DNA of 55,350 nt, the filler included, from Platydemus manokwari (Eukaryota): the NCBI GenBank assembly GCA_037951405.1. It is 5 parts of 5 records of this genome, joined end to end, with 100 filler letters (N's around TTAATTAATTAA, not from the genome) between each part and the next. Parts side by side here need not be neighbours in the genome. Positions count along the whole stretch, not along the records: positions 1 to 10,329 come from JBBMOY011144883.1; 4 more parts are not named here. One strand, 5' to 3'. Positions 1 to 55,350 of this stretch are shown here, piece after piece (within the stretch, counting starts at the first letter, position 1; every line of letters begins with the position of its first letter). The notes under the pieces were generated by a model. It did not search any database and had not been told where the DNA came from. It saw nothing but the letters and a program-made list of their open reading frames with translations. Both the position numbers and the translations under genes were made by a program.

Positions 1-549
1 TCTGACTAAACTAATTAAATTTACAAGTGAAAACAAAAGCAAATATGATTGAATAAATCAAAGATTTACGAAGTTGTTGAAACATAAACAAAAATATTTT
101 CTAATAATGACGGAGTTCGAATTTATTTTCGACGCCAAAAAATATTATTCTATCGATTAGGTTTGTTGTCGAATATCACAAAATGCATAAATTTAATTGA
201 GATAAACTAATAAATTATTATTAATGAATATTAGACGATCTTTGTTTTTACTTGATATCGCAATTGCATTTTACGATTTCTCTGATGGTTATGAAAAGAT
301 CGCAACAGCAATCATTGATAAATTAAAAACAATAATTTTTCAGTATATTTCATTACATCAGAAAAATTCATTTCGAAAGACTAGGAGTTGTATGCAAATT
401 GTATTGAATTCATCAAATCTTTTGATGAGGTGTTATTTTTTGTTAATTTCATTGATGAAACATTGACTAAATATCCATTGTGCTTATTACACAACAACTA
501 TTAACTAAGTCTTAATTTCATTGGACATTGACAGGAATAATTTTACATG

Positions 550-607
550 GTGTGTTTGATTGTGAAAATTATATAAACTCAATTTATTTCATTTGAAATC
601 ATTCGAA
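550..607 (+). promoter_or_regulatory. Conserved core promoter of microprotein copy 1 (GTGTGTTTGATTGTGAAA - TATATAAA - TCATT Inr-like)
   Basis: Same motif order and the same 31-nt TATA-to-Inr(A) spacing in all three copies. Confidence 0.7.
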
Positions 608-769
608 ATGTCTGACGAAATCATCACCGAAGTCGCTGTCACTGAAGTCTCAGTCGAACAAGTTGCTGCTGCTAAAGTCGATGAGAAGGTCGAAGTTATT
701 GCCAAGAAAGTCACTGAAGAAATCGAAGCAGCTGAAGAAGTTTCTGAATTGAAAGAAAAATCACAATAA
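608..769 (+). CDS. Acidic E/V/K/T-rich microprotein, copy 1 (53 aa: MSDEIITEVAVTEVSVEQVAAAKVDEKVEVIAKKVTEEIEAAEEVSELKEKSQ)
   Basis: ATG 608 to TAA 767-769, read manually (below the ORF-track cutoff). Two paralogs in the window keep the frame. TATATAAA at 570-577. C-ending codon bias (7/10 Val = GTC) in an AT-rich background. AATAAA overlaps the stop. Confidence 0.85.
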   Translation: MSDEIITEVAVTEVSVEQVAAAKVDEKVEVIAKKVTEEIEAAEEVSELKEKSQ

Positions 770-1539
770 ATATTTTATTAAATATAAAATTTTGAAAATT
801 TATCTTTTCTATTATTAAAATGATATTTGATTTATTCATATATCATTTATTTGTATCAGAGATTGTTAAGAAATAGAAACATGGACAATATTAAAGTTAT
901 CTTTTTGTGTTGAAAAGTTACGAATGCTTTGGAGAAAAAATTAATAAAATGTTTTAATTTTTTGAAGATTTTAAATTATGTCAGCAAATTAAAGTAGAAA
1001 TAGATACAAAATAACTGAAATAACAATAAAATTTACATAGTAAATAACATTTGTGTAATAGACAACTGATAAAATAAGTATCTCATCAAAATAAGTATAT
1101 TTAAATCGGAAGAGTTATGCCATGTAAATATATACAAGACACATGAGTTAAAAATAAGTGTATGGTTAAGAAATATAATATTTAGAATAATTAGAGTACT
1201 CGGAACGTCGAATTTATCAATGACAAAGCACTAATAATGAATGGAGAAAAAGGATCAAATATTATTTCGACAGTTGAATTTAAAGAGAAAGTAGAACGCT
1301 GACACTTTGAGTAATGCAAAATGTATATTATGAAACATATTCATAATGAACAGATAATGGTACCAGTAACAGTTCATATTCGAATAACAGAAAAATAAGA
1401 TTTGTATATAAAATTCCTAAACTAGTTTGAAAATTAAATTCTATACTGATACTGTTTACTAATACCGCATTATGTTCGATTATTTGAGATAAATTCATTG
1501 TATAAATAAAAGATATCTTCAACTTTACTTTTTAAATTT

Positions 1540-2083
1540 TTTCACAACTAATTAATCTAATAAATTCTTAATACGGTTTCGTAATTCTTTATTGTTATCA
1601 GCACTAAATATATGGTTAACTCATCATTTTATATTTCAGTAATTTCCAACACTTTCAACTTGATCGTGAATATCAATTATTTTTCATTTTCATGTCTTCC
1701 TTCGACGACGAGTATAAAATCTTTTCATTTTGTACGTGCTTTATATTTTAGAAAATATTCAAAAATCATTTAATATCGACAATAATTATTTTCTTTTCGC
1801 CATGTTGAAAATGTTTAAGTTGATCTGAAATTTCGATACAATTAGTTTGAATTTCTTGTTAGATTTGATTGTTGTCATTTCTGTGTGTTTGAGTATTTTG
1901 TTTCATAATTTTTAAACATGCGATTATGTCTCGATAATCAGAAAAATAGAGATATTGTCAATTGGATTAACTTTTAAAAATGATGACAAAATAATAATGT
2001 ACTCATAATGTACATCATTTACATATTGTGTAATACACTATTCCATTGATATGAATACAGGTTAAAATGTTCTAATTAAACAA
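1540..2083 (+). repeat. Diverged direct duplication (partner 5440-5972), downstream flank of the microprotein unit
   Basis: Colinear similarity from TCACAACTAAT to ACTATTCCATTGATATG...AATTAAACAA in both copies. Confidence 0.7.
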
Positions 2084-2089
2084 TGAATT

Positions 2090-3830
2090 TAGGTTCTGGA
2101 AGCTAGAACTGATTATATGAAATATGGAAAAAAAGTTCCTCAGTAATCTAAACAAAAATTTCTCCGTAATGATATGGAACAAAGAAAGTCTGAAAGAAAT
2201 CGATCTTACAAATAATATATTACTACAATACAATTAAAGGCAAAAGAGGCCACTGGTATTTGGATATATGCTTAATATCAGCCATAACTTTCAATTGATA
2301 AGAATAGAACGTCAAGAGAGTAAAGAAATAAGTGAGTAAGGCTATCTTCGAAAATGAATAGAAGGTCAAGAGAGTAAAACAACTAATATTCATTTTTGAT
2401 AACTGCTTGAAAGATACATTTGAGATCAGGATGTCATTAGCAGGATGACTTTATAATTGAAACAGTAGATGGAATATTTAGTAAACTCTGAACTCATTCG
2501 CTGTGTCTGCACAATTAATTCAAAAAGTAACCCATACTTGTTTAAAGCCAATGATAAAAGAGAGATGAAACTGATCTGAAACTAAAGAGACTTTTTAACC
2601 ACGCTTCAACTGATGCCTTAGAATTAGCCTAAAACCAACTGTCTACCTACAAATAAAAGACTTCAAAAAACATTTCAAGAAAAACAGAAGGAAAAAATAA
2701 AATCGTTCTGAGCGCAAAGGATCGTGTACGAGAGCATGTAAAAATTATTGGTCACTAAAAAAGTTACTAAAAAAATTTATTAAAAGTTACGATGTCTCTA
2801 TCGAAACTGTCAAACTTCTCTTAAATGCGGAGAGATGAAACAAAGCTAATCCAAATTGAAAGGGAAGTCCAGCAGGTCTGCCTAATCTCCGTGTTTTTAT
2901 TCAACATAACAAGCAATTTAATGGAAGCCTGATAATTTCGAATCACCGCATTTTTTGCCTCGCTTATTCAGAGGACAAAGTAATTATTGTGAAAATCAAA
3001 AATGAACACAAAATGATGATCAACGAAGCATCGCCTCTCGGGTTCCAACTTGGTTTCATGTTCAAATCCTTAAAATGTGAGTACTTACATAGAATAAGAG
3101 CAAGTACTAATGCGAAGTAGCTGATGTTTCACAATGAGAAATTTCCTACAATCAGTCTAGAAGAGAACTATCGCTACCTAGGAGTGAACTTCTGTTAAAA
3201 GTTACATAATACAACTGAAGGACTTTTCATCGATATCTAAACTCTAATAAAATAAACTGAAAAAATGAATTTTACTACCATGTCAGAACTTAAAGACCTT
3301 TGAGTTGTTTGTACACAACAAAGTGACCCTCTATATAAGAAATTGCTATATCACTTTTGGTAGACTATTACAGTTCAAAGTGATGATAAGAGAATATCTG
3401 AAAAAAATCCATGTCATATCAAAATTTTGCTCATAAAATTATCTCTACTCAACAAAGTCGAATGGTTGTTGTGAAAATGACGAAAGAGTATAACATGTTG
3501 TCGATCACCAATGAGTATCATCTATCAACGAGCAAACATGAAATATTTGAAATGACGGTCATAAACTCATTGTGTAAAAGTGCAGCAGTGAATAACCAAG
3601 CTGCGACAATAGTGGAAGCATTATAATAGGCCAATTCACAAATTCTATTAAATGAAAGAAGCTATATATGGTGGAATACACAAACAAATCAAAGATGCAC
3701 AAAAACTATTGAGGTAATTTTTTATGCGATCATACCAATTTAATTGGACTAATCAAATTAGAAATGAGCGTTATAACAGCTACTTGGGAGCTATTAGTTA
3801 AATGTGGTCGAAATTAGTGATTATTGATTA
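2090..3830 (+). mobile_element. Decayed non-LTR retrotransposon RT region (RLE/R2-NeSL-type)
   Basis: Ordered degenerate RT motifs with stops and frameshifts: IEREVQQVCLISVFLFNI (~GVxQGxPLSPxLFN, from 2846), CLAYSEDKVII (~LAYADD), LGFMFKSLKC (~GLxFNxxKC), YRYLGV (3169-3186). Boundaries approximate. Confidence 0.75.
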
Positions 3831-3922
3831 AATTATTGATTAAATAAGAATTGTGCTCATTACATAACAATTATTAACCAAACCTCAATTTTATTGGACA
3901 TCGATAGGAATAATTTTGTATG

Positions 3923-3980
3923 GTGTGTTTGATTGTGAAAATTATATAAACCGAATTTGTTTGATTTCAAATCATTCAAA
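3923..3980 (+). promoter_or_regulatory. Conserved core promoter of microprotein copy 2
   Basis: GTGTGTTTGATTGTGAAA, TATATAAA 3943-3950, TCATT 3972-3976. Confidence 0.7.
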
Positions 3981-4142
3981 ATGTCTGACAAAATCATCAC
4001 CGAAGTCGTTGCTACTGAAGTTTCAGTCGAACAAGTCGTTGCTGACAAAGTCGTTGAGAATGTAGAAGTAGTTGCCAAGAAACTCACTGAAAAATCCGAA
4101 ACAACTGAAGAAGTTTCTGAAGAGAAAGCAGAATCACAATAA
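3981..4142 (+). CDS. Acidic microprotein, copy 2 (53 aa: MSDKIITEVVATEVSVEQVVADKVVENVEVVAKKLTEKSETTEEVSEEKAESQ)
   Basis: True ATG at 3981; the track's 3957 start is a TTG upstream of the predicted TSS. Colinear with copies 1 and 3. TATATAAA at 3943-3950; AATAAA shortly after the stop. Confidence 0.85.
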   Translation: MSDKIITEVVATEVSVEQVVADKVVENVEVVAKKLTEKSETTEEVSEEKAESQ

Positions 4143-4254
4143 TCATTTTGATAAATAAATTTTTGAAAATTTCTCCTTGTGTTTTATTAGTAGGTTGTAT
4201 TTTTACTGAATTATTAGATTCACAATCAATCTAATCTAAATGTGAATTAATTTT

Positions 4255-6165
4255 TATATTTGCATTTTGTTAAGAAATGTTTTCGTTCAGGTTTTCCTAA
4301 ATTACTATTTCAATCAAAAAATAGATATGTGGTTCAACTTGATCCTTAATAATTATTATTTTATTTCACATCAATTATTATTAAATACAATTAAAAATAT
4401 TTTGTTGCTTTAGAATAACATTAAATTACATTTTTTCTTATATTTGCGAAATTAATTGTCCTCTTACTATAGTCACAGATATTTTTCTGGTTAAATACTG
4501 CTGTTCTTTTTACAAAATTTAAAGACGAATTTTTCTTTGATATTTTTATTTACACTTAAACCCTTCAGTAAAATCATACTGTCAGTGATCGCTGTTTAGT
4601 GAAGATAAAGGTCTTCTATAAGCTTAAATAAAAATTCAAACTATTTAAACACTTTAGAAGACTTTAGCATGTTTGAAATAAAATACTAAACACACTTGAG
4701 CTTCAAAAGGATAAAGACAATGACAAAGTTCTCTTGCTAAATTTGAGATAAGCTAGGCAATTTGTATATATCTTTTGAGAATAAATTATTTTAATTATAA
4801 TTTTAATATTTGAATCTTTTCTTATCTTAAGACCGCTTATCTTTTGTCATCACTATATTTTATCTTTCAATTAAATGAGACTTATACTATCAAAATAGAG
4901 GAAATATTAAAATTCGATAATAAATACTAAAACGTATAATCTCTTATATATTAATTTATTGAGCTACATTGAAGAACACCGAGTAGAAATTTACATTAAT
5001 ATAATTTTAAAACATGATTAATAATGGAATTTTTGTGCAATCTTTAAGCAACAATTCATTATTAATTTTAATAATAAATCAAGAACCATAATGATTTGTG
5101 TTATTATATACAGCTATTGTCATTCATTTTATTGTTTAATGTGCAATCAAAGATAAAATGTATTTAAAATTATCATATTATTTTCATAAGAATTTTATAT
5201 AATTTTGTGTATGAATCACGAGTTGCATAGCAAGCAAAACTTTAAAACAAATTCAAATTTATAAATAAAAAATAAATTTCGATATTAATAAATTAGTTTA
5301 TATTTTGATGAATAAATATGTTTACATCAGCCATAAATAAAATTATAGTTTATCAAATTTATAAAACATATACATTTAATTTGAAATTAACTTCATTTTA
5401 TAAATCAAATTTATTTTTATCTTTATTTATTTAATTTGCTTCACAACTAATGAATATAATGAATTAAGAACACAATTTAGTAGTTCTTGTGCTTATCAGT
5501 GTTTATTAGCACCTGAATCCTTCATGTTATACTTCAATATTTATTATCACTTGCAATTTGGTAGTGGCATTGGCTTTATTGAATTTTTCTTAAAATACCA
5601 GGAAATATTGTTTTTATTTTGCACATGCTTTATGTTTGAGAGAATATCGAAAAATCATTTGATATTGATCATATATATTTTATTTTTCTCCACAGTTGAA
5701 AATGTTATGGATATTTTATTCGATGCATTCCGTCTTAGATGTGATTGTTATTTCTATCTTTGAGCGTACATGTGATGAAATTCTTTATCACGGGATCATG
5801 TCTTGATATTGAGAAAAATTTGAAATTCCTTCAGCTTTTCAAAAACAGACTCTAAATAACTATTCAAAATGATGAAATAGCAATACAACATTCATAAATT
5901 ACGTCCTTTCCATATAACACAATATACTATTCCATTGATATGGATATGGGCTTTAATTTTCAAATTAAACAAATTTCATCAAATTTTATTAAATCATAAT
6001 TTATTTTTATAAACAAAATCTTATAATTATATTTAATAATAATTAATGCGAAATAAAATAATAATTATTAAGAATCAAGTTGAGCCACTATATCTATTTA
6101 TCGAATGAGAAAATAATTTAATAAAACACGAGCAAAGGTTTTTCTTGTAAAATTATATTAGTAAA
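4255..6165. repeat. Inverted repeat pair of about 170 bp (4255-4430 vs 5995-6165)
   Basis: Reverse complement of ATAGATATGTGGTTCAACTTGATCCTTAATAATTATTATTTTATTTC matches GAAATAAAATAATAATTATTAAGAATCAAGTTGAGCCACTATATCTAT. Confidence 0.75.
5440..5972 (+). repeat. Diverged direct duplication (partner 1540-2083)
   Basis: See partner; similarity ends at the same AATTAAACAA. Confidence 0.7.
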
Positions 6166-7379
6166 AATAACAGGGAGATAATTAACATTTTGCTCATCCC
6201 TGATTATAATTATCATCATTCGGTAATTAATAAAATGCTTTTGAGAATTCAGTCTCAGTTAAACGAATAATATTTAAAAATCATACTAGTTAAATGCTCA
6301 TATAAATATATGATTTTATAAATCAAAGATTACAAGATGTTGCTGAAATACATGCAAGATCATTATATAATGACAGCATAAAATTGAATTATTGAATACA
6401 TAAAGATAATCTTAAATACATTTGCCTGCTGGCTCATGTGTGAACACTGATACAATACACACAAAACCTCAATATTAAAGTTATTGGATCAAGATTCTTT
6501 TTATCAAAATATTATATTCTTGCATTTTGAATTTCATTGATCATGTCGGTATTGTAGCACACATGCTGTTTATTCTTCGCTGACATTAAAATATATTTGT
6601 ATTTCAAGCACAAAGCACAGATTATGCAAATAAGATACAAGTTATCTAATTGATGTTGATTCTATGTGCAAAAATACATGAAATAATATTGTAACTCCAA
6701 ATATGAATTATTATAATCCTTTAACGGTATTTTCATTGTTTCAGAACACATAGTTTTGATTTCTTTTCTTATTTTGCAGTATCTTTTGAATGCGTATATT
6801 CATTCTCTACATTTTGCAATGAATGGGATTACGTAGTTAAATTTGTTTTTGTCTTGATATCCTGAACTCTAGTGAGGTGGCTAATCTGACATATTCTATT
6901 GTAAAATAATCAACATAAATTGGCAGGCATTCATATAAGGTTATAGATAAATAATTTATTGATTATTTCAAATCTTTTATTAGTTAATATGGAATTCTTT
7001 TTCGCCATTGGGACGTATCAAATTGGTTGTATAAGGAAAAAATATTAGGATAAGTATAATAATATACAAACGAGGATAAATAAACGATGTGTTCGTAGAT
7101 TTTAAATCTCGTGCATGTCAGTGAAGATGAATCAATAACAGAGGCATATCAGTGCGATAAAAACACAATTATTTGGCTTAGGAACAATAATACAATAAAA
7201 TAAGAGATTATTTTAATAAACTCGCACCAACTCACCAAAAATTATTATTTGGCAATGCTGAAAATGCCTTTTAATAGATGTTGAATTTAATGATATCTGA
7301 TTATAAAATGAAATTTTAGTTCTAAATAAAAATTAACTAATATTGATAATTTTTGTTAAATTATTTCAAAAATTCATAT

Positions 7380-7790
7380 TATTGATATCACAAGAAGAAT
7401 GACAAGATTTCATGGAAAAGATCCAAAAGACAATAATAATTGCTACGAAATATCTGATTGTATTGATCGAATCTAATGATAGAAGATTTATTTTTATTAA
7501 TTTCACCGATCAAATACTAATTTGAGTACCATTTCGCTGGCTAAACAAAAATTATTAACTAAAACTGAATTTCATTGGACATTCAGAGAAATAGTTTGAT
7601 TGTGAAAATAATAAACTAAATTTATTTCAAATTATAATAAATATCAGTAGAAACAAAATATAATTTTAACAGGTAAATTAATATAATTCTTTGAACAAGG
7701 TCTTGATAAAGGCATAGTGAAATCATCAATAATTTTTTGTATAATATCTTCACGATATCATCACTTATTGTTCAGAAATTAGCAATTTTA
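7380..7790 (+). pseudogene. Decayed fourth microprotein copy (homologous upstream region, degenerate TATA, no intact ORF)
   Basis: 7430-7630 aligns by eye to the upstream regions of copies 1 and 3 (AAAAGACAATAATAATTG..., TTTCATTGGACATT, GTTTGATTGTGAAAAT). TATA is changed to AATAATAAAC. Only relic coding words (ATATCAGTAGAA, GAACAAG...GATAAAG, AAATCATCAATAA) and a copy-1-like 3' flank follow. Confidence 0.45.
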
Positions 7791-7998
7791 GACCCTTAAT
7801 TAAAAATCATGACAATGCTCAGATAATCTGGTATAATTACAAAATATGATTCAATGAAATTAAATAACGTGAGAACAATAAGAATATAAATTGATAAAGT
7901 TATAATATTATATCTATACGTCTTGAAAATATAAACTAATTTTATGAAATATAAATGCAATAAAAATAGGATTTTCAAAGATTTATTTATGAAAATAT

Positions 7999-8151
7999 TT
8001 ATTGTGATTCTTCTTTTACTTGAGAAATTTCTTCAGTTGTTTCGGCTTCTCCAGTGACTTTTTTGGCAACTACTTCAACGGCTTTGGCAACATCAACTTG
8101 TTCGACTGAGATTTCAGTAGCAGCAACTTCAGTGATGATTTCGTCAGACAT
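7999..8151 (-). CDS. Acidic microprotein, copy 3, inverted (50 aa: MSDEIITEVAATEISVEQVDVAKAVEVVAKKVTGEAETTEEISQVKEESQ)
   Basis: Reverse-strand ATG at 8151, TAA at 7999-8001. In-frame 9-nt deletion relative to copies 1 and 2. TATATAAA at 8182-8189 (minus). Confidence 0.85.
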   Translation of the reverse strand: MSDEIITEVAATEISVEQVDVAKAVEVVAKKVTGEAETTEEISQVKEESQ

Positions 8152-8209
8152 TTTGAATGATTCCGAATAAAATACATTTGGTTTATATAAATTTCACAAT
8201 CAAACACAC
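8152..8209 (-). promoter_or_regulatory. Conserved core promoter of microprotein copy 3
   Basis: Reverse complement carries GTGTGTTTGATTGTGAAA, TATATAAA (8182-8189) and TCATT (8156-8160). Confidence 0.7.
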
Positions 8210-8539
8210 TATGTAATTATTTCTAACAATCTCCAATAAAATTGATGTTTAGATCGTGCCTGTTATGTAATAAGCACAAATGTCAGTTTAATCTAAATTG
8301 TTTCATCAGTCAAATCAATAAATGTAAAGCACCAAAGCATATATTTGGATTTATTCAATCTGATTTGCGTAACAATTATTATTGTCTTTTCAATATTTTT
8401 AATGCTGCTATTAAAAATAATATTTATATATTATTATTAGAGATAGAATTTATAAAAAACAAAAAGCTACACAAAAATTAATATTTCTGAAAATTGACCC
8501 TATATTTTTTATGATATTTAATTGTAATGTCAAAAATAT

Positions 8540-9927
8540 ATAATTTCATTACACAAGTTTAATTAAGAGTTAGTTTTGCATAAATCAGAAGTTGGTATTA
8601 ATAATATTTTAAATCTAATATGATACTAATTAAAATTTAATGAAATATATTTTGTGATGTGCGGATTATAATTAAAAATGAATAGAAACTAATACCTTTC
8701 GAACTCAAAATATATATTTGTTCTTTTAGATCTAATTAATTAAAAAATAAATTACCGACATTTTCGGGTGATGCATGGTAAATATTTGAATTGCAATCGA
8801 TAAGGTATGGTTAAAAGTCTTAATGCTTTTGGATGTAATGTCGACACCGACTGCTCACCAACTGAGGTGACGGCTTCTTTATGACCTCGCTTAATAATCC
8901 AAACTTCAGATAGTAAAAACATGAAAATCGATATATTCCTGTTATATGTTAAGGTGCCACTTGATAAGTAAAATTTTAGGAATAACTTGAAGAGAAGCTA
9001 CATAAAGTATAAAGACCTGGCAATTCAAGTCGCTAGGAAAAGCAGAACTTAAGTGAGTGTGCATGTGTTAAACGAAGGTTCTTTAGTGTCATGAGATCTA
9101 CATAATTTTGGAGTCTTGATACTAATGGGGTTTTATAGTAAGAATTCAAATGAGTTGGCTTTTCTTCTTGTTTTTACTTCTAGAATCATATATGTTATAT
9201 CGACCTCATGTATCTTTGGAGGATAGACCTCCAATAAGCAACCCCACCTTATGTCTAACACGCATTATCGCATGAAATGACAGCTTGTGCGTTCGTAAAG
9301 AAACACCGGTATAGGTATTTCTATTTATGTTATTTATAAGGTGTATTTGAGAGACAGTATAGTCTTCTACACCTTTTTATAGTGTTTGATGTAATATCAT
9401 GAAAGAGTGTATTTATCGTGCTTTGTAAGTTCATCTCGTAATGAAGAAAACTGTGTTAAAAATAATCTATAAGATAGAAAATTAATCATATTTTTACATT
9501 TATTTTTATATCAGAGAAAATTTGTCAAAAGTTTGGTTTTGTCATTATTTGTTATTCTTAAAGGTTTCAGCACAAATTTTAATAAACTACCTGATGACTG
9601 CGAAACTACAATTGAGAATTTTGAAGTGTGTTCAGAGCGAACTAATAAGTTTCTTTGCTATTGGCGTTTGATTTAAATAAAATGAATTGTACAGCGAAAA
9701 ATTATTTCACACTGACTACTACACAAGTTTTATTACAAAATAGATTAACATTAATCAGAAGTTTCAATTAAAAATGATTTGATTCTAAAATGAGACTAAT
9801 CAAAATTCAATAAAATTTTGTGATGTGGAGATTATAATAAATGAGCATGAAAGATTTTCTCTTTACATCTAACAATATATTTCTATTTTTCAGATATAAG
9901 TCGTAATTTATTAAAAAAAATAAATTA
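8540..9927 (+). repeat. Diverged direct repeat pair of about 215 bp (8540-8755 vs 9715-9927) bracketing the RLE fragment
   Basis: Shared ACACAAGTTT..AATCAGAAGTT..TTTTGTGATGTG..GATTATAAT..TAAATTA. Confidence 0.6.
8760..9470 (+). mobile_element. Decayed restriction-like endonuclease (RLE) C-terminus and 3' region of a non-LTR retrotransposon
   Basis: Frame from 8921 reads IDIFLLYVKVPLD...IKYKDLA...VSVHVLNEGSLVS*DLHNFGVLILMG...SRIIY, matching the RLE pattern DVxVP...KxxKYxxL...GSLGSW...N..vL..lG...SRxIY, with in-frame stops. Confidence 0.7.
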
Positions 9928-10258
9928 GTAAGCCATTGTATACGCTATAGCTTCATTGATATATGAGATTTTACTTTTAATAATAAAAACTGAATTGTAA
10001 ACACCTTGAATGAATATAATTAACGTGACGAGTCTTTTTGTTAGTGATTAAATTAAAGATTACGAATCAAATCACTTCTAACAAAAAATTTGTTATGAAA
10101 TTCGATTTCCTAATGAGCTGAATTGGTAAAGAATTTATTTCGTAGCCCAAAGAAGAATGATAAATGTTACTCTGACAAAGTAATTGTTAAAGGTGGAAAT
10201 TCTCAACTTATATATTTAATGAGACAAAATAAATTGAGTAGAATAATAAAACATAATA

Positions 10259-10329
10259 TTAGGGTGAACCAAAAGTTCTTTCCGATTTTTTATTAAAAAT
10301 TTAAACATAATTTTACAACAAATGGAAAA
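10259..10329 (+). mobile_element. Mariner-type terminal inverted repeat end, truncated by assembly gap
   Basis: TA followed by TTAGGGTGAACCAAAAGTTCTTTCCGATTTTT resembles mariner TIRs; abuts the N gap. Confidence 0.55.
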
Positions 10330-12239
10330 NNNNNNNNNNNNNNNNNNNNNNNNNNNNNNNNNNNNNNNNNNNNTTAATTAATTAANNNNNNNNNNNNNNN
10401 NNNNNNNNNNNNNNNNNNNNNNNNNNNNNAGCAAACATCGCAAGTATATAGAACATTAATTTATGAAATTCTTAAAAATATTTCGGAATTGGAATGTACT
10501 GGAATGAGGAAGATATTAATGATATATTGCATATATTTTCTAAATAAAGAGTTGAAATTCAAGAGAATTTCTAATTAGTGTAGTTACTGAAAAATTTAAA
10601 TAACATAATCACTATTTAATATAGCCTGTTTTTCAGTCAGTATGGACGGAATTCGATATTTACGTCTACTTTTAGGACAACCGCATTAAATGTGGTTAGA
10701 TAACATCACATATTGGATAACCAAACATGAATTGGCATGAATTAATGAATTTCCGAAAAATTTAATATTTTTTTGATGATTTACTTTAAAGTGTTGAAAG
10801 ATGTTGAATAGGAATTATCGTTTAATTATATTAATCATATATTACTTTACTTGGTCGAAAATAATTTTGAAAACGTGATTATAATGCCAGCATACTAATA
10901 TACATGCGGTGTTACGGGAAATATTAATGAAATAGATTTAAATTATTAACAGATCAAATCATCGATGATCTCCGTCTATTTCGATAATAAATCTGACTTT
11001 TAAGTAATAGGAATTATATTTTATAGTAAAAATTCAATGAATTGTGGCTCTATATCTTGATTGAACGTGGAAGAATTTGAAATCTAATTTAATTAACTTT
11101 TCTTTTTTAAAATTCTTATTCATAGTAAGAATTTTCTTGATTTTATCAATGCAGAAATGTTTATTTATAAATTCACAAAGAAGTTCAAAATCTTCTATCA
11201 TTGATTGCTATTAGAACCCATCGAATTTACATTTAAAAATAAATTAGATAAATACAACAATTTATTTGTAAAATAAATATGAACTCATTCTTAACTGAAA
11301 CCAATACATAGTTACTTGCTGAGTAGACCGATATGGATTTTATTACTCAATTCTTAAAGTTTAAAATTAACTTTTAAAATTCATTAATTTTTTCTTTAAA
11401 ACAAAATTCTAATGAACTCTTTAGTCTTTAATAGATTGTTTTCTTAATCAGAACGTTGCTAAATTTATCGGTCAAAATGACATAGTCAACCTGATAGTTT
11501 AATGATACTTATTTTAAGCAGTGAATGAGAATATAAATTTTATAAATTATCATTTTAGTTTAATAACAATCTAATAAATAAATTAATTAAATAAAACCTT
11601 TAATGACTTGCTTCAAGCTTTTTCATATGAATTAATTCTTTTATAATTACCAGTGATACTGGTTTCAGCCATTGTTGGTAATAACGCCTATAATATTTAT
11701 AACAAAAATAAAATATTTAGAAAATATTAAAAAATATGTGCTTTCAAGAACCAGTAAAATGACACCCCGATCATTTTATTGTTAAAAGACCACAAAAGAT
11801 AAACAAGATAGACCAAATATTAAAAAAAAGTGGAATCAGGAAGTTATATACATATAACCAAAGCAATATAACATTGGGTTTTCACTCTACTTGAAATTAC
11901 TCTTCCGCATAGATTTGATTTATTCTACAGGCAAGTTCAATTTCAGCCTCTCAAAAACTAAAACAACTATAAAGAAAATCAATAACTGGAATCACAAAAA
12001 TTACTTTAACATTAACTCTGCTATTATAATATTTCAAACAAAAGGATTTTATGTATAATAACTCACAAATAAGTGCGACTGTTTAATATAGGAACTTTTT
12101 GGTTTGTGTGATGGATAAGTGGTCAGCAAAAATTACTTGTATTTTTGGATTTCGCAATACAAGATTTTGTCCATACCTATCTTCAAATAATATTGTAACA
12201 ACTAATTAGCTAAAGATTGATAATATTTTTGAAGGTAAG

Positions 12240-12696
12240 CGACTATGCTGGGTATATCACAAATCAATCAAAAGGGTCACAATAACTAAGAAAAGAACCC
12301 TAAAAAGGGTCAATACACACAAACTCTATAAACACACTAGCTGTCAACCAATCATATTCGTTCTAATGTCAATCCATAATAAAGCACATGCCTTCAAACG
12401 GCAGAAAGCTCAAATATCCTCAAATGGCATGAGAGATGTAAGGAAAATCTCAAGTAAATCGATCCACGAACAAATTCAGAAAATGGAAAACAAAGATCCG
12501 TGACAACAAACAGGCGCACCCGATGGGTTATATAAAAGAGGTTGAATTCCATGAATTCTTGCCAGTTCTTTTTGGTCGGTAACTTCAATGCTTAGCTTAC
12601 CTGCGATTTTAGTAATCAGTCTTTTTGATTTCTTTTCATTATGTTTTGACTTTCGAGCGCTGGTCCCATCTTGAGTGATTTTCTTTGTGAATTACG
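12240..12696 (-). repeat. Dispersed repeat of about 460 bp (partner 39338-39795, opposite orientation); probable TE fragment
   Basis: Reverse complement colinear with 39338-39795, e.g. ATCAAAAAGACTGATTACTAAAATC identical. Confidence 0.8.
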
Positions 12697-13149
12697 TTAA
12701 CATTTGTCATTGTTATTATTGAGGCTTCAAATCTATTATTTTAGTTAATACAAATTTTCAGATCTAAATTTTTGATTGATAACCCAACAATAGTAATTTA
12801 ATTATTACTGACGACAATTGAACTCAATTAATATCAAATCGGTTAATTTGTGTCGAGGACTCGTCCTCCTATTTCTATCCTATATCCCAAAAAGTTTTAA
12901 TAATGCATACAAAAAGGACATGATTTAAAATCCTCACATGTGCACTTACAAGTCGAAAAATGTAAATAATAAAAAACTATGCGCATAAACATTAACATCA
13001 AATACTAACTATTATTCCAACAATTTATAGTAGTAAATCCAGCATATTTTTATGACTAATTTGGCATGATTGCGACAATTTATTGATTCTATTATTCTTT
13101 AAATGAAATAAATTATCAATTCTGTTCAAGTATTTTGATATTCTCTATT

Positions 13150-14810
13150 CATTGTCTGATTACCTGAAAAGCGGAACAATGTTCAATTTAATTTCCAAAG
13201 AAAATCCAAATCAATTTAATTTAATCGACAATGCAAATTAAATTAAAAATGGAATCTATCTTAGACATAACTGATAAACCTGACTGAATAAACAGCGATT
13301 TACTTTATTGAATTTTATCCTTATATATAATATTCTCAAGATCAGAAGATGTACCATTTCTAAATGATTCTATGATTCTAAATATTGGTCTTGATAATAT
13401 ACATGATTTAATTCAATAATTTCAACGATTATATATGTGATTAGATGTTTACGATTAATCGGTGATTGGATGAGATTTTCTGATAAAACAAGACAATTAA
13501 AATAATAAACGTTATTTAAATTAACGGATCCAATTTCGTCCGAAAGGACATATATAAGCATCTTCTAAATATCACTTCAAAACACCTTTCTTTTCATGGA
13601 TTTGTGATATCCAATTTAGAAACCAGTTACGCCTTTGATACGGAACCATCTGTTATCAATTTGGTATTCTAGATTAACCAAACGTTTCATTATTCAAACA
13701 CTGCAAGTAGTAGACATTATTCTTTTAAGTAAAATATATCTTTCTTAGTAGCTCTTATCTACTTTCTGCGGTGATGACGAGAGCCAACGTTTATTCCAAA
13801 AGATTATCTATATAGTTATAACCAAACTAAAATCAATCAGTACAAACTTTATAATATTTTTCAGTGGCAAAGACTCAAAAGAAAAGCAGCATCCTTAACC
13901 TTTAAAAATACATATGTACTGTTGAGTTATTCCTCAACAATTAACGAATCGCTTACTCCAAAACTAGAATGCTAAAACTTTATTTCAATTACGTACTACT
14001 CAGTGCGACTTGAAAAATAAATACACTCAACATACTTCTCAAAACATAAACAAAATCTTGCTTCCAACTTGCAGTTAGTCATCTTTACATCGATATTTAT
14101 ACTCGAGACCTGTGTATAATGTTTTATATTGTATCACATCTTGATTGGATCTTTACTTTTCCATGTTCTTATTGGGCTTTTAAGTTTTTGCATGAATGGG
14201 ATTGGTCAATTCCTATGTGTGCTGTCGTGTGGCTTGATCGATTTTCCAATTGGTGTTTATCACCTAACTTCATTGTGATTAGCTGGTTGCTATGCCTGTA
14301 TGGTTGCGAAGGCGTGCAAATGTTTAAAGTGCTTTATCATGGGCTCTAAGGTGCAAATCTGTTTTACTTTTGCAGAATTTAATCTCACTCAACAATACAC
14401 CGGTGACAATACATGTACATCATATAATTTAAAACTAAATAAAGTTTGAACATTCACTACAAAAATACATACCATCACAAGACCGCCGGGTATTCAAAAC
14501 TATGAATTATTAATAAACTTTGTTAATTAATAAAAAAAACCCTCACCTCATGCGTTTTGCCACGATCACTCTAAAACACGTAGCGATTCTGGACATAAGG
14601 GCAATATTTTTTTATTGGTAACTTATATTCAGAATTCCTGATCATCTTTGATGTTCTGAGCCCTTTATTATTTGATTTTGATCTTGGAATTTTATTTGAT
14701 CTGTGATTTTGATTGTAAATAATTTAGTTCGAATTGTGATTTATTATATTTTAATATCGTTTCTGTCTTTATTATAATCTAACAATTTTTTAGTATTTTG
14801 GCCAATCGGT
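13150..14810 (-). pseudogene. Possible decayed beta-1,4-galactosyltransferase-like (GT7) pseudogene interrupted by the solo LTR
   Basis: Ordered relic motifs on the minus strand: YCPYV (~14595), IPGG (~14487), TLALVI (~13780), IGYHKSMK (~13600), NLNNVY (~13515), KFNKVN (~13305). They resemble GT7 CP..PGG..VAIIIP..NvGy.EAlK..N.Y.C..F.KvNGF. Many stops and frameshifts. Confidence 0.35.
13920..14413 (-). mobile_element. Solo LTR (494 bp)
   Basis: TG...CA termini flanked by a perfect 5-bp TSD TGTAC (13915-13919 and 14414-14418). On the minus strand, TATAAA (14096-14101) lies upstream of AATAAA (~13980). No coding potential. An alternative right end at 14394 gives an 8-bp terminal IR (TGTTGAGT/ACTCAACA). 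Confidence 0.7.
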
Positions 14811-15599
14811 ATCTAATTTCAATTTATATCATTAAAAATATAAGAACAAATTTCATAAAATAAAATAAAAATTTTAAATCGGTGAACAACCTCAAATTAA
14901 CACCAATTAATTCATACTGAACGTTAGATATCTATTAACACTGAATATTCAAAATTGTAATTAAATTCACTAGGTTATATTTTAAAATCAAATTGTCAAT
15001 ATTTGCACTCTAAATCACGCTCAAAGAACAAAACCATTTAACAGTCCTGATTTTAATTTTAATAAAATTCCAAGTTAAACAAATTCAAATTCACTGTTTA
15101 ATGTAAATTTTTAAATCGAAAAATCAAATGCTATTCTTCCAGATTATAGTTCAATTCGTGCAATGGTAATTAATTTTCTAAAAATTAATTTAATCGTTTA
15201 CTTTGTTCTAATCAAACAGGTTAACAATTCATTAATAAGAATATCATTCGAAAATATATTTACACAATAGAATTATTGGATTACGTTAAGAAAGAGGGTC
15301 TTTTGACTCAATTTTAAAATACTGGCTTTTCGTGGGTTATTTGATATTAAAATTTATTTGTAATCATATTTTAAGGAAATTTTTACATAAAATTCAATTT
15401 TAGATTAAAAACCAAAAATCAACTCTAATAATCAAAAACCATGTATTCAATACCCTCTACTATATTCGACACATTGAAAACATTCCACGACAATTTCTAC
15501 GACGATATTTAGACCTTCAATTATATTTCTATGCCAAGATATTTCTTCATTGGCGAGGAAATATTAGATATCATTCTGATTGCTTTTAATATTAATAGA

Positions 15600-16600
15600 A
15601 GGGGACCTCGCTATTTTTCAATTAATTGCATTTTGACCTACTTTATCCTGTTTATTAAGTAATTAATTTTTAAGAGATTTTAAAAATTATGTGCATGTAT
15701 TATTTGATTCTAAATAACTAAAACTTTACTCAAGTACTTAAATAAAAAATTCAAAATGTTATTAAATAACTTAATTAAATAATCTATATAAATTTTTGCA
15801 ATACACTTCACAATTTTAACATTTTATTTTAGGACCCTATTTTTTAACTTTAGCCCTATGTTTTGTTCATATTAGACATCCTAAATAGTAAGATATTAAT
15901 TGAATTATACGAATAAATCAAACATCGCGATTATAAATAAAATTAAATTATAAAATTATCTCATACTCGAAAATTCATTATTACGAAATTAGGTCAAAGG
16001 ATCGTTTTTCTTAACTTAAGGTAATAATTCGTAATAATGAATTTTCACGCATGAGAAAATTTTATAAATTAATTTTATTTATAATCGCGATGTTTGATTT
16101 ATTTGTATAATTCAATTTATATCTTACTTTTTAAGCTGTCTAATATGAACAAAACATAGTTTTTAAATTAAGGTCCTATTTCAATCACAGCACTTCTATA
16201 TGATTATTTGATTTTTTATATTTAATTTTTTTTTAATAATAAATTGAGTTAGTTAATTACAGACATGTTTAATAAGATCATAGCTTTTTTATAAAATAAT
16301 TTTAAAAATTTAGAGCATCTCTAAATTTGCTTCTACCGTAAAAATGGGGTCCTCAATAATTTTCAATAAATTGCTACTCGATCTGCTTTAATCCGTTTTT
16401 CAAATAATCAATTTTTAGGAAATTTTGAAGATCTGATCTATTTAATATTTGATTTTAAACAACTAAAATTCTTAAGTATTTAAATAAAAATTCAAAATGT
16501 TTTTAAAGAATATAATTAAATAAACTATATAGATTTTTGCAATACACTCAACAAATTTAAAATTTCATTTTGTGAGCTTTTTTTAAAAACTTTAGCCCTA
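15600..16600 (+). repeat. Direct repeat pair of about 255 bp (15600-15858 vs 16345-16600) around the foldback
   Basis: Both begin GGGG.CCTC, share AAATAAAAA(A)TTCAAAATGT...TTTTTGCAATACACT and end TTTAGCCCTA. Confidence 0.7.
15830..16178. repeat. Foldback/MITE-like long inverted repeat (arms about 130 bp, spacer about 40 bp)
   Basis: 15856-15987 is nearly the reverse complement of 16028-16159; outer TAGGACC/GGTCCTA also pair. Confidence 0.85.
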
Positions 16601-16987
16601 ATTTACCATAAATTTCCATTCCTAAAATTACTGTTGGTGAAGATTAAAAAAAAGCCTAATTTCCCCATCGATTTTCCAATCACGATAACATCATTTTCCA
16701 ATTTTCAAGATCATTAATTCAAGATTAAATGTTTTGTTTTTCGATTTTTAGCTTCGCTTTGATATTTGTCAATACATTAAATGGGCCATTGTTTTTTTTG
16801 TCTCTTTTTTATCAAATAAATATTTTTGAATTGAACGAAAAGAATTTAATTAACAATTGGTGGAGTTAGAAAATTTCGGAATCTCTTCAATGCAAATCAG
16901 TTCTGTAGAATGAAAATTTTAAAATCAACTCGTACAGTAGCTTGTCAAATCGGTAAAGGCAATTAATTATACGGAATAAAATTCTGT

Positions 16988-17340
16988 TACAAGCGATGGT
17001 ATCGATTGTTATGGATTTTTTTTAGAGGAGAAAAATATCTCATCTATCATGCATGCATTGTTCTCAACAATTCTCCTACCGGTTGGTTTATACGAACAAA
17101 AAAATTATTTAATTATCAAAACGAATATAATATATTTTTTAAGATATAGACTATTTAATGAAAATCAAGAGTTCTTCTAATACAAGCGATAATATCGATT
17201 GTTATGGATATATTTTGCAGAGAAAATTATCTCGTCTATCTCTAGCAAATGCTGTTCAGAACAATTTCTCTGTCAATTGGTTTAATGATAAAAAGTTATT
17301 TACTAATTAGAACAAACATAATTTTTGTATCTGATAGACA
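16988..17340 (+). repeat. Tandem duplication, period about 190 bp
   Basis: TACAAGCGAT..TATCGATTGTTATGGAT starts both units (16988, 17181), with colinear similarity after. Confidence 0.7.
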
Positions 17341-18782
17341 ATTAATTAAAACAAAATATCTTCATCCCTATGAGAGCTCTCGCAGTGCATAAGATATTTC
17401 CAGTTTTTAGAATAATGTTCATCAATGTACTGTGTGTGTTGTGAAATATTGTTTATGAGAAAAGATTCACTGAAGCATGTCATGTAAAGGCTTAACAGAT
17501 TTTTTAAGCGATATTGTAAAGTAGGGAATCCGGTTTCCATGTAGAATTAATAATTTAATGCTTTACTATTTTCGTATACAGGAATTGTTTCTTTGTTCCT
17601 GGGTAATTATATATTGATGATTAGATACTGGTATTTTATTAAATGCACGTTAAAAACTTATTAAGTATTTCAACCCACAAAAGTATATTCAATCATAATA
17701 ATCCCAAAAATTACAAGAAGTATTTTTATTTATCGATTTTGTTTAAAAAGATTAAAACAATATTCATTAGAAGTTTTGAGATACTCACATATTCCTTTTT
17801 AAAGATCATTTCCATAAAATCAATGTACGGTTTTTGTTTTATTGGTTTTGTAGAAGTACAAGCTCTAAACGCTATGCAAAAAATTTTTCATTAACCGTAA
17901 TTAAATTTCCAACAAGCTTATTGATATCTGAGAATCTGAAACTAATTCTCACATTCAAAATTGTGTAGGATAAAATTCAAGACTCAAGTCTATAATTCAA
18001 TGTTCTGATGATATCTAGTGAACCTTTAAACCATAAATTATTGTTAGGAAGTTCCTAACATGGTTGGAAAAACGGGGAAAAAAGTTATACACCTCTTTCT
18101 ATTTCCAAAATTAAAGAGTTCTAATACGGAAAGGCTTACTTACACTTTTACTAAACAAGGAGAATATGAAATAACTGTGGATTATATTTCAAAATATTAT
18201 TGTTGTCTAAACCAAAGAATTGATATTAGGTCACGAGGAATTGAGTTCTTTTCCTTTCCTATCAATATTTATTATTTCAAAAGGTTACTTAATCTGACGG
18301 GAGCCTTGAGACAAAACAAGTTCAACGACAGTAAGAATTCCATTGTTAAATTTACTTGAAAAGAGAAGAATTTAAGCCTTAGCTATCAAATTTGAAATTC
18401 ACCAACAAATTTATGTCAACTTATTACCGACAGCAAATAGTTCAGTCGAACAAATAATCGTGATTTTGAGTGAAACTATAATGATAAAAACGAAATCAAG
18501 AACTATGTCATCTAAAATAATAAGAGCTCCATGAGCTACTATTACTTTAAGTAGCACTCATTGAAAACGAACTGAAAAGTCACGAAATTAAATTCAATTA
18601 AAAATTCTCACACCTCCCACTCTTTAAAATTTTTGATTTTATTTTCATTCTTAATCGTCTCTGTATTGAATATTCTAGATATTTATCGAAATAAAAATCT
18701 CTAATTGTTATATTCTTTATATCCTTTTTGTGTCGCTTTTATGTCTTCTATACAGCTTCTTTATATCTTTTTATATATACTC

Positions 18783-19355
18783 AATGTGAAAGAAGAAACC
18801 ATCAAAAATGGTTTCAAAAAGGTTGCGATTATTCCAGGTATTCAAGAATTTTATGTTGAAGAAAACCGGTAATCAGATCCAGTTTTTGAGACACACAAGA
18901 ATGAGTGTTGAAGAGGATATGATCCAAAAAGAATAAGTCATTTATGATGATGAAATCATTGCATTGTGTCAAGAAGAATACACTGTTTAAGATGTTGTAC
19001 TTAGTGATGAAAATTGTCAGGTTAATTTCAGTTAAAACATACGGCCAAGCAACTTATTCTATTCAATGGAAATTGTCATCCAAGCAAGTTCCTCTTCAAA
19101 CAGCTCTACTCAAATGATAACCAATGATTCAATAAATATAGTAAAAGAAGTCAAAGTTGATTTACAGAAATTCATTCAAAAGAAAACCACACAAAAAACT
19201 TTAGATGATTTTTTAAATATACAATTGTTTTTTTCTTAATAATTTCATCATTTATATGGCTATGATATGGATTTTAAATTCCTTCATTATCCGAATTAAT
19301 TCACAATCCGAAAAGAAATCGATTTATTATTTTTCTTATTAATGAGGATTGACTG
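18783..19355 (+). mobile_element. pogo/Tigger transposon 3' remnant with right TIR
   Basis: NVKEETIKNGFKKVAI (~V...TI.NCF.KaG), DDEIIAL and C-terminal TQKTLDDFL; ends ATTAATGAGGATTGACTG followed by TA. Confidence 0.7.
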
Positions 19356-20279
19356 TATATCTTCCTCCTTCTTTGTATAATTTCCACTCATTAATCTTCT
19401 CAAAATCCAGTCTTGGCATGGCCACCATTTTAGCTACTATTACTTTACGTACCACTATATCTTTTCTATATCATATCTATATCATCCTCCTTTCACTCTA
19501 TAATATTCTTTTATTGATCTACTCAAGATCAAATCCAATCTCTATTATTCTAAAGATACAAATCGAAAACTAATTTTAAAATCACAACACATAAAGTAAA
19601 TTTAATTTAATAATTTAAACAAAAATCAAATTGATGTTATAAATCGGAATTTTGATTATAAATCTTTTCAAATTTTAAATAATTTTAAAATTCTCACATC
19701 AGATACAGTTAATATTATCTCAATTCATTCGATAATCAATTCAGTGTTGCTAATAAACTGTTTATGGAATGATGAAAGGATGAATTCAAATAAATCCATC
19801 AGAATGTCATTTACACTTAAATGAAAACTGATATCATAATTGGGGAGAGAAGCTTGTCAATAACACGAATCGATTTTTTTCAACCGATTCAAACGTTTCC
19901 CATTCAAAAAATAATTTTATTTCTCGTCTTCATTGATATTGGAGATATTTATCAACCATTCTTTGTAAAGAATCTTCCAATGTGTGAAACAATTTCATAA
20001 TGGATATTCATGGCATGGGAATGAGAGCAATTTAATTTATTTTTGACAGGGAAAATTAAATCATGATCCACAATATCATGATCGATTCTAACATAATAAA
20101 TATCTGTCCCTAATCGCTGAATTAATTTCAACGAAAATCGTTGCCTTATTCCCATAATTTCTTCATTATTCTGGGAAGTCTATGAGTCTCTGTCAGGCGA
20201 AATAAATCTCATTTAATTGTGGCCTTCAACAAATATATTTTTATCTCATTTTAATTCTTCATTATCTCACATTGTCACA

Positions 20280-20535
20280 GTTCTTTATAATTAAGCGGTG
20301 GGGTTTACATTGGATATCTTTGAAGGATATTAAAAAAAAATTATTACCCGAAGCTGGAATTATATCAGAAATTTAGAATAGACAATCTCAGGTTTTCATT
20401 CACACAATATAAAAACAATTTACTGACAAATATCCCCAATCGTTCATTGATTTAATAGGTTTTTCATTGATGGCAAACAATGGATTTGTCTTTTCCCGAT
20501 TGTGTTTATTTTAATGGCAAGATAAAGTGAAAAAC
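20280..20535 (+). mobile_element. Possible MULE transposase remnant
   Basis: FIDGKQWICLFPIVFILMAR*SE resembles the MULE P(l/i)vfaLm..k.e motif; heavily decayed. Confidence 0.3.
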
Positions 20536-20769
20536 TGACAAACCTTCTCATTTACAGATTCTCTCTATGTAATTGATTTTCATAAATTGTAAATCGACAG
20601 GAAACTCACTTAATAAAACTCCATTCAATTTGACTAGTGTACTTATTTTCGAATGGATGCACACGACAGAAATGATGAAAAATTAATTATTGAACACAAA
20701 AGTAAATTGTGTTTGAAAGTTTTTGTAATTTGAAAAATTTGATTTTTATAGAAAATTAAAAGGATATAT

Positions 20770-20904
20770 AATTATAAAAATTATAAAAAATTATAAAAAA
20801 TTATAAAAATTATAAAAATTTTAAAAATTATAAAAATTATAAAAATTATAAAAAATTATAAAACTTATAAAAATTATAAAAATTATAAAAATTATAAAAA
20901 TTAT
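20770..20904 (+). repeat. (ATTATAAAA)n minisatellite, 9-10 bp unit
   Basis: Directly visible; runs into gap. Confidence 0.9.
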
Positions 20905-21004
20905 NNNNNNNNNNNNNNNNNNNNNNNNNNNNNNNNNNNNNNNNNNNNTTAATTAATTAANNNNNNNNNNNNNNNNNNNNNNNNNNNNNNNNNNNNNNNN
21001 NNNN

Positions 21005-21076
<72 letters not shown>
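21005..21076 (+). repeat. (AAT)n microsatellite
   Basis: Directly visible after gap. Confidence 0.95.
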
Positions 21077-21079
<3 letters not shown>

Positions 21080-21940
21080 CGATGATAATAATAACAATAA
21101 GATATTTCTTATTTCTAACAAATGGTTCACTGCTTTAATTGTAACTGATTTAGGATTTTATATTTCTTCTATCCTTGAGGTCAAAATATTCAAGAAGAAT
21201 TTCAAAATGGTGAGCAACATTTAACCACAGCCAATTCAAAAATAGTAATTATAATGATATTTTATTAATAAATTATTGCTTATTATTTTTCCAATCATTA
21301 TTATTATAATTATCATTAATACCCTTTACATCAGCTTATTTGTTTAAATGAGGCAGGTTTGTGGATGGTTTTAATACGTTATAGGAACGATAATCTGGAT
21401 TTAAAATGATCGACTTTGTAAGATATTCAATTCTATACATGAGATGTGGACTTGGAAATAATTTGATTCAAGTTTAAACGAAATCATATCAATCACGCAT
21501 GTATATATCAATCGAATCCAATCAAAAACAAATGAAAACATTTCAATTGGACCAAAGGTTTTGAAAATAAGATCTAATGTTTACATAGTTATTTGATATC
21601 GATAAGTTTGATACCGATCATGTTTAAATCAATATATTTGATTTATTTAGTGATATATATATATATTTGTGTGTGTGTTCAAATTAATAATATATTATTT
21701 AATAATTGTATTGATTATCATTAATATTATCGATATTATATTATTAGATATATTCAAAGCCAATAAATCATTATTATGATCAAGGTTGCAATGAAATGTG
21801 GGTTTCACATTAATTTTATTTATATTGATGTGAAAATTTATGTTTAAGTCGTTTAAAATCGATAAAGATTTTATTTATTAATGGTTTTATTTAAACAAAA
21901 GAAGTCATGCATAAGCCTTTATTGATCAAATCATTTCAGT

Positions 21941-22294
21941 TCAACATTTTGATTTATCGAAAAGTTGCTTCCAACTCTCAGTTGAAATATGTTTATCTTT
22001 AAATTCGCTAATGTTTTTATGAATTTTCCACAATTTGCCCCCGGTTTCCTTTCGTTCTTTGGCTTTACCGGGATCACTTCTCAGTTCCTGAAATTCTTTA
22101 TATGTTTTTCCTAATTCACTTTGAATGTTTTGAAATTGTTCATAAAGATCCGGTGATAGAATTCTTTTCAAATATTCGTTAAGCCTGTCAATATCCTCCT
22201 TCGATGGTTTCCATTTTCCATCTCCACACAATCCTGAATCCACAGTCAGAAGAGACACCACAATGCTCACTAAGAGGAACAGTTCGAATTTCAT
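21941..22294 (-). CDS. Small secreted Lys/Glu-rich helical protein (117 aa), family unknown
   Basis: Clear N-terminal signal peptide (MKFELFLLVSIVVSLLTVDS). Uninterrupted single-exon ORF. TATAAA at 22324-22329 and AATAAA at 21918-21923 (minus). Confidence 0.85.
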   Translation of the reverse strand: MKFELFLLVSIVVSLLTVDSGLCGDGKWKPSKEDIDRLNEYLKRILSPDLYEQFQNIQSELGKTYKEFQELRSDPGKAKERKETGGKLWKIHKNISEFKDKHISTESWKQLFDKSKC

Positions 22295-23699
22295 TGCTGT
22301 TCGTTAACATTTTTGTTGAAATATTTATACTTATTTTCGTTCAATTGTCTGAATGGGATCACCATATCAATTATTACAATGGCTCGACAGTGTCAACTGT
22401 CAATAAGTCCCTGATTCACACATTCTCAGTTTAACAAAGTACGACCATGAAGCATTTCGTCACATTAATTTAACCAAATAAATGAGATCAGTACAATAGT
22501 TAATAAACATTTCATTTTAGTGAGTTTGTCATGAAAAAGTATGACGATTAAATTTATGTATGATAATAAAAATTATCGATTAAATTTTATAATAAATAAT
22601 TTTTTTATAATTTATAAAAATATTTCTTCTATATTTTTGATATTTGAGAATATATGAGAAAATTATTTCGAGACAAATCTATCAATTAAATTAAAAAAAT
22701 AATTGACAAAAGTAGAACAAGAATTGACACCTATTCGACGTCTAACCTCTAATTATTCACATGTCAAAATAGATCAGATTTTTTTTATAAGAGAAACAGT
22801 TGACATTTAGAATCTATAAAAAATCCTTAAGTATAATTAAAATCACGTTGAAAATTAACTTTCTTTAAGATGACGAATATTTAAACAAATTGGATAAATC
22901 AATTTTCATTAAAAGATAACTTGTCGGGATGTTTAGCGCAGAAAGCTAGAAGAAATGAGAAAAAAATCTTAACTTTTCGTTTGAAAAATAATAAAATTTT
23001 AAAATAAAGATCTTGTAGTTATATATTTTCAATAATTAATCTTGTTTTACTTTGGTGAAATGCCCTGTTTCTCATTTTAACGTGGAATTCAAGACATTGT
23101 TAATTGGATACAATGCGTTTCTTTATTTTATAATTGTTTAACTTCAAAAATCGATGTTTATATTTTACTATTGTGCTAAAAATAATCTGTACCGTCTTTA
23201 TGCTATTGATGTCCCTTTTGGGTCCTCTATTTAATTTTTCTAAGATTTCTTTTCGGTTTTTAGTTCTCATTGAGTCAGATACTTATTCTTAATCATCGAA
23301 ATATATCTGCTTCAATATCTACCAAGACTCTTATTTCTATTCCATTTATGATCATACTTGTTGTTGGTCTGGTTTCACCAGTATATATCGTTATTGTACA
23401 CACATATTAAACATTTGAAAACTCTTTTATTTCTTGTTGTTCTCCTCGGTATGGTGTCGGTGTTGGTTGATATGTTTCCTTTCTTTTTATCTCTTCTGAT
23501 GCTTCACTTTCCTCTACCCGTCTTGATTATCACAGCAACATTTATATTGATTATGATATATTATCTTTATCTTTTTTTATGTATTTGCACTACTCAATAT
23601 TTAGCTACCATTGGACATAATGCTACAATTAGCCTCCATTCTTTTCCATATACTTTTTCAAAAAATTGATAAGCTAGTAGTTGTAAAAATAGTAATTTA

Positions 23700-25100
23700 A
23701 TTAATATTTCAGTACAGTATACTCCTAGGAAAAATGAGAAGAAATTTTCTATAACTTGAAAATGTTCCCAGATCTTTATAAAATATTCGCGGGTGCTTGA
23801 AGTGAAATTGAGTTAATATATCTTCATAGTTGTATCATCCATTACGGCCGTCTCCTTGTGTATTTTTCTCACAATCAATGTGAAATCTTTTTTCTTTGTA
23901 TCCGATTTAACATGTGCTTTATTGCCTTTCCATGCCTTCTGGTGAAAGTTATTCACTTCGTTCCATGTCTGGTATCACTTCAATTTCCATTCTCCTTGAC
24001 TTACTTGTAAGTTCTAAATTTTTTGAAGTGGTTGGTAACCTTTCTTTCATGGGATACGTTGATACTTGTTTAATTCGCACAATGGCGTTAATGCATTGGA
24101 GCAAGTGTCCATCACTTTTGGTTTGAATTTTTATCAGTTAAGATACTAGTTACTGGTACCATAATTATTCTCCTTGATATATAACTTCTAAGTAATTTTT
24201 AAATTGTTATACGTGGGCTGGAATTACTTGCATAGTTCTGCATTTAAAGGTATATAATGATGCATCAAGAACTCGTGCTAATATTACTTTTTCTTCATAT
24301 GGGGCAATTAATTTCCCGTTTGCTACTACAACTGCCATTTCAGTTCTTAGTAGTTTTCAAGTATTTCGACAATGATTCGCTTTTTATTCTTACTATGGTT
24401 TTTCCATATGAATCAAGGCTTGATGGCAAAATAGTCAAGTTCATTATAAAAATATGTTGGTATCTTTATATTCGTTCCAACAACAATTCTCTTTGCTTCT
24501 ATTATATGTTCATTGCTTAGAAAGGTGCCTTAATTAGTTTTCATTACCTCTTTTCTACATTTCACCCAATAACAATGTATTTTCACTCATATGTTGCATC
24601 AGTGGGCTTTCACAACACTCTTATTTGGCATTGTCTTGGAACCTCGGACATTTAAGAAGACAAAATTGTACTGATTATAAAACTTTTAGATTTTCAAAAG
24701 TAGTATTTAATCATCATTGCTAATCGAGGTGTAATTTCTTAAAAATTGATTTACCCACTTCCTTTGCAGCAATCTGTACAACTTATTTATTCTTTTTCTA
24801 TGCTTGCTTTTTCAAAACAAACAGATCAAAAGATCGTCGGGTTTAAAACATGACTTTATCCATTCTTAGAACTCTTTTGCTTCTTTATTTGAATTCAGAA
24901 ATACAAAAACAAATTCTACATTATGGAGTTATTTGCAGAACCTTTACATACTCATTTTATATCAAAGTGATCATTTCATGCCTATAACCGATTAATAAGC
25001 TCCTTCTAACGTTTGTATCTCTTGCTTTTAAGAGTATTTTAACGTTCTTATTAATTTATTTTCACAAATGCTATTGAGTAAATTACCGTAAATAATCACG
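23700..25100 (-). mobile_element. Decayed Gypsy-like LTR retrotransposon pol (RNase H - integrase)
   Basis: Ordered relics on minus: RNase H-like KRVLR, integrase Zn region VKAH...CYWVKCRKEV (~24600-24545), core PVTSILTDK (~24150), GPY/F-like WEHFQVIE (~23765). Many stops. Confidence 0.5.
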
Positions 25101-28029
25101 TTTGTTTTAAACCTTTTTTTCTTGGTTAGAGGCCAGGAAAGAGAATTCTCAATATTAAAATTGGGCGAATAATATAAAACAAAGAAACTCTCATAAAAAA
25201 GAATAAGAAAATTTCATTTTGGGATTCTGTATTATTCCATTGTGTTTCAGTTTCATAATTGACACTCACGACAAAATATAGTAATCGATTTATTTCTTTA
25301 TTCTAACTTCAAGAAGGTCCATCGAATATTATTGATGTTTTGTCATATGATTTTACTTTGATCTGTTTGTTGGATTTGTGGGGTTCTCATGAGTTAGCTC
25401 TTATAGTTCTTAAGCTATGTGCGATTTGTTTTCTTTTAAGTTAAACAACGAGGTTTGCTAGTAAATATTTATTTACAAGCATAATAAATTATAAAAGTAA
25501 AAGTTAATTACAAAATCTCAAATAATGACGCGATTTTAACTCGAACTCTTTGATTTTTCAAAAAGATTGGATGATGGTAACCTACCGAGTACAAAAATTT
25601 GTTTTTATTAGGTTTATTAATAGAGTTTTGGAATATTATATGTGGAAGGTCTGAACCCCTTGACTTGCTAAAATCGTTTATGTTAACTTTTAATTCTACA
25701 AAAATACTTTTTCAAACCACGATCAAATAAATTATTTTTTTATTCCATTAGATGTCAATCTATTTTTTGAGTTACTAGTAAATTATTTCTCTCCAATTAA
25801 ATGGTGATTACGTCGAATTTGGCCTTATATTCATACTTGTTTGTGATATTAACTTTATGCCTTTAAATTATATTGTTATTTATTTTTCTAATATTACTCT
25901 TAAATACCAATCATGGTCGTTGTGTTATTTATTATTCACGATCTATATCGACATTTCACTTACTCTTTTGTTCTTCAATTTCTCTATTCTTATTCTGCTT
26001 TCACTCAGCATTTTAATTTTACTGGTCGTTCACCATCGGTCGAGCTATTTACAAATGAGAGAGACATTTGCTCTTGATCATTCCAACATTGTTTTGATCT
26101 TTTTCACAATAATCAATCCATCATGTTAAAGAAAAACATTAAAAAGAAACACAAAAGAAATACGAAATTGTTGCACGATCTCAATAAATCAGTCAACAAA
26201 AGTTAATCTTGCAAATCCTAAAATTCATCCAAAATTTTCATTGGTTCATTTTCAAAATTAAATATGTGTGAAAAATAATTAATGTACGCTTGTTACCAGT
26301 TATCTCATAATTTGTCATTATAAATATAAAATGTGGTACAAAATATTTATCTAATAAACTATAATTGTTAGCTTTCAAATCAGAATTTATTCGCCTAGTG
26401 GACTGGTGTTTAATTTACCTCAATTATTGATTATTCCCCAATCTTTCTGTTTATTTTAAAAATAAACCTTACAGATAATCAAACATAAGATTTAAGAAAA
26501 GTAAAATTCTGTCATAATTCGCGAAAATACAGCACCAATCAGGAAATAGATTTAATTGCATTTTACCAAAATAATAACTGGCATTAATGTCAGAATTAAT
26601 TGACATAATAATTATAGTCATTACAATACGGTGTCGATACTAACGCTTAGACAAAACTCTAAACCAGTATTCATTTATACGTCAATTTCGACCACATATC
26701 ACTCATTTTCGAGACAAAATGTATTGCAGGAATGAATTGTTTTTCCAGTAGAACTATTGGCCAAAGAATAAACCAATAAATGAAATGGCACAAGCAATAT
26801 TTTTTATTTTTTTAAATGATCTCCAAGATGATATCAAATTTGTTTTAATTGGTATATCTCATGTTGGTATTCTGAATTTTTTATTCGAATCAATAAATAA
26901 AACCAACGGGATCGCAGAAAATAAGAATCCATCGATTGAAAGCTGATCACTACATCAATTTAAAATGTGCAGATGATGTTGAAATAAATAAATACATGTG
27001 TGTGTTTGGGTGTGTGTGTATAATTGTAATAGCAAAAAATTGTATAATAGTAAATGAAATCCAGGTAATAAAATGAGATTTAGAAATAAACAGAAATGTT
27101 GATAGAAAATATGTTATAGTTAAAGACAATGATGCAATACTATTACAAAACGACGCAATACATATTTTTTATCGCAAATTTCGAAGATAGCCCATGTTTC
27201 AGATTCCTCTTTATCGTATTATGGTAGAAACTTTCTCAATCTTCCTTTATTTGAGGTTCATATGGCTTTGAACCCCTTCTTGAAAAAATGTCCATGGAAA
27301 TATATTCGTCTCAGATAAAAAAAACTAAATAATTTCTCCTATCTCAAAAACTGTAACTAGTGGTGTCTGAAAAATTTAATTGTTTATGTGTAATGTTGAT
27401 ACTGGCTTCAATACGCCTTCAATCATCTGAAGTTTGACAGTGAATAATTTAGGAAATTAAATTTTAACTTGTGATACTCTTATTTTTGTTTATCGAATTA
27501 TTTTTTTCGGTTTTCCACTTCCTTTTTTAGGATGATTAATATCTGAGTTTATATTTTGGCATTTTGGAAAATTTATTTGTCTATTTTCATTTATTTTTTA
27601 AACTTTGTTGTGAGAATTTTAAAATTTTAATTTAAAGATTTTATAAATTGGTCTTAAATGGTATTAATCTGTTTAAATAATGTAGTTAAATATTTAACTT
27701 TATGCCTCGACTTCCCAATGGTGTGTGCCTATGAAAATAACAGCGGCTTACACTTATAAAATTAAATATTGGTGCACATTTTCAGCTTCTGTCTTCGAAA
27801 TTTCAACATTAATAGTAAAAATTATTACAAAACTAAAACCGTCAAACATTATTATCATAATTAAAATGGTATCGCATTTAATAAATAATTTTTCATAAAT
27901 TTTCAAACCAAAATATCCCATAATTTGTATATTGATATTTCAGAATTATATGATTGGTCGATATATTAAAATTGGTGTGTATACATTGCATATTTATCGT
28001 AAATTTATTATAAAGAATTGTTGTCCATT

Positions 28030-28400
28030 TTCACTAAATCTCAACATCACAGTAAAAATCCGATTGCGGTGGTTAATATTTAGTTTGGAAGATTAAGAAG
28101 ATTTCGTTATTGTCAAAAACCGTTGATTACTTGAGATGTTTTGGCTAATCAGAACATTTCCAAGTTATTTAGGATGACGTGAATGACCGATGAGAAGTTG
28201 AGAGATTCTTGATTATGGACGATAATCCCCTGTTACTGAAATATGCTATCATTCGTAAATTTATTCTTCGAATAAAAAAGAACGAAATATTTCATCATCT
28301 CACTCTAATAGATAAAGTGCTTTAATCAATTCTATTTAACGCCCAGGTGATTTATTACCAAAGATATCATTTAATCAACATTTTGTAATTCTAATGAAAT
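28030..28400 (-). mobile_element. Possible decayed LINE RT N-terminal fragment
   Basis: GNKSPGR*IELIK resembles KSPGPDG..ELIK; the rest is barely alignable. Confidence 0.3.
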
Positions 28401-29512
28401 TTTAGCAATTATGATTGGCATAAAATATATGCTGCTGTAACCCATTTGTCAAAGATATATCGTCAATATCTGTCATTTTATGGCACACCATGTGTCAATT
28501 AGCTAGTTATTATGTACTAACTAAGGTCTATTGTGAATGATTGACCTGCCATTTATAGCTGTTATTGTGGTAAACTTCATTCAAAAGTAAATTTCCAAGT
28601 ATTAATCTCAAATCAGCTTGAATTTTCTTATGGATATTTCATATGAAATAAAATGATCAATAGTATCAATAAGAAATTGACAATATAAAATTACGTAACA
28701 GTTCTAATATCATTGAATCTATTGATATAAATTTATCGCAATAATCATCTAATTAAAAAGTAGATTTAACTCCCAAAGATTTTCAATTAATTCAAAATTG
28801 TTTTACACAAGTTGCCAAAATACATAATCCCGATTTTCATTTCTCAAGCCACATTCGATAATTATTCATGATAATATTTATGGTTTGCCCTTTAGTTTCA
28901 CAATGAATAAAACTAAAATATTTTTTAGTATTGCATAAAAACCAATGGTATTGATTTTAATGAGGATATTAAAATCGATTATCGTATTAATTTTTAAATC
29001 AAATTTAGATCGAAACATAAGGCATAGTGAAAAATTTTCAGTTCATCAAAGAAAGAAGAAATCAATTGCAGACTCATGTCAATTCTAGAAAAAAATAAGG
29101 GATTTATGGTGAGCTTTCTAAAGGCTGATAATTTCATGAAACACACAGTATTGGTGTTCGACAAAGCAATAATTACCTCAACGTTGTGAATTTTTAATGG
29201 CCAGGATATATATATATATGTGTGTGTGTGTGTTAACATTGCATAATATCACATGACAAAAATAATACAACCTTTCAAAAAACATGCACTACCGTACTTA
29301 AATTAATACGTCGAAGACTGTTAGCCATATCTGCTTTAATGAATCCATTTTATACTTTATATCGAGATATTAAATCTATTTAATAACTAAATGGCTTGCT
29401 CAATTAATTCTTTAGAATGCAGTCATAAAGAATTATTATCAATAATAAAATATCAAGGAAATTATTAAAAAAAATACTAGCAATATAATTTAATAGTTGT
29501 TACTCCGAATTA

Positions 29513-30661
29513 TTAGTAACTCTTATTTTCTTTTTTCCTTACGCATTCACTTTTATATTCAGCATTGATTGAATCGCACTTATTTTTATAACCCATTTGT
29601 TTTTCGTCACATTCTGCAGTAAACTGAGTGTATCTTACTCCACATTCAACTGTGTCTTTTCCCTTACATTCTTGATCAATATCTTTGAATCCATCGGTAC
29701 AGAATTTGGTGACTTTGGAAGCGTCTGCATCACAAATTGCCAATGCTGGTACCAATTGTTTCAAACAACGGTCAGATTCTGGTCCTGTTGACGGTACGGT
29801 TGGTGCTCCAGTACATTCTTTTTTATGCCTTTTGTATATTGGTTTACACTTCTTTGTGTACGCTTGTCGTCTATCTTTACATCCTTTTTCAAATTGCAAA
29901 GTTTTTAATCCACATTCAATCGTATCTCTTTCTTTACACAATGTTTCAATTTTTCCAAGTCCTTCAGTACATTCTTTGTCGATCGTTGCTATTTCTGCGT
30001 CACACTTATTGATTTCAGGAAGCAGTTGTTTCATACATAAATCTGATTCTGGTCCTTTAGCCGGAGCGGACTTTGGTCCTCTAGAACACTCATGGCTAAA
30101 ACTTGCATATATTGGCCCACATTTTGATTTATATACTTCTCTTAACTCTTTACATTTAAATGTAAATTGATTGTATCTCAGTCCACACTCTACTGTATCC
30201 TCTCCATTACATTCTTTATCAATTTTCTTGAAACCTTTGTTACAATATTTATCGATTTCAGCAATTTCAGAATCACAAGTTGCCATTTGAGATACCAAGA
30301 CTCTTAAACATCGATCTGACTCCGGACCACTTTTTGGTTTAACAGGTGGACCAGTACATTCTTTGTTATGTGCAGCATAAAGAGGTTTACATCGATAATT
30401 GTAAGCTTTTCTTTTGTCTTGACAACGTTTTTCTAATTGTAAATATCTCAATCCACATTTAATCGTGTTTTTCCCTTTACATTCGACATCGATGTTGGCG
30501 ATTCCTTCATTACATCTTTTTTCAATACCACCAATATTTCTATCACATCTGTTAATTCGTGGAAGTAAATATTTCAAACATCGATCTGAATCGGGTCCAA
30601 GACCTTGTGAATTTACAACATTGATAACCAGATATAGAATTAAAAACAGAAAAATCTTCAT
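29513..30661 (-). CDS. Secreted 382-aa Cys-rich protein with four 90-91 aa repeats (8 Cys each; Cx10Cx10Cx10Cx7Cx10Cx10Cx10C)
   Basis: Long single-exon ORF. The true start is ATG 30661 (MKIFLFLILYLVINVVNS-QG signal peptide); the track's 30694 start is TTG. TATAAATA at 30706-30713. Each repeat begins GP(D/E)SD(R/L)C. Confidence 0.92.
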   Translation of the reverse strand: MKIFLFLILYLVINVVNSQGLGPDSDRCLKYLLPRINRCDRNIGGIEKRCNEGIANIDVECKGKNTIKCGLRYLQLEKRCQDKRKAYNYRCKPLYAAHNKECTGPPVKPKSGPESDRCLRVLVSQMATCDSEIAEIDKYCNKGFKKIDKECNGEDTVECGLRYNQFTFKCKELREVYKSKCGPIYASFSHECSRGPKSAPAKGPESDLCMKQLLPEINKCDAEIATIDKECTEGLGKIETLCKERDTIECGLKTLQFEKGCKDRRQAYTKKCKPIYKRHKKECTGAPTVPSTGPESDRCLKQLVPALAICDADASKVTKFCTDGFKDIDQECKGKDTVECGVRYTQFTAECDEKQMGYKNKCDSINAEYKSECVRKKENKSY

Positions 30662-30682
30662 ATCGTCCCCACGATTAGCTAA

Positions 30683-30740
30683 TGGATTTATCAAGTATAT
30701 TGATATATTTATAATATGGTTGAAACAGGTGTTTCAAAGG
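30683..30740 (-). promoter_or_regulatory. Core promoter of the Cys-repeat gene: TATA box with adjacent palindrome containing an E-box
   Basis: TATAAATA 30706-30713; CCATT about 30 nt downstream; TTGAAAC-AGGT-GTTTCAA (30720-30737) contains CACCTG. Confidence 0.5.
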
Positions 30741-31639
30741 AAATTCGCACGGGCTCTTCATTAAAGTTTTTACACAAATCCAATACTTAAATTTAGTAAT
30801 TAACTTTAGCCATTACGCCATTTTAAAGGAGAATGTTTTTCTCAGATCAATTCGAGGTGATTTGGCCAATTGATTTATAAAAGTAAGCCCCATTTATATG
30901 AAATATTTATCAGACAGTTCTTATCAAGTGAGCCGTTTTTTAGTCAAACTTCTTGAGTTAGTTACAACCAATAAACAGATGTTAAAATATGGTTTATGCA
31001 AATTGAATTGTATTTATACATTCACTATCGTATCTACAATTCAAATCAAATATTTAAAATCTCTTATCTAGAGATGTTGCTTTCGTGTTTCAATACTTGC
31101 GACGGTATATCTAAAATTTTGAATTATTTATTTCCATGTGAACATTGGTAGCGATTCTAACTTTTAAAAAAATTTGTTTATTTTTTGAAATTTCATTTCT
31201 TGTTTCATTAATTTGGGTTTCCAACCCAAATATCTGATATCATTTCTTCAAATCAAATAATACAAGTAATGAATCAATAGCCTATAATTTAAAATTATTA
31301 TATTGTTATTATTATTATTATTATCATTATTATTATCTCCTTTATTTATTATAATTTTATTTAATTTATTATAATTTTGATTATTTTATTATATTTTATC
31401 AATTTAATTTGCTATAGGTATGACAAAATCTGAATTTTCTAACAATTTGTGGTCAGCAGATAACAACTCAGAAAATCCAAGTAAGTTGCACCAGAACATC
31501 AAGCAGAATAAAATGACAATCGACATAAAGCATAAAATAAATTTTATTTTCTTCTGATATAACTGAAATCGACAAATTTTGTGACAAAGGGTACAAATAT
31601 ATATATATATTGAACAAGATATACAAAACAAAATTCCTT

Positions 31640-32520
31640 CAATTTAACATCCTCACTTATTTTGAAAAATTTATCACCCACACCAATATTATTTTTTTGC
31701 TACTATAATATTCATAAAAACAATACCAATTTATGGGATATAATTTATGATTTAGTTTAAAACATTTTTCATATTTTTTGGCAGAGTATCATTAAAAATC
31801 ATAGTTCCCGCTGAATAACAATTAATATTGCTTCCTTTTTTCTCTAAATGCACATATCTTTATTTATCCCATTTCTCATTAGTAACACAGAAATTAATTC
31901 TTTTCCTTAAATCTTTAATAGTTTCTGTCAAATTTTTGAAATCTTCACTATTTGAAGTAAGAGGTTTTAGGTGATTTTATAACTTTTCTTCTAATTGTTC
32001 TCCGGATTGAACACGAAAGCTTGTTTTCATGTTCTCTGTAGATTCTGTTTCCAAATTTCCTTATGAATTTCAAATGTTTAAATTTTTCAGACATTGAATT
32101 TGTTTTCATTTTGTTAATTTTTTTATTATCATATATCATTATAATTATCGATTTACATAATAAATCAAATTTATCAATTTTTTCCTTTGCTATTTTTAAT
32201 TAATTCAGATATTTTACTTGATATGGAAATAATAATTCTAAACTTTCTAGTATTTTTACCAATTACATTTTTAAAATACTTTTTAACTCATTCGATACTT
32301 TTTCAATATGTTACTTATTTACAGCATCAGTTTCATTCTCTGGAGTTCTGAAGTCTGTTATTTTAAAATTATTTAATCCTGTGTTTTATTTCATATAATC
32401 TCCATCTTTGTTAATATATTTTCTATCATAAGTTCTTTCTTTAGCATTAATCATTTCTTGAACATCTCTCATATTATTTACTAAACTTTTTACTAAACTA
32501 AATTTATGAACTGCTGACAT
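31640..32520 (-). pseudogene. Decayed intronless ORF, possibly Polinton/Maverick- or virus-derived
   Basis: ATG 32520: MSAVHKFSLVKSLVNNMRDVQEMINAKERTYDRKYINKDGDYMK*NTGLNNFKITDFRTPENETDAVK*. KITD..TP....DAV resembles the kI.nl..P....DavnK motif. Coding-like composition continues with stops. Confidence 0.3.
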
Positions 32521-32629
32521 TTTTGAATGGAAATTTTAAAACTGGTGAAAAGACTTTTTTAATAAAAGAAATTTAATTTGAAGAAACTGAGTTCATTGTA
32601 CATATGGTCAATAATATTAGGTGTATTAG

Positions 32630-32707
32630 TATGGACATGCGGCCTGGCGTTATCATGTAGTAAAATTACTTTATCATGTCTGTCAGCCCATTCTGACCTT
32701 TTCTCTT
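32630..32707 (-). mobile_element. Mariner (DD34D) transposase fragment, cut by gap
   Basis: Minus frame EKRSEWADRHDKVILLHDNARPHV contains the canonical mariner LLHDNARPH motif. Confidence 0.85.
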
Positions 32708-34960
32708 NNNNNNNNNNNNNNNNNNNNNNNNNNNNNNNNNNNNNNNNNNNNTTAATTAATTAANNNNNNNNNNNNNNNNNNNNNNNNNNNNNNNNNNNNN
32801 NNNNNNNTATTTGGATTTAAAATATATTGATTGTGTCTTGACTTTTATTGTTTTATTTTAGTGTGTGGTTTTTAAAATAGTAGCAGCTAACATTACTTAA
32901 ATTGTTTTCAATATCAGAATCTCTTCTTCTATGTGAATGTTCACTTCTGCATTAACTTTATTGATTTACCCTTAATGAGATATATTGAGCTGGGATTATG
33001 TCGTTATCTTCTAGTATATTGAGAACTGAGATTGTTGTTTCATGGAATTAAGAAAAGAATTTAATTTATCTTTCCGGAAAAAACATTTCAAGGGATTATA
33101 AAGTAATGACAGAAAAATAAAATTTATCCTTATGATTTTATACATCAATCGAAATATAAAATGAAACAAGTCTACCACCAATCGAACGTTCTCATTCTCG
33201 CATTAATAAAACAATTATCCTAACTAGGTTCAAAAAAGTTTTAATTTTAGAGGTTAACTTAGAAAATTCATACGGGTGTAAACAATTAACAAAATATTTT
33301 CCATTATCTCAATCAAAAAATAAAAGTAATAATAAAAGTTCTGAATTTCAAAATTGATTAGATTATCAAACACTTGATTATTATCGATTTCTGAAAATTG
33401 ATTCTTTGGTATATCAAATGGCATTTTATTATTTTATTTTTATACAAGAGAAAAGAGTGAGTTGAATTTAGATGTTTTGGCAAAATGAATAAATATAAAT
33501 AAATTTATAAAATATAAAGATTAAGAAATTATTAATAGAGATAATTTATTTAACAAATATTTTGGTTTTTTTGTTTTCTTTTTGGATTGCACGTGATTTT
33601 AAACGTTTGACTGGTCCTGAAGGGGCTTCAACAACCGGTATTGAAGATCAAGCTGTTCGAAATGAGTTTAATATTAATTTAAGACTGTAGCACAGAGGAT
33701 ACTGATTCACTCTTGGCCTGAAATGATAATATGTGGTTAAGAAAACCTCTTCCAGTAGTTAGTAAATAGGATGACAAATAATTAATCGCAATGTATGAAC
33801 TGCTAATTCTTAGTCAGACTCTAGTTGATTGAGCAACAAAACGCAATTGTGGATTCTAAAAATCTTTTATCTAAGAAAAATGAATTGGAACAATTAATAT
33901 CAAAAAGAACACAAAAGTTTTAAATAATACCCCGTACCTCGCCTCAGCGATTAACAGGTAGTCCGTGCAACGGATGAAGATATTAAATAATGCGGAGAGA
34001 GTTACTATCGTTAATACTTCAGATAAAATTAACTGTAATATTATGATTAATTATCAATGGTTATAAATGAACTAAAGATTAAAGGGAATTTAATTTATAA
34101 ATTATTACTAATAGGCACAATAATTATTTTAAGTGAGCAATAAGTAATGAAAAATCAGAAGTTAAGTAATTCTTACTCTTATCTGTGAAATGGAAAATAT
34201 CTCCAAGAAAAACTCCAAATGCTGATATATGTCCTCGTTGTTAAATCTCCCGCAGTTAATATCCATCGTCGGGCTAAGAAAATTCCTTTCTTCAAGATGC
34301 TTCTTCAAATACTCCTTTCGATAAATTGAAATAATTCTTCTGAATTGAAATGATTCTTCTGATTTCCCAAAGTAGCTGATTGTTATTGTGTGATGTTCTA
34401 GGACCAGCGTCGCTATTTATACGCGCCTGGTCATGTCCATTTTTCTCTCACGACTTTTCATGCCGATTATTATCACCTAGCTTCCTGTTTAATTTTATTT
34501 TGTCTGATTTTCCTCACCAATTGTTCATGTTAAATTTTATTTCGGTTAATTTTTCTCATCAATATTTCAACTAAATAATTTACCGCTTTTACCTCATTTA
34601 ATCTTATATCTATTTTAATTTATTTTTCTTATATTTAACTTTCCTTCTTTTTAACTTTATTATTTATTATCAATTTTGTTATTTATTATTTTGTTTATCA
34701 TTAATTTTATTATTGATTATTTATTTAACTATCATAACCTCTCCTCACCATTTCTTGACATAATAAAATAAATAAAACACTCAATAATAATAATTCAACT
34801 CAATAATAACAATTCAATACCCCAAAAGAAACGTTGTTGCATAATGTAGGGGCATTTATATTATATCTTAAACGGTATTGTGTTTGGCTTCTGTGCTTTT
34901 GGTTTTGAACTACATTGCTATTATTTTGGACTACATAACTATTATTGTGTTATGTTGTTT

Positions 34961-35045
34961 TGTATATGTACATTTGTAGGATGATTTGTAGGGGTGCCAT
35001 GCATGTATATGTACATTTTTAGGGTGAATTGTGGGGGTGCCATGC
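34961..35045 (+). repeat. Tandem duplication of about 43 bp (x2)
   Basis: TGTATATGTACATTT.TAGG.TGA.TTGT.GGG(G)TGCCATGC twice. Confidence 0.7.
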
Positions 35046-38000
35046 CCGACAAATTAATAAAAATAATAAGATCACATAACGATAAAGGGTACAAAATATT
35101 TGCATAATCCAAAATCAATCAGATGATTAATTAAAGAGATGATTATATCTGATGATTTGATAAATCAGTCAATGAGACTAACAAATAAATCATGACTATT
35201 TGTGATGATAGACATATATGTATGGTTGAAGAATAAATATAAACTCTTCCATATCAGTGACAAATTGTATTGAGAGTTCAATTCGATTTATTTGTCCTGT
35301 GGGTGTATTATTGATATTTGAATTTAGTGTTCAGATTATTTTATTTTTGAAATTAAGGTATTCCAATATCAATCCAAATCGAATATCACTTAAAAGAGTT
35401 ATTATTATCATTATTTGCTGATATCTTCATTTCTCGATATTTACATTTCAATGCCGACTTGTTGCAATCATAGAAGACAAAATCACAAGATAAATGTCAA
35501 ATTCACATTTAGATATTAGTTGATATTTAATTGATGATAAGCGAGACCGGAGCAATCATTTTTTTTTAATTTTATCATAATCAGTGTTTATTGGAGATCC
35601 TAAAGACACCTTCAAAACTTTGGTTATCAACATAGTATTGTTGACCATCTATTTGCGACACTGATACATTTAAAACCAAGGTGTCAAAGAATTTTTATGA
35701 AATCTGAGTAAAATTGTGTAAAATGAAATTATAAAAACCAACTTTTTAAAATTAGGTCAATGGACTCATTTTCTCTATATAATGTCTAATCTAAGAATCT
35801 GAACAAAGGCTGAGTTACCGTGATTTGTGATATAAATCTAAAATTTATTTGTGATTAATGCAGTGAATGTTAACGGTATCCAAATCGCAAAGATCAGTCA
35901 ATAAGCCACCGGAATTTTGTTAAAACAGTCTTTTTATTTTATCATTTATCCCATCCATTCATCCAACAAGATATGTGCACAGTCAGTGTCTCTCTAAACA
36001 AAGGACCTTTCGCAGGCTGGTTCATATATCTTATCCATTTTAGACAATAGTTAATAACAGTTCAGTAAAATTCTGTCAATTGATAATATTGTGTTATCGA
36101 GGACATCAAAATCCAAATCGGTTTTTGTTTCATTGACCCATGCTGTACTCACCCACATCCTTGCTGTTTATCTACCAGAACAATAGAAATACAAAATACA
36201 ACAAATTCAAACATTATACGCATTTTATTATACATAACATTCGTGAATATATTTCAGTAGGAGTGAGTCAATTAAGTTACCACACAAGTGAACATTCACA
36301 GAAAGAAGTGATCTGATATTGAAAAGAGTTTAAGCAATATCAGAGAATAGTCATTGAGATAAAGAGTAAAAATAATTAAGGTAATCACACATCTTTCGCA
36401 ATATTAACCGAAAATTGTATGCCATCGAACGAGTATTTTAGATTTATAACAAAATTTTAAATCAAAACAACCAAAAAATATATAACCATAGTAACCAAAT
36501 ATTTAGAACACTGAGAGACTTTATATCCAATTTGTATTCCAAAAAACACAAAATGTTTTTCCTCTCATTACAATGGGTGTCGTGCAACTTGTTTCCTGAA
36601 TTAGCACTATTGTTAAATATTTATTTCGGTTTGCTTATTTAATTAAACGGTAAAAATATCTCAAATCAATAATATTTTTCATATCCATATTACCAATAAT
36701 ATAAATTTATGAAATTTCCCCAGTTCTATAAATTAAAGAATTTCTAATCGACAGGAATGATAAATCACCTATCTAGTAGGGGAGTACTGAATAATTAAAC
36801 GACAAATTAACTTTTGAAACATGCAATTTTTAAAATATTAAAATCCATATATTACAATATCATGATTATTAAAAATCACCTTGACAACATCATAATGAAA
36901 ACATATTAGATTATAATCGTAAACATATTAAATTTCAAAATTATATTAAACAGGAATTTATTTCTCTGAACTTTACTTTTCATTACTTATTCAAAACAAT
37001 TATTGATCGATTTGTTTATTTGATTTTTCATTATTTATTTATTACAATTAATGATGAATTTGTTTATTCGAATCAATTTAGATTATGTTACACATTCAAC
37101 CTCTTCTTAATATAAATGAGCTAGGCAATAAAATCAAATGTTGATACAATTTGGAACAATTGATTTTCGATTATGGCGAAATTGTTTGTGAAATTTCGTA
37201 GATATAAAATTATGCTATCAGAATTGTGTAGATAAAAATTGTGCGATAACTGACTGTTGTCGTTCGTTTTTATACTGCTTGTACGCATGATTAAGCAAAT
37301 TACCTAAATTTGTTAGTATTCTTAGCAACGTTTACGTCAGTGCAAAATTTAGTAACAACCCACAATTTTAGTTTATAACTTCTTTAAATTTGAGAAATCT
37401 ATTTTTAAAACTGACGTATTTACTAAAAATAGTTTTTGATGAAATTTTTCGTGAACTCGAAGTCAGACAAAAAATTTAAATTTTTATAGCACTAAAAAAG
37501 ACTATTCATTTTAAAATTTTATTACAATTTTTATAATTTATGTTCTATCTTTTAAAAATAAATTTTCATATTAGTATTTGTGATCATTTGATCATGTGAT
37601 TGGGTCGACATGGCCCAAATGGCTCCCCGTAATACATAAAGGATTTAATAAGTGCCTTTTCTATAAATTTTGTTTCTTTCAATAAGAATTGAAACTAATT
37701 TTTGTCAGCGATCTTTCTAATTTTACTGCTGCTTATATAATATTTTTCCTATGCAGATTATGAATAAACAAATTTTTATTATATATTTTTCACCATTGGA
37801 TTTTAAAATTATTTTTGTTTTCCTATTCTGATAATCATAAATTAATTATATTTACAATTTTTTCCTACATTGATTTATAATTTTATATATTATTATCGCT
37901 TTCAAGAACTTATTTAAAATAATCTTTAATATTATAATTTTTTTTATTCCAAATTTTTATATTTTTTAACAATTCAAAAATAACATTGCAATAAGATATT

Positions 38001-39337
38001 ATCCATTGATATACATTTATTTTTTCAAACAAACTCTTTTTAGATAATAATCATAACTTATACATTATAATTATAGTTTATTATCATAAAATAAATATTA
38101 TAGTCAACTAAAGTATGAGATTAAGATTATGGTCAAATAAGTATTTAAATTCAAGTGATCACAACGTCATAATATGTTACTCATTAATGTTCACTTTTCA
38201 ATTGGATTTCGATTGAGACTTTTGTGAGGTCATTGTAGGCTTAGGTAGGAGGATTGGGTCTAATACAAAATATATTAAATTTTTATTCATTTTGTCTAAT
38301 TTAAATAAAATAATAAAATTTAATTATTTCTTTTTGTCTTTTTTGGTAAATCAAACCAACTTTGTGATGGGCAAATAATATTACAATTATTATGACTTAC
38401 TATTGTATGATAAACGGACATTATTTATTGATATCTTTCTCTAACACAATCATCAAATATTAGTTGATATGCATACCTTATGAAATTTCTGGTGAAGCAG
38501 TTTCTGTACTTGCTCTAGTGCTCAAATCAGTTGGCTATTTGCAGTTTTCATTGGATGTAACCTCCCGATACTCAATTAAATGCAATTTTATATTCCAACC
38601 ACAGAAACATGCTTATCTTTCCTTCCATTTTAGGAATGACAGTTTCCAGAAAGTAAAGATTAATTTGCAGTCGATTCTTAAACTGAAGAGTGTTTCAATA
38701 TCTGGAGATTCCTGTCGGATTTAGGAACGACCAAACTCCAGAAAATCCTGCTGGATTTGCAATGTGCTACAAGTTTTGACTTGGATATCATACAAAAGAA
38801 GTTTTATTGTACTGTAACTATACACAATAATAATCTCTTTGAGTTTGGTTTCGCAGATCACTCTCATTGGCATCTAACACCCAGGAATATCTGATAGGAA
38901 TGTCAACAGACTAGCCTCCAAGATTGGGCACACAGTTAGGATCTGACAACATCGTCAAACTGGATGTTTCTTTATGTTAAAGATGATTCAGATCTGCAAG
39001 TTTGAGGATTTCCCTAACTTTAGGGACATGAGTCACTACCTCTGAGTTTTGGCAAATCAGAAGCCAGTGGTTAAACTCCACTGACAAAAGAGTGTATGAT
39101 GAGCTATAATGCAAAATATGGATACACCATTCTTATCGTTCTTCCAGGTCTTGGGCAGAAAAGAAGAAGTAGAGTAAGATCTGGTGATTCATGTTGTGCA
39201 CTCTTCTGATAATCAATGATGCTCTTCAATGTCCTACACCCAGAAACAATTTTTGGGTTATCAACCGATAGTGTAAATCTGAAAATTGTATTAACTTAAA
39301 TATCACACTCAAAGTATCAACAACAACAAATCAATTC

Positions 39338-39795
39338 GTGATTCACAAAGTAGATCACTTAAGACGGGATCAAGCGCACAAAAGTTAAAAACAGAATGAA
39401 AAGTAATCAAAAAGACTGATTACTAAAATCAGACATAAGCTAAGCGCTCAAGTTACAGACCAAGAAAGACTGGCAGATATCCATGGAACTCAAACTCTTT
39501 ATAAACCTATCAGAGACGTCTGCTTGATGTCGAGAATCTTCGTTTTCCATTTGCTAAATTCGTTCTATGATCGATTTATTTAGGATTTTCCTCGTATCTT
39601 ATGTGCAACTGGCGGATATTTGAGTATGCTGCCATTTGTAGTTTCCTAGCTTCTAAATATGAATAAACATTAGAGTTATACTGATTGATTAATAGCATTT
39701 GTGTTTATCGGGTCGGTGTGTATTGACTCTTGTAGAGTGCTTTCCTTGATTCTTGTAACTCTATGACTGACTTGTGATCTACTCAACACTATACG
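39338..39795 (+). repeat. Dispersed repeat of about 460 bp (partner 12240-12696)
   Basis: See partner. Confidence 0.8.
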
Positions 39796-41501
39796 AATTG
39801 CAAGAAATGAAATTAAGCGGTCGTGATTTACATTTGAGATTACGTGTTACACAAACATATTTTCTATAGCTATTTTACAATGTCCTGGCATAAAACAACA
39901 GACCACGGTTCAATAAAGCAGATCAGACAACCTCAATGCTTTAAATGACGATTTGTGGGTAAAACTGGACTCGAGACTCTGGGGAAAATAGAGTATAGTT
40001 TCGAGAATTCCCGAAGAAACTGATTTTATCAATTCTGAGCCTATGAGAAAATAGAGATTGATAATTGCTCATATCATTAGCATTTTCGAGTCATCGAGCA
40101 AAATAGATGATAATTATTCAAAGCTGATGGCCTGACTTCGATAATGCTCTCCGAGAAATTTGCAGTCCAACTTAAATGAATTTTTTGTTTTGTCAAGTTT
40201 CTCAAGGAGTATCTGAAGGTAATGAATTTTTTTATTTCAGGTTATGAGCTCATACATTAGTGTTCCATATTATTAATATCTGATAAAACCTTCGTACCAA
40301 TTTCTAGCTAATTCATATAATAGATTGCGTTTTGATTAGTACCTAATTATAACTAAACAAATAAACATCGCCAACATTATCAAACTCTTTTATTAGATAA
40401 AAAATAATCTTTCAAAATCATTAAGAAGATTCCATTAAGAAGTTAATGCGTTCCAGGCAAGATTACTGTGACCATTTGTTGTAAACTTATAGCTTGAGCT
40501 GAACTGTGTGAATTTTGGTGATAAATTCAATAAATCATTTATAAAAATTTGTGTTGATTTGATCTGTTTCAAAAATGTCAAATAAAATGAATTTTCATAC
40601 ACATAAAAGAGCTCACGCTGTTGAGTTGCTATACAATCATTAACATCTACAACCCAACATCAATAAAGAAGGAATATGTTAAGATAATAATCGATCAAGT
40701 CAATAATTATTGTGCCCAATTAGTTTTAATTTATCATTTTAACGAACAAATTTTCGAAACATATTTATTAAGATATTTAATATTTTGTCATGTGATAAGA
40801 ATGACATTGGAATGCAAAATTTGTCATTAAATCATTGATATATATACATGATCTGATTTGGAAAATAAATTTTGTAAATACAAGAAATATAATATTATAA
40901 ATTAATATATCAACTCAAATAAAAGCTAATTTCAATTAAATAAATAATTGCGTTATTAAAATATTTTGAATAAAAATACATTTTTTTATTTAAATAAATG
41001 ATGTATAAATTTGAAAAATAATTTTTTAATTTAATTTCATCTTTAAAAGTAATTTTAATGAAATAATATTAATGCTTCTCTATTATTTAGAATAACTTTC
41101 AGGATATGAATGAGAAATAGATCGATTAGTTTCCAAATAACCAGTAAGTAGATATTATTCTGTTATCTGAATTAGTTTTGCAATACGGTTAATGTAAAAT
41201 AGATTCTCTCTATCGCTCGATATCGGATTACAAGCTGGAATTTGAGGTGGAAACCAATAAATATTATTTCCAGATGCTTAATCGAAGATATCAAATTTCG
41301 ATTGATAATACCAGAAAGGTGAGCAATGGAAAACGCTATTCTTTCGAAATGGCTTATTATGTGACATAATGGTCAGGTAAATCGAAAATAATAAATGATG
41401 TGGTTGTAGTGATGTGGTTGTTTAAACTGGTGGAAATAAGTGGATAAATCATTGATTTTATATTTCCATATAGAAAATGTATTGATAGAGTCATTGATTT
41501 A

Positions 41502-42996
41502 TTAATACACAGAAGCTTTTATCATTAATTGATTATTTTTATTCAAATTTCGATTGCCAGATATTCCGACTGAGAGAAAATGATTGAATACCATGATGTC
41601 TGTATTTTCTAGCTTCTGCGACGTGACATTATTGAAATTTATAGAACATTTTAATCTTGCCGTTTTATGAGCGAGTCCAGTTTTCTGATTGATCACAGTC
41701 AGCTCGACGTCTCGATTGAATGGCCATTCCAGATTATCATCAAATGGTCCCCTCAAAATGCAGAAAGATATCCACAAATCACCTTTACCAAAAGAATCAC
41801 ACCGCAAGGCTAGACACATTTTGAAGCCATTTTTGTGAGAGAAAAATGAATCACTGAAAATTGGATGGCAAAACATCCTTTGTAACGGCTGGATTGTTTC
41901 TGAATAATTTTTGATTGTCCAATCGAAATGTCCTGCATTTTGTGCAAACTCTAATGTATTGATTTGTAGTTGTGCTTTCTGATAAACATAATGAGAAACA
42001 GCCATCTCTAAACCAATCAAATTAACCTCCATCTTTTCCATTTGTTCTTTCCAAGTTTTTTCACATCTCGATACTAACTGCTCACAATTAAGTTTAAGTT
42101 GCTCTATTTTAATCTCTTGTTCTTCCGATGCTCGAATATAATTATCGATTTTCTTATTTAAACTCACAATCTAAATAAAAAAATCACATAATTTTAAGTC
42201 AATAATTTCATCATCCACTTCACTTGCTTTGCCTTGTCTTTTTTAATCGATTTAAGTTCTGCTCTCATTGATTGATTCTCATTTTTCAACAATTCGATTT
42301 CTTTTGAATTCTCCTTTTCCTTTCTCTGCAAATCTGCAATAATTTTCTAAAATATTTGTCAATCACAAAATATTATTTGATAAATATCGATTTTACTTGT
42401 GTTGTTTGTTTATCGTTTATCATTTGTTGTTCGAGATCGATATTTTTTGTTGTTAACCTATGGTTATCTTTGTTTAATAATTCGATCTCATTTGAACAAT
42501 TATTGATCCAATTAATCAATAATTGTGTATGAGGATAAATCTCATTTGAGAAATGATTTCCCGCGTTGTTATTCGTCAATTTATCTTCTGTACAGCCTAG
42601 ATTGAAAAGTGGACATTTTTGAGGCTTGTTTGTGCAATTCTGTAAGTGATCAGCTATCGATATTAATTCTACTATTGATTCACAACCAATATTGGGACAT
42701 TTTGTTTGAAGTTTCGATATTCGGTAATTGACATTTCGATTATATTGAATATCTTTATCAATACTTAGAAGCTCTTCTTCACAAAAATTTCTTCCTCCCG
42801 GACATTTTTTAGGTCCATCTATCCAATATTGATTTACACATTCTTTGCAAAACAAACAGAAACAAGGTGCATTGCACGCTTCTACAAGAATATTTCTGCA
42901 AATTGTGCATTTATAATTCGAGTTTGTATAATCTGAGATCTCTAAATTATATTGTTTCATAATTGTCCACATCTTCTCGAAATGTTGATCACTCAT
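41502..42996 (-). CDS. traf: TNF receptor-associated factor (TRAF)-like protein, about 463 aa
   Basis: Exons 42996-42397, 42346-42224, 42170-41502, joined by phase-0 GT-AG introns of 50 and 53 nt. N-terminal RING (CTIC...CFCLFCKEC...CP), zf-TRAF (CPNIGC...HLQNC), coiled coil, MATH (WTIKNYS...SDSFFSHKNGFKMCL...GPFDDNLEWPF). Possible 44-nt 5'UTR intron at 43005-43048. Confidence 0.92.
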
Positions 42997-45153
42997 GATT
43001 TGATCTAAAAATTACGGTAGAAACAATAAAAGTATTTAAAATACTAACAATTTTGAATATATATTGATAAAATATTAAATAATATTATTGTAACATGATT
43101 GGTTAGAAAATTATTAACTCACAAATATTTCCTGATTTATTTGAAAATGAATGTGTAACATAAACCATATTGATCCGAATAAACAAATCGATCAATAACT
43201 GTAAATAAATGATGAAAAATAAAGTTCAGTCAAATAAATTTTAGTTTGATATAATTTTATAATATAATATATTCATAATTACAATCTAATATATTTTCAT
43301 TATGATGTTGTCAAGGTAACTTAATAATAAAATCATGAATGATATGGATTTTATTTGAGGATCAATTAAAACATATGCATTTCACAAGTTAATTTGACGT
43401 TAAATTTGTTTTGAATTTTGTAACGATGTTTAGTACCTTTCTATGACATAACTGCTTGTTTATCAACTTCGATTTGATTCCTATTTCTTAAAAATGTTCT
43501 TATTTACAGAGATGGAAAAATTTTTAAATTCCAGTATAGTAATTAGGATTTGAAAAAATATATTTGATTCGAGATATATTTGCCGCTCAATTGAGTCAAC
43601 AAATCGAAATAAATAATTGACGAAATACTTGTTCACGAGACATGAGTTTCACGATTGTAATATGAAAATTTGTTTTTATTTTATGATATACAAATCGATT
43701 TAAATTCTTTCAATGTTCTAAATATTTAGTTACTACAGTTATATGTTTTGGAGGTTTTGGTTAATATTTTCACAGATCTATATTAGCCTTATCTATATCC
43801 CTTCTTTATATTGACGATGATTCTCCAATATTACTTGTGAGATATTTGATATTAAATGAATTTCAATTTAATTCGGAACAATTTTAATTTACATTTATTC
43901 AAATTTTAATCAGATTTAATTTAATTTTATAAAAAATTAAATTAAGGTAAAATNNNNNNNNNNNNNNNNNNNNNNNNNNNNNNNNNNNNNNNNNNNNTTA
44001 ATTAATTAANNNNNNNNNNNNNNNNNNNNNNNNNNNNNNNNNNNNNNNNNNNNCCAATTACTTAATAATTTCAATAATAATATTAATTATTTAATAATAA
44101 TTTTAAAATTAAAATAAATATTTCGAAATTTTATCAAATTATTAAAAATTAATATTAAGCTATTTGAAAAAGAAAATTAAATATATTTATCTATCTATCT
44201 GTACCGTAGGATTTATAAGTCTCCTCTAAAACTAAAATAAAACAACAAAACACAGCATAATTTATACTAATATTTATTATTCACTGATTAATGTACTTGA
44301 TTTCTTATTAATCAGTTGCATTATTACAATATGACAGAATCAGCTGGTGATGTTAAATATTTGCTTGCGGATATAGTGTTTATATCTAGCCATGCAATCG
44401 TGTACTAGAGTAGTGCCAAAGCTTGCCAAGAATTTCAACATTGCAATCGTGTGCCACCAACTACGACATGAAGAAGCAATTTCATATGAATTAATAAACA
44501 TCAATAAAGAAGTCGTCCGTAAATGTTATTCAAGCTTCAGAGCACGATGCAATTTCTGTTTGGAGCAAGATGATGAACATTTTGAACAGTTGCTATGAAA
44601 TTGCTTATTATTTACTGTTATTGTCTTTTGTAGTGCATAAAAGTAATTGAATACATTTAGTTTGTTCTTACGGTTGTTTTATCTAAGTTTTATTAACGGT
44701 ATATTTTATCGCACGGTATATATATTTACATGTCTGATTAAGATTGACAATAAAATCTCTCTGGAAAATATTTTAAATTCGTTTTAATATGTATGATGTG
44801 TGTATTAATAAATAAATGTGTGTATTAAAATGAATTCTTCCATTGAATCTTCAATTTTAAACGAGGTAGCTATTACTAACAATAACAAGATAAAAAAGCA
44901 TAATATTTAATTAATAATTAATTATACTAATAATATAATTTTCATAAATACAATGCAAGCATTCCATATTGATTAAAGCAATATAATGGTAGTTATTATA
45001 ATTATAATCTCATATTTATATCTAAATATAAGTGAAATATATTATTTCCCACTGGATAAATATTGAAACAAACCATTTTCATTCAATTTATAAATATCCC
45101 CAAATATAAAGACAAATATCATAACATTCATTTGTCATTCTATTAGAATCTAT

Positions 45154-48100
45154 CTAACTAACTTGATCAACAAGTTCCATGGAATCCAACAATTCCGAAT
45201 GAGTTGTTGTAATATGGCTATGAAGTTGACTGGCTTGTCGAAAATGTTTATCACAACCAATTTGAGGACATTGATACAAATGAGTTGTAATAGATTTATG
45301 TAGAAACATAGTAGCACTATTATTGGATTGAGGTGACGAAGAATTTTGGAATTCTTTACTTTGACGATCTAACCAATTAAAACATAACCCAAATTAAATG
45401 AGTCATTAAATTCATAAACTGTAATTAATTTTGTAAGATTACATTAAAAAACATTGTATAAATCCAATTATGGATATATACGTAACAATCGACAAACAAA
45501 TTCAAACATCTATGATAAAGGCTTCTTAAAAACGTTATAATGAAACTATATAATGTCTTAAAAAATTATCAAGAAATATTTTTCTCTCAATCGACAAACA
45601 TAGAATAAGTGAATTTTATATCAGCAAATTGAGAAAATCCTTGACATCTGGTATTGTGATAGAAAAATATGATTTTAATGAAAAATTAAGTTATTCAAAA
45701 AAATATTTTGATGACTTCAACTGTCGCCCGAATGATATAAATGGTGACGTCATTGTATGATCACTTTAGAGTGTTCACAAATTGCTCATGTTGAAACTTA
45801 GACAGAAATACCGAGTAACAATATTGATAATTTTGATATCGTAAAATGCGATTAGATAAACAATTAGTTGAGAATTGTTATAGAGACAAATACAGATATT
45901 TTCTTAATGAATTTATATAAACGATTGGTTGATAATTTATGTTAAATCTTTAATTTGATATGAAACCATATTTTGTTTTGTCAACTAATTAAATCAACAG
46001 TATTAATTCTATAATAACACCAGGATTGAATTCACACAGGGAAACACGTCTATATAAATTATACCACTGGATTATTATCACCAAAATAATGAGCAATCGA
46101 CATAAAATAAATATATATTTAAAGATATGATATTTATAGAGCAACGATGCTTTTTCACATGTTACCTTGCCTTGTGGGATTTTTGAGACCACCATATCGT
46201 TTCCAGTAACTCCAACATGTATCGCACAGTTTACAATGTAAATTTGGCGGACCCCATGCAAACCATTGACCTGATGATAAACTACCACAACTTTCACAAC
46301 CGGAATTGCTCTGTGCATTAGAAGTTGACAATGAACCAGTAAATAAAACAGCCGGATTTGGTTTAGTATAATTGGGAATGTACACTTGTTTCAATTTGTG
46401 TTCATTCTCACATCTTTTGATTCGTTTCAATTGAAGATAGTGCTGAGACGTTTTCCACATATAATAAAACTCCACGAGTTTCTTGGGACTTTTCCAAGGC
46501 AGAAAGTCATTATAAATATGATGGAAATATTTCCCATATTTCCCTAAACCTTCTTCAAATAGTTTGCCTTCATTTGCTGACCAATCTTCCATTTCATCAC
46601 GAACAAGTGCTGGAGCACCACCAGGAGTTAATAATGCAATGGCTTCATGAAAATTATAATTGGCCTAAGATAGAAAAACATTTAAGGTTTCTTATAATAC
46701 AACCAATGTTTTAATAGCAAATTATTCTCCTTAATAAATAAAGTCAATGGAACGAATATAATCACACTATTCAAAAATTTAATTATTTCTTGATCTTAAA
46801 ATGCATCCAAAAATGAAAATAACATTTCTGAGATTCAAATATATTTTAACCCATTATTTCAATTGAGGTTCTGCATAATGTTCGTGTGGTCATATTCGGC
46901 AAAAAAATTAATTAGCTTGATATTTTCAGAAATAAATAACCATTAAAATGATCACCTTCGTTATTTTAGCAGCTATACACATCAACAATGTCTTCATTGT
47001 TGAAGCAATTAAACATATTGAACTTTAATAGAAACTTGTTACAAAAGAGACCCAAAATAAGGGTGTCTCTCACCGAAAAGTGATATACGCTTAACGAACA
47101 ATAAAATGTAGGAAAATAGAAATTTTTCTTGACGATACTACTGAAAGTGTAATTTCTGAAATAATAAAATCAAATAAGGAGAATAATAGGAGAACTTCTT
47201 AATCAATGATTATCATTTAAGGCAGTATCGCGAATATTTTTTGGGGAGTCGTGAGAAATTTTATTTTTGACACTGACTTGTATTAAGACAAAATATCGAT
47301 CGAATTTTAAAGATCTGGAACTAGTATTGAGACCATCAATCACCGAAATAGAGCCAAGATTTGATGTTTTATGCCAGAATACAGAAAATTATTGTTAAGA
47401 AAAATTGACTTTATTATTTTTATTTTAATTCCAAAAGGTCACGAAAAAATTTGGACTCGTAAAGTGGGTCACAGCAGAAAAAGTGTGAAGATTACTGATT
47501 TAAAGTACGATTAACTTGTTCAGATGTCAATTAATTTGCATTATATTCTTAAGAAATTATATAGTGAAACAATTATATACCTCATGAAATGTTCCAGCAT
47601 CTTTGGAAAAATCAAAAGTAAATTAATAAATTTCAAATATAATGAATAACTAAAAAACGAAAATCCAGTGTTGAATATTTACAATTTTGTTAGACCAATA
47701 TGCATTAACAACCATTATTTTATTATCCAAATAATAACCATTACTCATAAGTTAATCAATATGGCACTCCAAAATGATAGAATATGCACAAACACCGAAA
47801 TTCGAAAATATCCATCTACTCATTATTGTCAATAGATAATTTTTAATATTTATTCACAAATTTTCGGACGTTCGCTTACTCATTGTTATCAATAGATAAC
47901 GATTGGAAACAAAAAATTGGCTTCATGTGTTTTATGAGAAAATTTACCAAAATTTAAACAAAAATATCAATCTGACCGTTTTTTCAATGGGAAATAATTT
48001 TGCTTCATTAAATATTAATTGACAAGGTTAAAATCCGAAGCAATTACCTTATGTAATCTATTAAATGCTTCCATCAATGTGATATCTCTGGCGGCGGCTG

Positions 48101-49001
48101 CTGCTGCAGCTGCCAAATTGGGCTGTCTAACGCTACTAGTAAGATCACAAGCTCGGGCATAAGTTCCCAAAGATCGACAAATCGTGATGAAATTTTCGAT
48201 TTCTTCATTGCTCATTTTATTATTCGGTTGCCATAAAAAAGATTCATAAATACGTGATTTATAATTCAAATTTTGAGGTCCTGAACCGTTCATGTACTCA
48301 TTAACATCAATTTCAAAAACTTTTATTTACCATTCCAATGCGGAACTTTTACTTGATAATTGGAACCTATTCTTATAGAACCTTTGCCACTGTGAATGGT
48401 TTTCTGTACGGCATCGTATACAAGGCTGTAAAAAAACGTATTCTCTGTCGTGTTATAGTTGAGAAGCATTTCATTGTCACTGAACTGAGTAACGCGTGCT
48501 TTACCACGAATGTGAGTAGCTGGCAAAGTTTCTAATTGTCTGGTAATAAACAATTCTCTGTGTTTCAACTAAGACCATGGTAATTAATTTAGAGGTTTTA
48601 AAAGAATTACTAAATGAATTTGTTCTTCAGATAAGACTGAGAGATTTTCCTGAGTATCTACTGGCAAAAATTATATCTAACAAAGATAATATAGAACAAA
48701 ATGTAAATACAATTCGCTTTATCAGCCATTTGGAGTAAAGAATTTGATAAGTCTCTACGACGATAAAAACATACGACTTTCGCTTCAACTGCACCAGTTG
48801 TTGTCTACCAGAATTTAAAAGATGTTAATATATTACGAAAAAAACAACTTTATTCAATTCTTCTATTTTTCTTATTTGATATGGAGCACCAGCTGATGTC
48901 TCAAAATAAACAAAGTCTAAGAGATAGAAAAGTTAAAAAATAGTATTTTTAATAAACTTAATATTAACACCTCCAACTCGATACATGTTATTTGAGGCCA
49001 T
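45154..49001 (-). CDS. mta: Metastasis-associated (MTA)-family NuRD subunit, about 475 aa
   Basis: Exons 49001-48971, 48916-48849, 48804-48711, 48660-48611, 48568-48331, 48280-48048, 46664-46166, 45368-45154; all GT-AG and phase-consistent. [16 protein letters not shown]... BAH; ELM2 ([16 protein letters not shown]); SANT ([11 protein letters not shown]...VEFYYMWKT); GATA-ZF (CESC...[18 protein letters not shown]); C2H2 finger in the last exon. The last exon is less certain. Confidence 0.93.
47223..47497. mobile_element. hAT/Charlie-type MITE in MTA intron 6
   Basis: CAGT...ACTG ends. 8-bp TSD-like flanks ATTTAAGG (47215-47222) and ATTTAAAG (47498-47505). Charlie-like GGGTCAC subterminal motif. 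Confidence 0.55.
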
Positions 49002-49741
49002 TTCTAAAATTGTTCAGAAAAATTGTATTAAAAACTTATTTAATTAATATTTAATAAATAATTAGTCGACCATTCAATTTTTAAAATATGCCAAATACTT
49101 AAAACAAAATTATATTTACAATTAAAACTTTAAATTTGTTATAAGATGTTTTTGTTAAAAGAAATATATTTACTTAAATGAAGTAGAAAATGTTTAGAAA
49201 CATTTATATTAATTTGTAAATATGAAGGGTTATTTTTATTTTAGAAAAATAATTATACAAATATACTGTTTATTTAATTCTGCACTTTAATTTAAAAATA
49301 GCTTTTAATTAAACAGAAAAGAACATGAAATAAGTCGAAAGAAGACAATAAAAAACACAGTGGCACAAAAAAGGAAAAAAATTCACCTTTCTTGGAAAAT
49401 CACTATCATCATCTATTTTTAGCTGATTCTAAAATATTTTAAAAAGCAATGATTGTCATCAATTTATACATCAAATCATCAATTATAGTTAAAATTTTAC
49501 TCTCAATATCGCAAATACTGCCCAAAACCCAAAATCGACAAACTAACCTGCGATTTATTTATTCAAAATCTTTAGACATAATGACAATCATGTGATCAAA
49601 TAATTAATGATTTCAAAAAGTGATAACAATATAATGTATCTTTTGTTATTTAACTTAAAACGCCAGTCAGTTGCTTAATAAACCTTTGTATTGTTATTAC
49701 GTCCAATTCAAAACCTTTTTATTTCAATCGTTTTGAGTAGA

Positions 49742-49835
49742 CTATTATAAATCGCATCTCACTTTTAACAACACCTTTAAATATTCGTGAACGAATTTAA
49801 AGGTGTTGTTAAAAGTGGGGTGTGGTTTATAATAG
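49742..49835 (+). other. 94-nt near-perfect hairpin (candidate pre-miRNA-like RNA or tiny MITE)
   Basis: 41-bp arms with four mismatches, all forming G-U pairs on the plus-strand RNA. Confidence 0.6.
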
Positions 49836-52800
49836 CCCTTTTACCTCTATTGTTTTGTAATGTTTATTATTAATAATAAATGAATTGCTTTTATGTATTG
49901 TCAGAAATCGCTAATTATTCTTGCTTATAATTTGGTTTAAAATAGATGGACTTTGTAGTGAAAACATAATAAATAAACAAATAATAAACAGAAAATAATA
50001 ACAAATAAGGTAAGATTAAAAATTGATTTAAAATCAATAATATAAAATAGAAAAAATGAAACATCAGAATTGCTCTATGCAAAGAAAATCAAAAAACAAT
50101 GTCCCACCTCTAAAAACAAATCTTGCAAGTTGAATTGACGAAGATAATTTAACATTCCACAAATTCAGTCAGAACTCGGTGATTATTATACAATCAAGCA
50201 TCACATGCTCTGGAAGATATGTTCTATGGTAAATTGATATTCTATACATTGTACCTTTTCTGCAATTTGTACAATCACGAATAAGAGAAAGAATGAGCAA
50301 ATCAGTTTTAAAACTGCTTGGACTCAGGAACGAAAGGAAACAAAAATGGTAGATCAATAAATCTAGAAAGATACATCACTCATTACAGAGTGAATAAATC
50401 AGAAGTTCTTGGGATAATCACAATCCTTGTATTTTTTTATCTTCGATCTACTCACTATGTTAGTAGAGTACTAGTCTACCTATGCTCTCCAAACATAACT
50501 GTGAATGCTGGAACATAACTGCTATCCCAATAAAGAAGAAGCAGGTTAAATAAATAACTCATTTCAAGACACTCATACCTCCATTATCATTAGCCTCCAT
50601 CCGCATGCTAACAACTTAGTGCCCAACGAATATTCTTATGCTATCAATAGCAAATGAAATTATAAAATTGCGAGAATTAATTTCCAATCTTTATTAGATT
50701 CCATCACTTAAACATGTAGCAACTACCAGCAGACTAGTGAATTCAGAATATTATAATATCGAATACAGGTAATACCCTCATTGAAAATGAAAATAAAAGA
50801 ACTCATCGATGTCGGTATTGAAGAAAAATTCAAATTCCACACGCCATCTAATTCTCAAGTTGATCCTAGTGATGTAATGCATAGATTATTAGGGAAACTA
50901 TTTCACTTATAAAGCAGTTATCAAAAGAAACCTGGCATGTCTTTCATTATCCCCTAAAATACGTGGAGAATCTACTCAGTTAGTGTGTAGGGTCTTTCAG
51001 AACATCAAAAAAGAATTCCGTCAAATGAACATTATTGTGAATAATATATACATTTGGCCTGTCAACTAAACAAAGCGCAATCAAAGTAATTTGCGATATT
51101 AATCTGTTAAATTTATTGATTTAAAATTCTGAAAATGTTCCGATTCAATTTTCTGACAATTTGTAACTCATGAAAATTCTACAAAGGCTTTTTTAAGTAC
51201 TTTTATAAACAAGGTATATTATTTTTTATAAATGTGTTAGAAATCAAACATGAGAAATCAATTAAACGCGTATAAAGGGTAATTTTGTAAAAATACTTAA
51301 AGCATAAAATATTGTAATTATTAAAATCTAAAAATGAGTAAATTTTTAATGGAGACAAAGACTATGATCTATAAATATTATGGGGTGTAAATATAGAAGC
51401 GGTGAAATATTTGAAGACTTTTTTAGACGAACTGAATATTTATTTTCGTTTATCTTATTGATTTCATTGTGAAGAAGTAAGAAATTGAGAGAATCAATTT
51501 AATTATGTAGGCGATTAAATAAATATTCTTCCACCATTTCCTTAAATCTAAAATATTTTACTGGCGGGTATTTACACCTTCATCAATTGACTGTAGAAAA
51601 AATTCAGAAAATAAACTACACACTTCACGAAGAATTAAACGAGTTTATTTATTACTTTGAAACATAATTATTGTCAAGGAGCTATTCTCATTTTTATGAT
51701 TCTCTTATTTCCAGTTGTCTCTACGATAAAGAACACATAAACGGTGTGTCAGCTGATAATCCTTTTACATTTTTTTATTGCTTTTCATTGTTGTAATTTT
51801 TATACCCAATGAAAGTATTTCGGCATTATTTCTCTGTTCTTGTTACTTATTGATTACATATAAAATATGGACGTAATTTAAAATATAAATATATTTATTG
51901 ATACAGATACTTCTGATAGTGACTTTGACAGTATAAGTGAATTGCATACCGAATATGAAAAGAAATACTAGTAAATTTCAAAATAACAGATTTAAAGGTA
52001 ATTAGTTAAAAGCTATTAGTGTAATCACTAGACCGAATGTCTAACGGGTATGATTGAAATGATCTAATTGAAATGCATCAAAAACTTAACATAAAATCAT
52101 TGGATGAGTTATAAGAAATAGTACAGCGGTTGCAAAAATAGAAACATTGATAAATAAAGATTTCCATGAAAGTAATATAAGGAAATTCATAGATAAATAT
52201 CAGCGATTAAGATAAACGAAAGAAGTATATGCTTTAAAATTATAAAAATACACAGACTAGATATAACTTAAATTATAGATTTTTGATGTTTAAAATACCA
52301 CTGATAAAAGATCAATCAACATTACACAGTGACATACTCTGAGTGTGATACATGAGCTGGTACAAAAGTGCGTCCACTAGAGGTTACTTACGGAAAAAGA
52401 TACTCACTTACTAAGACAATTTCACGTAAATAATCCGGGTATTTTGGAATCTCAGTAGTCAAAGTAACAATATGTGAGTCATAAAGATCCTGATTTGTAT
52501 GCAAAAAAAGTCGAATTAAATAATATATCTTACTTAATTACAGAATAACACCCGATAGGTGATTAGTGTCAAGTGAAACGTGAGTTATAAAGACAATAAC
52601 TTGAATTCAATCCAGAATAAGATTTTAAAAAAACGAAGCAACAATTGTGACATTTGAAATTGAAATGATAGACATGATTATCGCATATGTTATAAACCAG
52701 GTTATAATAATTTACCCAGAAATATAAATAGTTGTCTTGGAAACAGAAGCAATCGAGTTTTCACGAATAATATTTATCGAGGGATGACATTGCTATGATA

Positions 52801-53479
52801 TAACAATAAGTATAATAGTATGGATAATACACTTTTCAGTACATTTATTTTAGACAACCCTAGTAGTAACTTTGAGGATAGATATGATAGAGGATAAACT
52901 ATTTATTACGACAATGACTCTAATAATAATTATTATAAACAACCAAATTATAATAGTAAATTCTTAAAAAAATAGGCAAACGGATGAGGTAAAATTATTA
53001 AAGAATTTCTTGTATATGAATCATAAATGGATTTCATAAGAACTAAATACAACACAGTGCAAGGAAACTGTTAAAAACTAGGTGATTAATTATAAAACTT
53101 AAATTAAATATTGTTAAATAGTAATGTCAGGTAAAATTTAAAATCTATAAGAACTACGAGATTCTCGATTTTAATAGAATAAAAAAATGGCAAAAAATAA
53201 AGGTGTAAGCATTTTTCTTAACGATGGATTTTTGCAATTGTTGATTGAGTAAAATAAGGTTACTTTGCATCTCATCCGGGTCATTTGCAAAGAATAATTG
53301 AAGCAGGTATTCGAGGGAATTGATACGATATTATATATAATATGAAATTAAAATGATAACAATCGATTAAAATATGTTTGTGACTGTTCTGACGACGGTA
53401 TTTATGTCGATCATTTCATTCTCACTCATTGTTGTTAAAATCGCTTTATTTCTGTAAATTATCGATCATTAAAATTTGT

Positions 53480-53620
53480 TAGGCATGATGCTACTATCAT
53501 GACTCATGATTTGCTGGTAACAAAAGCAAATTGCTTTTGTCAAATGTTTGACCATGAAAAAACTGTGACCAATGGATGGATTCATAGATTCAAGAAAAGA
53601 TATGGCAAAAGCCTCGTTAT
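53480..53620 (+). mobile_element. Tigger/pogo CENP-B-type HTH transposase fragment
   Basis: MTHDLLVTKA...TNGWIHRFKKRYG matches the CENP-B HTH GWL.RFKKR.G motif; no DDE domain follows. Confidence 0.75.
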
Positions 53621-54446
53621 AAGCCGTTCGTGGATGAAGTGGATAAATTTAAAGAGAGATTTGAGGCACTTATTACCAGACTTCCGAAGAAGCAGAGATC
53701 AACTATGGACTTTCTTGAAAAAAATAAAGAAATAATTATAATTTAATGATTTTTTATATCCTTTCATGTTTTTGAATTATATACCAATCATAAATATCGG
53801 GAAATTGGCAACTATCTGACTATCCAAAATTGGTTACGCGCTACAAAAATTATTACCCTAAGGATGGATAGAAAGTCATTTATTTTTATTTAATATTAAA
53901 TCAACGATAATAATAACGGCAAAAACAATTTATGTTATAGTCGTGTAATGAAATCCCACTTAAGCGATCATGACTGCTTTATCTAACTTATATTAAGAGG
54001 AATTTTGAAGTTTCGTAAATTATTAACTAAATATCACTAAATCTTTGTTTAGTTCGAAATTATTTTAGAAATCTATTCATCCAAGATATAATTCATGTTA
54101 CTGAACTTTTAAAATGGATTGTAATAGTATGAGTGCTCTAATAATATTGGTTAATATTACATAATCACATATTTTCGTTTTGTTTGATTGATGCTCACTG
54201 CTCATCAACCATTATGATTAATTTTTCAAATAAACTAATTTATCCGATATCACTCCAGAACACCGATATTTCAAAATATGAGCGGATGTTTATCAAATAT
54301 GATAAGATAATTATTTAAATATCTCAATAAACAGTCAACATACTCATCTTGATATTAGCAAACAATTTAATATCGAATATAAAATCAAATGTTTAACAAA
54401 ATACATAAATCATATTATGAGAACAAACATATTATTTACAGCTTTA

Positions 54447-54757
54447 TCAGTTGAACATATTATAATTATGTCTCGGTCGAAAATTGGTTGTTCTGTTTGG
54501 AAAGTGTAGGCCACCGCGAGGAAACTGATTTCGATAATTATAATGCTGATAGCTCATTCTGTTTATATTATTGGTATTGTGGGGATCAGTGAAACGATAG
54601 TTTATATTTTGTTGTGATGTCGATTGATTATACAAATGATATCGATCTGATGGAGGCGGAGGTCGAGAGCTTCTGACATTAATATTTTGTTGATTAAAAT
54701 TATAATTCCGATCCATTTCTTCTTCTACGTCGCCGTAGAGATTGAGTAATTCGGATT
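54447..54757 (-). CDS. Probable terminal coding exon (N/R/Q/Y/P low-complexity tail) of a gene extending to the right
   Basis: Frame stays open upstream of the track's Met to a TCTAG acceptor at 54758 (ESELLNLYGDVEEEMDRNY...). GC-enriched, prion-like composition. Upstream exons not resolved. Confidence 0.5.
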
Positions 54758-55350
54758 CTAGATTGTAATGAAAAATTTTATAATTTCTTATTATTTATAA
54801 TATAAAAATGAAAAATATGTAAAAATCGAGTAAAACTAGATAAGCATTGCAATCTCTAAGTAACAATTATCGACTTAATAATTCTTTCACATTTTAACGA
54901 TAGGCGAATATAAAAAATGCTTATAAAATAGACTATCGCGTTTCTTCGCATATTAAGCATTATAAGGCAGACTAACACAATTAAAATGATGCTTTATATT
55001 TGTAAAGTTTTCGTTTATATAAAACTGAAGTCAAACAATAAAGTATTTCTCGTGATTCACAGAAAATCAATGATGATATATTAAATAATTTAGCTAAAAT
55101 CATGATTTTAGAATTTATTTTATACCAAAACTGAAGACTCTCTCACAATCCAGAATTGGACTTTTGTGGTATGAAGTGATTTATTTGTTTCTGAAATGAA
55201 AATACTTCATGTAATACACAACCCAGTTATTAATTAAGAATTAGTTCTTCATAAAATAAACCAAATATTTTAGAAACTAAAAAAAATAATTTTTAATTAA
55301 ACCAATAAAATAACTTTACAACCTTAAATAAATGAACCGATAATTCAACA

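What the first reader, a model, noticed from the sequence alone, without database searches (positions are those of the whole stretch)
550..8210. Hidden cluster of three acidic 50-53 aa microprotein genes, two invisible to the ORF track
Seen: three paralogous intronless ORFs (two +, one -) start MSD(E/K)IITEV and end SQ*. All lack F, W, Y, C, P, H and R. Copy 1 has 13 Glu, 2 Asp, 6 Lys and 10 Val. The N-terminus shows 5-residue periodicity (IITEV-AVTEV-SVEQV). The only indel is in-frame (9 nt) while the flanks are much more diverged, and codons are C-ending biased in an AT-rich genome. Inference: a conserved, highly expressed, non-secreted disordered peptide family amplified for dosage. MSD suggests N-acetylation. 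Resemblance to prothymosin/LEA-like proteins is compositional only. Standard annotation would probably miss these genes.
Basis: partly seen in the sequence, partly recalled or inferred. Interest (0 to 1): 0.78.

Follow-up and report, generated by a model that had tools for sequence, protein, structure and literature searches.

The report
Amplified acidic microprotein gene family
The three tiny acidic genes are real and belong to a family of at least 60 intact, selectively maintained copies in what is most likely a planarian flatworm genome; the family has no known relatives, its function is unknown and its expression could not be tested.

Summary
Three intronless ORFs (608-769 +, 3981-4142 +, 7999-8151 -) encode 53, 53 and 50 aa proteins that start MSD(E/K)IITEV and end ESQ. 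They are a small sample of a family. The window's own assembly has 69 matches, about 60 of them without stops and mostly exactly 53 aa. The copies sit 1.2-3.4 kb apart in both orientations. Each copy is a compact unit of about 350 nt: inverted CCAAT box, GT-rich block, TATATAAA 38 nt before the ATG, an initiator-like ATCATTC, the CDS, then AATAAA. Coding is well supported. All indels are in frame, codon positions vary 3>1>2, and dN/dS is about 0.39. CDS identity (87%) exceeds distal-flank identity (74%) in 36 of 38 paralogue pairs. Intactness is about 80-87%, against about 15% expected under neutral drift. A full HMMER search of 1.84 billion proteins found one relative, on a metagenome contig with the same promoter motifs. 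Pfam, PDB, the ESM Atlas and a beta-thymosin profile comparison gave nothing. Mitochondrial evidence points to a triclad flatworm, in an assembly that also holds snail and arthropod DNA. Expression and function remain untested. An abundant intracellular polyanion is only a guess.

The parts
487..607 (+). Copy 1 conserved promoter and leader: TTACACAA 487-494, inverted CCAAT (ATTGG) 520-524, GT block 550-567, TATATAAA 570-577, initiator-like ATCATTC 598-604
   Evidence: Motif positions. Conservation across 36 family members is 0.8-0.99 per column from about -100 to -1. There is no AG between the TATA box and the ATG, so no splice acceptor.
608..769 (+). Copy 1 CDS, 53 aa plus TAA
770..805 (+). 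Copy 1 conserved 3' stretch with a poly(A)-signal-like motif (AATAAA overlapping the stop at 765-770; ATATAAAA 782-789; TTTTGAAAATTT)
3860..3980 (+). Copy 2 promoter and leader: TTACATAA 3860-3867, ATTGG 3893-3897, GT block 3923-3940, TATATAAA 3943-3950, ATCATTC 3971-3977
3981..4142 (+). Copy 2 CDS, 53 aa plus TAA
4143..4180 (+). Copy 2 conserved 3' stretch with AATAAA at 4154-4159
7999..8151 (-). Copy 3 CDS, 50 aa plus TAA; 9-nt in-frame deletion relative to copies 1 and 2
8152..8270 (-). Copy 3 promoter and leader: ATCATTC 8155-8161, TATATAAA 8182-8189, GT block 8192-8209, ATTGG 8233-8237, TTACATAA 8263-8270
7965..7998 (-). Copy 3 conserved 3' stretch with AATAAA at 7982-7987
1531..2083 (+). 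Intergenic segment repeated at 5430-5972 (74-76% identity). It shows that copies 1 and 2 lie in a tandem segmental duplication of about 3.4-3.9 kb.
6772..7929 (-). Downstream flank of copy 3, 74% identical over 1183 nt to the flank of its closest paralogue on another contig (L009). The two CDSs are 93.5% identical.

Best explanation
SHOWN: each of the three ORFs is a complete, independently promoted, intronless gene for a 5.8-kDa protein with pI about 4 and net charge about -10. They belong to a lineage-restricted family of at least 60 intact genes that grew by tandem and inverted segmental duplication. The promoter (about 130 nt), the CDS and a short 3' end are kept by purifying selection while the intergenic DNA decays. 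INFERRED: the genes are transcribed from a TATA box plus an initiator-like element, which would give an unusually short leader of about 7 nt. The protein has no signal peptide, so it stays inside the cell. Its initiator Met is probably removed and Ser2 acetylated. It has an N-terminal block of four xxTEV-type pentads and a C-terminal amphipathic acidic segment rich in casein kinase 2 (CK2)-like Thr/Ser-Glu sites. GUESS (about 0.3 on its own): it acts stoichiometrically as an abundant soluble polyanion, a buffer or chaperone for basic partners or cations in the manner of prothymosin or Hero proteins. That would explain why so many copies with one shared promoter are kept. The host is most likely a triclad flatworm.
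For: Family size and intactness: 62 matches with one protein, 60 of them without stops. With a profile there are 69 matches, about 60 full length and open. Among 54 distinct ORFs, 38 are exactly 53 aa.

Conserved unit: it runs from about -130 to +195 relative to the ATG, and the flanks are at background.

Selection: Nei-Gojobori (NG) dN/dS has a median of 0.39, and 0.30-0.43 in all three thirds of the CDS. Pairwise difference by codon position is 0.199 / 0.128 / 0.248. CDS identity is 86.8% and promoter identity 85.8%, against 73.9% for distal flanks; the CDS exceeds the flank in 36 of 38 pairs. A neutral simulation at the observed divergence leaves only about 15% of copies intact.

Duplication mode: intergenic homology exists between clusters and within the window.

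Cross-sample relative: P0001 (49 aa, E = 1.2e-12) lies on a metagenome contig that keeps the ATTGG, TATATAAAC and poly(A)-signal blocks.

Protein properties: pI 4.05, charge -10, period-5 signal in the N-terminal half, helical amphipathic signal (105 degrees, z = 2.5) in the C-terminal half. AlphaFold2 predicts a single helix at pLDDT 77.

Host: the COX1 type that uses AAA = Asn and ATA = Ile is flanked trnF-cox1-trnE. PMC12870015 places trnF between nad4 and cox1 in the ancestral triclad gene order. All degenerate nuclear COX1 copies in AT-rich contigs derive from this type.
Against: There are no RNA, ribosome or peptide data: the only run found is DNA-like. Gene conversion could add to the homogeneity of the promoter and the CDS ends, since synonymous diversity is lowest in codons 2-9 and 46-53. 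A leader of about 7 nt is unusual for an animal mRNA, and the start site is only inferred. The pairwise statistics use related copies and are not independent. Assigning the contigs to the flatworm rests on base composition and on the nuclear mitochondrial copies, not on physical linkage to a flatworm marker gene. The biochemical role has no direct support.
Confidence: 0.72

Rival explanations
1. The unit is a dispersed repeat, such as a transposable element, a gene fragment captured by one, or a satellite. On this view the ORF is carried passively and does not serve the host.
For: There are many copies in both orientations in AT-rich, gene-poor DNA. Other repeats lie between the genes.
Against: The shared unit is only about 350 nt and consists of a promoter, an ORF and a poly(A) signal. 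It has no terminal inverted or long terminal repeats and no transposase or reverse-transcriptase ORF nearby. Neighbouring intergenic DNA is homologous between paralogue pairs, which fits segmental duplication rather than insertion. The ORFs are kept open far beyond the neutral expectation.
Confidence: 0.07
2. It is a non-coding RNA gene or a cis-regulatory module, and its open frame is incidental.
For: Nucleotide conservation is very high at the first 27 nt, including synonymous sites. An antisense ORF is also open in copies 1 and 2.
Against: Length variants are all in frame, at 49-57 aa. Variability by codon position is 3>1>2 and dN/dS is 0.3-0.4 everywhere. The start and stop codons are conserved. 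There is no Rfam match. The TATA box and the poly(A) signal are both oriented with the sense frame.
Confidence: 0.05
3. It is a very divergent beta-thymosin/WH2-type actin-monomer binder: MSD start, a KKVTEETE segment reminiscent of LKKTET or LKKV, and an acidic ...ES(Q) end.
For: The evidence is resemblance read from the sequences and recall of thymosin beta-4. hhalign did pair the NVEVVSKKV segment with the helix-plus-KK region of a thymosin repeat from the same genome.
Against: That hhalign match has probability 1.1%. Pfam Thymosin and WH2 give no hit at E <= 10. The Thymosin HMM finds canonical multi-repeat thymosins elsewhere in this genome but none of the family's contigs. The hydrophobic residue before KK is usually Ser or Ala, and the spacing differs.
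Confidence: 0.06
4. The contigs belong to another AT-rich eukaryote in the mixed sample, such as a parasite, a symbiont or prey, and not to the flatworm.
For: The assembly holds at least four animal mitochondrial types. No family contig carries a marker gene.
Against: The family contigs have the same 25-28% GC as the long contigs that carry flatworm-derived nuclear mitochondrial copies, and as the contigs with intronless metazoan actins. Depth of the window's unique parts is even, at about 10-20.
Confidence: 0.1

Closest known systems
Prothymosin alpha / parathymosin (vertebrate acidic nuclear disordered proteins)
   Same: It has an MSD/MSE start that predicts an acetylated Ser N-terminus. It is strongly acidic, has no aromatic or Cys residues and no signal peptide. 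A role as a polyanionic partner of basic proteins is plausible.
   Different: Pfam gives no hit to any family at E <= 10 apart from three sub-threshold chance matches for copy 2, and there is no PDB or profile hit. It is half the size and Val/Thr-rich (20% Val), not Asp/Glu/Gly-rich. It is present as at least 60 genes, not as one gene with processed pseudogenes. The resemblance is compositional only.
Beta-thymosin / WH2 repeat (PF01290)
   Same: It is similar in size to a beta-thymosin (about 40-55 aa), has an MSD start, a central KK followed by T/E residues, and an acidic tail.
   Different: It fails the HMM and the profile-profile test, and the LKKTET motif is not present as such.
Lineage-specific heat-soluble or 'Hero'-type charged proteins (tardigrade CAHS/SAHS, LEA proteins, human Hero proteins)
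   Same: It is taxonomically restricted, highly charged and of low complexity, is predicted to be a helix or disordered, and exists in multiple copies.
   Different: There is no sequence relation. It is much shorter (53 aa), has strictly conserved termini, and its copy number is far larger. No stress link is known.
Tandemly amplified, co-regulated small gene arrays (for example histone clusters)
   Same: The genes are many, compact and intronless, lie a few kb apart in both orientations, and share one conserved promoter. That pattern suggests a demand for bulk product.
   Different: Copies differ by 25-45% in protein sequence rather than being homogenised. There is a poly(A) signal rather than a histone stem-loop (one search finds no Rfam element).

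Membership tests
Beta-thymosin (Pfam PF01290) / WH2 | Significant match to the Thymosin or WH2 profile | tested here: not met
   Pfam scan of the three proteins at E <= 10 gives no such hit. The PF01290 search of the own genome finds 13 places, none on a family contig.
Beta-thymosin (Pfam PF01290) / WH2 | Profile-profile similarity to a canonical thymosin repeat of the same genome | tested here: not met
   hhalign of A3 against L079:986-1300:- gives probability 1.1% over 18 columns.
Beta-thymosin (Pfam PF01290) / WH2 | LKKTET or LKKV motif preceded by an amphipathic helix with a Leu/Ile triad | tested here: not met
   The family consensus is VV[SA]KKVTEETE. The residue before KK is Ser or Ala in about 90% of members.
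Beta-thymosin (Pfam PF01290) / WH2 | Binds G-actin | not testable with these tools
   This needs a biochemical assay or a complex prediction.
Prothymosin / parathymosin | Match to the Pfam prothymosin/parathymosin profile; long Asp/Glu run; C-terminal basic nuclear localisation signal | tested here: not met
   No Pfam hit. There is no poly-D/E run and no basic cluster apart from KK.
LEA / dehydrin-type proteins | Match to any LEA or dehydrin Pfam profile (11-mer repeats or K-segment) | tested here: not met
   No Pfam hit. The periodicity found is 5 residues, not 11.
Transposable element | Terminal repeats, target-site duplications, or a transposase or reverse-transcriptase ORF within the repeated unit | tested here: not met
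   The conserved unit is about 350 nt with no terminal repeats. The family contigs have no ORF of 120 aa or more, and the longest ORFs (90-117 aa) are low-complexity, antisense to a family gene or read into one. These ORFs were not scanned against Pfam.
Bona fide protein-coding gene (general criteria) | Open frame maintained, in-frame indels only, dN/dS below 1, CDS more conserved than neutral flanks | tested here: met
Bona fide protein-coding gene (general criteria) | Transcribed and translated | not testable with these tools
   The single run search returned one DNA-like run and no RNA run.

The most novel reading that the evidence does not exclude
This is a flatworm-specific family of 60 or more genes for an N-acetylated polyanionic microprotein that is made in bulk in one cell type and acts stoichiometrically on a basic or cationic target (histones or other chromatin proteins, actin, or Ca2+). 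That would make it an independently evolved functional analogue of the vertebrate thymosins or prothymosin. It would also have an unusual near-leaderless mRNA, with a leader of about 7 nt driven by a TATA box plus an initiator.
Probability: 0.12. Interest if true: 0.7.

Novelty: new variant of a known kind. Interest (0 to 1): 0.45.

Why it matters
If expressed, this is one of the largest microprotein gene families seen in an animal genome. It would be missed by standard annotation, because the ORFs are under 60 aa, have no introns and have no homologues. It gives a clean case for studying how an orphan gene is amplified together with its promoter and kept under selection. In a planarian it would be an easy target for RNAi, because the first 27 nt are almost invariant across the copies aligned here (about 96% per column). 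The conserved 130-nt promoter is also a ready-made, compact candidate driver for flatworm transgenesis. Without expression data it remains a well-supported prediction and not a discovery about function.

Tried and rejected
1. The Pfam scan gave only three sub-threshold chance hits for copy 2 (TMP_N, ROS_MUCR, dynein stalk), which I rejected.
2. The word-indexed protein search found no candidate.
3. The ESM Atlas features search gave a best score of 0.77, below any useful level.
4. An exact look-up of copy 1 in public assemblies found nothing on record.
5. A PDB profile search found nothing at E <= 10. Foldseek of the single-helix model found nothing, and a lone helix is uninformative anyway.
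6. A scan of JGI metagenome contigs gave 232 pattern matches, none confirmed.
7. Literature searches for the peptide string and for planarian acidic or small-ORF families found nothing relevant.
8. The beta-thymosin idea was tested and rejected as family membership.
9. A GATA site in the promoter is only about 70-80% conserved in the family and is degenerate in all three window copies, so I do not claim it.
10. Ciliate-type stop-codon reassignment was considered because the genome is AT-rich. I rejected it because the sequence after TAA loses frame and conservation between copies.
Laying its contigs showed multi-copy depth over the CDS but cannot show expression.
No low-expression gene set could be fetched as a codon-usage baseline.
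Full report
**1. Observation**

- Copy 1 lies at 608-769 on the + strand.
- Copy 2 lies at 3981-4142 on the + strand.
- Copy 3 lies at 7999-8151 on the - strand.

They encode 53, 53 and 50 aa. All start MSD(E/K)IITEV and end ESQ, and copies 2 and 3 are 70-72% identical to copy 1.

The DNA alignment shows that similarity is not confined to the ORF. About 130 nt upstream and about 40 nt downstream are also conserved, and alignment collapses beyond that. The only CDS indel among the three is 9 nt and in frame.

The 5-residue periodicity is measurable. In 38 family members the hydrophobic moment of residues 3-27 peaks at 75 degrees, a period of about 4.8 residues, with z = 3.3 against shuffles. 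Residues 24-53 peak at 105 degrees (z = 2.5), the value for an amphipathic alpha-helix.

**2. The three genes are a sample of a large family**

Searching the window's own assembly (911 Mb in about 2 million contigs) with copy 1 gave 62 places, 60 of them without an internal stop. A profile of 50 members gave 69 places. About 60 are full length and open; the rest are fragments or carry one or two stops.

I extracted 54 distinct ORFs, and 38 of them are exactly 53 aa. The length variants (49, 50, 52, 54 and 57 aa) are all in frame.

Contigs with more than one copy show spacings of 1.2-3.4 kb in both orientations. Contig depth summed over the CDS in the one run that holds the window is about 70 times that of unique flanks. 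This is a rough figure and the tool warns that it is not a copy number. It is still consistent with several dozen copies.

**3. Anatomy of the unit**

An alignment of 36 copies with 400-nt flanks shows background conservation (0.4-0.55) outside about -230 to +195. Conservation is 0.8-0.99 from about -100 to the stop and about 35 nt beyond it. The blocks, given here for copy 1, are:
- TTACA(C/T)AA at 487-494, which is less conserved across the family;
- an inverted CCAAT box (ATTGG) at 520-524, nearly invariant;
- a GT-rich block, GTGTGTTTGATTGTGAAA, at 550-567;
- TATATAAA at 570-577, invariant;
- ATCATTC at 598-604;
- the ATG at 608.

If the A of ATCATTC is the start site, the TATA box begins at -31, which is the classical TATA-to-initiator spacing. 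The leader would then be only about 7 nt long. This is inference.

There is no AG between the TATA box and the ATG in any of the three copies, so a splice or trans-splice acceptor there is excluded by direct reading. After the TAA stop comes a conserved TTTTGATAAATAAATTTTTGAAAATTT stretch that holds AATAAA.

No Rfam family, tRNA or long tandem repeat lies in the window.

**4. Coding and selection**

- Mean pairwise difference by codon position is 0.199, 0.128 and 0.248.
- Nei-Gojobori dN/dS has a median of 0.39 over 703 pairs. It is 0.30, 0.43 and 0.40 in codons 1-19, 20-39 and 40-53. The variable centre is therefore not under detectable diversifying selection.
- For 38 paralogue pairs whose distal flanks can still be aligned, CDS identity averages 86.8% and the -130..-1 promoter 85.8%. 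The distal flanks average 73.9%, a figure biased upward because it comes from local alignments. The CDS exceeds the flank in 36 of 38 pairs.
- About 40% of the codons (GAA, AAA, CAA, TCA) are one mutation away from a stop. A neutral simulation at the observed 12.4% divergence from the consensus leaves only about 15% of copies intact, even when indels are ignored. About 80-87% are intact.

The copies are related, so these are not independent trials. The direction and size of the effect are still clear.

One caveat remains. Synonymous diversity is lowest in codons 2-9 and 46-53, next to the conserved promoter and 3' end. Gene conversion or RNA-level constraint may therefore add to the conservation at the ends.

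**5. How the family grew**

With the gene units masked, intergenic DNA of the window still matches other family contigs. For example, 6772-7929 matches L009 at 74% over 1183 nt. Within the window, 1531-2083 matches 5430-5972 at 74-76%. The family therefore spread by segmental duplication, tandem and inverted, and not by insertion of a discrete element.

The family contigs have no reading frame (stop to stop) of 120 aa or more. The longest, at 90-117 aa, are low-complexity, antisense to a family gene or read into one.

**6. Relatives and known families**

- Pfam gave nothing meaningful.
- The word-indexed search found no candidate.
- The ESM Atlas gave a best score of 0.77.
- The PDB profile search found nothing at E <= 10.
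- The exhaustive HMMER search of 1.84 billion cluster representatives returned one protein, P0001 (49 aa, E = 1.2e-12).

P0001 is encoded on a 501-nt contig of an ENA metagenome assembly. Its upstream DNA keeps the ATTGG, TATATAAAC and poly(A)-signal blocks, so it is a true orthologue or paralogue from the same or a close species. JGI metagenomes gave nothing. Three literature searches found no description of the family.

I followed one lead of my own, a resemblance to beta-thymosin or WH2 repeats (MSD start, KKVTEETE, acidic end). The Thymosin HMM finds canonical multi-repeat thymosins in this genome but no family member. hhalign of the family profile against one of those repeats gives 1.1% probability. 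Membership is rejected. A functional analogy cannot be tested here.

**7. Protein properties**

- Median mass is 5.8 kDa, pI is 4.05 and net charge is -10.
- Composition is E 24%, V 20%, T 10%, K 9%, S 9%, A 8% and I 6%.
- Residues M1, S2, D3 and V9 are invariant. I5, I6, E8, E13, V14, E17, Q18, E29, K33, K34, E40, V45, E47, K49, E51, S52 and Q53 are at least 90% conserved.
- AlphaFold2 with the 50-sequence alignment gives one helix over residues 3-52, at mean pLDDT 76.6 and pTM 0.35. For a short charged sequence this does not distinguish a stable helix from a disordered chain with helical propensity.
- There is no hydrophobic N-terminus, so no signal peptide. This is read directly from the sequence.

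By general knowledge, Met-Ser N-termini lose the Met and are acetylated by NatA. This is inference.

**8. Codon usage**

The family uses ATC, GAC, GTC and ACC more often than three intronless actin genes of the same AT-rich genome. Overall GC3 is 27%, like actin at 25-32%. Much of the excess comes from the first nine codons, which all copies inherited. It is weak evidence for high expression.

**9. Whose genome this is**

The assembly is mixed and holds four COX1 types.
- Two sit on complete 14.2 and 14.8 kb mitogenomes. From memory, their gene order is that of heterobranch gastropods.
- One looks arthropod-like.
- The fourth uses AAA where the others have conserved Asn (3 of 3 sites) and ATA where they have Ile (8 of 9 sites). 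This is the echinoderm/flatworm code 9.

The fourth type is flanked trnF-cox1-trnE. A 2026 mitogenome paper states that trnF lies between nad4 and cox1 in the ancestral triclad gene order (PMC12870015).

Sixteen further COX1-like fragments were compared with the four types. Fifteen, most of them degenerate and several lying in contigs of 10-15 kb with 25-33% GC, are closest to this flatworm type. The sixteenth is snail-like.

The AT-rich fraction also carries intronless metazoan actins. The window (25% GC) therefore most likely belongs to a triclad flatworm. The snail and arthropod DNA may be prey or co-sampled animals. Physical linkage of a family contig to a flatworm marker gene was not obtained.

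**10. Expression**

Expression was not testable. Its contigs confirm that the locus exists and is multi-copy, but they say nothing about transcripts.

**11. Verdict**

This is a real, selectively maintained, lineage-restricted family of at least 60 compact microprotein genes with a shared promoter. It understates the scale, and it overstates what is known about expression and disorder. Function is open. My best guess, at about 0.3, is a bulk intracellular polyanion that buffers or chaperones basic partners. The finding is a new protein family of a familiar general kind (an amplified orphan gene for a charged small protein). It is interesting mainly for its copy number and its invisibility to annotation.

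Noticed in passing
G000 contigs C1389203 (L055+L057) and C1514745 (L056+L058): There are two different complete mitogenomes, 14.8 kb at 33% GC and 14.2 kb at 25% GC, with 87% COX1 amino-acid identity. Their gene order is the heterobranch-gastropod type, so the assembly holds DNA of two snails or slugs besides the main organism.
   Followed up: partly
G000 contigs C1344449 (L053) and C1440324 (L054): C1344449 carries an arthropod-like COX1. C1440324 carries a flatworm COX1 that uses genetic code 9 (AAA = Asn, ATA = Ile) and is flanked trnF-cox1-trnE. The main AT-rich genome appears to be the flatworm's.
   Followed up: yes
L059-L067 and L069-L074 (15 of the 16 fragments compared; for example C1120441:9111-9974, C545552:8946-9537, C236672:3977-4417): Many degenerate COX1 copies lie in AT-rich contigs of 2-15 kb. 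They are 65-81% identical to the flatworm COX1 and several carry stop codons. This suggests an unusually rich set of old nuclear mitochondrial insertions.
   Followed up: partly
window 2133-3542 and 3684-3965: Summed contig depth in run X1 is 50-470, against about 13 in unique parts. GC is also higher here (30-33%). Dispersed repeats of unknown type lie between copies 1 and 2.
   Followed up: no
window 4329-4396 and 6021-6088: This is an inverted repeat, 68 nt and 91% complementary, with 1624 nt between the arms. Both arms also match the locus L010. It may mark a small non-autonomous element or an inverted duplication just downstream of copy 2.
   Followed up: no
window 8550-8754 and 9720-9927: This direct repeat (71-77% identity) also occurs upstream of family genes on other contigs (L003, L009, L014, L019, L020). 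It is a second conserved or repeated intergenic element that travels with the family.
   Followed up: no
window 589-714 (-) and 3860-4087 (-): Ser/Thr-rich ORFs are open antisense to copies 1 and 2. They are open because GAA, GTC and ACT codons have no stop in reverse complement. Codon-position statistics and the orientation of the TATA box and poly(A) signal argue against their use.
   Followed up: partly
G000 C1272962:986-1936 (-) and C781092:2102-4863 (-) (L076-L080): Canonical multi-repeat beta-thymosin genes are present in the same assembly.
   Followed up: partly
G000 C1123997, C1124552, C1784950 (dynein heavy chain hits); L082-L084 (actins): Open frames of 882-1880 aa in dynein genes and intronless full-length actins suggest that this genome is intron-poor, at least in these genes.
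   Followed up: no
family CDS codons 2-9 and 46-53: Synonymous diversity is 0.13-0.16 at the ends of the CDS against 0.32 in the middle. This hints at gene conversion or RNA-level constraint next to the promoter and the 3' end.
   Followed up: partly

Follow-up and report, generated by a model that had tools for sequence, protein, structure and literature searches.

A gene found on the minus strand at positions 29513–30661 of the analyzed window (55,350 nucleotides of Platydemus manokwari DNA, filler included, in five joined parts of assembly GCA_037951405.1) is probably intronless and TATA-driven and encodes a protein of about 41 kDa that would be secreted and lack enzymatic activity, built of four tandem copies of an unnamed domain, a predicted hairpin that would be braced by disulfide rungs. 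Whether the module is a natural four-rung hendecad disulfide ladder, a new extracellular fold variant and the first of its kind, is close to an even question, leaning slightly toward no. Our tentative best guess for the role of this protein is that it serves outside the cell as a structural, coating, or matrix component.

Translation of this interval revealed a single open frame of 382 codons, which begins with ATG at 30659–30661 and ends with TAA at 29513–29515, directly followed by a second TAA; the strand had not been stated in the first-pass annotation. The complete coding sequence is unbroken and colinear over 94% with that of its homologue P0001, encoded on L001, a 1.5-kb Logan contig from another sample, and is thus intronless. 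The GC content of the open frame is 34.6%, vs. 27.6% for the whole piece containing it. Outside the gene, the density of stops is 0.075 per codon, so that the probability of 383 consecutive open codons is about 1e-13. Comparison of the gene with L001 gave pN of 0.29 and pS of 0.81, the latter being saturated; pN is far below pS, which argues that the protein is under purifying selection.

A likely TATA box (TATAAAT, 30707–30713, minus strand) is located 52 nt upstream of the ATG and would leave a 5'UTR of about 20 nt. Three family loci carry this heptamer at similar distances ahead of their ATG, at -52 in the window, -48 in L001, and -45 in L002; matches of this kind are common in AT-rich DNA, and only the shared position gives them weight. 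A possible polyadenylation signal (ATTAAA, 29489–29494, minus strand) lies 19 nt past the stop codon; in DNA this rich in AT, it amounts to no more than a match to the consensus. No matches to Rfam were found on the piece. None of the RNA runs searched contains the gene, no proteomic sign of its expression was found, and the protein is missing from a collection of 15 billion sequences, as might be expected of a chance open frame, a pseudogene, or an assembly artefact. Such a non-functional origin is effectively refuted by the improbability of the open frame, the low pN relative to pS, the homologues in other sources, and the contigs of a public run (X1) that match the gene exactly. With an open frame beyond chance, purifying selection, homologues, a shared TATA position, and variant copies in run X1 that keep every Cys and gain no stop, this is a real gene.

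The protein starts with a predicted signal peptide (aa 1–18; 30608–30661, minus strand), read from the sequence as MK, 14 hydrophobic residues, and NS|QG. In this N-terminus, MKIFLFLILYLVINVVNS|QG, a hydrophobic core is followed by V and S at positions -3 and -1, respectively, and the S|QG junction is also kept in P0001. Cleavage after VNS would leave Gln19 as the first residue. All five relatives described below (P0001–P0005) share the layout of a signal peptide followed by modules.

Four modules of 90, 91, 90, and 90 aa follow, each with 8 Cys: module 1 (aa 22–111; 30329–30598; predicted helices aa 26–60 and 67–102), module 2 (aa 112–202; 30056–30328; helices aa 113–151 and 157–192), module 3 (aa 203–292; 29786–30055; helices aa 207–241 and 248–282), and module 4 (aa 293–382; 29516–29785; helices aa 297–332 and 338–372), all on the minus strand. 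The first-pass annotation had described four modules with 32 Cys in an x10-x10-x10-x7-x10-x10-x10 spacing, and a recount by script gave exactly this: the gaps are 10, 10, 10, 7, 10, 10, and 10 in all four modules, and 15, 16, and 15 between successive modules. The spacing, called palindromic, consists of two four-Cys runs with an 11-residue period flanking a short loop. The linkers, previously described as Pro/Gly/Lys-rich and ending in GP(D/E)SD, are rich in Pro, Gly, Lys, Ser, and Thr, and GP(D/E)SD opens every module (GPDSD in the first, GPESD in the other three). A linker/N-cap motif, T-G-x-P-x-x-P-x-[ST]-GP[DE]SD, is common to the window protein and P0001. The four repeats share 38–53% mutual identity. 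With a pI of 8.7 and a net charge of +15, the mature protein is basic; Cys makes up 8.4% of the residues encoded. The net charge of individual modules varies from -1 to +11 and is not conserved. At the end of module 4 lies a short basic tail, which contains the sole N-x-S sequon of the protein (N379).

Each module is predicted with good confidence to form a long helical hairpin. The AlphaFold2 model of module 1, based on an 8-row alignment with rows from only two proteins, contains a helix at positions 5–40, a loop at 41–45, and a helix at 46–80 (pLDDT 87.4, pTM 0.68), and all five models score 85–87; AlphaFold yields helical hairpins generically for amphipathic helical sequences. The first-pass annotation had proposed an antiparallel hairpin of two helices of about 34 residues. 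The model agrees with this proposal, showing two helices of about 35 residues and neither a non-hairpin nor a beta-rich fold; the predicted rod would be about 5 nm long.

The register of the Cys residues fits this hairpin. Column analysis placed every Cys at hendecad position a, as expected from the earlier claim that they lie on one helix face. Positions e and h are occupied by Leu/Ile/Phe in helix 1 and by Tyr/Phe/His in helix 2, and the remaining positions mostly by Lys, Glu, Asp, Arg, or Gln. Eleven residues of an α-helix correspond to a rotation of 1100°, that is, about three turns plus 20°, and the four Cys of each helix thus form a nearly straight stripe; this spacing is the one that keeps all of them on a single straight line. 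A Cx9C spacing would rotate by about -80° and would suit two rungs only. Within the module, the Cys are located at positions 7, 18, 29, and 40 of the first run and 48, 59, 70, and 81 of the second, so that partners at equal height satisfy i + j = 88. The partners in register are C1-C8, C2-C7, C3-C6, and C4-C5, and four nested disulfides with this pairing would fit the model. The four Cys of helix 1 would then face the four Cys of helix 2, and in the oxidizing secretory pathway they would form four nested rungs about 16.5 Å apart. Metal binding by these Cys was considered and rejected: the modules have no CxxC or CC, the number of Cys per module is even, and a signal peptide is predicted.

Four Cys in line on one helix face might also zip to a helix in a second chain, and tandem modules would permit networking. 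The stripes might then pair between chains, forming a disulfide-cross-linked coiled-coil network and a tough secreted material. This arrangement is quite improbable. AlphaFold2 folds the module back onto itself with high confidence; pairing within the molecule is suggested by the short conserved loop C-K-G-K-D-T-x-E-C and by the even division of the Cys between the helices; and the two-helix layout is retained in the single-module relatives.

The full-length model, built from a two-row alignment, contains eight helices in four hairpins, with low overall confidence (pLDDT 64, pTM 0.28) and with pLDDT below 50 in the linkers at 105–117, 192–206, and 284–296. The chain of rigid rods suggested in the first-pass annotation is consistent with this model, which fits independent rods on flexible tethers. 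Such rods would be rigid and resistant to proteases and heat, strung on short, flexible, Pro-rich linkers.

The module belongs to a nearly orphan, previously unnamed domain family of about 90 residues, as defined by sequence searches. A word-index search of 5.8 billion clusters with the whole protein found P0001 as the sole homologue (378 aa, 55% identity, 94% coverage), with four modules and identical Cys spacing. When a profile of eight modules (A1) was run exhaustively over all 1.84 billion representatives, five relatives were the entire yield: P0001 plus four secreted proteins with one module each, 127–129 aa long (E 6.5e-14 to 4.4e-5). All four of the latter have the exact x10-x10-x10-x7-x10-x10-x10 frame after a predicted signal peptide, as well as an extra C-terminal tail of 22–28 residues that is not present in the window protein. 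Two of them are UniParc entries (UPI0006093242 and UPI000605CC4D). The other two, P0002 (L002:1068–1457) and P0005 (L003:61–444), originate from one ENA metagenome assembly, ERZ27256860, where they are encoded on AT-rich, eukaryote-like contigs (25–29% GC). The domain also stands alone in secreted proteins of other, presumably AT-rich eukaryotes. The single-module proteins form two subfamilies, P0002/P0003 (34% identity) and P0004/P0005 (44% identity). P0002 and P0005 are found in one assembly and belong to different subfamilies, which suggests at least two paralogues per organism.

In total, the eight-Cys spacing is unchanged in all 12 modules from six proteins and at least four sources. The 8 Cys are the only invariant columns in the alignment of these modules; an Asp follows C2 in 11 of them. 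In the tree, the eight modules of the four-module proteins form one clade (100/100), odd-numbered modules cluster together (88/90), and window modules w1 and w3 are paired (94/92). The grouping of odd modules suggests that the four-module layout arose by duplication of a two-module unit, possibly with later homogenization. No further relatives were found in word-index searches with one module (no match) or with the 12-row alignment (nothing beyond P0003 itself), in scans of viral contigs and of JGI metagenomes, or in an ESM Atlas feature search with the window protein and P0003 (no usable match).

The module had not been recognized earlier as a named domain, and Pfam, PDB sequence, Foldseek, VIA-align, and ESM Atlas searches likewise assign it to no family. 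In Pfam, the whole protein and the 12 modules gave only sub-threshold matches to FAP206, GDNF, COX6B, and Colipase-like models. No PDB sequence was matched by the single sequence, and the profile gave no real match there. The module model had no Foldseek match in PDB at E ≤ 1e-3, and the shape searches by VIA-align and ESM Atlas found only generic long helical hairpins. The closest structural neighbors are ESCRT-III, prefoldin, ROP, and designed hairpins, with Z of 8–9, which is within the background for helical models. A literature search for the motif, for Cx10C ladders, and for hendecads with disulfides found no description of this frame.

The CHCH or twin-Cx9C proteins (Cox17, Mia40 substrates, COX6B, and NDUFA8) resemble the predicted module fold in having a helix-loop-helix hairpin with Cys about three turns apart on each helix; in CHCH proteins these Cys form nested disulfides. 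COX6B was matched by 4 of the 12 modules (best E 0.061, below threshold), and NDUFA8 chains were touched by the PDB profile search at E of about 5. Both of these echoes are CHCH proteins, so the likeness is one of the Cys-on-helix pattern, with no detectable homology; the Pfam CHCH-type models (CHCH, CX9C, COX17, Cmc1, COX6B, and NDUF_B7) gave no significant match. Several features separate the two groups. CHCH domains have two rungs, Cx9C spacing, and short helices. The window modules have four putative rungs and predicted helices of about 35 residues and stand four in tandem, and each helix of the 12 family modules has three Cx10C intervals. CHCH proteins lack a cleavable signal peptide and reach the mitochondrial intermembrane space through the MIA40 relay; in contrast, a hydrophobic, signal-peptide-like N-terminus was found in all six family proteins, which are predicted to be secreted.

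Another similar group comprises the disulfide-stabilized helical hairpin peptides (CS-alpha/alpha toxins, plant alpha-hairpinins, and the acrorhagin I type), which are secreted two-helix hairpins with nested disulfides. These peptides have 30–50 residues, CX3C spacing, and usually two disulfides, whereas the window modules have 90 residues and Cx10C spacing. The disulfide-stabilized helical hairpin motif is cited in PMC11299110. Membership in the CS-alpha/alpha toxins was rejected: the fold class is alike, but frame and length differ, and neither sequence nor fold searches gave a match. The Cys frame of the "Unknown 12C" scaffold of sea anemones is also different.

GDNF/GAS1 (PF02351) was matched below threshold only, by the whole protein with 16 bits (E 0.021) against a gathering threshold of 22 bits, and by individual modules in 2 of 12 cases with E ≥ 0.22. 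This candidate was rejected, and no GFR-alpha structures were present among the fold matches. The MMR repeat proteins of rotifers, which act in mate recognition, come from intronless genes whose UTRs are very short. They start with a signal peptide and consist of head-to-tail helical repeats of 87–92 residues with no database relatives; their pI is about 4.2, 55–60% of their residues are non-polar, their repeats are near-identical, and no Cys pattern is reported (PMC2746195). The window gene resembles them in the absence of introns, the short UTRs, the signal peptide, the tandem helical repeats of about 90 residues, and the scarcity of database relatives. Compared by description only, it differs in pI (8.7), Cys content (8.4%), and repeat identity (38–53%), and the MMR proteins were rejected as relatives; none of them was among the matches of the profile search.

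To our knowledge, the only disulfide-stapled helical hairpins described so far are small units with two rungs, those of CHCH proteins and of short toxins. The family is a new one that would build on this known principle. The gene would carry the principle further, with four rungs at even intervals along long helices and the unit multiplied four-fold in a secreted protein. The orphan family has hardly any relatives in a collection of about 15 billion proteins and offers a clean structural prediction. If this is true, it would be the first natural case of an 11-residue Cys period zipping two helices of about 35 residues along their whole length, with hyperstable 5-nm rods strung by evolution into multi-rod proteins. 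The domain family, new and confined to a few AT-rich eukaryotes, would also provide a rigid, redox-switchable building block for protein engineering.

The proposed mode of action follows from the stapled hairpin. A hairpin that is closed by four rungs would not open and would have neither a pocket nor catalytic activity. The protein would thus act through its highly charged, fast-evolving outer surface and its physical properties. A structural or coating role is our best guess and is favored over both multivalent binding, the main alternative, and processing into peptides. We hold it lightly, since the charge per module is not conserved and no composition signature of known adhesives or eggshell proteins was found. 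The variable charge also argues against a simple cationic antimicrobial mechanism.

Processing would make the protein a polyprotein, cleaved at its linkers into separate stapled hairpin peptides of about 9–10 kDa with antimicrobial, toxin-like, or signaling activity. Precedents exist among processed four-module helical disulfide precursors: prosaposin, a proteolytically processed precursor of the secretory pathway, has four tandem all-helical modules of about 80–90 residues with nested disulfides, and the window protein would be like it in this respect. Saposin modules, however, have 6 Cys in another pattern and a 4–5-helix fold that opens for lipid. A saposin assignment was rejected, as the modules have eight Cys at hendecad spacing and no match to SapB_1 or SapB_2 even at E ≤ 10. 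The occurrence of the same Cys frame in single-module secreted homologues and the conservation of the linker/N-cap motif in both four-module proteins are in line with processing. Nevertheless, the linkers of the window protein and P0001 contain no dibasic or RxxR convertase site, which is an argument against cleavage, if not a decisive one. Additionally, the modules are not consistently cationic, and the C-terminal tails of the single-module relatives are missing here. Taken together, processing is unlikely.

Multivalent binding is a similarly unlikely reading, in which diverged hairpin surfaces and the avidity of four modules would serve a toxin, defense, or recognition function, with a receptor, channel, microbial surface, or gamete as the proposed target. 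Secreted proteins with tandem cysteine-rich repeats are known as SCREPs (PMC6262176), and the window protein fits this definition, which calls for secretion and at least two such repeats, by its predicted signal peptide and four 8-Cys repeats. SCREP is an umbrella label and not a family, and its described members mostly have knottin, Kunitz, and similar beta-rich folds. Weighing against a binder are the lack of similarity to any toxin or recognition family and the fact that no conserved surface patch was identified.

The variant contigs of run X1, which may be the source sample, bear on the same question. These contigs are about 92% identical to the gene (range 90–95%; window positions 29677–30639), and the summed contig depth, which is not a copy number, is 2–4 times higher over the gene than over its flanks. 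The listed differences comprise 15 synonymous and 22 non-synonymous codons, with no Cys lost and no stop, which points to divergent alleles or to close paralogues at other sites of the genome, their scaffold fixed and their surfaces changing. Fast divergence of exposed positions on a constant scaffold, and the extra depth if it reflects such alleles or paralogues, would suit a multivalent binder. The gene marks a lineage-restricted, apparently fast-evolving secreted protein, and where it is expressed would hint at what it does.

Several observations concern the DNA around the gene. A module relic is located at 31547–31603 on the plus strand, opposite in orientation to the gene and about 0.9 kb upstream of it. 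It encodes ...DITEIDKFCDKGYK..., matching aa 131–147 of the protein (tblastn E 0.006), and forms a 56-nt inverted repeat of 77% identity with 30217–30272, with stops on both flanks. This relic is probably what is left of a copy that was duplicated in inverted orientation. A single contig-level joint connects 29448 to 31057, with "TT" between them, at a depth of 10.7, which is below the criteria for listing joints. It would remove the whole gene with its promoter and has TAAAAT-like microhomology at both edges; it could stem from a presence/absence haplotype or from misassembly of the AT-rich sequence. Microsatellites (TAT/ATT)n and (AT)n/(GT)n at 31282–31388 and 29201–29239 show very high contig depth, and reads appear to be cut there. 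An intronless open reading frame of 117 aa at 21941–22294 (minus strand) gave no Pfam match above threshold and no ESM Atlas relative, and was not found in the 15-billion-protein collection. It has a signal-peptide-like N-terminus, is charged, looks helical by eye, ends in Cys, and coincides with a local GC bump of 0.35; it may encode another lineage-specific secreted protein.
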